This document shows, piece after piece, positions 1 to 39,490 of a stretch of 39,490 nucleotides of DNA. The position numbers and the translations under genes are program-made. The stretch spans positions 1 to 39,490 of IMG/VR virus record IMGVR_UViG_3300014656_000059, one strand, 5' to 3'. Positions within the stretch are counted from its first letter, which is position 1; the number at the start of each line of letters is the position of its first letter. Below the pieces are notes generated by a model, which was given only the letters and a program-made list of their open reading frames with translations, did no database searches and had not been told where the DNA came from. Origin of the DNA: a virus (Duplodnaviria > Caudoviricetes).

Positions 1-50
1 AAACGTATGCTAGGAAGGACGTAAAAATCATTATTAAACTCCTATTATTA

Positions 51-242
51 TTAACGGTAATATTTTAGATATTCTATAGCTAAAAGATAGGGATCTCTAT
101 CTAGATGGGTGTTGCAAAAAATCTCTAATGTTTCTACATTAGATTTGTGTTTGTTGTTCTTGTTAGAAGAATTTACGGGGGGGGGCTTAGCCTCACCCCC
201 GTTTTTATTATTAAATCCACTCTGTCTTTTTTTCTTGGACAT
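51..242 (-). CDS. Hypothetical protein
   Basis: 63-aa ORF in the leftward operon, overlapping the upstream gene; low complexity. Confidence 0.4.
   Translation of the reverse strand: MSKKKRQSGFNNKNGGEAKPPPVNSSNKNNKHKSNVETLEIFCNTHLDRDPYLLAIEYLKYYR
175..206 (+). terminator. GC-rich hairpin with T-run on + strand
   Basis: ACGGGGG...CCCCCGT followed by TTTT; faces against the local genes. Confidence 0.35.
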
Positions 243-447
243 AGTGCCGGCCCTTCACCTTGCATTTAATACACTGGATTCTCTTGAATTTATCTATTCC
301 ATCCCCATGATAAACCATTGGTTCTGTATCCCAACAGTGCTCTTTACATTGGTAGCATTCGATATCATTCTTTCTATAATCCGTTGTCTTTCCTAGACCC
401 GAAAGCATTGGTCCCATTAATTCTTTAGGTATTTTTTTAAACCCCAT
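211..447 (-). CDS. Small CxxC/CxxC zinc-finger protein
   Basis: CYQC...CIKC; AAGGA upstream of ATG. Confidence 0.65.
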   Translation of the reverse strand: MGFKKIPKELMGPMLSGLGKTTDYRKNDIECYQCKEHCWDTEPMVYHGDGIDKFKRIQCIKCKVKGRHYVQEKKTEWI

Positions 448-456
448 AACATTTCC

Positions 457-771
457 TTAAAATGGTAATTTTGGTTGAGGCTCGTTTTTTGCAAGCTTCG
501 CACAGAATTCATCGAAAGCATTTCGCAACATCTTTTGAAATTTTTCAAACCTTGATTTATCAGGTATTGCTATCAAAGGAGCATACTTTCTTTCATGTGT
601 TTTTTCATCAACATACCCTTTTGAAGGAAAATTAAACCACGCTTCGCCATTTTTGTAAAATACAGACATGTCTTTGATCATGAATCCAGAGGGTAGTTCT
701 ATATCTATGTAGCCATAAAAAGACCCGCGCTTAATTTTTCTCAATCTTTTCACTTCGATTTTATTGTCCAT
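457..771 (-). CDS. SpoVG-like nucleic-acid-binding protein (possible SSB substitute)
   Basis: GFMIKDMSV...WFNFPSK...Y motif; lies downstream of exonuclease/annealase; GGGGA SD favours the 771 start. Confidence 0.6.
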   Translation of the reverse strand: MDNKIEVKRLRKIKRGSFYGYIDIELPSGFMIKDMSVFYKNGEAWFNFPSKGYVDEKTHERKYAPLIAIPDKSRFEKFQKMLRNAFDEFCAKLAKNEPQPKLPF

Positions 772-818
772 AATTTCCCCTTTATGGTAGAATAACATTT
801 ATAACGTAACATTATTTT

Positions 819-855
819 AAGCCGTTTAGCTTGTCTTGCTATTACGGCTTTTTTT
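819..855 (+). terminator. Intergenic hairpin with T7 on + strand
   Basis: AAGCCGT..TAGC-loop-GCTA..ACGGCTT then T-run. Confidence 0.5.
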
Positions 856-861
856 ATTCCT

Positions 862-1731
862 CTACTCGCTCATGGCTTTGATCGTCCAATAAGAAGTCTC
901 TTTACCCCTGTATTGTTCCAGATCAACATCTTTCAATGAAGGAATAGAGCTATATTTAATCGAGCCCTTTCTTTTGTTTTGTTTTACTTTAAATCCTAGA
1001 CCAACATGAGGCTTGCCTCCACATAGCTCTATAATTTTTTCTTTTACATTTATTTCTTGTTGCTCTATCTCTTTCTTTTGTGCCTGTAAAGCCGCGTACT
1101 CTGTCAACCAACAAGAAAGTTCCGACCCATGGTCGATCGTCTTATATATTATGTCCTCGAAGCCATCGGGTGGTGTCCTATTAATGATCATTTGATAAAA
1201 TTCATTCTCTTTTTTGATCATATCCTCTATAAAATTATCATCACGTTTAACCTCTAGTAATATTCCTTTGTCCATCGAGGATTCATTATAACAAAAATAA
1301 TGAGTCCTCTTTACATTGGCGACGAACATACAGTGTTGCATTTGTGCCATGTAGTATTTGGGTATTTCTCCAATCAATGCTTGTTCGAAGGATTTTTTCC
1401 CGCATTTTATTTCTAATATTAGATCACCATAAAAGTTTATACCGTCTAATGAGGCTCCCATCCACTCGTTTTCATCATGCTGGACAACCGCGGGCATCAT
1501 TCCATTGCCGGTCATTTTCTGGTACTCAGCCCTCGCCTCTGGCTCCAACCTATTACCATCACGCATTCTTTGGTTTACATAGGGGAGCACACCATCTACC
1601 TTTTCCATGTAAAGCTGCTTTACATCCTTCCAAGGATTCAACCCTAATATTACGGCAGCATCAGTTCCGGTGATCTTCATCCGTCTCCAATCCAACCATT
1701 CTTGAGAGCCCTGCTCTAGATCAAACCTCAT
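862..1731 (-). CDS. YqaJ/lambda-exonuclease family recombination nuclease
   Basis: QGSQEWLDWR, ITGTD, ASLDG, LEIKC, YYMAQMQH motifs. Confidence 0.93.
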   Translation of the reverse strand: MRFDLEQGSQEWLDWRRMKITGTDAAVILGLNPWKDVKQLYMEKVDGVLPYVNQRMRDGNRLEPEARAEYQKMTGNGMMPAVVQHDENEWMGASLDGINFYGDLILEIKCGKKSFEQALIGEIPKYYMAQMQHCMFVANVKRTHYFCYNESSMDKGILLEVKRDDNFIEDMIKKENEFYQMIINRTPPDGFEDIIYKTIDHGSELSCWLTEYAALQAQKKEIEQQEINVKEKIIELCGGKPHVGLGFKVKQNKRKGSIKYSSIPSLKDVDLEQYRGKETSYWTIKAMSE

Positions 1732-2335
1732 CTTTCTTCTCAGTTCTTTCTTTTATTATTGTACAAACTTTTTCGTACATACTGGTCGGTATTTCAAATA
1801 TATTTGTCACCTTCAGCCATGTAAGTATATTGTATTTAAGCTTATCATCATTGTTCAGTAGCTTTTCTATTTGTAAAGCCTGTTCTTTAGAGATGGATGG
1901 CGGCTTATAGTTTATGCTATCCTTCTCTACATCATCTCCCGTCTCTAAACAGAACGTTTTAAGCATGGCGTATTTCACAGCGTAAGATACTGCTTTACCT
2001 ATTCCCTTGTCCTGGTTGTCTATACCATATCCGTAATGAATTACAACCAGCCGGTCTTCGGGATTGTCGACGTTGACAAATTCTATTTTCATTTTTACTG
2101 TTGTTCTATTTCCGTCTTGAGTTAATTCGTCGATTGATGGAACCATAACCATTCCATTCTCTGCCATCGGTCCATGTAAAGCAGAAGTTACTGCATCGTG
2201 ACTAACAAATCTGTATTGCTTGTTAACCATGGTTGTTTCTTTTTTAACAAAACTAACCTCTTTCATAACCGCTTGAATACGTTGATATATATTCCTAGAG
2301 GGATTAATAATCTTTTCTTCATTTTTTTTGACCAT
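1721..2335 (-). CDS. ERF-family single-strand annealing protein
   Basis: DKGIGKAVSYAVKYAMLKTFCLETGDD motif; adjacent to exonuclease. Confidence 0.88.
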   Translation of the reverse strand: MVKKNEEKIINPSRNIYQRIQAVMKEVSFVKKETTMVNKQYRFVSHDAVTSALHGPMAENGMVMVPSIDELTQDGNRTTVKMKIEFVNVDNPEDRLVVIHYGYGIDNQDKGIGKAVSYAVKYAMLKTFCLETGDDVEKDSINYKPPSISKEQALQIEKLLNNDDKLKYNILTWLKVTNIFEIPTSMYEKVCTIIKERTEKKDEV

Positions 2336-2367
2336 ACCTATTACCTTCTGTTTTATTACTATATGTC

Positions 2368-2397
2368 ATTATATCATTACGTATATATCTTTGGCAA
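2368..2397 (-). promoter_or_regulatory. Sigma70-type promoter for recombination genes
   Basis: TTGCCA-18-TATAAT with extended -10 TG on the minus strand. Confidence 0.6.
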
Positions 2398-2401
2398 TAC
2401 A

Positions 2402-2509
2402 CTAAAAGAAGTTACTTAATTTTAAACTTTCCTTTGAAAGATATACAATCCAAGTCCAAAGAAATCCTTGCATTCCAAGAATAGTTATAAAAATAAAATA
2501 ATTATTCAT
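2402..2509 (-). CDS. 35-aa hydrophobic peptide
   Basis: Manual translation MNNYFIFITILGMQGFLWTWIVYLSKESLKLSNFF; AGGT SD; below the ORF-track cutoff. Confidence 0.5.
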   Translation of the reverse strand: MNNYFIFITILGMQGFLWTWIVYLSKESLKLSNFF

Positions 2510-2519
2510 ATCAACCTAC

Positions 2520-2612
2520 TTATTTCTTATTTAGTATTTTAATTATTTTTGCTAGTTTTAAGTCTATAAGCATGACTCCAATTAGCATTATCCCTAATAT
2601 TAGTAAAATCAT
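2520..2612 (-). CDS. 30-aa membrane peptide with Lys-rich tail
   Basis: Manual translation MILLILGIMLIGVMLIDLKLAKIIKILNKK; GGGAGG SD. Confidence 0.6.
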   Translation of the reverse strand: MILLILGIMLIGVMLIDLKLAKIIKILNKK

Positions 2613-2627
2613 ATTAACCTCCCGTAA

Positions 2628-3155
2628 TTAATCTAAATCTTTACCGGTCATAGACTGCATTGCTTCAAATACTTTTTTGGTACGACACGCACTCATGAGT
2701 ATATCTTTAACTTTTTCTTTTTCTTCCCCGGTAGGTGTTGTTTTCTTTTCGCCAACATCAATAATACGACGGGTAAATTTTACCAGATCAATAACTCTTA
2801 TCTTGTTATTTCTATGCTTGCGGTTATAGGTTTTAATTTTTCTTAGAAGCGAATCTTTTTGTGTCTTTGACAATCCATCTTCTTTTGCTAGCAAAACCTT
2901 TGTAACGATTTTAAATCCAAAGTGGTGATATCCGAGAAAGATGGACTGACATATCAATTCTAATTTCAAGAGCAGGGAGTTTTTTGCCTCACCTTTTTTA
3001 TTAAGCTTGTTGATATATTTTATTTTACGACCATTTGAAATAACAATGGTGTTATCTCTTCTTCCTTGTGTACAAAAATCTTTGCTTGTTTTATCCAGCC
3101 TATTTTCATTAACCGGTTGTCTTGGATATAAATTAATAAAATGATAATCTTTCAT
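2628..3155 (-). CDS. Hypothetical basic protein
   Basis: 175-aa ORF; ATGA overlap with the upstream gene. Confidence 0.6.
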   Translation of the reverse strand: MKDYHFINLYPRQPVNENRLDKTSKDFCTQGRRDNTIVISNGRKIKYINKLNKKGEAKNSLLLKLELICQSIFLGYHHFGFKIVTKVLLAKEDGLSKTQKDSLLRKIKTYNRKHRNNKIRVIDLVKFTRRIIDVGEKKTTPTGEEKEKVKDILMSACRTKKVFEAMQSMTGKDLD

Positions 3156-3379
3156 GATACCCTCCAGTTTAACGATTCCTCTCTTAGCTCTTTGTATTTT
3201 TCAAGAGCGTCATCAATGGTGACGGCTTCGATAAGCTCAGTTTCGAACGGTTCTTGACTTTTATACCATCGGTATTCTCTTTCAAATTCACTTTTAATTG
3301 GTAGATACCAAGGAGATGAACAGGTATCTAAGACCTCACCACACTGAACAATGTATAATCTTAATGTTTGTGTTCTCAT
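3152..3379 (-). CDS. Hypothetical protein
   Basis: 75 aa; AGGAGG SD. Confidence 0.7.
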   Translation of the reverse strand: MRTQTLRLYIVQCGEVLDTCSSPWYLPIKSEFEREYRWYKSQEPFETELIEAVTIDDALEKYKELREESLNWRVS

Positions 3380-3394
3380 GACTTCCTCCTTTTT

Positions 3395-3470
3395 TCGTGA
3401 TCTTTTTCCCGCCTCCGAGGGGTTGAACCTCGGTTTCTGACTGACCGGTCTAGCGGGAAAAAGACCACGA
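3395..3470 (-). ncRNA. Anticodon-less tRNA-like structured RNA in early leader
   Basis: 18-bp closing stem (one G-U on the minus strand), UA, GAC-cggtca-GUC arm, AGAAA, CCGAGG-UUCAACC-CCUCGG T-arm. Confidence 0.65.
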
Positions 3471-3503
3471 TCACCATACTAACCTCTCTCCCCTTCCATC
3501 TTC

Positions 3504-3532
3504 ATTATATAAAATATTATATAAAATGTCAA
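3504..3532 (-). promoter_or_regulatory. Consensus sigma70 leftward early promoter with tandem 12-bp repeat
   Basis: TTGACA-17-TATAAT on the minus strand; ATTATATAAAAT twice (3504-3515, 3516-3527). Confidence 0.85.
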
Positions 3533-3601
3533 GTTTTTTCTTTAAGCTATTAACAAAAAGGCATATTCGTGTATGTTTTTTCGTATATACAGGAGGTTAA
3601 T

Positions 3602-3793
3602 ATGACAAAAGAAGTTTTGATTTTTAAGATACCATCGAGGATGAAACAAGCGTTAAAAGAGAAAGCATTTGCTGAAAAATGTTCTGTATCGGAACTAGTA
3701 AGGTATGCTTTACATAAGTATCTTATCCTGGAGGATGGCAGTATTTTTTCATCTTGCTTGCCAAAAAAAGATTTTGATTCTATATTGGGGTAA
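3602..3793 (+). CDS. Ribbon-helix-helix (Arc/CopG-like) regulator
   Basis: LIFKIP..MKQALKEKA....SVSELVRYAL pattern; GGAGG SD; divergent from the early promoter. Confidence 0.75.
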   Translation: MTKEVLIFKIPSRMKQALKEKAFAEKCSVSELVRYALHKYLILEDGSIFSSCLPKKDFDSILG

Positions 3794-3825
3794 TTTCCGG
3801 ATAACCCTTAATTAAGAGGTCTAAA

Positions 3826-4014
3826 ATGGCAGAAAAAATGAAACCGGCTGTTGGCGATCACGGCATTAATGCTTCGGCTGAAAGTGCTGCCAAGTCACCA
3901 AATCTACAAGATGGTAGAATGGTTAACATGGAAACAATCGCTAGCGAAAATAAAAAGAGAGATGTCGCACACAAAGGCGAAATGCCTGTTAAAAAAGAGG
4001 GCGGCATCGTTTAA
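3826..4014 (+). CDS. Small hydrophilic hypothetical protein
   Basis: 62 aa; GAGG SD; followed by a terminator. Confidence 0.7.
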   Translation: MAEKMKPAVGDHGINASAESAAKSPNLQDGRMVNMETIASENKKRDVAHKGEMPVKKEGGIV

Positions 4015-4049
4015 ATTTTCCCTCATGAATGTAACCTATTCATATTTCG

Positions 4050-4073
4050 AACCCCGATTCTCGGGGTTTTTTT
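4050..4073 (+). terminator. Rho-independent terminator
   Basis: AACCCCGA-TTC-TCGGGGTT plus T-run. Confidence 0.85.
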
Positions 4074-4086
4074 GTCTTAGATTAAA

Positions 4087-4292
4087 CTCTGCTTTACATG
4101 TGTAAACCCGCTTTACATGTGAAAAAACTCCCTGTAGAATTTTGAAGGGTAAAAAAATATTCGGAACAGACAGTTCTTATGTGTCCAATATTCGAGCAGT
4201 TTTTTTTTTATTATTATTTTAGATGTAAAGCGGCGGTACATCCTAGACAAACACTTGTTTTGTTCGTTTTCTCTACCTGTTGTAAAGCAGAG
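4087..4292. repeat. Four GCTTTACA/TGTAAAGC motifs as nested inverted repeats
   Basis: 4087-4098 is the reverse complement of 4281-4292; 4108-4118 of 4223-4233. Confidence 0.8.
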
Positions 4293-4465
4293 GATTACAA
4301 AAAAACTCCTATAAATAAAGGGCTAATATTGCTAGGATGTATAAAAAAATCCGGCTGGTTAGGCCGGACTAAAACGAAGGTGGTTGGCTAAAAAGCCCTT
4401 TCGAGATCATGAAGACCCCTTTGAAATAAAGAGCGGAATAAATCTCACTCTTAAAAAAAATATAG

Positions 4466-4525
4466 TGGCACCAAAGAGTTTAGGATGGCACCAAAAAATT
4501 TAACATAGCACCAAAGAGTTTAGCA
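4466..4525. repeat. Three tandem 20-bp iteron-like repeats
   Basis: TGGCACCAAAGAGTTTAGGA / TGGCACCAAAAAATTTAACA / TAGCACCAAAGAGTTTAGCA. Confidence 0.85.
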
Positions 4526-4689
4526 TGACGATTTCTAAAAGTCAAAGAACAAAATCAGAAAAAAAAACTACCCCCAAAAAAATACGCATTTCGCGTCTTG
4601 TTTCTCAGTCAATGAGGAAAATAAAAAACCCCGCTATTTCTAACGGGGTAACCAAAACGCTTTTTAAAATCCCAAAAAGGTAGGGTATC

Positions 4690-5598
4690 ATGACGGTTTA
4701 TAAAAGACCACAGAGAAATAATTTATTTGCTTCAAGCAGGGCATGGATGCAAGATCCAAGATTAAAAAACTCGTCTCGCGGTTTATTAGCTGTAATGCTA
4801 TCAATGCCGGCAGACTGGGACTTCTATCAAAGAGATTTGATAAAAAGATGTGGTGAGGGTGAAGACGCTATCCGTTCTCAAATGAAGGACCTCGTCAAGT
4901 TTGGCTATTTGATAAAGAGACCACAATCAAGATCACATTCAGGAAAATGGGGAAATATTTCTTATGAGGTTTGGGACACCTCGCAAATATGTGGTCAACT
5001 CACTAATGAACAGGTGGATAAGATCTTTTCTTGTGCGTATAACTTAGATGATTTTCAAATAATTTATCCGAAACCGGATTTTCCGGTACCGGTCAGCCCG
5101 GGACCGGAGAATCCAGGACTACAACATAACAAAGAACAATTACCTTCGGTAAAAGAAGACAACAACACTGAACAGGATTGTAGTTGTTCTCTTTTGAAGG
5201 AATTAGATATTCCAATTCATGAGAAACGTAAGATAGCAGCAGCATTTTTGGAACCAGCCCAAGAGCTTCTGGTGAAGAGGGTTCTTAGGTGGAAGGGGAG
5301 GCGAAGTGATTTAATCGCCTGTAGGACGATCATGAACAAGTGGAATGAGTGGTCGGACTCTCTTTCTGAAGAAGAGAAGAAATCCCAGTACGAAGATGAC
5401 ATGGTTGCCATCGGGGAGAAAATCCAGGAAAATAAAGAATACGCTGAAGAAGCTAAGATAGACAATCCTTGTGCAGGTTTTGAAATATATTCTGACCGTG
5501 TGATGTTTAAAACGAAAAAAGGGTTTTTCCCTTTAGGATTTGCTGAAGAGGATTTCATAGACCGTTTTGAAAAAATGTTGAGTATCCAGGTGTTATAA
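4690..5598 (+). CDS. Phage replication initiator with N-terminal HTH
   Basis: DPRL...RGLLAVMLSMPADWDF...L, ending DLVKFGYL; central Pro-rich repeat linker. Confidence 0.75.
   Translation: MTVYKRPQRNNLFASSRAWMQDPRLKNSSRGLLAVMLSMPADWDFYQRDLIKRCGEGEDAIRSQMKDLVKFGYLIKRPQSRSHSGKWGNISYEVWDTSQICGQLTNEQVDKIFSCAYNLDDFQIIYPKPDFPVPVSPGPENPGLQHNKEQLPSVKEDNNTEQDCSCSLLKELDIPIHEKRKIAAAFLEPAQELLVKRVLRWKGRRSDLIACRTIMNKWNEWSDSLSEEEKKSQYEDDMVAIGEKIQENKEYAEEAKIDNPCAGFEIYSDRVMFKTKKGFFPLGFAEEDFIDRFEKMLSIQVL
5068..5112. repeat. Three 15-bp CCGnnACCGG repeats inside initiator gene
   Basis: CCGAAACCGGATTTT / CCGGTACCGGTCAGC / CCGGGACCGGAGAAT. Confidence 0.65.
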
Positions 5599-5651
5599 AA
5601 GACCATTTTGTGTATGATACTTTGCAATACATACAAAAAAAAGAGGCTAAG

Positions 5652-6098
5652 ATGAAAAAAGTTTTTTACATAGTTGTATTTTGTTGCACGATGATTTCTT
5701 TTTTAGGTGCGTCACAAGTAGTAGAGGAGCAGCACTCTAAGAGAGAGTGTAAATTACAAAAATCTTTAAGATGTGAAAACGGGCATGTAAAATGCCGTAT
5801 ATGTAAAAAATGTGTTAATTCTAGATGTGTGTGGGGGGTTTGTAAAAAAGAACACCCGATAGTGTGGGTTAATGTTGCATTAGAGCTGCCAAAAAACGAA
5901 GAACTCGTGATGGTTTTGTTGAATGAAAAATTTTTTACGACAGCTAGACTCTTAGATTTTGTGGGTTGGGAATTTGATTCGAGTAACTGCAATTCCGTTA
6001 TATGTCACAGCTTAGACGGTGTTGCACATGTTGTAGATAATCCGATAGTTACGCACTGGAAATACATTGATTATTTACCTGAGGAGGTATCGAATTGA
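5652..6098 (+). CDS. Signal-peptide and Cys-rich protein with DUF551-like C-terminus
   Basis: MKKVFYIVVF N-terminus; Cys cluster; WVNV..ELP...VTHW motif. Confidence 0.6.
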   Translation: MKKVFYIVVFCCTMISFLGASQVVEEQHSKRECKLQKSLRCENGHVKCRICKKCVNSRCVWGVCKKEHPIVWVNVALELPKNEELVMVLLNEKFFTTARLLDFVGWEFDSSNCNSVICHSLDGVAHVVDNPIVTHWKYIDYLPEEVSN

Positions 6099-6187
6099 AA
6101 AAAATTCTAATCGTAATGGCGCTGATGTTTTTCATACCCACAAGTATGCCAACAATTCCGCCGATTTGGCCAAGAAGCTCTAGTTAA
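6095..6187 (+). CDS. 30-aa signal-peptide-like ORF
   Basis: TTG start with GAGGAGG SD; MKKILIVMALMFFIPTSMPTIPPIWPRSSS. Confidence 0.55.
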   Translation: MKKILIVMALMFFIPTSMPTIPPIWPRSSS

Positions 6188-6189
6188 AA

Positions 6190-6336
6190 ATGGATGATTT
6201 TTCTGATCAAGGTTCTGGTTGCGGTCGCAGTTCCGGAGGCGGTTCCGGTTTTGGTTCTGGTTACGGTTCCGGTGACGGTTCTAGTTACGGTTCTGGTTAC
6301 GGTTCCTGTGACGGAGACGGTTCTGGAAACGGTTAA
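6190..6336 (+). CDS. Gly-X repeat peptide, copy 1 (48 aa)
   Basis: Manual translation MDDFSDQGSGCG...GDGSGNG; paralog of the next ORF. Confidence 0.55.
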   Translation: MDDFSDQGSGCGRSSGGGSGFGSGYGSGDGSSYGSGYGSCDGDGSGNG

Positions 6337-6350
6337 TTACAAACAAAAGG

Positions 6351-6614
6351 ATGGGCGCCATGGATGATTTTTCTGATCAAGGTTCTGATTATGGTTCCGG
6401 TTTTGGTTCTGGTTACGGTTCCGGTTTTGGTTCTGGTTACGGTTCCGGTGACGGTTCCGGTGACGGTTCCGGTTACGGTTTTGGTTACGGTTCTAGTTAC
6501 GGTTCTAGTTACGGTTTCGGTTACGGAGACGGTTCCGGTTCCGGTTCCGGTTACGGAGACGGTTTCGGTGACGGTCCCGGTGACGGTTCCGGTTACGGTT
6601 CTGGAAACGGTTAA
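6351..6614 (+). CDS. Gly-X repeat peptide, copy 2
   Basis: MDDFSDQG...GSGNG; the start may be 6360. Confidence 0.6.
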   Translation: MGAMDDFSDQGSDYGSGFGSGYGSGFGSGYGSGDGSGDGSGYGFGYGSSYGSSYGFGYGDGSGSGSGYGDGFGDGPGDGSGYGSGNG

Positions 6615-6647
6615 TTACAAACAAACAAACAAACAAAAGGAAATAAA

Positions 6648-6941
6648 ATGATAGAAAAAGACAAATATTACATCGTACGAACATACTCAGCTGGAGTTTT
6701 TGCAGGATATATTGAGAAAAAAGAGGGCAAAGAGGTCGTGATGAAAAATGCGCGCCGGCTCTGGTATTGGGATGGTGCTTCGTCATTGTCTCAGCTCGCG
6801 ATGGAAGGCGTCAAAAAACCGGAAAACTGCAAATTCCCATGTGAAGTCGATAGTGTGATACTCACTGAAGCGGTTGAAATAATTCCGTGTACTGAAAAAG
6901 CACGGGAAAATATTGCCGCGGTTCCGGTATGGAAGCAATAA
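6648..6941 (+). CDS. DUF6948-like phage protein
   Basis: YIVRTYSAGVFAG...NARRLWYWDGASSLSQLA...EIIPCT; AAGGA SD; family name from recall. Confidence 0.75.
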   Translation: MIEKDKYYIVRTYSAGVFAGYIEKKEGKEVVMKNARRLWYWDGASSLSQLAMEGVKKPENCKFPCEVDSVILTEAVEIIPCTEKARENIAAVPVWKQ

Positions 6942-7435
6942 TTTCAGGCGACGGTTCCGGTTCCTGTTACGGCTACGGTTATGGTTGCGGCGACGGTTGC
7001 GGAGACGGTTGCGGAGACGGAGACGGTTGCGGAGACGGAGACGGTTCCGGTTCCGGTTTCGGTTTCGGCTTCGGAGATGGCTCCGGTTCCGGTTCCGATT
7101 ATGGTTCTGGTTACGGTTTCGGTTCTGGTTCCGGTTCCGGTTGCGGTTACGGTTCCGGTTTCGGTTTCGGAGATGGCTCCGGTTCCGGTTCCGATTATGG
7201 TTCTGGTTACGGAAAAAACGAGGCTCAAATGGAAGCAATAATTTTAGAAGGCTCAGATTACAACTTTGGTTTCGGTTACGGTTCTGGAGACGGTTCCGGC
7301 TCCGGTTCCGGTTCCTGTTACGGCTACGGTTATGGTTCCGGTGACGGTTACGGAGACGGTTCCGGTTTCGGTTACGGTTACGGTGAAGGTTGCGGTTGCG
7401 GTTCCGGTTTCGGAGACGGTTCCGGTTGTGGTTAA
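6929..7435 (+). CDS. Gly-X repeat protein of two fused MEAII modules
   Basis: ATGGAAGCAATAATTT at 6929 and 7229; start overlaps the stop of the upstream gene. Confidence 0.6.
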   Translation: MEAIISGDGSGSCYGYGYGCGDGCGDGCGDGDGCGDGDGSGSGFGFGFGDGSGSGSDYGSGYGFGSGSGSGCGYGSGFGFGDGSGSGSDYGSGYGKNEAQMEAIILEGSDYNFGFGYGSGDGSGSGSGSCYGYGYGSGDGYGDGSGFGYGYGEGCGCGSGFGDGSGCG

Positions 7436-7481
7436 TTTTTTAGACAATCAACACAGTTTTCAATTATTTATTCGAAGTGGT

Positions 7482-7781
7482 ATGTTCCTAAATGGAAACA
7501 ACCTCTTTTTTCAGACAATGCGTTGGAGTAAAAAGAAATTAACGTACGCAACACTGTTAAACGATGAAATATTTGATTTAAACTTGGAATATTTTACACC
7601 CGAAGAACTTCTCTCTGATGTTTCAACTAGCTTGAAAGTAACGGACGAAAGCACTTCGGCAACATCTTTAAATTCAATGGCTAAGGAGGGGCGCACGAGA
7701 GGGGCTAACGTCTCAAAGACGCCTCAAAGACGCCTCAAAGACGTCTCAAGAACGCGATGGAAAGCGTCGGAACGACGATAA
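7482..7781 (+). pseudogene. Possible remnant of a second replication-initiator gene
   Basis: Open frame without a clear SD; contains 11-bp tandem repeats followed by a purine-rich tract. Confidence 0.3.
7708..7750. repeat. Four tandem 11-bp repeats ACGYCTCAAAG
   Basis: Units start at 7708, 7719, 7730 and 7741 (last one imperfect). Confidence 0.9.
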
Positions 7782-8087
7782 ACAAGAAGCTAAGAAGTAT
7801 AAGAAAAAAGAATTATCTAAAGTAAGAGAATAGCATAAATTGCTTATAGTGCAACTGTGCAACATATGAGATATTATCAGACCCAAGTTACTGACATTAA
7901 ACTATTTGTTAGCATAACATCGTCTAAAATAGCCCAATCTTGACCCAATTAAAACAAACACTTTACGTTAGCTAAAATAAAGTGTTGTCAAGCGGTAAAA
8001 AAAAGAGTTTGTAAATTCTTAACTTGCATCTAAATATACGCATGAATATATTTGAAAAAACCTAACAATCTAAAGGAAGGATGTAAA

Positions 8088-8402
8088 ATGCGATATAAGC
8101 CACGTAAGTTCAATGTAGAACCGATCCAAATTAACCAAACTAAGATTTTCTTCACACCCTTCGGACCCGCTACATCAAGACCCGGTGATTGGGCATTCCC
8201 CGTACAAGATGATGCACACAACTACGCTATGTTATTCGAAGCCGATGTTTTTAATTCTTTATTCGAACCGCTAACTGAAGAAGAGAACGCCCAGGTAGAG
8301 GCAGACTTAAAGAAACAGAAAGAGGAAGAAGAAAAAGAGATTGAGGAACAACAAGAGGTGTTGGATCAAAAAGAACCACCCGTTCCAGACATTAACGAAT
8401 AG
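8088..8402 (+). CDS. Hypothetical protein with acidic tail
   Basis: GGAAGGA SD; PGDW motif; Glu-rich C-terminus. Confidence 0.7.
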   Translation: MRYKPRKFNVEPIQINQTKIFFTPFGPATSRPGDWAFPVQDDAHNYAMLFEADVFNSLFEPLTEEENAQVEADLKKQKEEEEKEIEEQQEVLDQKEPPVPDINE

Positions 8403-8429
8403 CAAATAATAATTTTAAAGGGTTTTTAT

Positions 8430-8954
8430 ATGACAATTGAGTGGAAGCTAGAAAAAAGAAAACTTAAAGAATTAAAAGAATTCGATAGAAACCCCCGAAG
8501 AATTTCAAAAGCAAAATTCTCCAAACTCCTGGAGAACCTCCAAAACGACGGGCTTATAGACAAGCCCGTCGTTAACCTCGACAATTCAGTTATTGGTGGA
8601 CATCAAAGATTAAAAGCCTTAAAGAAAATAGGTATGACGGAGGTCGACGTTTGGGTGCCAGATCGACAGCTTGATGAGAAATATATTAAAGGATTGAATG
8701 TTCGCCTTAACGTTAAATTCGGAGAATATGATGACGACATCTTGGCTAACGAGTACGAACCCGAAGATTTACTTGACTGGGGGTTTACACCAGAAGAGAT
8801 TGGCGGGTTTAATCCTGAAAAGATAGAAAAAGAATCATCAGAAGAACAAGAAGTGCAACAAATAATTAAAATAGAGGTGAACGAAGAGGACTATAACGGT
8901 CTTCTTAATCAATTAGAAAAGCTCTTAATAGGCTTTAGAGCTAAAATAATTTAA
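8430..8954 (+). CDS. ParB/Srx N-terminal domain protein
   Basis: NPRRI...VIGGHQRLKALKKIG motif. Confidence 0.85.
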   Translation: MTIEWKLEKRKLKELKEFDRNPRRISKAKFSKLLENLQNDGLIDKPVVNLDNSVIGGHQRLKALKKIGMTEVDVWVPDRQLDEKYIKGLNVRLNVKFGEYDDDILANEYEPEDLLDWGFTPEEIGGFNPEKIEKESSEEQEVQQIIKIEVNEEDYNGLLNQLEKLLIGFRAKII

Positions 8955-8973
8955 CTTTGTCTAAGTTTTACAA

Positions 8974-9390
8974 ATGGCTAGAAAAAAGATAAGAGCCCGC
9001 AAGGGTCCAAAAATACCGTTAACAAGATCCGAAATCGAGAAGTATATCATCGAAGCCAATGGTAATTTTGCTGAAGCTGCAAGAAGGGCAGAGGCAGATT
9101 TCGATATTACGATATCACGGCAAAAATTTATTTACTGGATAGAAGCAGTTGGCGCTGATTGGATACCTAGGCAACTTCGGCGCAACATGGTTAAGTCATG
9201 TGTTGATACGATTCTTTATAAAGCCTTAAACAAGAAAGATAATCAGTGCTTATTCAAGATAATAGACAAGCTTGGCAGGCATCTCGATATAGAGGACCCT
9301 ACACAGAAAGTTGAGATGTCTCATAGTTTAGCTATGGCATTTGAGCCATACGATGGTAAAGATTTAAAAAAGATGAGAGATAGTGAGTAA
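8974..9390 (+). CDS. HTH protein, probable terminase small subunit
   Basis: GNFAEAAR...ISRQKFIYW HTH-like motif; QKVEMSH tail; follows the ParB-like gene. Confidence 0.5.
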   Translation: MARKKIRARKGPKIPLTRSEIEKYIIEANGNFAEAARRAEADFDITISRQKFIYWIEAVGADWIPRQLRRNMVKSCVDTILYKALNKKDNQCLFKIIDKLGRHLDIEDPTQKVEMSHSLAMAFEPYDGKDLKKMRDSE

Positions 9391-9652
9391 TATAGAAATT
9401 GAACACTTGGAGCACGAGCTACAACAACTTAGAGAGAGATACGATAAGTTATGTATAGAGCATGATAAAATTATGGAGTGTCTTAGATGGCGAGAGTTTC
9501 CCGATGAAAAGCCTGCTTATGAAGATGATTTTATAGTAACAGATGGTGATATTGTTGATATTGGACGGTGGATGAGAGAAGAGGGAATGTTTTTAGACAG
9601 CCGAACAGCCGACACTATTACACACTGGATGCCCATGGTGTTAGCACCCTAG
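9383..9652 (+). CDS. DUF551-like protein
   Basis: Coiled coil, then W....EKP...ITHWMP. Confidence 0.7.
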   Translation: MSNIEIEHLEHELQQLRERYDKLCIEHDKIMECLRWREFPDEKPAYEDDFIVTDGDIVDIGRWMREEGMFLDSRTADTITHWMPMVLAP

Positions 9653-9722
9653 GTTCTTTTAGTATTCCCAAAAAATATAATTTATCCCATTGTGTATTTA
9701 CAGTAAAAACAAGAAGGTGGTT

Positions 9723-9908
9723 ATGTTTTTTATTAAAGCTCCAAATCTAGATATTATCGTGAATTTTGAGTTAGTCACACGCATAGAATTAGATGAGAAC
9801 AAAATCTACATAGAGGCTGGCGAAGTCTTAGTGGACACGTTTATCTACCGGAATGAAGAAGACGCTCTAGTGAGCTTCCGTCAGCTTGCTAATGAGCTTT
9901 GCGAGTAA
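9723..9908 (+). CDS. Hypothetical protein
   Basis: AAGGTGG SD; 61 aa. Confidence 0.6.
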   Translation: MFFIKAPNLDIIVNFELVTRIELDENKIYIEAGEVLVDTFIYRNEEDALVSFRQLANELCE

Positions 9909-9994
9909 GTTATAAACACTTAAACATTGCGATAAATTCGGTATTATCTTATCATTCTTCTTTTAAATTCGCATATTTAACGGGGAGTTGTAAT

Positions 9995-10189
9995 ATGAGA
10001 CCGAGAGTTTGTAAAAGACCTAAAAGGGCATGTTTTGTTTTAGATAGGGTTCAACATGAAAATATCCAACGAATCGCCAGACAAATGAGTTTTAAGGAAG
10101 GGAGAAATTATAATATCTCCGATTTAGTGCGCATGGCACTAGATATTGTATATCCCATCCCGAATGAAACTATGGAGTTCAAGTGGTAA
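9995..10189 (+). CDS. RHH-like small DNA-binding protein
   Basis: GGGGAG SD; NISDLVRMAL helix. Confidence 0.55.
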   Translation: MRPRVCKRPKRACFVLDRVQHENIQRIARQMSFKEGRNYNISDLVRMALDIVYPIPNETMEFKW

Positions 10190-10497
10190 ACGAGTGGATA
10201 AGCATAAAAGATCAAAAACCCGAATATGGACGTGTTGTTTTAACATACACAAACGATCCTCGTTTATGCAGTGAGCTTGTTGAGTGGGCCGCGTTATTAA
10301 ATTTAAATGGAAGGGAATTGTGGGTAACTTCATCGATGGATGAGGATGATTGGTCGTCATTAAAAAAGATAAAATATTGGCAACCTTTTCCACGTTATCC
10401 TGGCAGAAAAACCGTACCATTCATAAAAGCCGTTGAGAGAAGAACACATTATGAGTATAAATTTGTTCAAAAAAAGGCGTTTGTTAATAAGGACTAA
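10183..10497 (+). CDS. DUF551-like protein
   Basis: EWISIKDQKP...IKYWQP. Confidence 0.7.
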   Translation: MVNEWISIKDQKPEYGRVVLTYTNDPRLCSELVEWAALLNLNGRELWVTSSMDEDDWSSLKKIKYWQPFPRYPGRKTVPFIKAVERRTHYEYKFVQKKAFVNKD

Positions 10498-10499
10498 AA

Positions 10500-10745
10500 A
10501 TGAAAAAAGAATTAAATGATCGTAACTTCGAAGATATGACTGATTTTAAACACGCTTTAATACTAGATAAGTTTGTATCAGAACTAATCAAAAGATACGA
10601 TATGAGCAAAGAGGACGTATTCTCCTCGTTTTCACTAGCAATAAACAAGTATGTCTCACAATTCGAAGACAAAAAATCTTTAATGGATAACTTCATCAAT
10701 ATCTTGGTGACAGATTATAAACTTTGGGATAAAAATGACGTTTGA
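10500..10745 (+). CDS. Hypothetical protein
   Basis: AAGGA SD; 81 aa. Confidence 0.65.
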   Translation: MKKELNDRNFEDMTDFKHALILDKFVSELIKRYDMSKEDVFSSFSLAINKYVSQFEDKKSLMDNFINILVTDYKLWDKNDV

Positions 10746-11046
10746 TTGTGAAAAATATAAATCTGTCTGTGGTTCCCGATGCTGTAGTTGTTTCCCCATG
10801 CCTAAAAAGTTATGGGAAAAAAATAAAAACAAAGCGGTTCGAAAGGTCGCGGAGCTACAGACGTTTTCGATGAAAGACGAAGAGAGGATAATTGTACTGA
10901 CATATGACATGTTATGTACCTTTCTTGACTATCAGTTGAATTGCAGAATATATGATGACAGACCACCTATTTGCCGGAATTTTGGAAACGAGGAGTTTCC
11001 CTTCATGCACTGTCCGTTTCAACACACCGATGGCACCCCTAGATAA
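10735..11046 (+). CDS. YkgJ-family cysteine-cluster (Zn/Fe-chelating) protein
   Basis: C..CGSRCC...CTFL...CRIYDDRPPICRNF. Confidence 0.8.
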   Translation: MTFDCEKYKSVCGSRCCSCFPMPKKLWEKNKNKAVRKVAELQTFSMKDEERIIVLTYDMLCTFLDYQLNCRIYDDRPPICRNFGNEEFPFMHCPFQHTDGTPR

Positions 11047-11058
11047 TCAAAAAATAAC

Positions 11059-11087
11059 TTGACAAATCACCCTTATTATGTTATAAT
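11059..11087 (+). promoter_or_regulatory. Consensus sigma70 promoter
   Basis: TTGACA-17-TATAAT with extended -10 TG. Confidence 0.85.
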
Positions 11088-11113
11088 TAAAATGGAGGGA
11101 GAGGAGGTTTGTT

Positions 11114-11254
11114 ATGTCTACTGTGATAATATTCGGATTATTTTCTATTTTTATGGGGATTCAGTTTGATTCCGCAATGGTGGCGCTGATTTTGTTTGTA
11201 GCCTACATGATTCTAACTAGTGATTATATACTAAAGGGAGGCTATCATGTTTAA
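11114..11254 (+). CDS. 46-aa two-helix membrane peptide
   Basis: GAGGAGG SD; MSTVIIFGLFSIFMGIQFDSAMVALILFVAYMILTSDYILKGGYHV. Confidence 0.65.
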   Translation: MSTVIIFGLFSIFMGIQFDSAMVALILFVAYMILTSDYILKGGYHV

Positions 11255-11564
11255 AGTTAGAGACTTTGTCTTTTTATTGCTAATGATTGTATTCCTAGCT
11301 TTATGTTGGTCAATAGCGATGGCTCAGATTCCAGCTTATAACTATAATTCTGGGGAATATGTTTCAATAATAGTTCCAAATGATCCGGCTTCTTTTGATC
11401 CCGAGGATTTAGATGATGTCACAGTGGGTTCGATGGTTCATGTATATCATTATAATTCAGGGACTTATACAATGGAGTACGTACAAAAAACAAATCCCCA
11501 GTCAAACACAATGTCTACCTTCGATTTGATGAATGGTTCTGAAGAAAATACCTATGATTATTAA
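11247..11564 (+). CDS. Putative exported protein
   Basis: GGGAGG SD; signal peptide ending AMA; internal YNYNSG/YHYNSG repeat. Confidence 0.7.
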   Translation: MFKVRDFVFLLLMIVFLALCWSIAMAQIPAYNYNSGEYVSIIVPNDPASFDPEDLDDVTVGSMVHVYHYNSGTYTMEYVQKTNPQSNTMSTFDLMNGSEENTYDY

Positions 11565-11624
11565 TCTTGAAAAATAAATCACCCAAGGATACCTTCCTCT
11601 TAGAGGGGCTAACTAGGAGGGAAC

Positions 11625-11846
11625 GTGATAAAATCAAGAAGGTGTATTTTTTGTAGAAAGAAACCTGTGATGTTTGAGATAATGATTGGCCAAGTGAAAA
11701 TATTCCAACTTCAGTGTCCAGATTGTGGGTGTTATGGAGAGCCAGACAGTGAGCGAGATTCGGCTATATTAAACTGGAATAAGAGATCCAGAGGAATACA
11801 AAACAAGCTTGATCTAGAAAGGATTAGACAGACGGGGAGATTATGA
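11625..11846 (+). CDS. Lar-like zinc-ribbon protein
   Basis: CIFC...CPDC...AILNWN pattern of Lar restriction-alleviation proteins. Confidence 0.6.
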   Translation: MIKSRRCIFCRKKPVMFEIMIGQVKIFQLQCPDCGCYGEPDSERDSAILNWNKRSRGIQNKLDLERIRQTGRL

Positions 11847-12046
11847 TTAGAACAAGAGGTGTAGAAAATTTAAAGGACTTGGGTCAGATAGAGTATAGTG
11901 GTCCGCTTTACACGGGATTAGCTGTGAAGTTCAATAAACCATTGAGAAAGGATCAGCTTGCTAAGATACACGAGGTTATCGTACGGTTATGGAAAACTGA
12001 ATTGATTGAGGATGTGGAGCTTAAGAGGAGTAAGGATGAGAAATAA
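11843..12046 (+). CDS. Hypothetical protein
   Basis: ATGA overlap; GGGGAG SD. Confidence 0.6.
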   Translation: MIRTRGVENLKDLGQIEYSGPLYTGLAVKFNKPLRKDQLAKIHEVIVRLWKTELIEDVELKRSKDEK

Positions 12047-12128
12047 AAAACAAGATAGTTTTTATGAAATGATTAAGAAGTTTGACAGGTTTATCGAGCG
12101 TCTTATAAAGGAGATAAAAAGGGTGTAG
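12036..12128 (+). CDS. 30-aa hypothetical peptide
   Basis: GAGGAG SD; MRNKKQDSFYEMIKKFDRFIERLIKEIKRV. Confidence 0.45.
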   Translation: MRNKKQDSFYEMIKKFDRFIERLIKEIKRV

Positions 12129-12140
12129 AACGGTTATAAC

Positions 12141-12170
12141 TTGCTATTAATTAGTTTATTGTGATATAAT
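12141..12170 (+). promoter_or_regulatory. Sigma70-type promoter
   Basis: TTGCTA-18-TATAAT with extended -10 TG. Confidence 0.6.
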
Positions 12171-12233
12171 GAAACTGTTGCTAACGTACTAAAAACAGAG
12201 CAGCAACATGTTAATTATAACAAGGGAATAAAC

Positions 12234-12626
12234 ATGAATAAAATAATAATAGTATTAAGCGCAGTTCTTTTGATGAACACTGGTTTTGCTTATGATATAA
12301 ACTCATTTTTATCTGAAGCACCGAAGTTAGAAGAAGGCTTTTCTGCAAATTTTCAGTCTAAAAGCATGATTATTACTCCAAACAGTGTAAACACAGACAC
12401 TTTTTATAATGGGCTAAGTTGTCACATGGCGTATTATAACAATGGTTGTTTTGTCGTAACCTATTATGATACACGTAAGCAAGAGGTATATGTTTCTGGC
12501 AACTTAGTAGGCTGGAATGATTATTGGTCTATACAAAATTTTGGGGGAGTTGATTACGTAAGGTATGATTACATTGACTGCTTTATACTTACCAGAGGGC
12601 AAACGCAATTTATTATATCAAAATAA
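12234..12626 (+). CDS. Putative exported protein
   Basis: MNKIIIVLSAVLLMNTGFA signal peptide; Tyr-rich mature part. Confidence 0.7.
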   Translation: MNKIIIVLSAVLLMNTGFAYDINSFLSEAPKLEEGFSANFQSKSMIITPNSVNTDTFYNGLSCHMAYYNNGCFVVTYYDTRKQEVYVSGNLVGWNDYWSIQNFGGVDYVRYDYIDCFILTRGQTQFIISK

Positions 12627-12653
12627 CATTATAGAAAAAGAAGGAGTATCACA

Positions 12654-12941
12654 ATGATGCGACTAGATAGAATGATCCACAACCCTCAAGTAAACCAAGT
12701 TCAAGCTGAAGAAGCTAAGCAAATGTTCAATTACTTAGGGGAAAAGATTAAAAAAGTATTCACTTTCTTCAAGGTAAAGAAAGAACAGCGTAGAACAGCT
12801 AAGGCTATTAAGTTAGTAAAGTCCATTGGCGCTGTAAAGCATGGCGATACAGAGATGAAATCTGCTCAAGAGATTCATAATCTTAAGGCTTTCAAGAAAG
12901 GAGCGCTTCTGCTGTTACATAATGACACGGTGGTTTCATGA
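12654..12941 (+). CDS. Hypothetical protein
   Basis: AAGGAG SD; 95 aa. Confidence 0.65.
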   Translation: MMRLDRMIHNPQVNQVQAEEAKQMFNYLGEKIKKVFTFFKVKKEQRRTAKAIKLVKSIGAVKHGDTEMKSAQEIHNLKAFKKGALLLLHNDTVVS

Positions 12942-13201
12942 ACGAAGAAATAAAAAACAAGGAAGAGGAGCTGATGTTTTTGAGGGTCAAGGAACTCAAT
13001 AAAAAAATGTGGAATGCCATGAAGGGGTTTATTGATTACGCCGAAGAAATAGGTGCTCGACCAGCAGACGTAATATTTTCTTCAATTATTAACTCTGCAT
13101 CTTTAAGTCTAGCATTATTCGAAAAAGACCAGGAAAAAGCAAAAGAGCTTATAGAGGTATGTTGTTCTCATGCATGGGCCCAATTATTGGATGAGAAGTA
13201 G
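12938..13201 (+). CDS. Hypothetical protein
   Basis: ATGA overlap; 87 aa. Confidence 0.65.
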   Translation: MNEEIKNKEEELMFLRVKELNKKMWNAMKGFIDYAEEIGARPADVIFSSIINSASLSLALFEKDQEKAKELIEVCCSHAWAQLLDEK

Positions 13202-13202
13202 T

Positions 13203-13487
13203 ATGTTTATATCATGCTGTAACACACCAGAAGTTCTAGATGTTTATTTAGAGAAGCCTATCTATGCCAAGAAAGTCTTGATAAAAAAACGTATTAGGCA
13301 GAGAGCATTATTTAAAAATAAAGTTTGTGTGATTAGAAATGGCAGAACATACAATAGGACTAAGCATGTAGTCACTAGGTTTAGACCACAAAAGAGAGAC
13401 CTGAAAATCAACAACACTATTCCAAAGAAGGTGCCGTTGATTACCAGGATTGAGAGGAAATTTCGTAATTGGTTGATGGATACTTAA
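13203..13487 (+). CDS. Hypothetical basic protein
   Basis: Starts just after the previous stop; Arg/Lys-rich. Confidence 0.55.
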   Translation: MFISCCNTPEVLDVYLEKPIYAKKVLIKKRIRQRALFKNKVCVIRNGRTYNRTKHVVTRFRPQKRDLKINNTIPKKVPLITRIERKFRNWLMDT

Positions 13488-13548
13488 TAATCAATTGAAA
13501 TAAATTCTTTAAGGAACTACGATCTGGAAAAACGATCGTGGTTCAATC

Positions 13549-15069
13549 TTGTTAGAAAAAAATATACACAGCCCGTGGTGGCGACTTAATAATCTTTATC
13601 ATATTGTTGATAAAAACGGTAGCGATGTCCTCTTTAAACCGAACTGGGCGCAAGAGGATCTATACCGAAATTTCGATTATCTAAATGTTGTTCCTAAAGC
13701 TAGACAGCTTGGAATGTCAACATTCATAGACATATTCTTCTTAGACACTTGCATATTTAACAAGACCGTCTCGGCGGGCATTATTGCCCACTCACTGGAA
13801 GATGCTCAGCAAATATTTAGAACAAAAATAAAATATCCCTACGACAATCTAGATCCCGAAATCAAAGAGTGGTGTACTGCAAAGACAGACTCGGCAAGAG
13901 AGTTGTCATTCAACAATGGATCGTCAATCAGAGTCGGAACATCCATGCGTTCAGGAACTCTTAACTACCTTCATATATCCGAGTTTGGAAAAATATGTGC
14001 CAAATATCCAGAGAAAGCGAACGAGATTGTATCGGGGTCATTGAATACCGTACAGTCGGGGAACTTCATTTTCATTGAATCCACTGCCGAAGGAAGGGGT
14101 GGATTTTTTTATGACTACGTACGAGAGGCTCAGAAATTACAAGACTCAGGGGCAGAATACACTCCATTGGATTTCAAGTTGCATTTCTACCCATGGTGGA
14201 AACATCCTGATTACCAATTAGAGGATTCGAAGTTTGTCATAAACGATGAGCTAGAAGAATATTTTAGAAAGATAGAATTAGAGATAGGCATTGAATTAAA
14301 CAACGAACAAAAGGTTTGGTATGCTAAAAAGAAGATACAGCAAGGTGAATTTATTTTTAGGGAGTACCCTGCTACGATTGACGAGGCCTTCCTTGTTTCA
14401 AACGAAGGTTACTTCTATGGCTCGCAGTTTGCTGCTATTCACAGGAGTAATAGGATTTGTAATATTCCTCACGATCCTGCGACTTCCGTGGATACTTTTT
14501 GGGACCTGGGAATCTCTGATGAAACAGTTATATGGTTTGTCCAGAGATGTGGAAAGGAAATTCATGTAATAGATTACTATGAGAACACCGATGAATCACT
14601 AGCGCATTATGTTGGAGTGTTGATGAAAAAGAGAGACGAAGGTTATATCTATGGAAAACACTGGCTACCCCACGATGTTCAAGTAAGAGAGTTGGCAACG
14701 GGGACATCTAGATATGCTACACTTAAGAAGCTTGGTATTAGTCCATCGATTGTGGGACAGAAAACAGCCAACGGCAAGCACACTCCATTTCCTAAAGAGG
14801 ATCAGATTGAAGCGACAAGGAATGTGCTAACTAAATGCTGGTTTGATGAGAAAAAATGTAGCAAGGGTATTAGATCCCTAGAAAACTACAAGCGAGAGTG
14901 GAATGATAAACATGCTTGTTACTCTAACAGACCGCTTCATAACTGGGCATCTCATGCAGCCGACGCTTTTGCTGGCGTTGGGATATTCTTTAATAAAATA
15001 GGCAAATCTGAGAGTATGAGTCCCGAAGAAGCGGACAAACTATGGCAACGTTATTCATTAGGAGTTTAG
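13549..15069 (+). CDS. terL: Terminase large subunit
   Basis: KARQLGMST Walker A, LHISEFG Walker B, IESTAEG, WDLGISD and HNWASHAADAF nuclease motifs. Confidence 0.95.
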   Translation: MLEKNIHSPWWRLNNLYHIVDKNGSDVLFKPNWAQEDLYRNFDYLNVVPKARQLGMSTFIDIFFLDTCIFNKTVSAGIIAHSLEDAQQIFRTKIKYPYDNLDPEIKEWCTAKTDSARELSFNNGSSIRVGTSMRSGTLNYLHISEFGKICAKYPEKANEIVSGSLNTVQSGNFIFIESTAEGRGGFFYDYVREAQKLQDSGAEYTPLDFKLHFYPWWKHPDYQLEDSKFVINDELEEYFRKIELEIGIELNNEQKVWYAKKKIQQGEFIFREYPATIDEAFLVSNEGYFYGSQFAAIHRSNRICNIPHDPATSVDTFWDLGISDETVIWFVQRCGKEIHVIDYYENTDESLAHYVGVLMKKRDEGYIYGKHWLPHDVQVRELATGTSRYATLKKLGISPSIVGQKTANGKHTPFPKEDQIEATRNVLTKCWFDEKKCSKGIRSLENYKREWNDKHACYSNRPLHNWASHAADAFAGVGIFFNKIGKSESMSPEEADKLWQRYSLGV

Positions 15070-15291
15070 ATGGAATACTATGTGATTTGTAGAGAGTGTG
15101 CAATTGGTGCTGATGGCCGGTGGCCAGAAGGGCATCTAGCTACTATAAGTGTGCAGCATTGTAATGTTTGCGGTAAACACACGGCATGCGCATCGATGCG
15201 AGACTGGGGATATCCAACAATAACAGATGAGTACCGTGACAGGCGTATCAAAGAAACAAAGAATGAAAGCGACGATTCTAGCAAAACTTAA
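15070..15291 (+). CDS. Small zinc-finger protein
   Basis: CREC...CNVC; AGGAG SD. Confidence 0.65.
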   Translation: MEYYVICRECAIGADGRWPEGHLATISVQHCNVCGKHTACASMRDWGYPTITDEYRDRRIKETKNESDDSSKT

Positions 15292-15357
15292 AAAGGAAAA
15301 GACAAAATCTAAATAGCAGGCAGCAGCCAAGGATGGCGATTTACTCAAGGAGGGGTT

Positions 15358-17487
15358 ATGCAAGCTACGCAACAGTATCCAATCTTAAAGGTTGATGAAT
15401 CTCGCGATGATATGAAAGAATCCGAGGTTTTAGAATATTACAATGAATCATATCAGCAAGCTTATTCTTCTTGGGGAGAATTTATAACAGAGGCTGACAG
15501 AGATATGGCTTTTTATCTTGGTGATCAGTGGGACGCCGCAGATAAGCATGCGTTATCAATGCAAAAGAGGTCGGCTTTAGTCTTCAATAAGATAAAAAGA
15601 ATAATCAAAATGGTTGAAGGTTATGAAAGAAAAACACGTGTTTCTTTGATGGCTTCTCCCACTGGTGATGAAGATCAGCCATTAACAGACCAACTTACAA
15701 AATGTCTAATCAGACAAATGAATATAGCTCGCTTGCATATGACTATGAGTGAGGCATTCTCCGGTTCTTTAAAGACGGGTATAAATTTAGTACAGTTATC
15801 ACTAGATCATTCAGAAGATTTGTTGTCGGGCGAAATAATGGGGTCTCGTCTAGCACATAACCAATTTTTGCTAGATCCTAGGATGGAGCGCAGGGATCTC
15901 AAGGATTGCGAATATATCATTCAACGAAAATACATGAGCAAAAACTCAGTTAAAGTATTGTTGCCATTCAGATCCGATGAGATAGATTTGATGAAGGGTG
16001 GAAACTATGATGACAAATTCCCGTACATGCCACCGGCGCGAGATTGGAAAAAAAGAGACCTATTACGCTTCGATGAATTTTGGGTAAGAAAAACCCGCCC
16101 GATCAAGGTGTTGCTAGATAAAGAATCCGGCATGATGAAAAAATGGGACGGTAATGAAGAAGTATTGAGACAGATAATGATAATGGACCCTCTAGAACGA
16201 CTCGCTTTAGGGTTGCCTGCCATGCCGACTATCATGAAAAGAGAAGAAAAATATGTTGAGCTCAATGTTATTGTTGAGAATGAACTAATGTATAGCGGTC
16301 CAGATCCCTGGGGATTGAATGATTTTCCTCATATTCCGGTGATGTGTTTCTGGGACCCAGAATATGCAGCTATCAGCTCGGAATCTGATTTTTCTCTGAA
16401 ATTGCAGGGTATGGTTAGATCAATGCGAGACCCCCAAACAGAAGTTAATAAGCGTCGTTCTAAGGCATTGGATATGATGGATTCATCACTTCAAGGTGGA
16501 TGGCAAGCTAGAGAAAATAGTGTTGTTAACCCAAAGGCATTGTATCAATCAGGTAACAGTGGTGTTGTCTGGATGAAAGAAGATGCCCAAATGACCGACG
16601 CTCAAAAATTACAGCCTAGTGACATTCCACCATCATTGATTCATCTCAGTGAATTATTTGATAGAGATTTGATGGAGATATCTGGTGCCACTTCAGAATT
16701 GATGGGTATGCCCGAAAATGAAAATATGCCAATATCGGGAATATTAGCCAAGGTAAGGCAGGGGGCAGGGCTCACAATATTACAGGATATCTTTGATAAT
16801 TTTAGATTCTCTCAAGAAATGTTAGGAGAGAAGTTATTGAAGATGATGCAGATAAACTATCATCCATCTAAAATACAGCGCATTTTGAATGAGAAACCAC
16901 ATCCGCAGTTTAAAGATGTAGATGCTATCAAGTACGACCTAAAGGTTGAAGAAACGGTTGAAACACCTTCTCAAAAGAATCTATTCTTTATGCAATTAAT
17001 GCAGGCCAAGCAAGTAGGTATACCAATACCTGATTCATTGCTACTTGAGAATATGCCTATCCAGAACAAAGAAAAGATCATAGAGGCATTGAAAGGGCAA
17101 GAGCAGCAAATGGCTAGACAACAACAGATAGAGGATCAACAAAGGCAGACATTAAATGAATTATCTCAAGCAAAGATTATGTCAGATGTTGGAATGGGAA
17201 TTGAACGAGTTGCAAGGGCAGAGGCAGATACAGCACTTGCTCGTGAACGCATTTCTGAATCACAGCAAAACCAAGCTCAGGCAATTCTCAACCGGGCTGA
17301 AGCGATTGTTAAAATTTCGCAAATGAAAGACGATCAGTTGCTTAAGTGGGCTGAGTTTATAAGACAAAGCGAATTAGATCATTTTACTAGACAAGAGAAG
17401 GCTATTGTTGGAGACCAGAAAAAGGTTGCTGGAGATGTAGCTATGGGAATGCAAATGCTAGCACAAAGATCAAAAGTCGTAAAATAA
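15358..17487 (+). CDS. P22-like portal protein
   Basis: FYLGDQW, LVFNKI, GMVRSMRDPQTEVNKRRS; Gln-rich helical C-terminal barrel; position after terL. Confidence 0.92.
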   Translation: MQATQQYPILKVDESRDDMKESEVLEYYNESYQQAYSSWGEFITEADRDMAFYLGDQWDAADKHALSMQKRSALVFNKIKRIIKMVEGYERKTRVSLMASPTGDEDQPLTDQLTKCLIRQMNIARLHMTMSEAFSGSLKTGINLVQLSLDHSEDLLSGEIMGSRLAHNQFLLDPRMERRDLKDCEYIIQRKYMSKNSVKVLLPFRSDEIDLMKGGNYDDKFPYMPPARDWKKRDLLRFDEFWVRKTRPIKVLLDKESGMMKKWDGNEEVLRQIMIMDPLERLALGLPAMPTIMKREEKYVELNVIVENELMYSGPDPWGLNDFPHIPVMCFWDPEYAAISSESDFSLKLQGMVRSMRDPQTEVNKRRSKALDMMDSSLQGGWQARENSVVNPKALYQSGNSGVVWMKEDAQMTDAQKLQPSDIPPSLIHLSELFDRDLMEISGATSELMGMPENENMPISGILAKVRQGAGLTILQDIFDNFRFSQEMLGEKLLKMMQINYHPSKIQRILNEKPHPQFKDVDAIKYDLKVEETVETPSQKNLFFMQLMQAKQVGIPIPDSLLLENMPIQNKEKIIEALKGQEQQMARQQQIEDQQRQTLNELSQAKIMSDVGMGIERVARAEADTALARERISESQQNQAQAILNRAEAIVKISQMKDDQLLKWAEFIRQSELDHFTRQEKAIVGDQKKVAGDVAMGMQMLAQRSKVVK

Positions 17488-17566
17488 AATGTTGTCTTAT
17501 ATTCGGCAAAGTAATATTAATTGATCTATTGAAAAGTAATTAGTTTAACTCAAACAAGGACGTTTG

Positions 17567-17929
17567 ATGGTTGTTGAACTTGGCGAGGTCAGGGAAGAGC
17601 TCGAAAAGAACGAAGCGGTGGTTTTAGATAAAATAATACAAAGATGTTCTGACAAAGAATCTTATTATGTATTAAAGCATTCTGCATGGGAAGGAGTATT
17701 GTCTAACACCATGCGGACGCGTTATACATTGAGAAGTAGGAAACCTAAAATTCCTATCGTTGGAACGAAGCTTTGGTTAATTAGCAACAAGGAATCAACC
17801 ATAACATTAGAATGGGACTTACCAATGGATATCATTGGCACAGAACCATTTGTCGATGAAGATAACGTCGTTGAAGCAAACTATAATTCCGCATGTCAAA
17901 ATGGTTTTGCAGTGTGGAACGCGCGTTAA
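17567..17929 (+). CDS. Hypothetical protein between portal and scaffold
   Basis: AAGGA SD; 120 aa. Confidence 0.7.
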   Translation: MVVELGEVREELEKNEAVVLDKIIQRCSDKESYYVLKHSAWEGVLSNTMRTRYTLRSRKPKIPIVGTKLWLISNKESTITLEWDLPMDIIGTEPFVDEDNVVEANYNSACQNGFAVWNAR

Positions 17930-18144
17930 TATGAGGTTATATCGTTGCGACAGAATATAATTTCATATTGTTATCTGACGTAGGTGGGATCGTCTCCACA
18001 TAGAGACTGGTAAGTCTAGGGATCGTCGCAGTTTTGGGGCTCACATGGATGTGAATAATGACAGGATGTCAGCCCCTTTTTTTAGAGCAAGGATGCTCTT
18101 TATAAGGAGTCGCCGTCCGAAGGGCGTAAAACAAGGATGTTTAC
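17930..18144 (+). ncRNA. Structured leader or sRNA with multiple GGA-loop hairpins (CsrA/RsmA-site-like)
   Basis: TCACA-TGGA-TGTGA, TGACA-GGA-TGTCA, AGAGCA-AGGA-TGCTCT, AAACA-AGGA-TGTTT; GGGGC/GCCCC stem plus T7. Confidence 0.75.
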
Positions 18145-18804
18145 ATGACACAAGATTTGGAAAATGAGGCTGTAACAGAGGAAATCGCCGAACCTCAACA
18201 AGAAGCTCACACCAACCAAGATGATAAGGAACATAATTTCCGCGCATTGAGGGAGCAAGTATCCAATTACCAACGGGATAATGACCAACTTCAATCTCGC
18301 TTACACGAGTTAGAACGTTCATATCAATCCGCTCAGGTTCAACCATCTCAGCAAACAAATGATGACGAAGACCTCCTCACGAAGGGGGAGCTTAAAAGGC
18401 TGTTGGCGCAGAAAGAGCAGGCATTTCAACAACAACTTACTGCAACTCAAATCAGGGCTCAATATAGAGACTATGATGATGTTGTAAATAGGGAAGTTTT
18501 TGAGGATATAAAGCGTGATAATCCGGGTATTGCGGAAGCTATAATGAGTAGTCAGAATCCTGACCTATTAGCATACACTATTGCTAAGAATTCACCCGCA
18601 TATCAAACAAGAGCAGCTAAGAAAAAGCAGCAGAAGTCTGATGCAGATCAAATATACCAGAATTCAATGAAGCCTGGCAGCATCACACAAGGGACGACTG
18701 GCGGTGGGGCTATATCTAAGACGTCGTATTTTGAGAATATGACTCCTCAAGAGTTTGAAGCGCATGTGGATAAGGTAAAAAGAAATGGTAATTGGGGTTA
18801 TTAA
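18145..18804 (+). CDS. Capsid scaffolding protein (probable)
   Basis: Acidic coiled-coil protein directly before the capsid gene; NFRALRE and MTPQEF motifs. Confidence 0.75.
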   Translation: MTQDLENEAVTEEIAEPQQEAHTNQDDKEHNFRALREQVSNYQRDNDQLQSRLHELERSYQSAQVQPSQQTNDDEDLLTKGELKRLLAQKEQAFQQQLTATQIRAQYRDYDDVVNREVFEDIKRDNPGIAEAIMSSQNPDLLAYTIAKNSPAYQTRAAKKKQQKSDADQIYQNSMKPGSITQGTTGGGAISKTSYFENMTPQEFEAHVDKVKRNGNWGY

Positions 18805-18829
18805 CTAACTAAACAATTAGGAGTAACTT

Positions 18830-19774
18830 ATGGCAACCACAACCACTACCCAAGTGAGTGCAGCCGTATCAACTTACTACGATAGACTCCTTTTACAGCG
18901 TGCTAAGCCTTATCTTATTCATTCGCTTTTTGCGCAAAAAAGGAATCTACCAAAGAAGTCAGGTTCGACAATTAAATTTAGACGCTATTCAGCGTTATCA
19001 ACAGCAACAACACCACTATCAGAAGGTATTACCCCCTCCGGCAGCCAGTTATCTGTTACAGATATTACTGCTACCGTTGTTCAATATGGGGATTTTATTG
19101 AGGTTAGCGATGTTGTTGACTTAACAACAGAAGATGCTGTTATTACAGAAGCAGTAGAAGTATTGGGTCAGCAAATGGGTGAAACTCTGGATGAAATCGT
19201 TCGTGATATTCTTTCAGCTAACGCTTCTGCTACTAACGCTTCTGGCGGTGATAATGGTCAGACACCAACAGAAATCACAAAATCTGATATCGATGGTGTT
19301 ATTAAGACTATGATGGGTGCAAATGCTTTGATGTTATCAAGCATTATAAACCCAACAACTGGCGTTGGTACTGTACCTATCGCTCCTGCATATTTTGCTT
19401 TAGCCGATACCGATATGACTAAAGATCTTTCAGCTGTTGCAAACTTTGTATCAGTCGAATCTTACGGTCAGCAAGGTCCTGTTATGGAAGCTGAATGGGG
19501 AACAACAGGTCGCGTACGTTGGCTTGTATCATCCGTTGGAAAAGCTACATCAGAAAGCCCAGTTCAATACCATAACTTTATCATGGGTCGTAATGCCCTT
19601 GGTGTTACTGAGCTTGCTGGCGGCGGAGCAAAAACCATTGTTAAAGCGTATGGTTCTGGCGGAACTTCTGATCCATTGGATCAAAGAGCTACAGTGGGTT
19701 GGAAGACATTCTTTGTTTCAAGAATATTGAATGACAATTTCGTCCATAACTTAGAAACAACACTAGACACTTAG
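18830..19774 (+). CDS. Major capsid protein, N4-gp56 family
   Basis: TIKFRRY..L, QYGDF, DPLDQRATVGWK motifs. Confidence 0.92.
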   Translation: MATTTTTQVSAAVSTYYDRLLLQRAKPYLIHSLFAQKRNLPKKSGSTIKFRRYSALSTATTPLSEGITPSGSQLSVTDITATVVQYGDFIEVSDVVDLTTEDAVITEAVEVLGQQMGETLDEIVRDILSANASATNASGGDNGQTPTEITKSDIDGVIKTMMGANALMLSSIINPTTGVGTVPIAPAYFALADTDMTKDLSAVANFVSVESYGQQGPVMEAEWGTTGRVRWLVSSVGKATSESPVQYHNFIMGRNALGVTELAGGGAKTIVKAYGSGGTSDPLDQRATVGWKTFFVSRILNDNFVHNLETTLDT

Positions 19775-19784
19775 GAGGTGAAAC

Positions 19785-20192
19785 ATGAGTAGCGGTACAT
19801 ATAGACCATATATTTATGTTGGTCACTTTGAAAGTGCTGGTAGTGCAGTAACTATTGATTTATCAGATTGCCCAAATGGCGCACCTGATTTTGCAATGTT
19901 TTGGAATGAAACTAAATTTGCAACAGATGCAGCCAATATGATTGGCTTCTGGACACAAGGATACGCAGACGGCGGTGCTTCGATTATTTTGAACGAAGCT
20001 GATGCTGGAATCGGTGTCGTTGAAACAACGAATGGTATCACAGACAATCTTTCTGTTTCTTATGCTAGTGATGCTATCACTGCAACTAAGACAATGACAG
20101 TTGGAACAGCTTTAGCCGGCTCTAATTCTGATGAAGTTCACTTCATGATTATCTGGGGCAGCAAGTTTGCTGATTTGGGAGACCAAGCTTAA
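19785..20192 (+). CDS. Virion structural protein (possible decoration)
   Basis: Follows the capsid gene, precedes a terminator; AGGAGGT SD. Confidence 0.55.
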   Translation: MSSGTYRPYIYVGHFESAGSAVTIDLSDCPNGAPDFAMFWNETKFATDAANMIGFWTQGYADGGASIILNEADAGIGVVETTNGITDNLSVSYASDAITATKTMTVGTALAGSNSDEVHFMIIWGSKFADLGDQA

Positions 20193-20198
20193 ATTTTT

Positions 20199-20222
20199 AG
20201 CCCCCTTTTGGGGGCTTATTAT
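20199..20222 (+). terminator. Hairpin terminator after capsid operon
   Basis: AGCCCCC-TTTT-GGGGGCT then TATTAT. Confidence 0.7.
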
Positions 20223-20250
20223 TTAGATAACAAACACAAAGGTATGGATT

Positions 20251-20697
20251 ATGAATAAAAGTAAAGTAGCTGTAAGTGAAGAGAATAGAAAAATAGAACA
20301 GGCCGTAGAGGATATTAAGAAATTAAGCAGAGAAGAATGCAGAAAGATGGGTTTGCCTTATTATGATGAGACAAAGCATTGGGTGACATTTACATTTCTT
20401 GAGCAACCGGGACAAAAGCTAGACTTTACCTATGGAAAAACAGTTTATAATCCTAAAAAAGCTAATAAAAAAGGCACTGTACACGAGAAATATAGTCTTA
20501 AAGATGGCGATAAATACGAATTACCCCAATATATTATCGAACACCTGAGTAGTTTGGTTGTCCCCGACCCCACAGTAGAGAAGATAGATAATCAGATAAA
20601 ATTGAAAAAGGGAAGGGTTAGAAATAGATTCGCTTTAGGACTTACATCTCCGCCAGTAGAAAACGATGGAGATTACAATGGCATGGACTCTCGCTAA
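20251..20697 (+). CDS. Hypothetical protein
   Basis: 148-aa ORF in the morphogenesis region. Confidence 0.7.
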   Translation: MNKSKVAVSEENRKIEQAVEDIKKLSREECRKMGLPYYDETKHWVTFTFLEQPGQKLDFTYGKTVYNPKKANKKGTVHEKYSLKDGDKYELPQYIIEHLSSLVVPDPTVEKIDNQIKLKKGRVRNRFALGLTSPPVENDGDYNGMDSR

Positions 20698-21556
20698 CAT
20701 ACGGAGCAAGGTCAGAAATTTAACAGGTAGACAGAGTACGAATCAATTATCCAATGCTTCTATTCTTGTCTATGTAAATGATTTTTACCAAGATAGATTG
20801 ATTCATGAGCTCAACCTTCCTGAACTTGAAGATTGGTATGACTTTACAACTAGTGTAAACGACGAAAGTTACACTATCGCAGAATCTAGTTATTTCACGA
20901 TAAAGACACCTGTTACTGCCAATGGCGATCCAATGGAATTTTATGTTGATCCATTATTATTTTATAAGAAATATCAGCGTGAAATAACTGTTGATGATGT
21001 TGGTGATGGAGATGGCTCTACTGTGACATTCACTAATACTATAAATAACACTCCCATTAAACCGGGATCTCTTGTAGTAGATGATAGGACAGAAAAGTTT
21101 TCCGATGACGGAGCCGGTACTTTAACAGGCGATGCTGGTGGAACCGGTACTATCAATTATACAACAGGAGCTTTAAGTGTTACCTTCAATTCAGCTCCCT
21201 CCGATGGCAGAGACATTAGAGCGACATATGAATTTTGGACTACTGCTAAACCGACAGCAATGTTATTTGATTCTGCTAATAGTCAGGTTATTTTAAGACC
21301 TGTCCCTGATGAGGTTTATTCAATAAGAGTTAGAACATCTAATGTTCCAACAGCTTTATCTAGTGATTCAGATGTACCGGTATATGATAACTGGGGACCA
21401 GTAATTGCTTATGGTGCTTCTATTGATATTTTAAGAGATTTTGATGGCCCGGAAGTTGGAGGAAGACTTTATAGAGATTATAAAACACATTTAAACATAG
21501 CTAACCGACGTTTCATTCGGCAGTATGAAGGCGTTCGTGTTGAGCCAAAATTTTAA
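20678..21556 (+). CDS. Head-tail adaptor (tail tubular A-like) with inserted beta domain
   Basis: TLANIRSKVR..T N-terminus, LRPVPD.VY, IAYGA; central GTGTINYTTG insertion. Confidence 0.7.
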   Translation: MAWTLANIRSKVRNLTGRQSTNQLSNASILVYVNDFYQDRLIHELNLPELEDWYDFTTSVNDESYTIAESSYFTIKTPVTANGDPMEFYVDPLLFYKKYQREITVDDVGDGDGSTVTFTNTINNTPIKPGSLVVDDRTEKFSDDGAGTLTGDAGGTGTINYTTGALSVTFNSAPSDGRDIRATYEFWTTAKPTAMLFDSANSQVILRPVPDEVYSIRVRTSNVPTALSSDSDVPVYDNWGPVIAYGASIDILRDFDGPEVGGRLYRDYKTHLNIANRRFIRQYEGVRVEPKF

Positions 21557-21570
21557 TCTAGGAGAATATT

Positions 21571-22593
21571 ATGGCTTGGAACGCAACACTTCCAGCTGGA
21601 TCAACATCAATATCCGGTTCAGATGATTTAATACGAGATAACTGGGCAGCAATAGAAACTGGCACAGTTCCGTACGATGCTTTAAAATTACAGACTCAGG
21701 GGTCAGATCCAACAGCGGTGGCGGATTATGGATTTCTTTTCTCAAAGGATGTATCTTCTAAGGCTGAGTTGCATTACATCGATGAAGATAGCAACGTCAT
21801 ACAGATAACAAGTGCTGGATCACTGGGAAGCGCTACAGAAAATTTTGCAGCTGCAAAAATCGATGTGGACAATCTTAGACTTGATGGAAACACTATCATA
21901 TCTACTGACACAAATGGCGACATTAATATTACCCCTGATGGAACTGGTTCGGTTGTAATATCTAAGGCCGATATTAATAGCGGTGCCATCGATGGAACAG
22001 CTATCGGTGCAGCTTCTGCTTCAACTGGAGTTTTCACAACTATAACAGCGGCAAGCTTGGCTTATCCTACTTCGGATGGTAGTGCTAATCAATTTATTTC
22101 TACCGATGGGGCGGGGACATTGTCTTTCGCAACAGCGGGGACTTTAGTACAACAAGTAGTTGTTACCGACAATAGTCATTTTTCAACAGCTTCTTCTATA
22201 CCGGCCGATGATACCATTCCGCAAAACACTGAAGGTGCTGAATTATTTACGCTAGCTATTACACCAACTAACGCTAGCAACTACTTATTGATTCAGGTCG
22301 ACATGAATATCTGGTCAACACTAGGTAATAGTTTGGCTACAGCGGCATTATTCCAGGATTCTACAGCTGGCGCATTAGCTGCTTCCGGTGTATGGAACCA
22401 GAACCAAGCAGGATTTTATCCCGAAGCTCTTACTTTAGTACATAGAATGACAGCAGGAACCACCAGCGCTACAACATTTAAAATTAGGGTTGGTTCATCC
22501 CTGGGTACAACTTATGTAAATGGTAGTTCGACTGGTCGTTTTCTTGGAGGCGTTATGAAGGCTACCATGATAATTTCTGAAATAAAGGCATAA
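21571..22593 (+). CDS. Tail fibre-like structural protein
   Basis: Thr/Ser/Gly-rich; NGDINITPDGTGSV and STDGAGTLSF fibre-shaft motifs. Confidence 0.65.
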   Translation: MAWNATLPAGSTSISGSDDLIRDNWAAIETGTVPYDALKLQTQGSDPTAVADYGFLFSKDVSSKAELHYIDEDSNVIQITSAGSLGSATENFAAAKIDVDNLRLDGNTIISTDTNGDINITPDGTGSVVISKADINSGAIDGTAIGAASASTGVFTTITAASLAYPTSDGSANQFISTDGAGTLSFATAGTLVQQVVVTDNSHFSTASSIPADDTIPQNTEGAELFTLAITPTNASNYLLIQVDMNIWSTLGNSLATAALFQDSTAGALAASGVWNQNQAGFYPEALTLVHRMTAGTTSATTFKIRVGSSLGTTYVNGSSTGRFLGGVMKATMIISEIKA

Positions 22594-22594
22594 T

Positions 22595-24394
22595 ATGGCT
22601 TATCAAGCATTTCCTATTGCAGACCCAAAAACTGGGTTGTATGAAGCAAAACAACCATGGTTATCACCTAACGATGCCTTTACCTCGGTGAATAATTTTT
22701 ATACCTATCAAGGGGTATATAAAAAAAGAAAGGGATATAGTGAATTCACACAGATGAATCATTATCAAAAGGCTATTACTGGTGTTACACAGGCTGATCC
22801 TGGGGTTGTTACTTCGGCATCCCACGGTCTTTCTAACGGGACGACCGTTTTAATTTACGGTGTTTCTGGAATGACTGAACTTAATGGGAATACATATACT
22901 GTAGCAAATGCAGCGACTAATACATTTGAATTGTCTGGAACTGATACTACTGGCTTTACCGCTTATACATCCGGTGGAAAGATTGCCACATATCAAACGA
23001 ATGCTATAACTGGTATTCATGAATACATCAAATCGGACGGCAATAGAGAGCTATTGGTATTTGACACTAAGCGCGTTGCGAAATACAACACCTCAACAAC
23101 TGAGTTGCAGGATTTGGTAGAGGCCGACACTTTTACAGGTGATAATGAAGATTTCTTTTGGCTAGACAATTGGAAGGGGAATTCATACTTCGTCAATGGA
23201 GTGGATAGATTGTACGAATATGATGGTTCAACCGTCGCGGCTCTTGATGTTGACATCGATGGCGATGCTTCAAATGAATTGAATACTTGTTTAATGGTCA
23301 TGCCATTTAAAGAACGGCTTTGTTTATTAGGTACAAAAGAAGACGGCACTTGGTATCCTCAAAGATTGCGTTACTCTAAGGTTGCTGATCCAGATGTTTG
23401 GGATGACACTATTGCCAATGGTGGTGGTTATGTTGATGCTCCAACCGGGCAATGGATAAAGGGTGCTAGATATAACAAAGATTACATAATAGTTTACTTT
23501 GATAAAAGCGTTTGGGTGATTAGATATACAGGTAATGTAGATTTGCCATTCAGATGGGAAAAAGTGGCGGATTTTCAAAATGATTCAATGGAATTTGGTT
23601 CTCGTTTTTCTACCATTAATATTGGGTCGGAGGTTTGGACATTTGGCTCAACAGGATTTGTTGGTAGTAATGGTTTTAGTGTTAATCAAATTAATGGCAG
23701 TGTTCCTGAGATAACTTTAAAAGCCAATCAAAACAAACGTAATTTAATTACATCTGGAAAGCTAGATAACTTGAGACAAATATGGGTATCATATCCAGGT
23801 ATGAGTAGCGAAACCTCAGACAATGTTATGGTTTTCAACTACACTGAGGGTTCGTGGACATTATATGATTTAGACGTAACAGTATTTGGATATTATCGAC
23901 TACAGTCAGCCTTGACATGGGATGATGTAGGCGATTCATGGGATGCCATTTCTGAAACTTGGGATAAATATGGTGAGCAAGTTCAGCAAGGATATCCCTT
24001 CTTATTGGGTGGGTCCCAGACAGGATATGTCTGGAGAATGAGCAATACGTCAAAAGATAATGGTACGAATGTTTCTGGAAACATCTATTCTTCTAGATGG
24101 AATCCATATGTTAAACAGGGGCAGAAAGCTAAATTAGGGTGGATAGATTTCTTGGTAACATCAAATGAAAGCACGACATGCACAGTGGATTTGTATGTAG
24201 ACTTTGATTCTTCAAGTTATCAAACATCAACGTTATCATTTTCCACCCCTAACAATGAAAGTAAAGTATGGGTTCGATTAAATAGTGGAGCTGTAGCGGA
24301 ATCACACAGAATCAAAATAAGTAATTCTGATGCAACTTCCCCGGAGATTCACGCTATAGTTCCATATTTTGAACCAGCGGGGCATATAATATGA
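22595..24394 (+). CDS. Tail nozzle/hub protein (P22 gp10, tail tubular B-like) with FCCH-like domain
   Basis: Size and position; FKERL...RLRYS propeller-like segments; ITGVTQADPGVVT..HGL..GMTELNG insertion. Confidence 0.75.
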   Translation: MAYQAFPIADPKTGLYEAKQPWLSPNDAFTSVNNFYTYQGVYKKRKGYSEFTQMNHYQKAITGVTQADPGVVTSASHGLSNGTTVLIYGVSGMTELNGNTYTVANAATNTFELSGTDTTGFTAYTSGGKIATYQTNAITGIHEYIKSDGNRELLVFDTKRVAKYNTSTTELQDLVEADTFTGDNEDFFWLDNWKGNSYFVNGVDRLYEYDGSTVAALDVDIDGDASNELNTCLMVMPFKERLCLLGTKEDGTWYPQRLRYSKVADPDVWDDTIANGGGYVDAPTGQWIKGARYNKDYIIVYFDKSVWVIRYTGNVDLPFRWEKVADFQNDSMEFGSRFSTINIGSEVWTFGSTGFVGSNGFSVNQINGSVPEITLKANQNKRNLITSGKLDNLRQIWVSYPGMSSETSDNVMVFNYTEGSWTLYDLDVTVFGYYRLQSALTWDDVGDSWDAISETWDKYGEQVQQGYPFLLGGSQTGYVWRMSNTSKDNGTNVSGNIYSSRWNPYVKQGQKAKLGWIDFLVTSNESTTCTVDLYVDFDSSSYQTSTLSFSTPNNESKVWVRLNSGAVAESHRIKISNSDATSPEIHAIVPYFEPAGHII

Positions 24395-24909
24395 GGCTTC
24401 CTATTAACTATGATTTTCCTCTTCTTGAGAGAGAAATATTAAGTGGAGATCCCCAGAAACTATTAAATTATTTAGAAGAATTAGTATTAAGATTACGGTT
24501 CTCGTTTAACGATGTTTCGGAGTCAGCTAATGGTTACTCAAGCACATTCACTCCTGTGGTAGTAGGTTCAACATCGGCTGGCTCTGGTACATATGACACA
24601 CAAGTCGGTTTGTACCATGTAATAGGTGAACTGTGTTGGTTTACCATTCAACTGGAGTGGGATGATGCCAATCATACTGGTACAGGTAATGTTACAATAA
24701 CAGGATTGCCAAGGACGTCATCCCTTGAAACAAGTGGAAACTTGGTTTTTACTGCTTATGATGCAGAGGCCGGGTCTGTGTTTACGGGTGTGGCTACTAT
24801 GGAACCGAACACAACAGTAATAAGTTCTGTAATGGATTCAGCTGGGACAGTAGCGCAAATGAATGCAGATCACACGTTAACAATAACAGGAATTTATAGA
24901 GTTCAATGA
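24391..24909 (+). CDS. Tail-associated protein (needle-like position)
   Basis: ATGA overlap; N-terminal helix then FTPVV.GST.AG...TGLP beta domain. Confidence 0.55.
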   Translation: MRLPINYDFPLLEREILSGDPQKLLNYLEELVLRLRFSFNDVSESANGYSSTFTPVVVGSTSAGSGTYDTQVGLYHVIGELCWFTIQLEWDDANHTGTGNVTITGLPRTSSLETSGNLVFTAYDAEAGSVFTGVATMEPNTTVISSVMDSAGTVAQMNADHTLTITGIYRVQ

Positions 24910-25340
24910 AGAATAAACAGCGCTTAAGATATTTCCAATGTTACGACTACAAGATGATTCCCATCGAATTAATCGAACAATTTGATGGCGAAGAGTGGAC
25001 AATGGAAAATTATATTTCATACCAAGAGATGATGAAAAATAATCCTAATTATTTTTTGTTTGTTCTTGTCGATGCAAATTTAGGTGACAAAGTAATTGGG
25101 TTCTTATGCGGTGTTATTGATGAATGTAGAAAAGGTTTATTTATACGGGGGCTAAGCGTGCTCCCAGAATATCAAGGTAATATCATACCTTTTACTAGAA
25201 AATTCATGGAAATGATAGTTAGAAAATCTAATGGTTTTTTAAAAAATATTTATTGGACTACGAATAGAGCTAAAGCATATAGCAAATATGGATTTCATGA
25301 ATCAAAGTATAAGTTGATGTGCCTATACAAGGAGAATTAA
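24906..25340 (+). CDS. GNAT-fold protein before ejection genes
   Basis: VIGFLCG...FIRGLSVLPEYQG...Y.KYGF. Confidence 0.7.
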   Translation: MKNKQRLRYFQCYDYKMIPIELIEQFDGEEWTMENYISYQEMMKNNPNYFLFVLVDANLGDKVIGFLCGVIDECRKGLFIRGLSVLPEYQGNIIPFTRKFMEMIVRKSNGFLKNIYWTTNRAKAYSKYGFHESKYKLMCLYKEN

Positions 25341-25341
25341 A

Positions 25342-26214
25342 ATGGGTGGAATAGGAGAAGTAGTAAGCGGGGTTGCAGGAATAGCTGGAGCTTTCGGTGG
25401 TGGTGGAGACGACGAAGCCTCCGTACAACAAGTCCAAACAATGACACCGGAACAGGCGGCTCTTCTTAAGAGAATGTCAGAGTTGTCATTACAAGAAATA
25501 GAGAAGAGACCTGTACCGTATACTGATCAATTAACAGCCGGGCCATCAGCGTTACAACAGCAAATATTTGGTCAGGCTCAGAATTTGATTGGGACGGGAT
25601 TGCCGAGTTCTCTACAACAACAATTGTTTGGGGGACTAACGCAACGTTTTGGTGATTTCATGCGCTCTCCTCAACAGGTAGCACAGCAAGCTGGTGGAGT
25701 TTTTGACCAATCAGTAGCAAATCCAGCAAGAAGAGGGTTCCTCGAGGAACTTGCTCCACAATTACGAGAGCAGTTTATAGGGGCAAATGCTTTGAGTTCT
25801 AGTGGTTTTCAACGACAGCTTGCAAAGCAGGCGTCTAATCTAGAACAGGGTTTATCAGGCCAAAGAGCAGCATTTATTGATTCGGCTGATCAGCGTAGAC
25901 TACAAGATATACTAGGGGTTTCACAGATTGCACAACAGCAAGCTAATGTTCCGCAACAACAATTAAACCAATTATTGCAGGCGGGGATATTAGGTAGTGA
26001 ACAAAGAGGTATTGAGCAACAAGGTCTGAGCAACCAGTTATCAGAATTTTTAAGAGTGAACCAAGTACCGACTCCAGCATTAGCTGGATTATTAGGATTG
26101 CCACTCCAGGCATCGGCATTCCAACCAGTAGTACAAAGCCCGGCACCTTCACCATTTGCAGGATTGTTAGGTGGATTCGGAACTTCAATAGGTAAAAACC
26201 TGTTTAACTTATAG
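25342..26214 (+). CDS. Internal virion / DNA ejection protein
   Basis: Gly/Ala N-terminus, Gln-rich body; position. Confidence 0.65.
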   Translation: MGGIGEVVSGVAGIAGAFGGGGDDEASVQQVQTMTPEQAALLKRMSELSLQEIEKRPVPYTDQLTAGPSALQQQIFGQAQNLIGTGLPSSLQQQLFGGLTQRFGDFMRSPQQVAQQAGGVFDQSVANPARRGFLEELAPQLREQFIGANALSSSGFQRQLAKQASNLEQGLSGQRAAFIDSADQRRLQDILGVSQIAQQQANVPQQQLNQLLQAGILGSEQRGIEQQGLSNQLSEFLRVNQVPTPALAGLLGLPLQASAFQPVVQSPAPSPFAGLLGGFGTSIGKNLFNL

Positions 26215-26223
26215 GAGGTATTT

Positions 26224-27120
26224 ATGCCATTTCCAGTACAATTTATAGGACAAAAGCAACCATCTCCATTAAGTTATTTATTGGGGGGAGTTAGCCAAGG
26301 ATTAGATCAGAGTAGGGAAGCTAGGATATTAGAAGAGGTTTTAGGTAGTAGTCCAGCACAACAACAATTAGAGCAATCTCAAGCTCAGGGTGGAATATTT
26401 CCCACTCAACCACCTCAGCAATTGCCGCCCGGTGTTATGGATGAGATGCCAAGAAATCAAGGTGGTTTCGACCCTAATGCTGTGTTGCAAAAAATATTAT
26501 CGACACCAATGAGTCCGCAAACTAGACAGCAAGCTTTGCAGGCTTTACAGTTTCAAGTTGAACTTCAAAAAAAACAGCAGGCAACTGGTGGTTTATCTCC
26601 TCAACAGAAATCTAAAATACTTAAAAGCATTCCATCAGGAGCATCACAAAGAGAGATAATTAACGGTCTAATGGAACGAGGTGTTCCTCAAAAGGAAGCT
26701 GTTGAATTAGCAAAATCATTTTCAACACCAGTATCCTCTCAAAGCATGGAGAAAATTGATGCTCAAGCGACAAAAATACAATCAAGATTCAACGAAAGGA
26801 CGAAGTTAATTAGAAGTAAAGCAGATGCGTCTGTTAATCCATTAACAGGCATGCCAATGATTGATGTTAGTGGGAATCCTATTCCAGATTTTAACAATGA
26901 AAAAGGCAAACAGTTGTTAAAAGAATATAGTCAAGCTTACGATAACTTTATCAACGATGTAAATCGGCTTTACATCAAAAACGGGTTGCCAATCCCACCG
27001 GATATTGAAAGGCAAATAGATGAAATTGAATCTGAAATTAATAATGCAAAAATTGATAAGCAAGAAGGAACACAACAAGCACAACCAAGACCTCCTTTGA
27101 ATGAAATATTTGGCAGGTAA
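26224..27120 (+). CDS. Internal virion / DNA ejection protein
   Basis: Gln-rich; lies between ejection genes. Confidence 0.6.
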   Translation: MPFPVQFIGQKQPSPLSYLLGGVSQGLDQSREARILEEVLGSSPAQQQLEQSQAQGGIFPTQPPQQLPPGVMDEMPRNQGGFDPNAVLQKILSTPMSPQTRQQALQALQFQVELQKKQQATGGLSPQQKSKILKSIPSGASQREIINGLMERGVPQKEAVELAKSFSTPVSSQSMEKIDAQATKIQSRFNERTKLIRSKADASVNPLTGMPMIDVSGNPIPDFNNEKGKQLLKEYSQAYDNFINDVNRLYIKNGLPIPPDIERQIDEIESEINNAKIDKQEGTQQAQPRPPLNEIFGR

Positions 27121-27122
27121 AA

Positions 27123-30100
27123 ATGACTACTAAGTTTATAAACCCGGTGGTTGAGGCTCGTAAATCTGGTTATAGTGATGAAGAGATAACTACTTATTTA
27201 TCTAATAATTTTCCAGAGTTCGAACCATCTATTGAGAAAGCACAACAAGCTCAGTATAATCCTAAAGAGATTGCTGATTATTTAATGGGTGAGATTGCTG
27301 TAGATCAACTTAAGCAATCATTCCCTGCCCACGCTAAAGAAATGGATGCGCTTCGCAAAGAAGGATTAACGGGAACTCAGATCATAGAATCATTTTCTAA
27401 AAAGATTCAAAAAAGCACAGAGGTTCCAAGTAAAACAAAGCAATTGGGGCAAGCATTCCAACAATTAAAAACTGACATTAATGAGGGCATTCAAAACCAA
27501 TTAATCCAGCCATTCACTGAAGGATTGCAAGAATCCGTATCTGGTATTGTTACTGGTCAACATCCCTCCTTGCAAGAACAGGCTCTTAGACAGCAAAATC
27601 CAGGTTCATTTGTAGAGGATATAGCTCGATCAGCCGGGGGATTAGCCGGTGATTTACCTGCTATGACAGTTGGAGGTTTAGCAGGTGGAGCATTAGGTAC
27701 TGGTATCGCCGGTCCAATTGGAGGGGCTATTGGTGGTGGAGCTGCTGCTTTTGCCACGCCAACATTGATCAAATCAGGATTTCGAGAATATAAAGAACTT
27801 GTAGCAAATAATGAAAAGCTTAGTGATCTTTCGATGGGTGAAGTTCTTGAGAGCATTGGTGATATAGCTAAAGATACTTCGATATCAGGTGCCACCGGAG
27901 CATTGGTAGCATTAAATCCATATCTTGGTGTACTAAAAAAAATCCCAGTAGGAAATAAATTATTAAACGCTAAGGTTCTCGGTAAGGCTTTAAAATTCGG
28001 TACAGAGTTAGCTTCATTAGAAACTGTTCCAAGTATTCAACGAGGTGAGCTGCCATCACCTACAGAATTGGCTAAATCAGCTATAGTTCTAACAGGATTT
28101 AAATTTTCAAAAGCAACTGGCCAAAAACTACTTCAGTTTGCAAAAAAAGTAAAAATGAAACGCGCTCCTTTCGAAAAACTTTTGGAAGGATTGAGTGAAG
28201 GAGAAATCGACAAGATATCGGCAGCTAAAAATCTTGGACAGGTTGAAGAAATTTTGGCAATGAAAGCCAAGCGAATACAAGAGCCTTCGCAAAAACCACT
28301 TCAACCATTAGCAGCAAAAGTAGAGCCCTTTGAAAAAATACCTGTACAAAAGATACTAAAACAGGCACCGGAAACAAAAATTGTTACGCAGGCTAAAGAA
28401 TCTAAAACAACCTTTGGTTTGAAGAAAGGAAATGTTTTTGCCATGGCGAAGGGGAAACCAAGCCCCGGACAAGAACCTTTAAAACCAAAGATTGGAGAAG
28501 CTCTAACCCCAAAGACATCTGATATAATTCGCAATTTCCAAAAAGATTTTAACACACCAATAAGATTTGGAAAAATTGCTCCGGCACGAAAAGCTCTTGG
28601 TATATTCAAAAGCGACTCTGGTGTAGTAAGAATTAAAAGTGCTAATGATGTTGAGGCAGCGAGCCATGAAGTTGGTCATGTTCTACATTCTAAGTTATGG
28701 AAAAATACAAAGGCAATGTCAAGAGATTTGAAACCTTTTATTAAAGAACTTGAGCCGTTGGCCATTGGAAAGAAATCCGCACAAGAAGGATTTGCTGAGT
28801 TTAGTAGAATGTATGTTACCAATCCAAATGGTGCGCAGAAATTAGCTCCAAAATTCTTTAAATACTTTGAAAATACCATGGGAGAAAAAGCTCCCAAGCT
28901 TAAACAATCGTTGCTTAATGCAAGAGATGCTTACGATAAATTTCTTAATGCCTCTCCAGAAGGACGAGTTTTTTCAATGATTGATGTACAGGGTGATAAA
29001 GGTATAGTTCAAAGAACCGGAGAATGGTTAACGCAAAAGTTTTCGCCAGACAAGCTAAAAACAGAGCTTCTAGACGATTTGTTTGCTCTTAAGAGGGTGG
29101 TTGCTGATGTTGTTGGTATAAAGCCCGTAGACGTAGAAAATTGGCGGTCTCCGTTAAATGTATATGTTGCAGCGAGAAACTTTAAGGGGCATGTTCGGAA
29201 AGGTGATGTGTTTCTTGAACACGAAACATTCGATACTAATTTAAATAAAATTGGAAAGCCGCTGAGAAAAATTTTAAAACCCATGGAAACACGTGAGGAT
29301 TTAAATAATCTCCGTACGTATTTAGTTGCTAAACGTGGGTTGGTTAAAAATAAGCAGGGTTTCAAGACAGGAATACGCAGTGAAGATGCCAAAGCAGTTG
29401 TTAAGAAACTGGGAAAAAAATACGAACCAGTTGCTAGAGAGATCCAGCAATATCAAGATACACTTCTTAAATATGTCAAAGATTCGGGCTTGCTTAGTGA
29501 AGAATCATTCAAGAAAATAAAACAGGCCAACGATGATTATATTCCTTTTTATCGTGTTTTTGAAGCTGATGAAATAGCTTCATCTGGTTCTGGTAGAAAA
29601 GGTTTAGAGGCCAAGGTTCCGACAAAGAGATTTAAAGGAAGTACAAGAGATATTGTCGACCCATTAGAAAGTATTATTAAGAATACATATACAATGCTCG
29701 AAATGGCAGACCGCAACACTGTTGGTCAGCAACTTGTAAAGCTTACCTATATTTCTAAAGATGGAGGAAAGTTTGTTGAGAAGATTCCTCCCCCTTTAAA
29801 AATTGAAAAGCTATCTAAACAAGAGGCATTACAATCTATTAAACGGGATATGAAAAAAGGAAAGATATCTCTTAGTGAAATGGAAAAAAATCTTGCTTTC
29901 TATGAGAAGACATTGCCTCAAGAATTATCTGTTTTTAAACCTAGCGCTCATTCTCCAATGGAGAATATTATTTCAGTTTGGTTTGATGGTAAAAGAAAAT
30001 TCTTTAAAGTCTCCCCAGAAATTAATAAAGTTTGGAAAGAGGGTTTATCTAGTCACGATTCTAATATATTGACTAGTATTTTTAAAATTCCCGCTAGAAC

Positions 30101-31691
30101 TTTAAGAGCTGGTGCTATCCTTAACCCTAGATTCGTGCAGAAAAACTTTGTTCGTGATTGGTTAGGTAGTGCTGTTTTCACCAAATCTAATTTGAATCCT
30201 ATCTACGATCCAATACGTGGATTATTTAGCAGTATAAAAGCTGACAAAACTTATGTTGAATGGTTGAAGTCGGGCGGTGGAATGGCAACAATGCAATCAC
30301 TTGATAGACCTGGATCAGCAAAAAGATTATCCCAACTTCGCGAAGATGTTTTCTTCAAAGATATTTCAGAATCAAAAACTTTTGGTGAAGCATTTAAAAA
30401 TGTTCTTAAACGCGGTAAGCAAGTATTAAAGCATCCCATCGAAAAAGGATTAAGAGCAGCGTCAGAACTTTCAGAAGAGGCGAATAGATTGTCTGAATTT
30501 AGAAAAGCCTTAACTCAATTACCAAAAACAAGAGAAGGGAAAGAGTTTGCTGCATTCATGTCTAGAGACTTGTCAATTGACTTTGCTAAAATAGGTTTGA
30601 AGACTAGGGCATTGAACCAAATAATTCCGTTTTGGAATGCCACAATTCAAGGCACAGATAAACTAATCAGAACAGCTATGCAAAACCCAAAGATTGCTGG
30701 TGAAGCAGCTTTTAGAGCATTTGTTGGTATATCATTGCCATCATTATTACTCCAGTTTGTAAATGAGGGAGATCCAGATATTGCCGAATTGCAAGAACAA
30801 GAAAAGGATTTTAACTTTATAACTAAGATTAACGGTAAGATTATAAAGATTCCTGTTCCATTTGAAGTTGGATTATTATTTCATGGACTGGCTCGTAGAT
30901 CATATGAATATTTAAAGGAAAACAACCCAAAGGCATGGGAGGGTTTTGCCAATAATATTATTCAAGGAACAACTCCAGGTTTGATTCCACAACTAGCGTT
31001 GCCATTTGCCGAAACAGTGGCAAACAAAAACTTTTTCACTGGTGGGAAAATTATTCCTAGAGCACAAGAGGGTTTAATCTCTTCATTACAGACAAAAACT
31101 TTTACTAGCGACACTGCAAAATTAATAGCAAAGGGTTTTGAGTACATGCCAAAACTTTGGAAGGGAGAGAGAGCTTATGAAAGCAAGTGGGCATCTCCTG
31201 TAATTATAGATCATTTCATTAGGGAATGGACCGCCGGACTTGGAGCTATTACTATTCAAGTAATGGATGAGGTTTTGAAACAGTCGGGGTTAGGTAGTGA
31301 TATTGTAAAACCCAAACAATCTGCTTTAGACCGCTTCGGATTTAATGCTTTCATTGCAAGATATCCTAAAGCGAGTACTAGTAGTATAGAACAATTTTAT
31401 GACAATTATTTTAAAGCGAAAAAAATAAAAGCTTCGGTTAAATTTCTTTCAAAAGAGGGTGATATTAAAGAAGCACAAGCTGTCTATAAACTAGATAATA
31501 CTCCTGCGCTAGACGATGCATATAAAGCAATGTCAAATATGCAGGCAATGGTTAACATGATTTTCAAAGATAAAGATATGACAGCTGAAGAAAAGCGAGA
31601 GTTTATTGATAACATGTATCTTCAAATGACAACATTCGCTAGAGAAGCAAATAAACAGGTAGAAGCTTTTATTAAACGAGACAAAAAATAA
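27123..31691 (+). CDS. Large ejection/polyvalent protein with HExxH zincin-like motif and LPD38-like domain
   Basis: ARKSGYSDEEI repeats, Gly-rich hydrophobic patch, HEVGH...EGFAEF, SRDLSIDFAKIG...IPFWNATIQG. Confidence 0.75.
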   Translation: MTTKFINPVVEARKSGYSDEEITTYLSNNFPEFEPSIEKAQQAQYNPKEIADYLMGEIAVDQLKQSFPAHAKEMDALRKEGLTGTQIIESFSKKIQKSTEVPSKTKQLGQAFQQLKTDINEGIQNQLIQPFTEGLQESVSGIVTGQHPSLQEQALRQQNPGSFVEDIARSAGGLAGDLPAMTVGGLAGGALGTGIAGPIGGAIGGGAAAFATPTLIKSGFREYKELVANNEKLSDLSMGEVLESIGDIAKDTSISGATGALVALNPYLGVLKKIPVGNKLLNAKVLGKALKFGTELASLETVPSIQRGELPSPTELAKSAIVLTGFKFSKATGQKLLQFAKKVKMKRAPFEKLLEGLSEGEIDKISAAKNLGQVEEILAMKAKRIQEPSQKPLQPLAAKVEPFEKIPVQKILKQAPETKIVTQAKESKTTFGLKKGNVFAMAKGKPSPGQEPLKPKIGEALTPKTSDIIRNFQKDFNTPIRFGKIAPARKALGIFKSDSGVVRIKSANDVEAASHEVGHVLHSKLWKNTKAMSRDLKPFIKELEPLAIGKKSAQEGFAEFSRMYVTNPNGAQKLAPKFFKYFENTMGEKAPKLKQSLLNARDAYDKFLNASPEGRVFSMIDVQGDKGIVQRTGEWLTQKFSPDKLKTELLDDLFALKRVVADVVGIKPVDVENWRSPLNVYVAARNFKGHVRKGDVFLEHETFDTNLNKIGKPLRKILKPMETREDLNNLRTYLVAKRGLVKNKQGFKTGIRSEDAKAVVKKLGKKYEPVAREIQQYQDTLLKYVKDSGLLSEESFKKIKQANDDYIPFYRVFEADEIASSGSGRKGLEAKVPTKRFKGSTRDIVDPLESIIKNTYTMLEMADRNTVGQQLVKLTYISKDGGKFVEKIPPPLKIEKLSKQEALQSIKRDMKKGKISLSEMEKNLAFYEKTLPQELSVFKPSAHSPMENIISVWFDGKRKFFKVSPEINKVWKEGLSSHDSNILTSIFKIPARTLRAGAILNPRFVQKNFVRDWLGSAVFTKSNLNPIYDPIRGLFSSIKADKTYVEWLKSGGGMATMQSLDRPGSAKRLSQLREDVFFKDISESKTFGEAFKNVLKRGKQVLKHPIEKGLRAASELSEEANRLSEFRKALTQLPKTREGKEFAAFMSRDLSIDFAKIGLKTRALNQIIPFWNATIQGTDKLIRTAMQNPKIAGEAAFRAFVGISLPSLLLQFVNEGDPDIAELQEQEKDFNFITKINGKIIKIPVPFEVGLLFHGLARRSYEYLKENNPKAWEGFANNIIQGTTPGLIPQLALPFAETVANKNFFTGGKIIPRAQEGLISSLQTKTFTSDTAKLIAKGFEYMPKLWKGERAYESKWASPVIIDHFIREWTAGLGAITIQVMDEVLKQSGLGSDIVKPKQSALDRFGFNAFIARYPKASTSSIEQFYDNYFKAKKIKASVKFLSKEGDIKEAQAVYKLDNTPALDDAYKAMSNMQAMVNMIFKDKDMTAEEKREFIDNMYLQMTTFAREANKQVEAFIKRDKK

Positions 31692-31736
31692 ATAGACACA
31701 ATCAAAAATGGTTGTGAATAATCATGGAGGATTATT

Positions 31737-33737
31737 ATGGCATTCGTACATCCAAAAGACCGAGGACGTCCATTAGCGACAACAGACAGAGCTGGTATTG
31801 CTCAATTTAGTAGCTCAAATTTTTCAGTTTCCGAAGGTGTAGTTTCACTTTCCGGCAGCGCATTAACTACTTTTGCGGCATTAACTGATACAAATATCAC
31901 AACACCAACATCCGGTCAAATCCCGATTTATGACGGAACCAACTCTTGGGATAACAAATCTGTTTCAGGAGATATTACACTTTCAAATGCCGGTGTTGCA
32001 GCTATTGCATCCGGTGTAATTATCAATACTGATGTTAAATCAGATGCTGCAATTGCATTTAGCAAACTAGCTGCTTTAACAACAGGTAGTGTTCTTGTTG
32101 GTGCAGCCAACGTAGCAGCAGCACTTGATGGTAAAGGTGACGGCAAGGTACTTGTTGGTAATGGAACAACAATGACATCAGTCGCAATTTCTGGTGATGT
32201 AACACTAGCTAACACAGGTGCCACAACTGTTACAGATTTAACTATTACATCCGAAGCGCAAGGTGATGTTTTATATTTTAATGGAACAAATTGGGTAAGA
32301 TTGGCAGCGGGAACAGCGGGTCAAAGCCTTGTTACTGCCGGTGCAGCATCTAATCCATATTGGGGAACACCATCATCTGGATCATCCGACACATTACTTT
32401 CTCCATTTACTGTTGAAGGCGGAACTTATGATCCCGCTACAACTGTAACAACACAAACAACATCAGCGGCTGCATTAACAATTCCAGATTTAGGTGGTGT
32501 TGCTCAAGAGTGGTGTTTTACTAAACAAGCACAAACATTAGAAAACAAAACTTTAACAGCTCCAATTATTGCAACTGGTGGAAAAATTGTTGACGCTGGC
32601 GGAGATGAATATATTGTATTTACAGAAGATACAACTCCCGTAACTTATATTGGAATTACAAGCGGTGATACAGGCGTTGCCCCTATCGTTTCCGGTGCAG
32701 GTGAAACTAATACTCATTTAATGCTTAAAGGAACAGGAACGGGTAATGTTCAGATAGCTGATGGTGGTGATATAACAGCTATTGTACAATTTGAACTTGA
32801 TGGAGCAACAACCGGTAAGACAATGACATTGACTCATTCTCATACTGATGACAGAACTATCACCTTCCCAGATGCTACCGATACTCTTGTTGGTAAAGCA
32901 ACTACCGACACTCTTACAAATAAAACACTGACTACTCCCATCATTGCAACAACTGGTTATATTGCTGACGCTGGTGGAGATGAATATTTACAATTCATAG
33001 AATCTACCACGCCTGTTAACCACATTGTTGTTACTCAAGGCGACACCGGTGTTTCTCCAATGATAACATCTGGCGGGGAAGCGAACATTCCATTAATGTT
33101 ACACGGTAATGGAACAGGTAACGTTCAGATTACTGATGGCGGTGATATCACAGCTAAAATGGAGTTTGAACTTGATGGAGCAACGACTGGTAAGACAATG
33201 ACTATTGTCTCCTCTCAAGATGGAGATTATTCATTAACACTACCAAACGCTACCGATACTCTTGTTGGTAAAGCAACTACTGATACTCTTACAAACAAAA
33301 CAATCGACTGTGCTGGAACAGGCAACGTCATTACAAACGTTGATATAGAAGAGCTTCAAGCTGAAACAATTCCAGCGGCTGACGGTAATAGTGTTACCAT
33401 CGTAGATGGTCTTATTATGGCTAAAGTAACTAACAACGCTACCAACTTTACTATTTACAACGCTAATGCTCCTTATGCCTTTATGGTTATCGATGCTTGG
33501 AGCGTGAATATTTCTGGTGATGGCGGAACCTGGAAGCTTAATGATGGCAACGCTGGTGGTGGAACTGATATTACTGATGTTGTTACTGTTGCTGCTTCTG
33601 ATACTGATATAGATCGCATTACAACTCTTGATGATGCCGCGGCACAAATTGCTGCAAGCGGATCTTTGTCTGTTGTCTTCGATGGCGGTGGAGCACTAGA
33701 TGCATATATTTTCATTAGAATAGCACGTCTAGCTTAG
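31737..33737 (+). CDS. Tail fibre-like protein with 125-aa internal duplication
   Basis: Thr/Gly-rich; TDTLVGKATTDTLTNKT repeats. Confidence 0.7.
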   Translation: MAFVHPKDRGRPLATTDRAGIAQFSSSNFSVSEGVVSLSGSALTTFAALTDTNITTPTSGQIPIYDGTNSWDNKSVSGDITLSNAGVAAIASGVIINTDVKSDAAIAFSKLAALTTGSVLVGAANVAAALDGKGDGKVLVGNGTTMTSVAISGDVTLANTGATTVTDLTITSEAQGDVLYFNGTNWVRLAAGTAGQSLVTAGAASNPYWGTPSSGSSDTLLSPFTVEGGTYDPATTVTTQTTSAAALTIPDLGGVAQEWCFTKQAQTLENKTLTAPIIATGGKIVDAGGDEYIVFTEDTTPVTYIGITSGDTGVAPIVSGAGETNTHLMLKGTGTGNVQIADGGDITAIVQFELDGATTGKTMTLTHSHTDDRTITFPDATDTLVGKATTDTLTNKTLTTPIIATTGYIADAGGDEYLQFIESTTPVNHIVVTQGDTGVSPMITSGGEANIPLMLHGNGTGNVQITDGGDITAKMEFELDGATTGKTMTIVSSQDGDYSLTLPNATDTLVGKATTDTLTNKTIDCAGTGNVITNVDIEELQAETIPAADGNSVTIVDGLIMAKVTNNATNFTIYNANAPYAFMVIDAWSVNISGDGGTWKLNDGNAGGGTDITDVVTVAASDTDIDRITTLDDAAAQIAASGSLSVVFDGGGALDAYIFIRIARLA

Positions 33738-33752
33738 GACAATTAAAACTTC

Positions 33753-33772
33753 GGGCAGCTTCGGCTGCCCTT
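33753..33772 (+). terminator. C(UUCG)G hairpin, probable terminator or mRNA stabiliser
   Basis: GGGCAGC-TTCG-GCTGCCC with a short T tail. Confidence 0.65.
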
Positions 33773-33787
33773 AAATCAGAGGTAATT

Positions 33788-34648
33788 ATGACTGATAAGA
33801 AAATAGGCGAAGTAGATACATTGGTATCCTTTTTAGCGCGTCCAATTCAAGAATTAGAAAGAAAAGTAGAATCTGAAAAAGAAATAAATCATGAGCAGAT
33901 CCATCAAATTCTGATGAATATGGAAATACTAGCTAGCGAAATGGAATCTTTGAATAAACAAATCAAGGAAACCAACAATTTTCCAATTCGTTTTGAAACG
34001 AGAGTTTCCGCAATGGAGAATTTAGTTAAGCATGTTCTTCCTCAGGGGGAGAGTATTAAAAAATTATTGAGTGATACTAAGAATTATGCCGAGAATATTG
34101 GCGCTCTTAAGGATCATGAAAGATTCATCGAAGAGCAAGCCAAATCATTTGCACTTTTAAAGAAAAACTCTTCAGATTATTTTTCTGTTTTGAAAGAAGA
34201 AATATCTGATTTGTTCCAAAAGAATGATCAGGTTAAAGATAATTTAAGAGCTGTTGATGATGAAAACAGAAAGGCAATAAAATCTGTCTCAGAGGCTGAT
34301 CTTGATCACTATAAGAATCAAGAAGAGAAAATTCAAGAATTGTATCTTTTGATCCCAAAGTTAGAGCATAAAATTTGTGATCTAAATAGCAAGGTTGATT
34401 CAGTAAATAAAAACTTATTAGAAAATGTTCAGTCTCATTTTAAAGAATTGTGCAAAAAATACGATGATCTAAGAGTACAAAACAAAGAAGAGTTTGAGTC
34501 AGTTGATAAACGCTTAGGTGATATAGAATTTAAAATTGAAAAAGACGACCATAATTATGAGAAATATTACAAGACAATAGAAGTTTTGGAGATGAGATGT
34601 GACAAATTAATTTTGTCCATAAAATCTTTGGAAGCAAAAATACAATAA
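33788..34648 (+). CDS. Coiled-coil hypothetical protein
   Basis: Heptad-rich Glu/Lys composition. Confidence 0.75.
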   Translation: MTDKKIGEVDTLVSFLARPIQELERKVESEKEINHEQIHQILMNMEILASEMESLNKQIKETNNFPIRFETRVSAMENLVKHVLPQGESIKKLLSDTKNYAENIGALKDHERFIEEQAKSFALLKKNSSDYFSVLKEEISDLFQKNDQVKDNLRAVDDENRKAIKSVSEADLDHYKNQEEKIQELYLLIPKLEHKICDLNSKVDSVNKNLLENVQSHFKELCKKYDDLRVQNKEEFESVDKRLGDIEFKIEKDDHNYEKYYKTIEVLEMRCDKLILSIKSLEAKIQ

Positions 34649-34650
34649 TT

Positions 34651-34668
34651 GGCGGTCTAAAGACCGCC
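34651..34668 (+). other. Intergenic hairpin
   Basis: GGCGGTC-TAAA-GACCGCC without a T-run. Confidence 0.55.
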
Positions 34669-34684
34669 TAATCTGGAGGTGATT

Positions 34685-35005
34685 ATGGGACTTTTAACAG
34701 TAGAATTAAAAGAGTTCAATTCTGCTAGTTTAACTAGCGAGTATCAAAATTTTGGCTCAACACTAAGTGGATCGGCAATTAAAATACAATTTCTAAACAC
34801 GTCAACTGTTGATGCTTATGTTACAGATGGTACGAGTACATTTAGAATTCCTTCATCAACGACAGTAACTTTTGATGAAGCCAATCCTAAAACAAGCAAG
34901 TCTGATTCAAACAATTATCTTGCCAGTGGTGCTCAGCTGCAAATTAAACAAGTAACAGGGGCAGGAAGCGGAACTGTGATTGCTCATGTGATAACCAAGA
35001 GGTAA
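34685..35005 (+). CDS. Small beta-rich structural protein
   Basis: GGAGG SD; precedes the main fibre gene. Confidence 0.65.
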
Positions 35006-35007
35006 TT

Positions 35008-37941
35008 ATGAGCCATGCTAACTATAATGCTAATGCGGCATTTCAGGTATTATCATCTAGTGTTTTTACAGATAACAGGTTAATCAGAGCTGATGGAACA
35101 TCTAGAAATGTACAGGTATCAGGAATCACATGCGACGATTCTAATAATCTTACAGGTATAAATTCTATAACATTAGGTACAGCTCTTGCTGTATCTTACG
35201 GTGGTACAGGAGCCAGTACTTTAACTGATCATGGTGTTATGGTTGGTTCTGGAACAGATGCTGTTACATCGCTTGCTGAGGCGTCTAATGGCCAGTTGAT
35301 AATAGGATCAACAGGTGCTGATCCAGTTTTGGCGAGCCTTACTGGAACATCAAATCAAATCACTGTTACCGATGGGGCTGGTACAATAACATTATCAACA
35401 CCACAGGATATTGCAACCGGGAGTTCTCCAACATTTGCCGGGCTAACACTCACGGCTGATTTAACAGTTGCTAACGGTGGTACAGGACAAAGCACATATA
35501 CTGATGGTCAGCTGTTAATAGGTAACACAACCGGTAACACTCTTGCTAAAAGCACACTGACAGCGGGAGAGGGTATTGATGTTACAAATGGTAGTGGATC
35601 AATAACAATTGCATGTGAAGATGCAACGACATCAAACAAGGGTATTGCAAGCTTTGATGAGTATGATTTTGTTGTCACTGCTGGGAATGCAACTATTCGT
35701 CCGTGTTCGGCTGTCTATTTTGTCGGAAAATGGGGGAATGATACTGCTGATGGTTTAACCTATAGTAGTGCGAAACTTACGATTCAATCTGCGGTAACTG
35801 CTGCTCCTGCAAATTCTACAATTCTAGTACATCCAGGAACATACACAGAAACAATAACCCATACAGCAAATAATGTTACAGTAAGAGCACAAGGTAAACC
35901 AAATTCTGTTATTATAACCCAAGCAGACGCCAACGTTATAAATTTTGGTGCGTATACTGGAATCATGTATCGCAACTTCGGAATTCGATGTACTGCTGCA
36001 ACAACAGCAATTAATACTGTTCAAGGAACAACAGGGAGTTGCAACTTCAAAGAATGTCACTTACAGATGACTTCGGCTGCCGCTATCGTTGCCGCTAGCC
36101 AACCTGCTATCGGAGCAATAACTGGTGCTGGAACACTTACGCAAACCCTCGGACAGGCAACGTATGCCCATACCGGAGCTTGTGGTGGAACAGCACAAAA
36201 GGGAGCTTTCTCCGTTGGTACAGGTGGACTAGTAGAGCTTAAATTAGTGAAGGGTATTACCGTTTCGAACAGTGGAACAGCCCTTGTTTCTGCCGTTGGT
36301 ATTGATACAAGTAGCACTGGTGTTTTTGAAATGGAAGAATGCGAAATTGATGTAACAGACCCTAACGCAACGTTGGTTGTTGGTTTAGGATATATCAGTG
36401 GAACAGGAACAGATAATGAATTCTTTCGAAATGCTATCCATATCACTGCAACTGCAAACACTGGATATGGTATCTATGCTGCTGATACTGCTTCGGAAAC
36501 ACGTTCTTATTACAATCATATCCACGTTTCCGATACTGGGGGTACATCATATGGCTTCTTTGTCGGAACGGCAGCAACATTAATATCTCAATTTGATGAT
36601 ATAATCGCTGTTGATGGGAATCAAATAGCTGGTACTTTTGTACAAACAAACAGTCCTAGTGATGGTGATTTTAAACTAAGCGGTACACTTCATACAGCAC
36701 AAGGTGTAGATGTCGCTAGTGCCAACAATATGACACTTGGAGATGGAAACTTTTTCGATATCACAGGCGTTACAACAATCAATACGATTGCCTCAAAAGG
36801 TGTTGGTACATTTGTATCGTTGCAATTTGATGGTATACTTCAGCTAACACATTCTGCGGATCTATTTTTGCCAACTGCTGCAAATATAACGACTGCTGCT
36901 GGCGATATAGCTATCTTCTATGAATATGCTTCCGGTGATTGGCGTTGTATGTCCTATACTAGAGCAGATGGTAGCGCTCTTACGGCTGCCGGTGGAGGAT
37001 TAACAACAAATACGGAAATATTAGCCGGAGCGAAAACATTAACTGGTGGGACTGATGCACCAGTTCAATTTTTAGATCCTAACGGTTCTAATAGAGTTAT
37101 TACACTTGCAACTACAGCGGTTAGTGCTGGTGCAGAATTTTATATAATGAACATCGGAACATATACGGCATCGGCTTATTTGACTATCAATTCTGAAGAA
37201 ATGGGAGGCGCAATAGTAGATCAGTTCACATCTGGTACTGTTAAACATTTTATTTTTGATGGAACAAATTGGTATGAAACCAGGTCTGGTTCTGACGTAA
37301 ATTTAACGCTTCGTCATAACACAGCATTTGGATACAACGCTAGAGCGCAAGAAAATGGTACTGCAATAGGATTCCAGACAGAAGGATCGACAGATTCGGT
37401 TGCTATAGGTCATTTTGCTCAATGCGACGATTATGGGGTCGCGATTGGTTCTGAGGCTGATACTCTAGGAAAATCTTATGCTATAGCAAAAGGTTATCAA
37501 TCTGGATGTGAGCGTTACGGTGAAGAATGGCGTTGTACTGATTTTGCTTCTACGAATAAATACGGCTATGGAGCTTTCGGTTTATATCTTGCAACAACAG
37601 ATGCTACTCCGGGAGAAATGTTTATTAATGGCTTATGGAGAATTGTTGTCGAAGCAAACTCAGCAATAATGTTTAAAGTCATGGTAATAGCGTATGATAG
37701 TAGCAATACTGATGGCCACTGGTGGGAGATTACTGGCGGAATCAGACGCGACGGTGCAGGAAACTGCTCTTTAATCGGAGCTAACATTGTTAATGAAGAC
37801 AATGACGCTGGAGCGGCTGCTTGGACGGCTGTCCTGGACGCTAATGATACAAATGACGCTATTCGTATCACCGTCACAGGTGAAGTTGGAAAAACAATTC
37901 GCTGGCATGCCAGAGTTGAAACAAGTGAATGTAGGTTCTAA
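35008..37941 (+). CDS. Tail fibre/spike with putative beta-helix and YadA-head-like repeats
   Basis: V..GGTG shaft repeats; TIQSAV...[10 protein letters not shown] beta-helix cap; TAIG/VAIG/VAIG repeats. Confidence 0.75.
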
Positions 37942-37952
37942 GGAGAATTATT

Positions 37953-38498
37953 ATGACAACAGGTATAAAAAATGAAATTTTCACTGCTGATGCTGTCAGG
38001 ACTGCTAATATTGGTAATGCTGCTAGCCACATCCAAATGTCCGCTGCTGGCGAAGTCACTATGACTTCTCAGCCGGCATTTTTAGCTAGACCGAATGGTA
38101 ACAAAAACAATGTCACAGGAAACGGCACTAATTATACGATTGTTTTTGACGATGAGGTTTTCGATCAGAATGCTGACTTTGATGGAACGAGTACATTTAC
38201 TGCCCCAATAACAGGAAAATATAGATTTTCGGCTGGTGTTGCATTACAAGAAATGGGATCTGCGAATAACATGAAACTCACGTTAGTAACTTCTAATCAT
38301 ACTTATATGTTTTTCTTCGGAAATCCACCCACGCAGGCAGGGGGTTATTTAGCATTGTGCGGAAGTATTTTAGTAGACATGAATGCTGCTCACACTGCTC
38401 ATGTTGTAGTTACGGTTGAAGGTGTTGGTGCTGATACTGCGGATGTATTAGACAATTCTGATGGCGGAACATATTTCTGCGGCGAATTAGTTTGTTAA
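37953..38498 (+). CDS. C1q-like domain protein
   Basis: PAFLA...IVFD.EVFD...FTAPITGKYRF...TYFCG.LV. Confidence 0.75.
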   Translation: MTTGIKNEIFTADAVRTANIGNAASHIQMSAAGEVTMTSQPAFLARPNGNKNNVTGNGTNYTIVFDDEVFDQNADFDGTSTFTAPITGKYRFSAGVALQEMGSANNMKLTLVTSNHTYMFFFGNPPTQAGGYLALCGSILVDMNAAHTAHVVVTVEGVGADTADVLDNSDGGTYFCGELVC

Positions 38499-38512
38499 AC
38501 AAAGAGGGTGTT

Positions 38513-38713
38513 ATGAAAGTTTTACTATTCTCAATAATTTTTTTCCTATGTTCTTGCTCACCGTTAATGTGGTGGAGAGCAGGGGAAATAGCTATCAATA
38601 ATTATCCATCGGATAATATTATTGAAGAGGCTGTTGAAGAGCGTATAGAGGAATGGATGGATGCCCCTGAAGGATCTATTGATTTAAGTATATTCTCTCC
38701 CGAGGGTGTTTGA
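38513..38713 (+). CDS. Small lipoprotein
   Basis: MKVLLFSIIFFLCSC lipobox; acidic mature part; GAGGG SD. Confidence 0.7.
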   Translation: MKVLLFSIIFFLCSCSPLMWWRAGEIAINNYPSDNIIEEAVEERIEEWMDAPEGSIDLSIFSPEGV

Positions 38714-38718
38714 AAAAA

Positions 38719-38773
38719 TAACCCGGACAATTCTGCAATTTTTTCTAGATTAAAGTTTTGCCCGGGTTTTTTT
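38719..38773. terminator. Probable bidirectional terminator between convergent arms
   Basis: AACCCGGACAA...TTGCCCGGGTT flanked by A- and T-runs; long loop. Confidence 0.55.
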
Positions 38774-38832
38774 CTTAACAACAAATGTGTTTGCGTTCTT
38801 ATGATTTTGTGATGGTCTTCTTATTTGCTGCT

Positions 38833-39027
38833 TCAACAAAATGCAGCGCAAGATTTACATTTGGTAGATTTTTTTGCTTTAAGATCGTAGCTTTCTACAG
38901 CTCTTAAATTTCCACAATCACACCGTACTTTCCATTTACTCCTTACTCTTCCTGAGAGGGCTTTCATTCGAATTTTTTTTAGCGCTGTCCATTTTCCAAA
39001 TCTATCTCCCGGTATGATTCTTGGCAT
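38833..39027 (-). CDS. Stand-alone CDCG zinc domain (as at N-termini of phage HNH/AP2 proteins)
   Basis: GDRFGKWT...WKVRCDCGN...STKCKSC; no nuclease domain follows. Confidence 0.65.
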   Translation of the reverse strand: MPRIIPGDRFGKWTALKKIRMKALSGRVRSKWKVRCDCGNLRAVESYDLKAKKSTKCKSCAAFC

Positions 39028-39404
39028 ATTGTTATTTCACTTCGTGGTTTTTTATCATAATATTTAGATGCTGTTATTTTATATACTTGTCGATCGTCTT
39101 TATATATTATTCCTGTCATAGAGTTTAACATTATCACCTGTAGATTGTCAATATCCGGTGTGTTTATATGCGGTTGAAGGATCATTTGTTTTTGTTTTTT
39201 TTTACTCCATGATGGGGGTATAGGGAAAAAAAATTTCATTTCTATGGCAACAGGTGTTTCTATAACACCATACTTCCATTTAGATTTTATAACCCATCTA
39301 AATGCGGATTTTTCATTTTTTTGAGGATTAAATACTTTTGTAGATTTATGAGAAAACCGTGCTCGTTTTTGTGCGATTGGCGCCCCTGGTATAATAATTT
39401 CCAT
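38979..39404 (-). CDS. rusA: RusA-family Holliday junction resolvase
   Basis: IPG.P..QKRAR, PDIDNL, GIIYKDDRQV motifs. Confidence 0.9.
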   Translation of the reverse strand: MEIIIPGAPIAQKRARFSHKSTKVFNPQKNEKSAFRWVIKSKWKYGVIETPVAIEMKFFFPIPPSWSKKKQKQMILQPHINTPDIDNLQVIMLNSMTGIIYKDDRQVYKITASKYYDKKPRSEITICQESYREIDLENGQR

Positions 39405-39490
39405 GGGCGCACAAAATAACAGAATAAAGATTATTTGAAAATGTTTTTTTTCTTCTTTCTTTCTGTTTCCTCTAAGTAAATTCGATAGTA

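Follow-up and report, generated by a model that had tools for sequence, protein, structure and literature searches.

Predicted CsrA-type hairpins at late-gene starts of a tailed phage, with a family-wide stem ahead of its likely scaffold gene

The late mRNA of the tailed phage analysed here carries a real, non-random set of predicted CsrA-type operators. The window, meaning the whole stretch of DNA that was analysed, is a complete virus record of 39,490 bp (rated complete), and its sequence suggests that the hairpins probably serve as cis operators, predicted to bind CsrA/RsmA of whichever host the phage infects and thereby to block ribosome entry at the genes for the portal, a 121-aa protein, the scaffold and a 666-aa protein. 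This reading is supported because the sites are non-random, because they lie at late-gene starts, because their loops are kept under stem changes and because no csrA was detected in the phage.

By its sequence, the phage combines a P22-type portal with an N4-gp56-type capsid. In the late region, terL starts at 13549, and four further genes matter here, all on the plus strand: the P22-like portal gene (709 aa, 15358-17487; PF16510, E=2e-73), the 121-aa gene (17564-17929), which lies between portal and likely scaffold, a likely scaffolding protein gene (219 aa, 18145-18804) and the major capsid gene (N4-gp56-type by profile matches, 314 aa, 18830-19774). A 666-aa likely virion protein is encoded further downstream, also on the plus strand (31737-33737; phrog_692, E=1e-7). 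The scaffold label comes from position and weak family support: the product has no match of its own and no GP20 Pfam match, and two of its 16 homologues match the phrog_8865 scaffold (E=0.004 and 0.009). No integrase, csrA or tRNA gene was found in the phage genome, and no endolysin was recognised by Pfam or PHROGs. Elsewhere, a DUF6948 gene lies amid tandem Gly/Ser/Tyr-repeat ORFs (6190-7435), which the relative L426 also has, and two likely tail proteins (21571-22593 and 37953-38498) give weak Pgp3 C-terminal and C1q matches. A quick capsid tree, with 61 of 157 rows kept, placed the window beside two relatives in the topology (window,(L425,L426)); L426, with a capsid identity of 78%, is as near as L425. 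L426, a sister phage lacking the hairpins, encodes three tRNA genes (2259-2758).

The scaffold leader (17930-18144) holds the densest group of sites. The sequence-only reading had counted seven GGA motifs in it, four of them in hairpins, and both counts were borne out: the GGAs lie at 17987, 18020, 18047, 18064, 18091, 18106 and 18135, and the four hairpins have 5-6 Watson-Crick pairs each. Seven is a chance-level number (P=0.17, shuffles), and the GGA count was dropped as evidence. All four hairpins are of CsrA type and on the plus strand. Hairpin 1 (18041-18054, UCACA-UGGA-UGUGA) and hairpin 2 (18059-18071, UGACA-GGA-UGUCA), whose GGAs are 17 nt apart, lie within a terminator-like stem; hairpin 3 (18084-18099, AGAGCA-AGGA-UGCUCU) is a candidate upstream tether site; and hairpin 4 (18129-18142, AAAC-AAGGAU-GUUU, also divisible as AAACA-AGGA-TGTTT) contains, as had been noted from the sequence, the scaffold Shine-Dalgarno (SD) sequence, its GGA being the last of the seven and lying 10 nt ahead of the ATG at 18145. 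The noted resemblance to the CsrA consensus RUACARGGAUGU is likewise real, with 9, 9, 9 and 11 of 12 positions matched by hairpins 1, 2, 3 and 4. Against a second consensus, (A/U)CANGGANG(U/A), hairpins 1 and 4 fit in full, hairpin 2 is without the N, and hairpin 3 has G/C flanks. The GGAs of hairpin 3 (18091) and hairpin 4 (18135) are 44 nt apart, within the published bridging range of 10-63 nt (PMC7652899, which also gives the consensus). The leader has two features of CsrA target leaders: GGA in short, consensus-like hairpin loops, and an SD site with an upstream site 10-63 nt away. When the whole leader is folded in silico without protein, the predicted probabilities are about 0.05-0.07 for hairpins 1 and 2, 0.90-0.97 for hairpin 3 and 0.52-0.75 for hairpin 4.

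The same leader contains other elements. A long AU-rich hairpin (17927-17970, plus strand) sits at the stop of the 121-aa gene, is not found in L425 or L426 and holds the GCGAC at 17947; the long-range pairing of this GCGAC with GTCGC at 18025 or 18109, proposed earlier, was rejected, the letters being present but the predicted pairing probability at most 0.005. The repeated GGGATCGTC was located at 17986 and 18019, as claimed. A TGAC-N11-13-GTC inverted repeat or UCGUC-loop hairpin occurs in the window (17976-17995), L425 (3279) and L426 (9236), hence in all three scaffold leaders of the near clade, its order relative to other elements differing; no common -10 region was seen that would make the repeat at 17976 a shared promoter. 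Four groundwater runs from four studies, one of them possibly the source of the record, gave DNA identical to the scaffold leader in every part that they covered.

Across the genome, the pattern CA(N)GGA(N)G has 15 plus-strand sites, seven of them with a stem of at least 3 pairs, against one of 10 on the minus strand. All seven hairpins sit in the leaders of four late genes: one at 15328 in the portal leader, one at the SD of the 121-aa gene (17555), the four scaffold sites, and one at the SD of the 666-aa gene (31723). At the portal (15326-15353, plus strand), the hairpin GCCA-AGGA-UGGC, weakly predicted in the window, is accompanied by the SD site CAAGGAGG. The hairpin UCAAAC-AAGGAC-GUUUGA (17550-17567, plus strand) covers the SD and the start of the 121-aa gene, and AAUAAUC-AUGGAG-GAUUAUU (31717-31736, plus strand) covers the SD of the 666-aa gene. 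The capsid gene's own leader has no CsrA-type hairpin. In 20,000 dinucleotide shuffles of the scaffold leader, which has four such hairpins, one hairpin arose in 160, two in 1 and three in 0; 200 whole-genome shuffles gave a mean of 1.16 and a maximum of 5, against the seven observed. These shuffle statistics are inflated by the hairpin pattern having been fixed after the sites were seen, though it agrees with the published consensus. The zones within 110 nt of the gene starts on a hand-made list make up 13% of the genome and contain all seven hairpins, and hairpins belong to four of 22 late but none of 23 early plus-strand genes (p=0.049).

In L425, several loops persist while their stems differ. 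Its scaffold SD keeps ACAAGGAUGU with an altered stem, UCAC/GUGA (UCAC-AAGGAU-GUGA) instead of AAAC/GUUU; AGAGCAAGGAUGC is retained at the hairpin-3 position with the inner stem alone left; and two hairpins stand before the portal gene in the same places as in the window, with other stems. Hairpins 1 and 2, the U7 tract and the site of the 121-aa gene are missing from L425. No CsrA-type hairpin was found in 11.8 kb of L426, so that, of the two close relatives compared, loop conservation under stem changes (at the scaffold SD and portal) was seen in L425 and not in L426. Homologues of the 121-aa gene were found by tblastn in 40 of 383 loci, L426 among them though without hairpins. The capsid genes of L012, L014, L169/L426, L059 and G466 fall into two tblastn pieces with breaks at similar places, which suggests introns.

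Further afield, such hairpins are rare. Among 275 non-redundant family loci with 2,579 called starts, there were 18 start-proximal hairpins, of which the window and L425 account for seven; 13 of the loci had at least one and 262 had none. In the other 273 loci, roughly 2,000 SD regions containing GGA yielded five SD hairpins. This survey serves as a control for the confounding effect of GGA within SD sequences. A pattern scan returned 107 loci, seven ahead of a long ORF, among which the only true homologue was L564, identical with L425.

The closest known counterpart is the cel leader of colicin E7 (cei-cel T1; PMC2896534). As in that system, a mobile element with a polycistronic operon would be subject to host CsrA, with no element-encoded regulator in the account given there, and an intercistronic terminator with a CsrA site precedes a further site that covers the SD of the next gene, the sites in our case being predicted. 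There are differences: cel is a lysis gene, whereas here virion genes of a tailed phage bear sites predicted from their letters, and one leader has four of them, two inside a terminator-like stem, with more at three other genes. At T1, CsrA is described as acting on translation with mRNA level not affected (PMC2896534). The chromosomal leaders of glgC, cstA and pgaA, as presented in PMC7652899, resemble this phage late mRNA in having an upstream hairpin and an SD-overlapping site at 10-63 nt spacing and 4-6 sites per leader. For pgaA, CsrA is also described there as affecting termination, a further likeness, but pgaA termination is Rho-dependent and the stem here is like an intrinsic terminator.

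On the preferred operator reading, a CsrA dimer would bridge hairpin 3 and SD hairpin 4 across the intervening GCCG/GGGC stem, repressing scaffold translation, and host CsrA would repress the portal, 121-aa and 666-aa genes in parallel. Assembly of heads would be delayed until the level of free CsrA drops, whether lowered by host antagonists or titrated by the growing late mRNA with its many sites. Hairpins 1 and 2, in a likely partial terminator, would be a lineage-specific addition comparable to the ColE7 T1 site, offering extra tethers and perhaps altering read-through. The older GCCG/GGGC stem would form another operator, one shared across the family, and by analogy with P22 its most likely reader would be the scaffold protein.

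A regulator supplied by the host is consistent with our searches for a phage csrA. A six-frame search with PF02599 found none; an HMM built from seven bacterial CsrAs, run on the window and 10 further loci (3,291 ORFs from six frames), gave a best E of 0.72 (4.1 in the window); and Pfam and PHROGs searches of 43 small or unassigned ORFs at E<=0.1 also found none. Phages do carry csrA in some cases, with 30 of 2,517 reported in PMC7366521. The nearest named prophages are in Desulfatibacillum (capsid 55%, portal 42%) and in Chlamydiota (capsid 32-45%), and the branching that unites the window clade with the chlamydial-like one lacks resolution in the quick capsid tree. csrA is present in both Desulfatibacillum genomes and in 24 of 150 Chlamydiota genomes. 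This phage's capsid family was found in six of 400 Chlamydiota genomes and a P22-type portal over the cut-off in 16 of 401. YqaJ matches were found in three of 201 Chlamydiota genomes and one of 201 genomes from the phylum of G001, and a SpoVG-like gene in none of either.

One csrA-bearing chlamydial genome, G499, has a prophage integrated among host genes. Hairpins stand at six of the 22 starts of this prophage (one doubtful), including those of portal, scaffold and capsid, and three copies of the GCCG/GGGC type lie just upstream of its scaffold SD hairpin. In 13 chlamydial genomes without a csrA match, hairpins were found at one of 238 starts, csrA absence from incomplete metagenome-assembled genomes being a weak observation. 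This comparison left out G609 and G441 (portal fragments) and G049 (under the cut-off), and it is pseudo-replicated in that all six hairpin starts come from one genome; a link between hairpins and csrA-bearing hosts is therefore suggestive and rests on G499. Of five csrA genomes tested, among them G006, G499 and G172 (L615, L736 and L768), FliW and flagellin matches were found in G006 only. The csrA-bearing chlamydial genome G042 has a 29-nt tandem repeat with CAUGGAGG (L783; C48, 5300-5365, minus strand), possibly a Csr-type sRNA.

Several observations count against the operator reading. L426, as close as L425, has no hairpins; the capsid leader has no site; and the phages of csrA-bearing hosts G042, G172 and Desulfatibacillum are without start hairpins, with 0 of 5 and 0 of 15 starts in the short phage contigs of G042 and G172, and none at real starts in two prophages of Desulfatibacillum hosts, where csrA lies within a flagellar gene cluster. 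Moreover, we know of no benefit to a phage, in whose genome no integrase was found, from having a host protein repress its own late genes. The earlier proposal of a CsrA-repressed capsid leader survives in part: the consensus match, the further late-gene sites, the L425 loops with changed stems and the prophage layout in a csrA host speak for a repressed leader, whereas the capsid's own leader lacks a hairpin.

Paired consensus sites also occur in other viral contigs. A scan for them gave 98 stretches, 68 of them distinct, and most were intragenic or chance-like; several stand upstream of capsid, head, connector, tail or methylase genes, and in one case the gene downstream is flagellin-like. 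Flagellin genes are a known class of CsrA target. Nine of the records were fetched at greater length and eight were scanned, of which G157, G159 and G160 had further, unascertained hairpins at several starts and the other five had hairpins solely at the site that had found them. No csrA was found in the 10 records tested, two of which are complete. G160 is a distant family member with hairpins at six of seven sites, including the leader of its 121-aa orthologue, two of the sites being those by which it was found. Within G160 (L716, 4895-11373), CsrA-type hairpins lie ahead of five genes, and the capsid gene is split by an insertion with a 175-aa ORF on the opposite strand, which resembles a homing endonuclease. 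G157 (L714, L715) and G159 (L718, L719) are unrelated phages with hairpins at the starts of several long genes, the capsid gene among them in G159, and neither record holds csrA. Phage DNA methyltransferase genes in L623, L684 and L723 (G163, 12637-12657) likewise have paired consensus sites at their SD.

It is unlikely that no protein is involved and that the hairpins act purely through their structure on initiation or on the stability of the mRNA, the terminator just ending part of the terminase-portal transcript. The stems are indeed short and, AAGGA and GGAG being Shine-Dalgarno sequences, three of the seven sites need their GGA regardless. However, the other four (the upstream portal site and hairpins 1-3) are away from SD spacing, the closing CA..G is retained in L425 while outer stems change, and the low SD-hairpin background in the other family loci does not favour an effect of SD sequence.

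A different role had been proposed for the first two hairpins, namely that they sit as GGA loops in a branched terminator whose product is a phage-encoded CsrA sponge. The sequence parts are there: a GGGGC (18036)/GCCCC (18072) basal stem and a T7 (U7) tract at 18077 form an intrinsic-terminator-like element (18036-18083, plus strand) at which transcription may terminate. The branched fold did not hold up as the resting form. Without protein, the lowest-energy fold is a single long, irregular hairpin (-18.2 kcal/mol, 60% of the ensemble), and the branched fold with two GGA loops (-15.9 kcal/mol, 1.4%) lies 2.3 kcal/mol above it. Since two tandem ACA..UGU hairpins give a cross-paired fold automatically, that fold offers no evidence of a designed switch. 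A terminator scanner did not list the element, because it permits loops of 3-8 nt only.

That the RNA ending at 18083 is a dedicated phage CsrA sponge or a CsrA-gated terminator, titrating the host regulator in a threshold switch, strikes us as quite unlikely. In its favour are the basal stem with U7, two consensus sites 17 nt apart and the small energy gap, which puts the branched fold within reach of protein binding; speculatively, RNA processing could take place at the AU-rich hairpin (17927-17970), and Salmonella fimAICDHF offers a precedent for an mRNA leader that works as a CsrA sponge (as cited in PMC13501541). CsrB/CsrC and RsmX/Y/Z (PMC7366521) show the same layout of several short GGA-loop hairpins followed by a U-tract, as do the fimAICDHF 5' UTR and FimR2 (as cited in PMC13501541). 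Unlike the sponge RNAs as these sources portray them, the element here has two sites before the U-tract, predicted to be exposed in about 5-7% of the protein-free ensemble, and two of the four hairpins lie past the terminator in a translated leader. A scan for sigma70-like promoters found none in 17930-18144. Rfam gave no Csr/Rsm match at gathering thresholds in the whole window or at E<=10 in 17400-18300, and nothing but tRNAs at gathering in the window and 20 homologous loci, so that the suggested Infernal check for CsrB/Rsm families and GP20 motifs returned no match. Nor is the element kept in relatives, hairpins 1-2 and U7 being absent from L425 and L426 and the only comparable terminator among 12 relatives with at least 60% capsid identity, in L171, having loops without GGA. 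A dedicated sponge is thus unlikely, given two sites, no promoter found and no conservation, and given the 2.3 kcal/mol gap the modelled element may be a CsrA-gated terminator with incidental titration. A more elaborate scheme, which we regard as fairly unlikely, would have phages without their own csrA tie virion assembly to host Csr: CsrA would repress portal and scaffold translation and, on hairpins 1-2, refold 18036-18083 from the long hairpin to the branched form, gating read-through, and terminated late transcripts would pile up as a two-site sponge, release the block all at once and perturb the host regulon.

Quite improbable, too, is recognition of the GGA hairpins by a protein of the phage that has no kinship with CsrA, either the scaffold or another late protein, and that sets head-protein stoichiometry. 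The restriction of the sites to virion genes would suit such a reader, and the P22 scaffold is reported to autoregulate its translation (bioRxiv 2022.12.13.520362). However, the scaffold is family-wide and the hairpins are rare, the 121-aa gene is present in the hairpin-free L426, and the same consensus turns up in unrelated phages, ahead of genes that are unrelated too, and ahead of a flagellin gene. Chance or an assembly artefact is very improbable indeed, the GGA count being unremarkable by itself but no shuffle giving three hairpins, the DNA recurring identically in four runs and the hairpins being conserved in L425.

Scaffold autoregulation as in P22, which the sequence-only reading had offered as an alternative, finds a better fit in an element that reading had missed than in the GGA hairpins. 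A family-conserved stem, CGCC/GGCG around GUCCGAAG and followed by UAAAA (18111-18126, plus strand), has a predicted probability of about 0.73 in the window. Its pattern, NGCCR..GGGCN just ahead of the SD, occurs in 82 of 129 scaffold leaders (capsid identity at least 44%), compared with 25 of 375 upstream control windows and 6% of shuffles; in more distant loci, a stricter pattern found it in 11 of 70. Among 47 distinct short instances, the outermost bases can pair in 45 (36 C-G, 5 A-U, 4 U-G), where 35.7 would be expected; these figures are uncorrected for kinship. This is an anchored count, and a count of double changes from a MAFFT alignment was set aside as that alignment misplaces the AAGCCG/GGGCTT subclade. 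Many family scaffold leaders have two or three copies of the stem, and those of L202, L052, L191, L094 and L228 have long versions of it, inside which lies another hairpin whose loop, AGAACCAC, recurs.

The stem thus provides a conserved structured RNA beside the scaffold SD, as a P22-type operator would. Because it tracks the scaffold gene and the GGA hairpins do not, we infer, by analogy, that it is the better candidate for P22-like autoregulation. It fits with P22 and with the GP20-a and GP20-b motifs (RF02991, RF03003; PMC10690425) in being structured RNA directly before a scaffold-type gene. Unlike these, as far as they are described there, it is a candidate operator in a different phage family and has no Rfam match in the window or homologous loci (20 searched, tRNAs aside). 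The consensus string of the stem is not in the searchable tables of PMC10690425, among whose candidates the stem may still be.

In the open-access literature on CsrA/RsmA and phages, we found no report of host-CsrA control of phage virion genes. The GCCG/GGGC stem, an element without an Rfam match across a large uncultured phage family, is a testable candidate for a scaffold-feedback operator, and the short scaffold leader makes the operator idea cheap to test. As CsrA-type sites recur independently in several phage lineages, they could mark a csrA-bearing host. If the operator reading is true, a tailed phage would be using a global post-transcriptional regulator of its host as a sensor, timing head assembly to the physiological state of the host.
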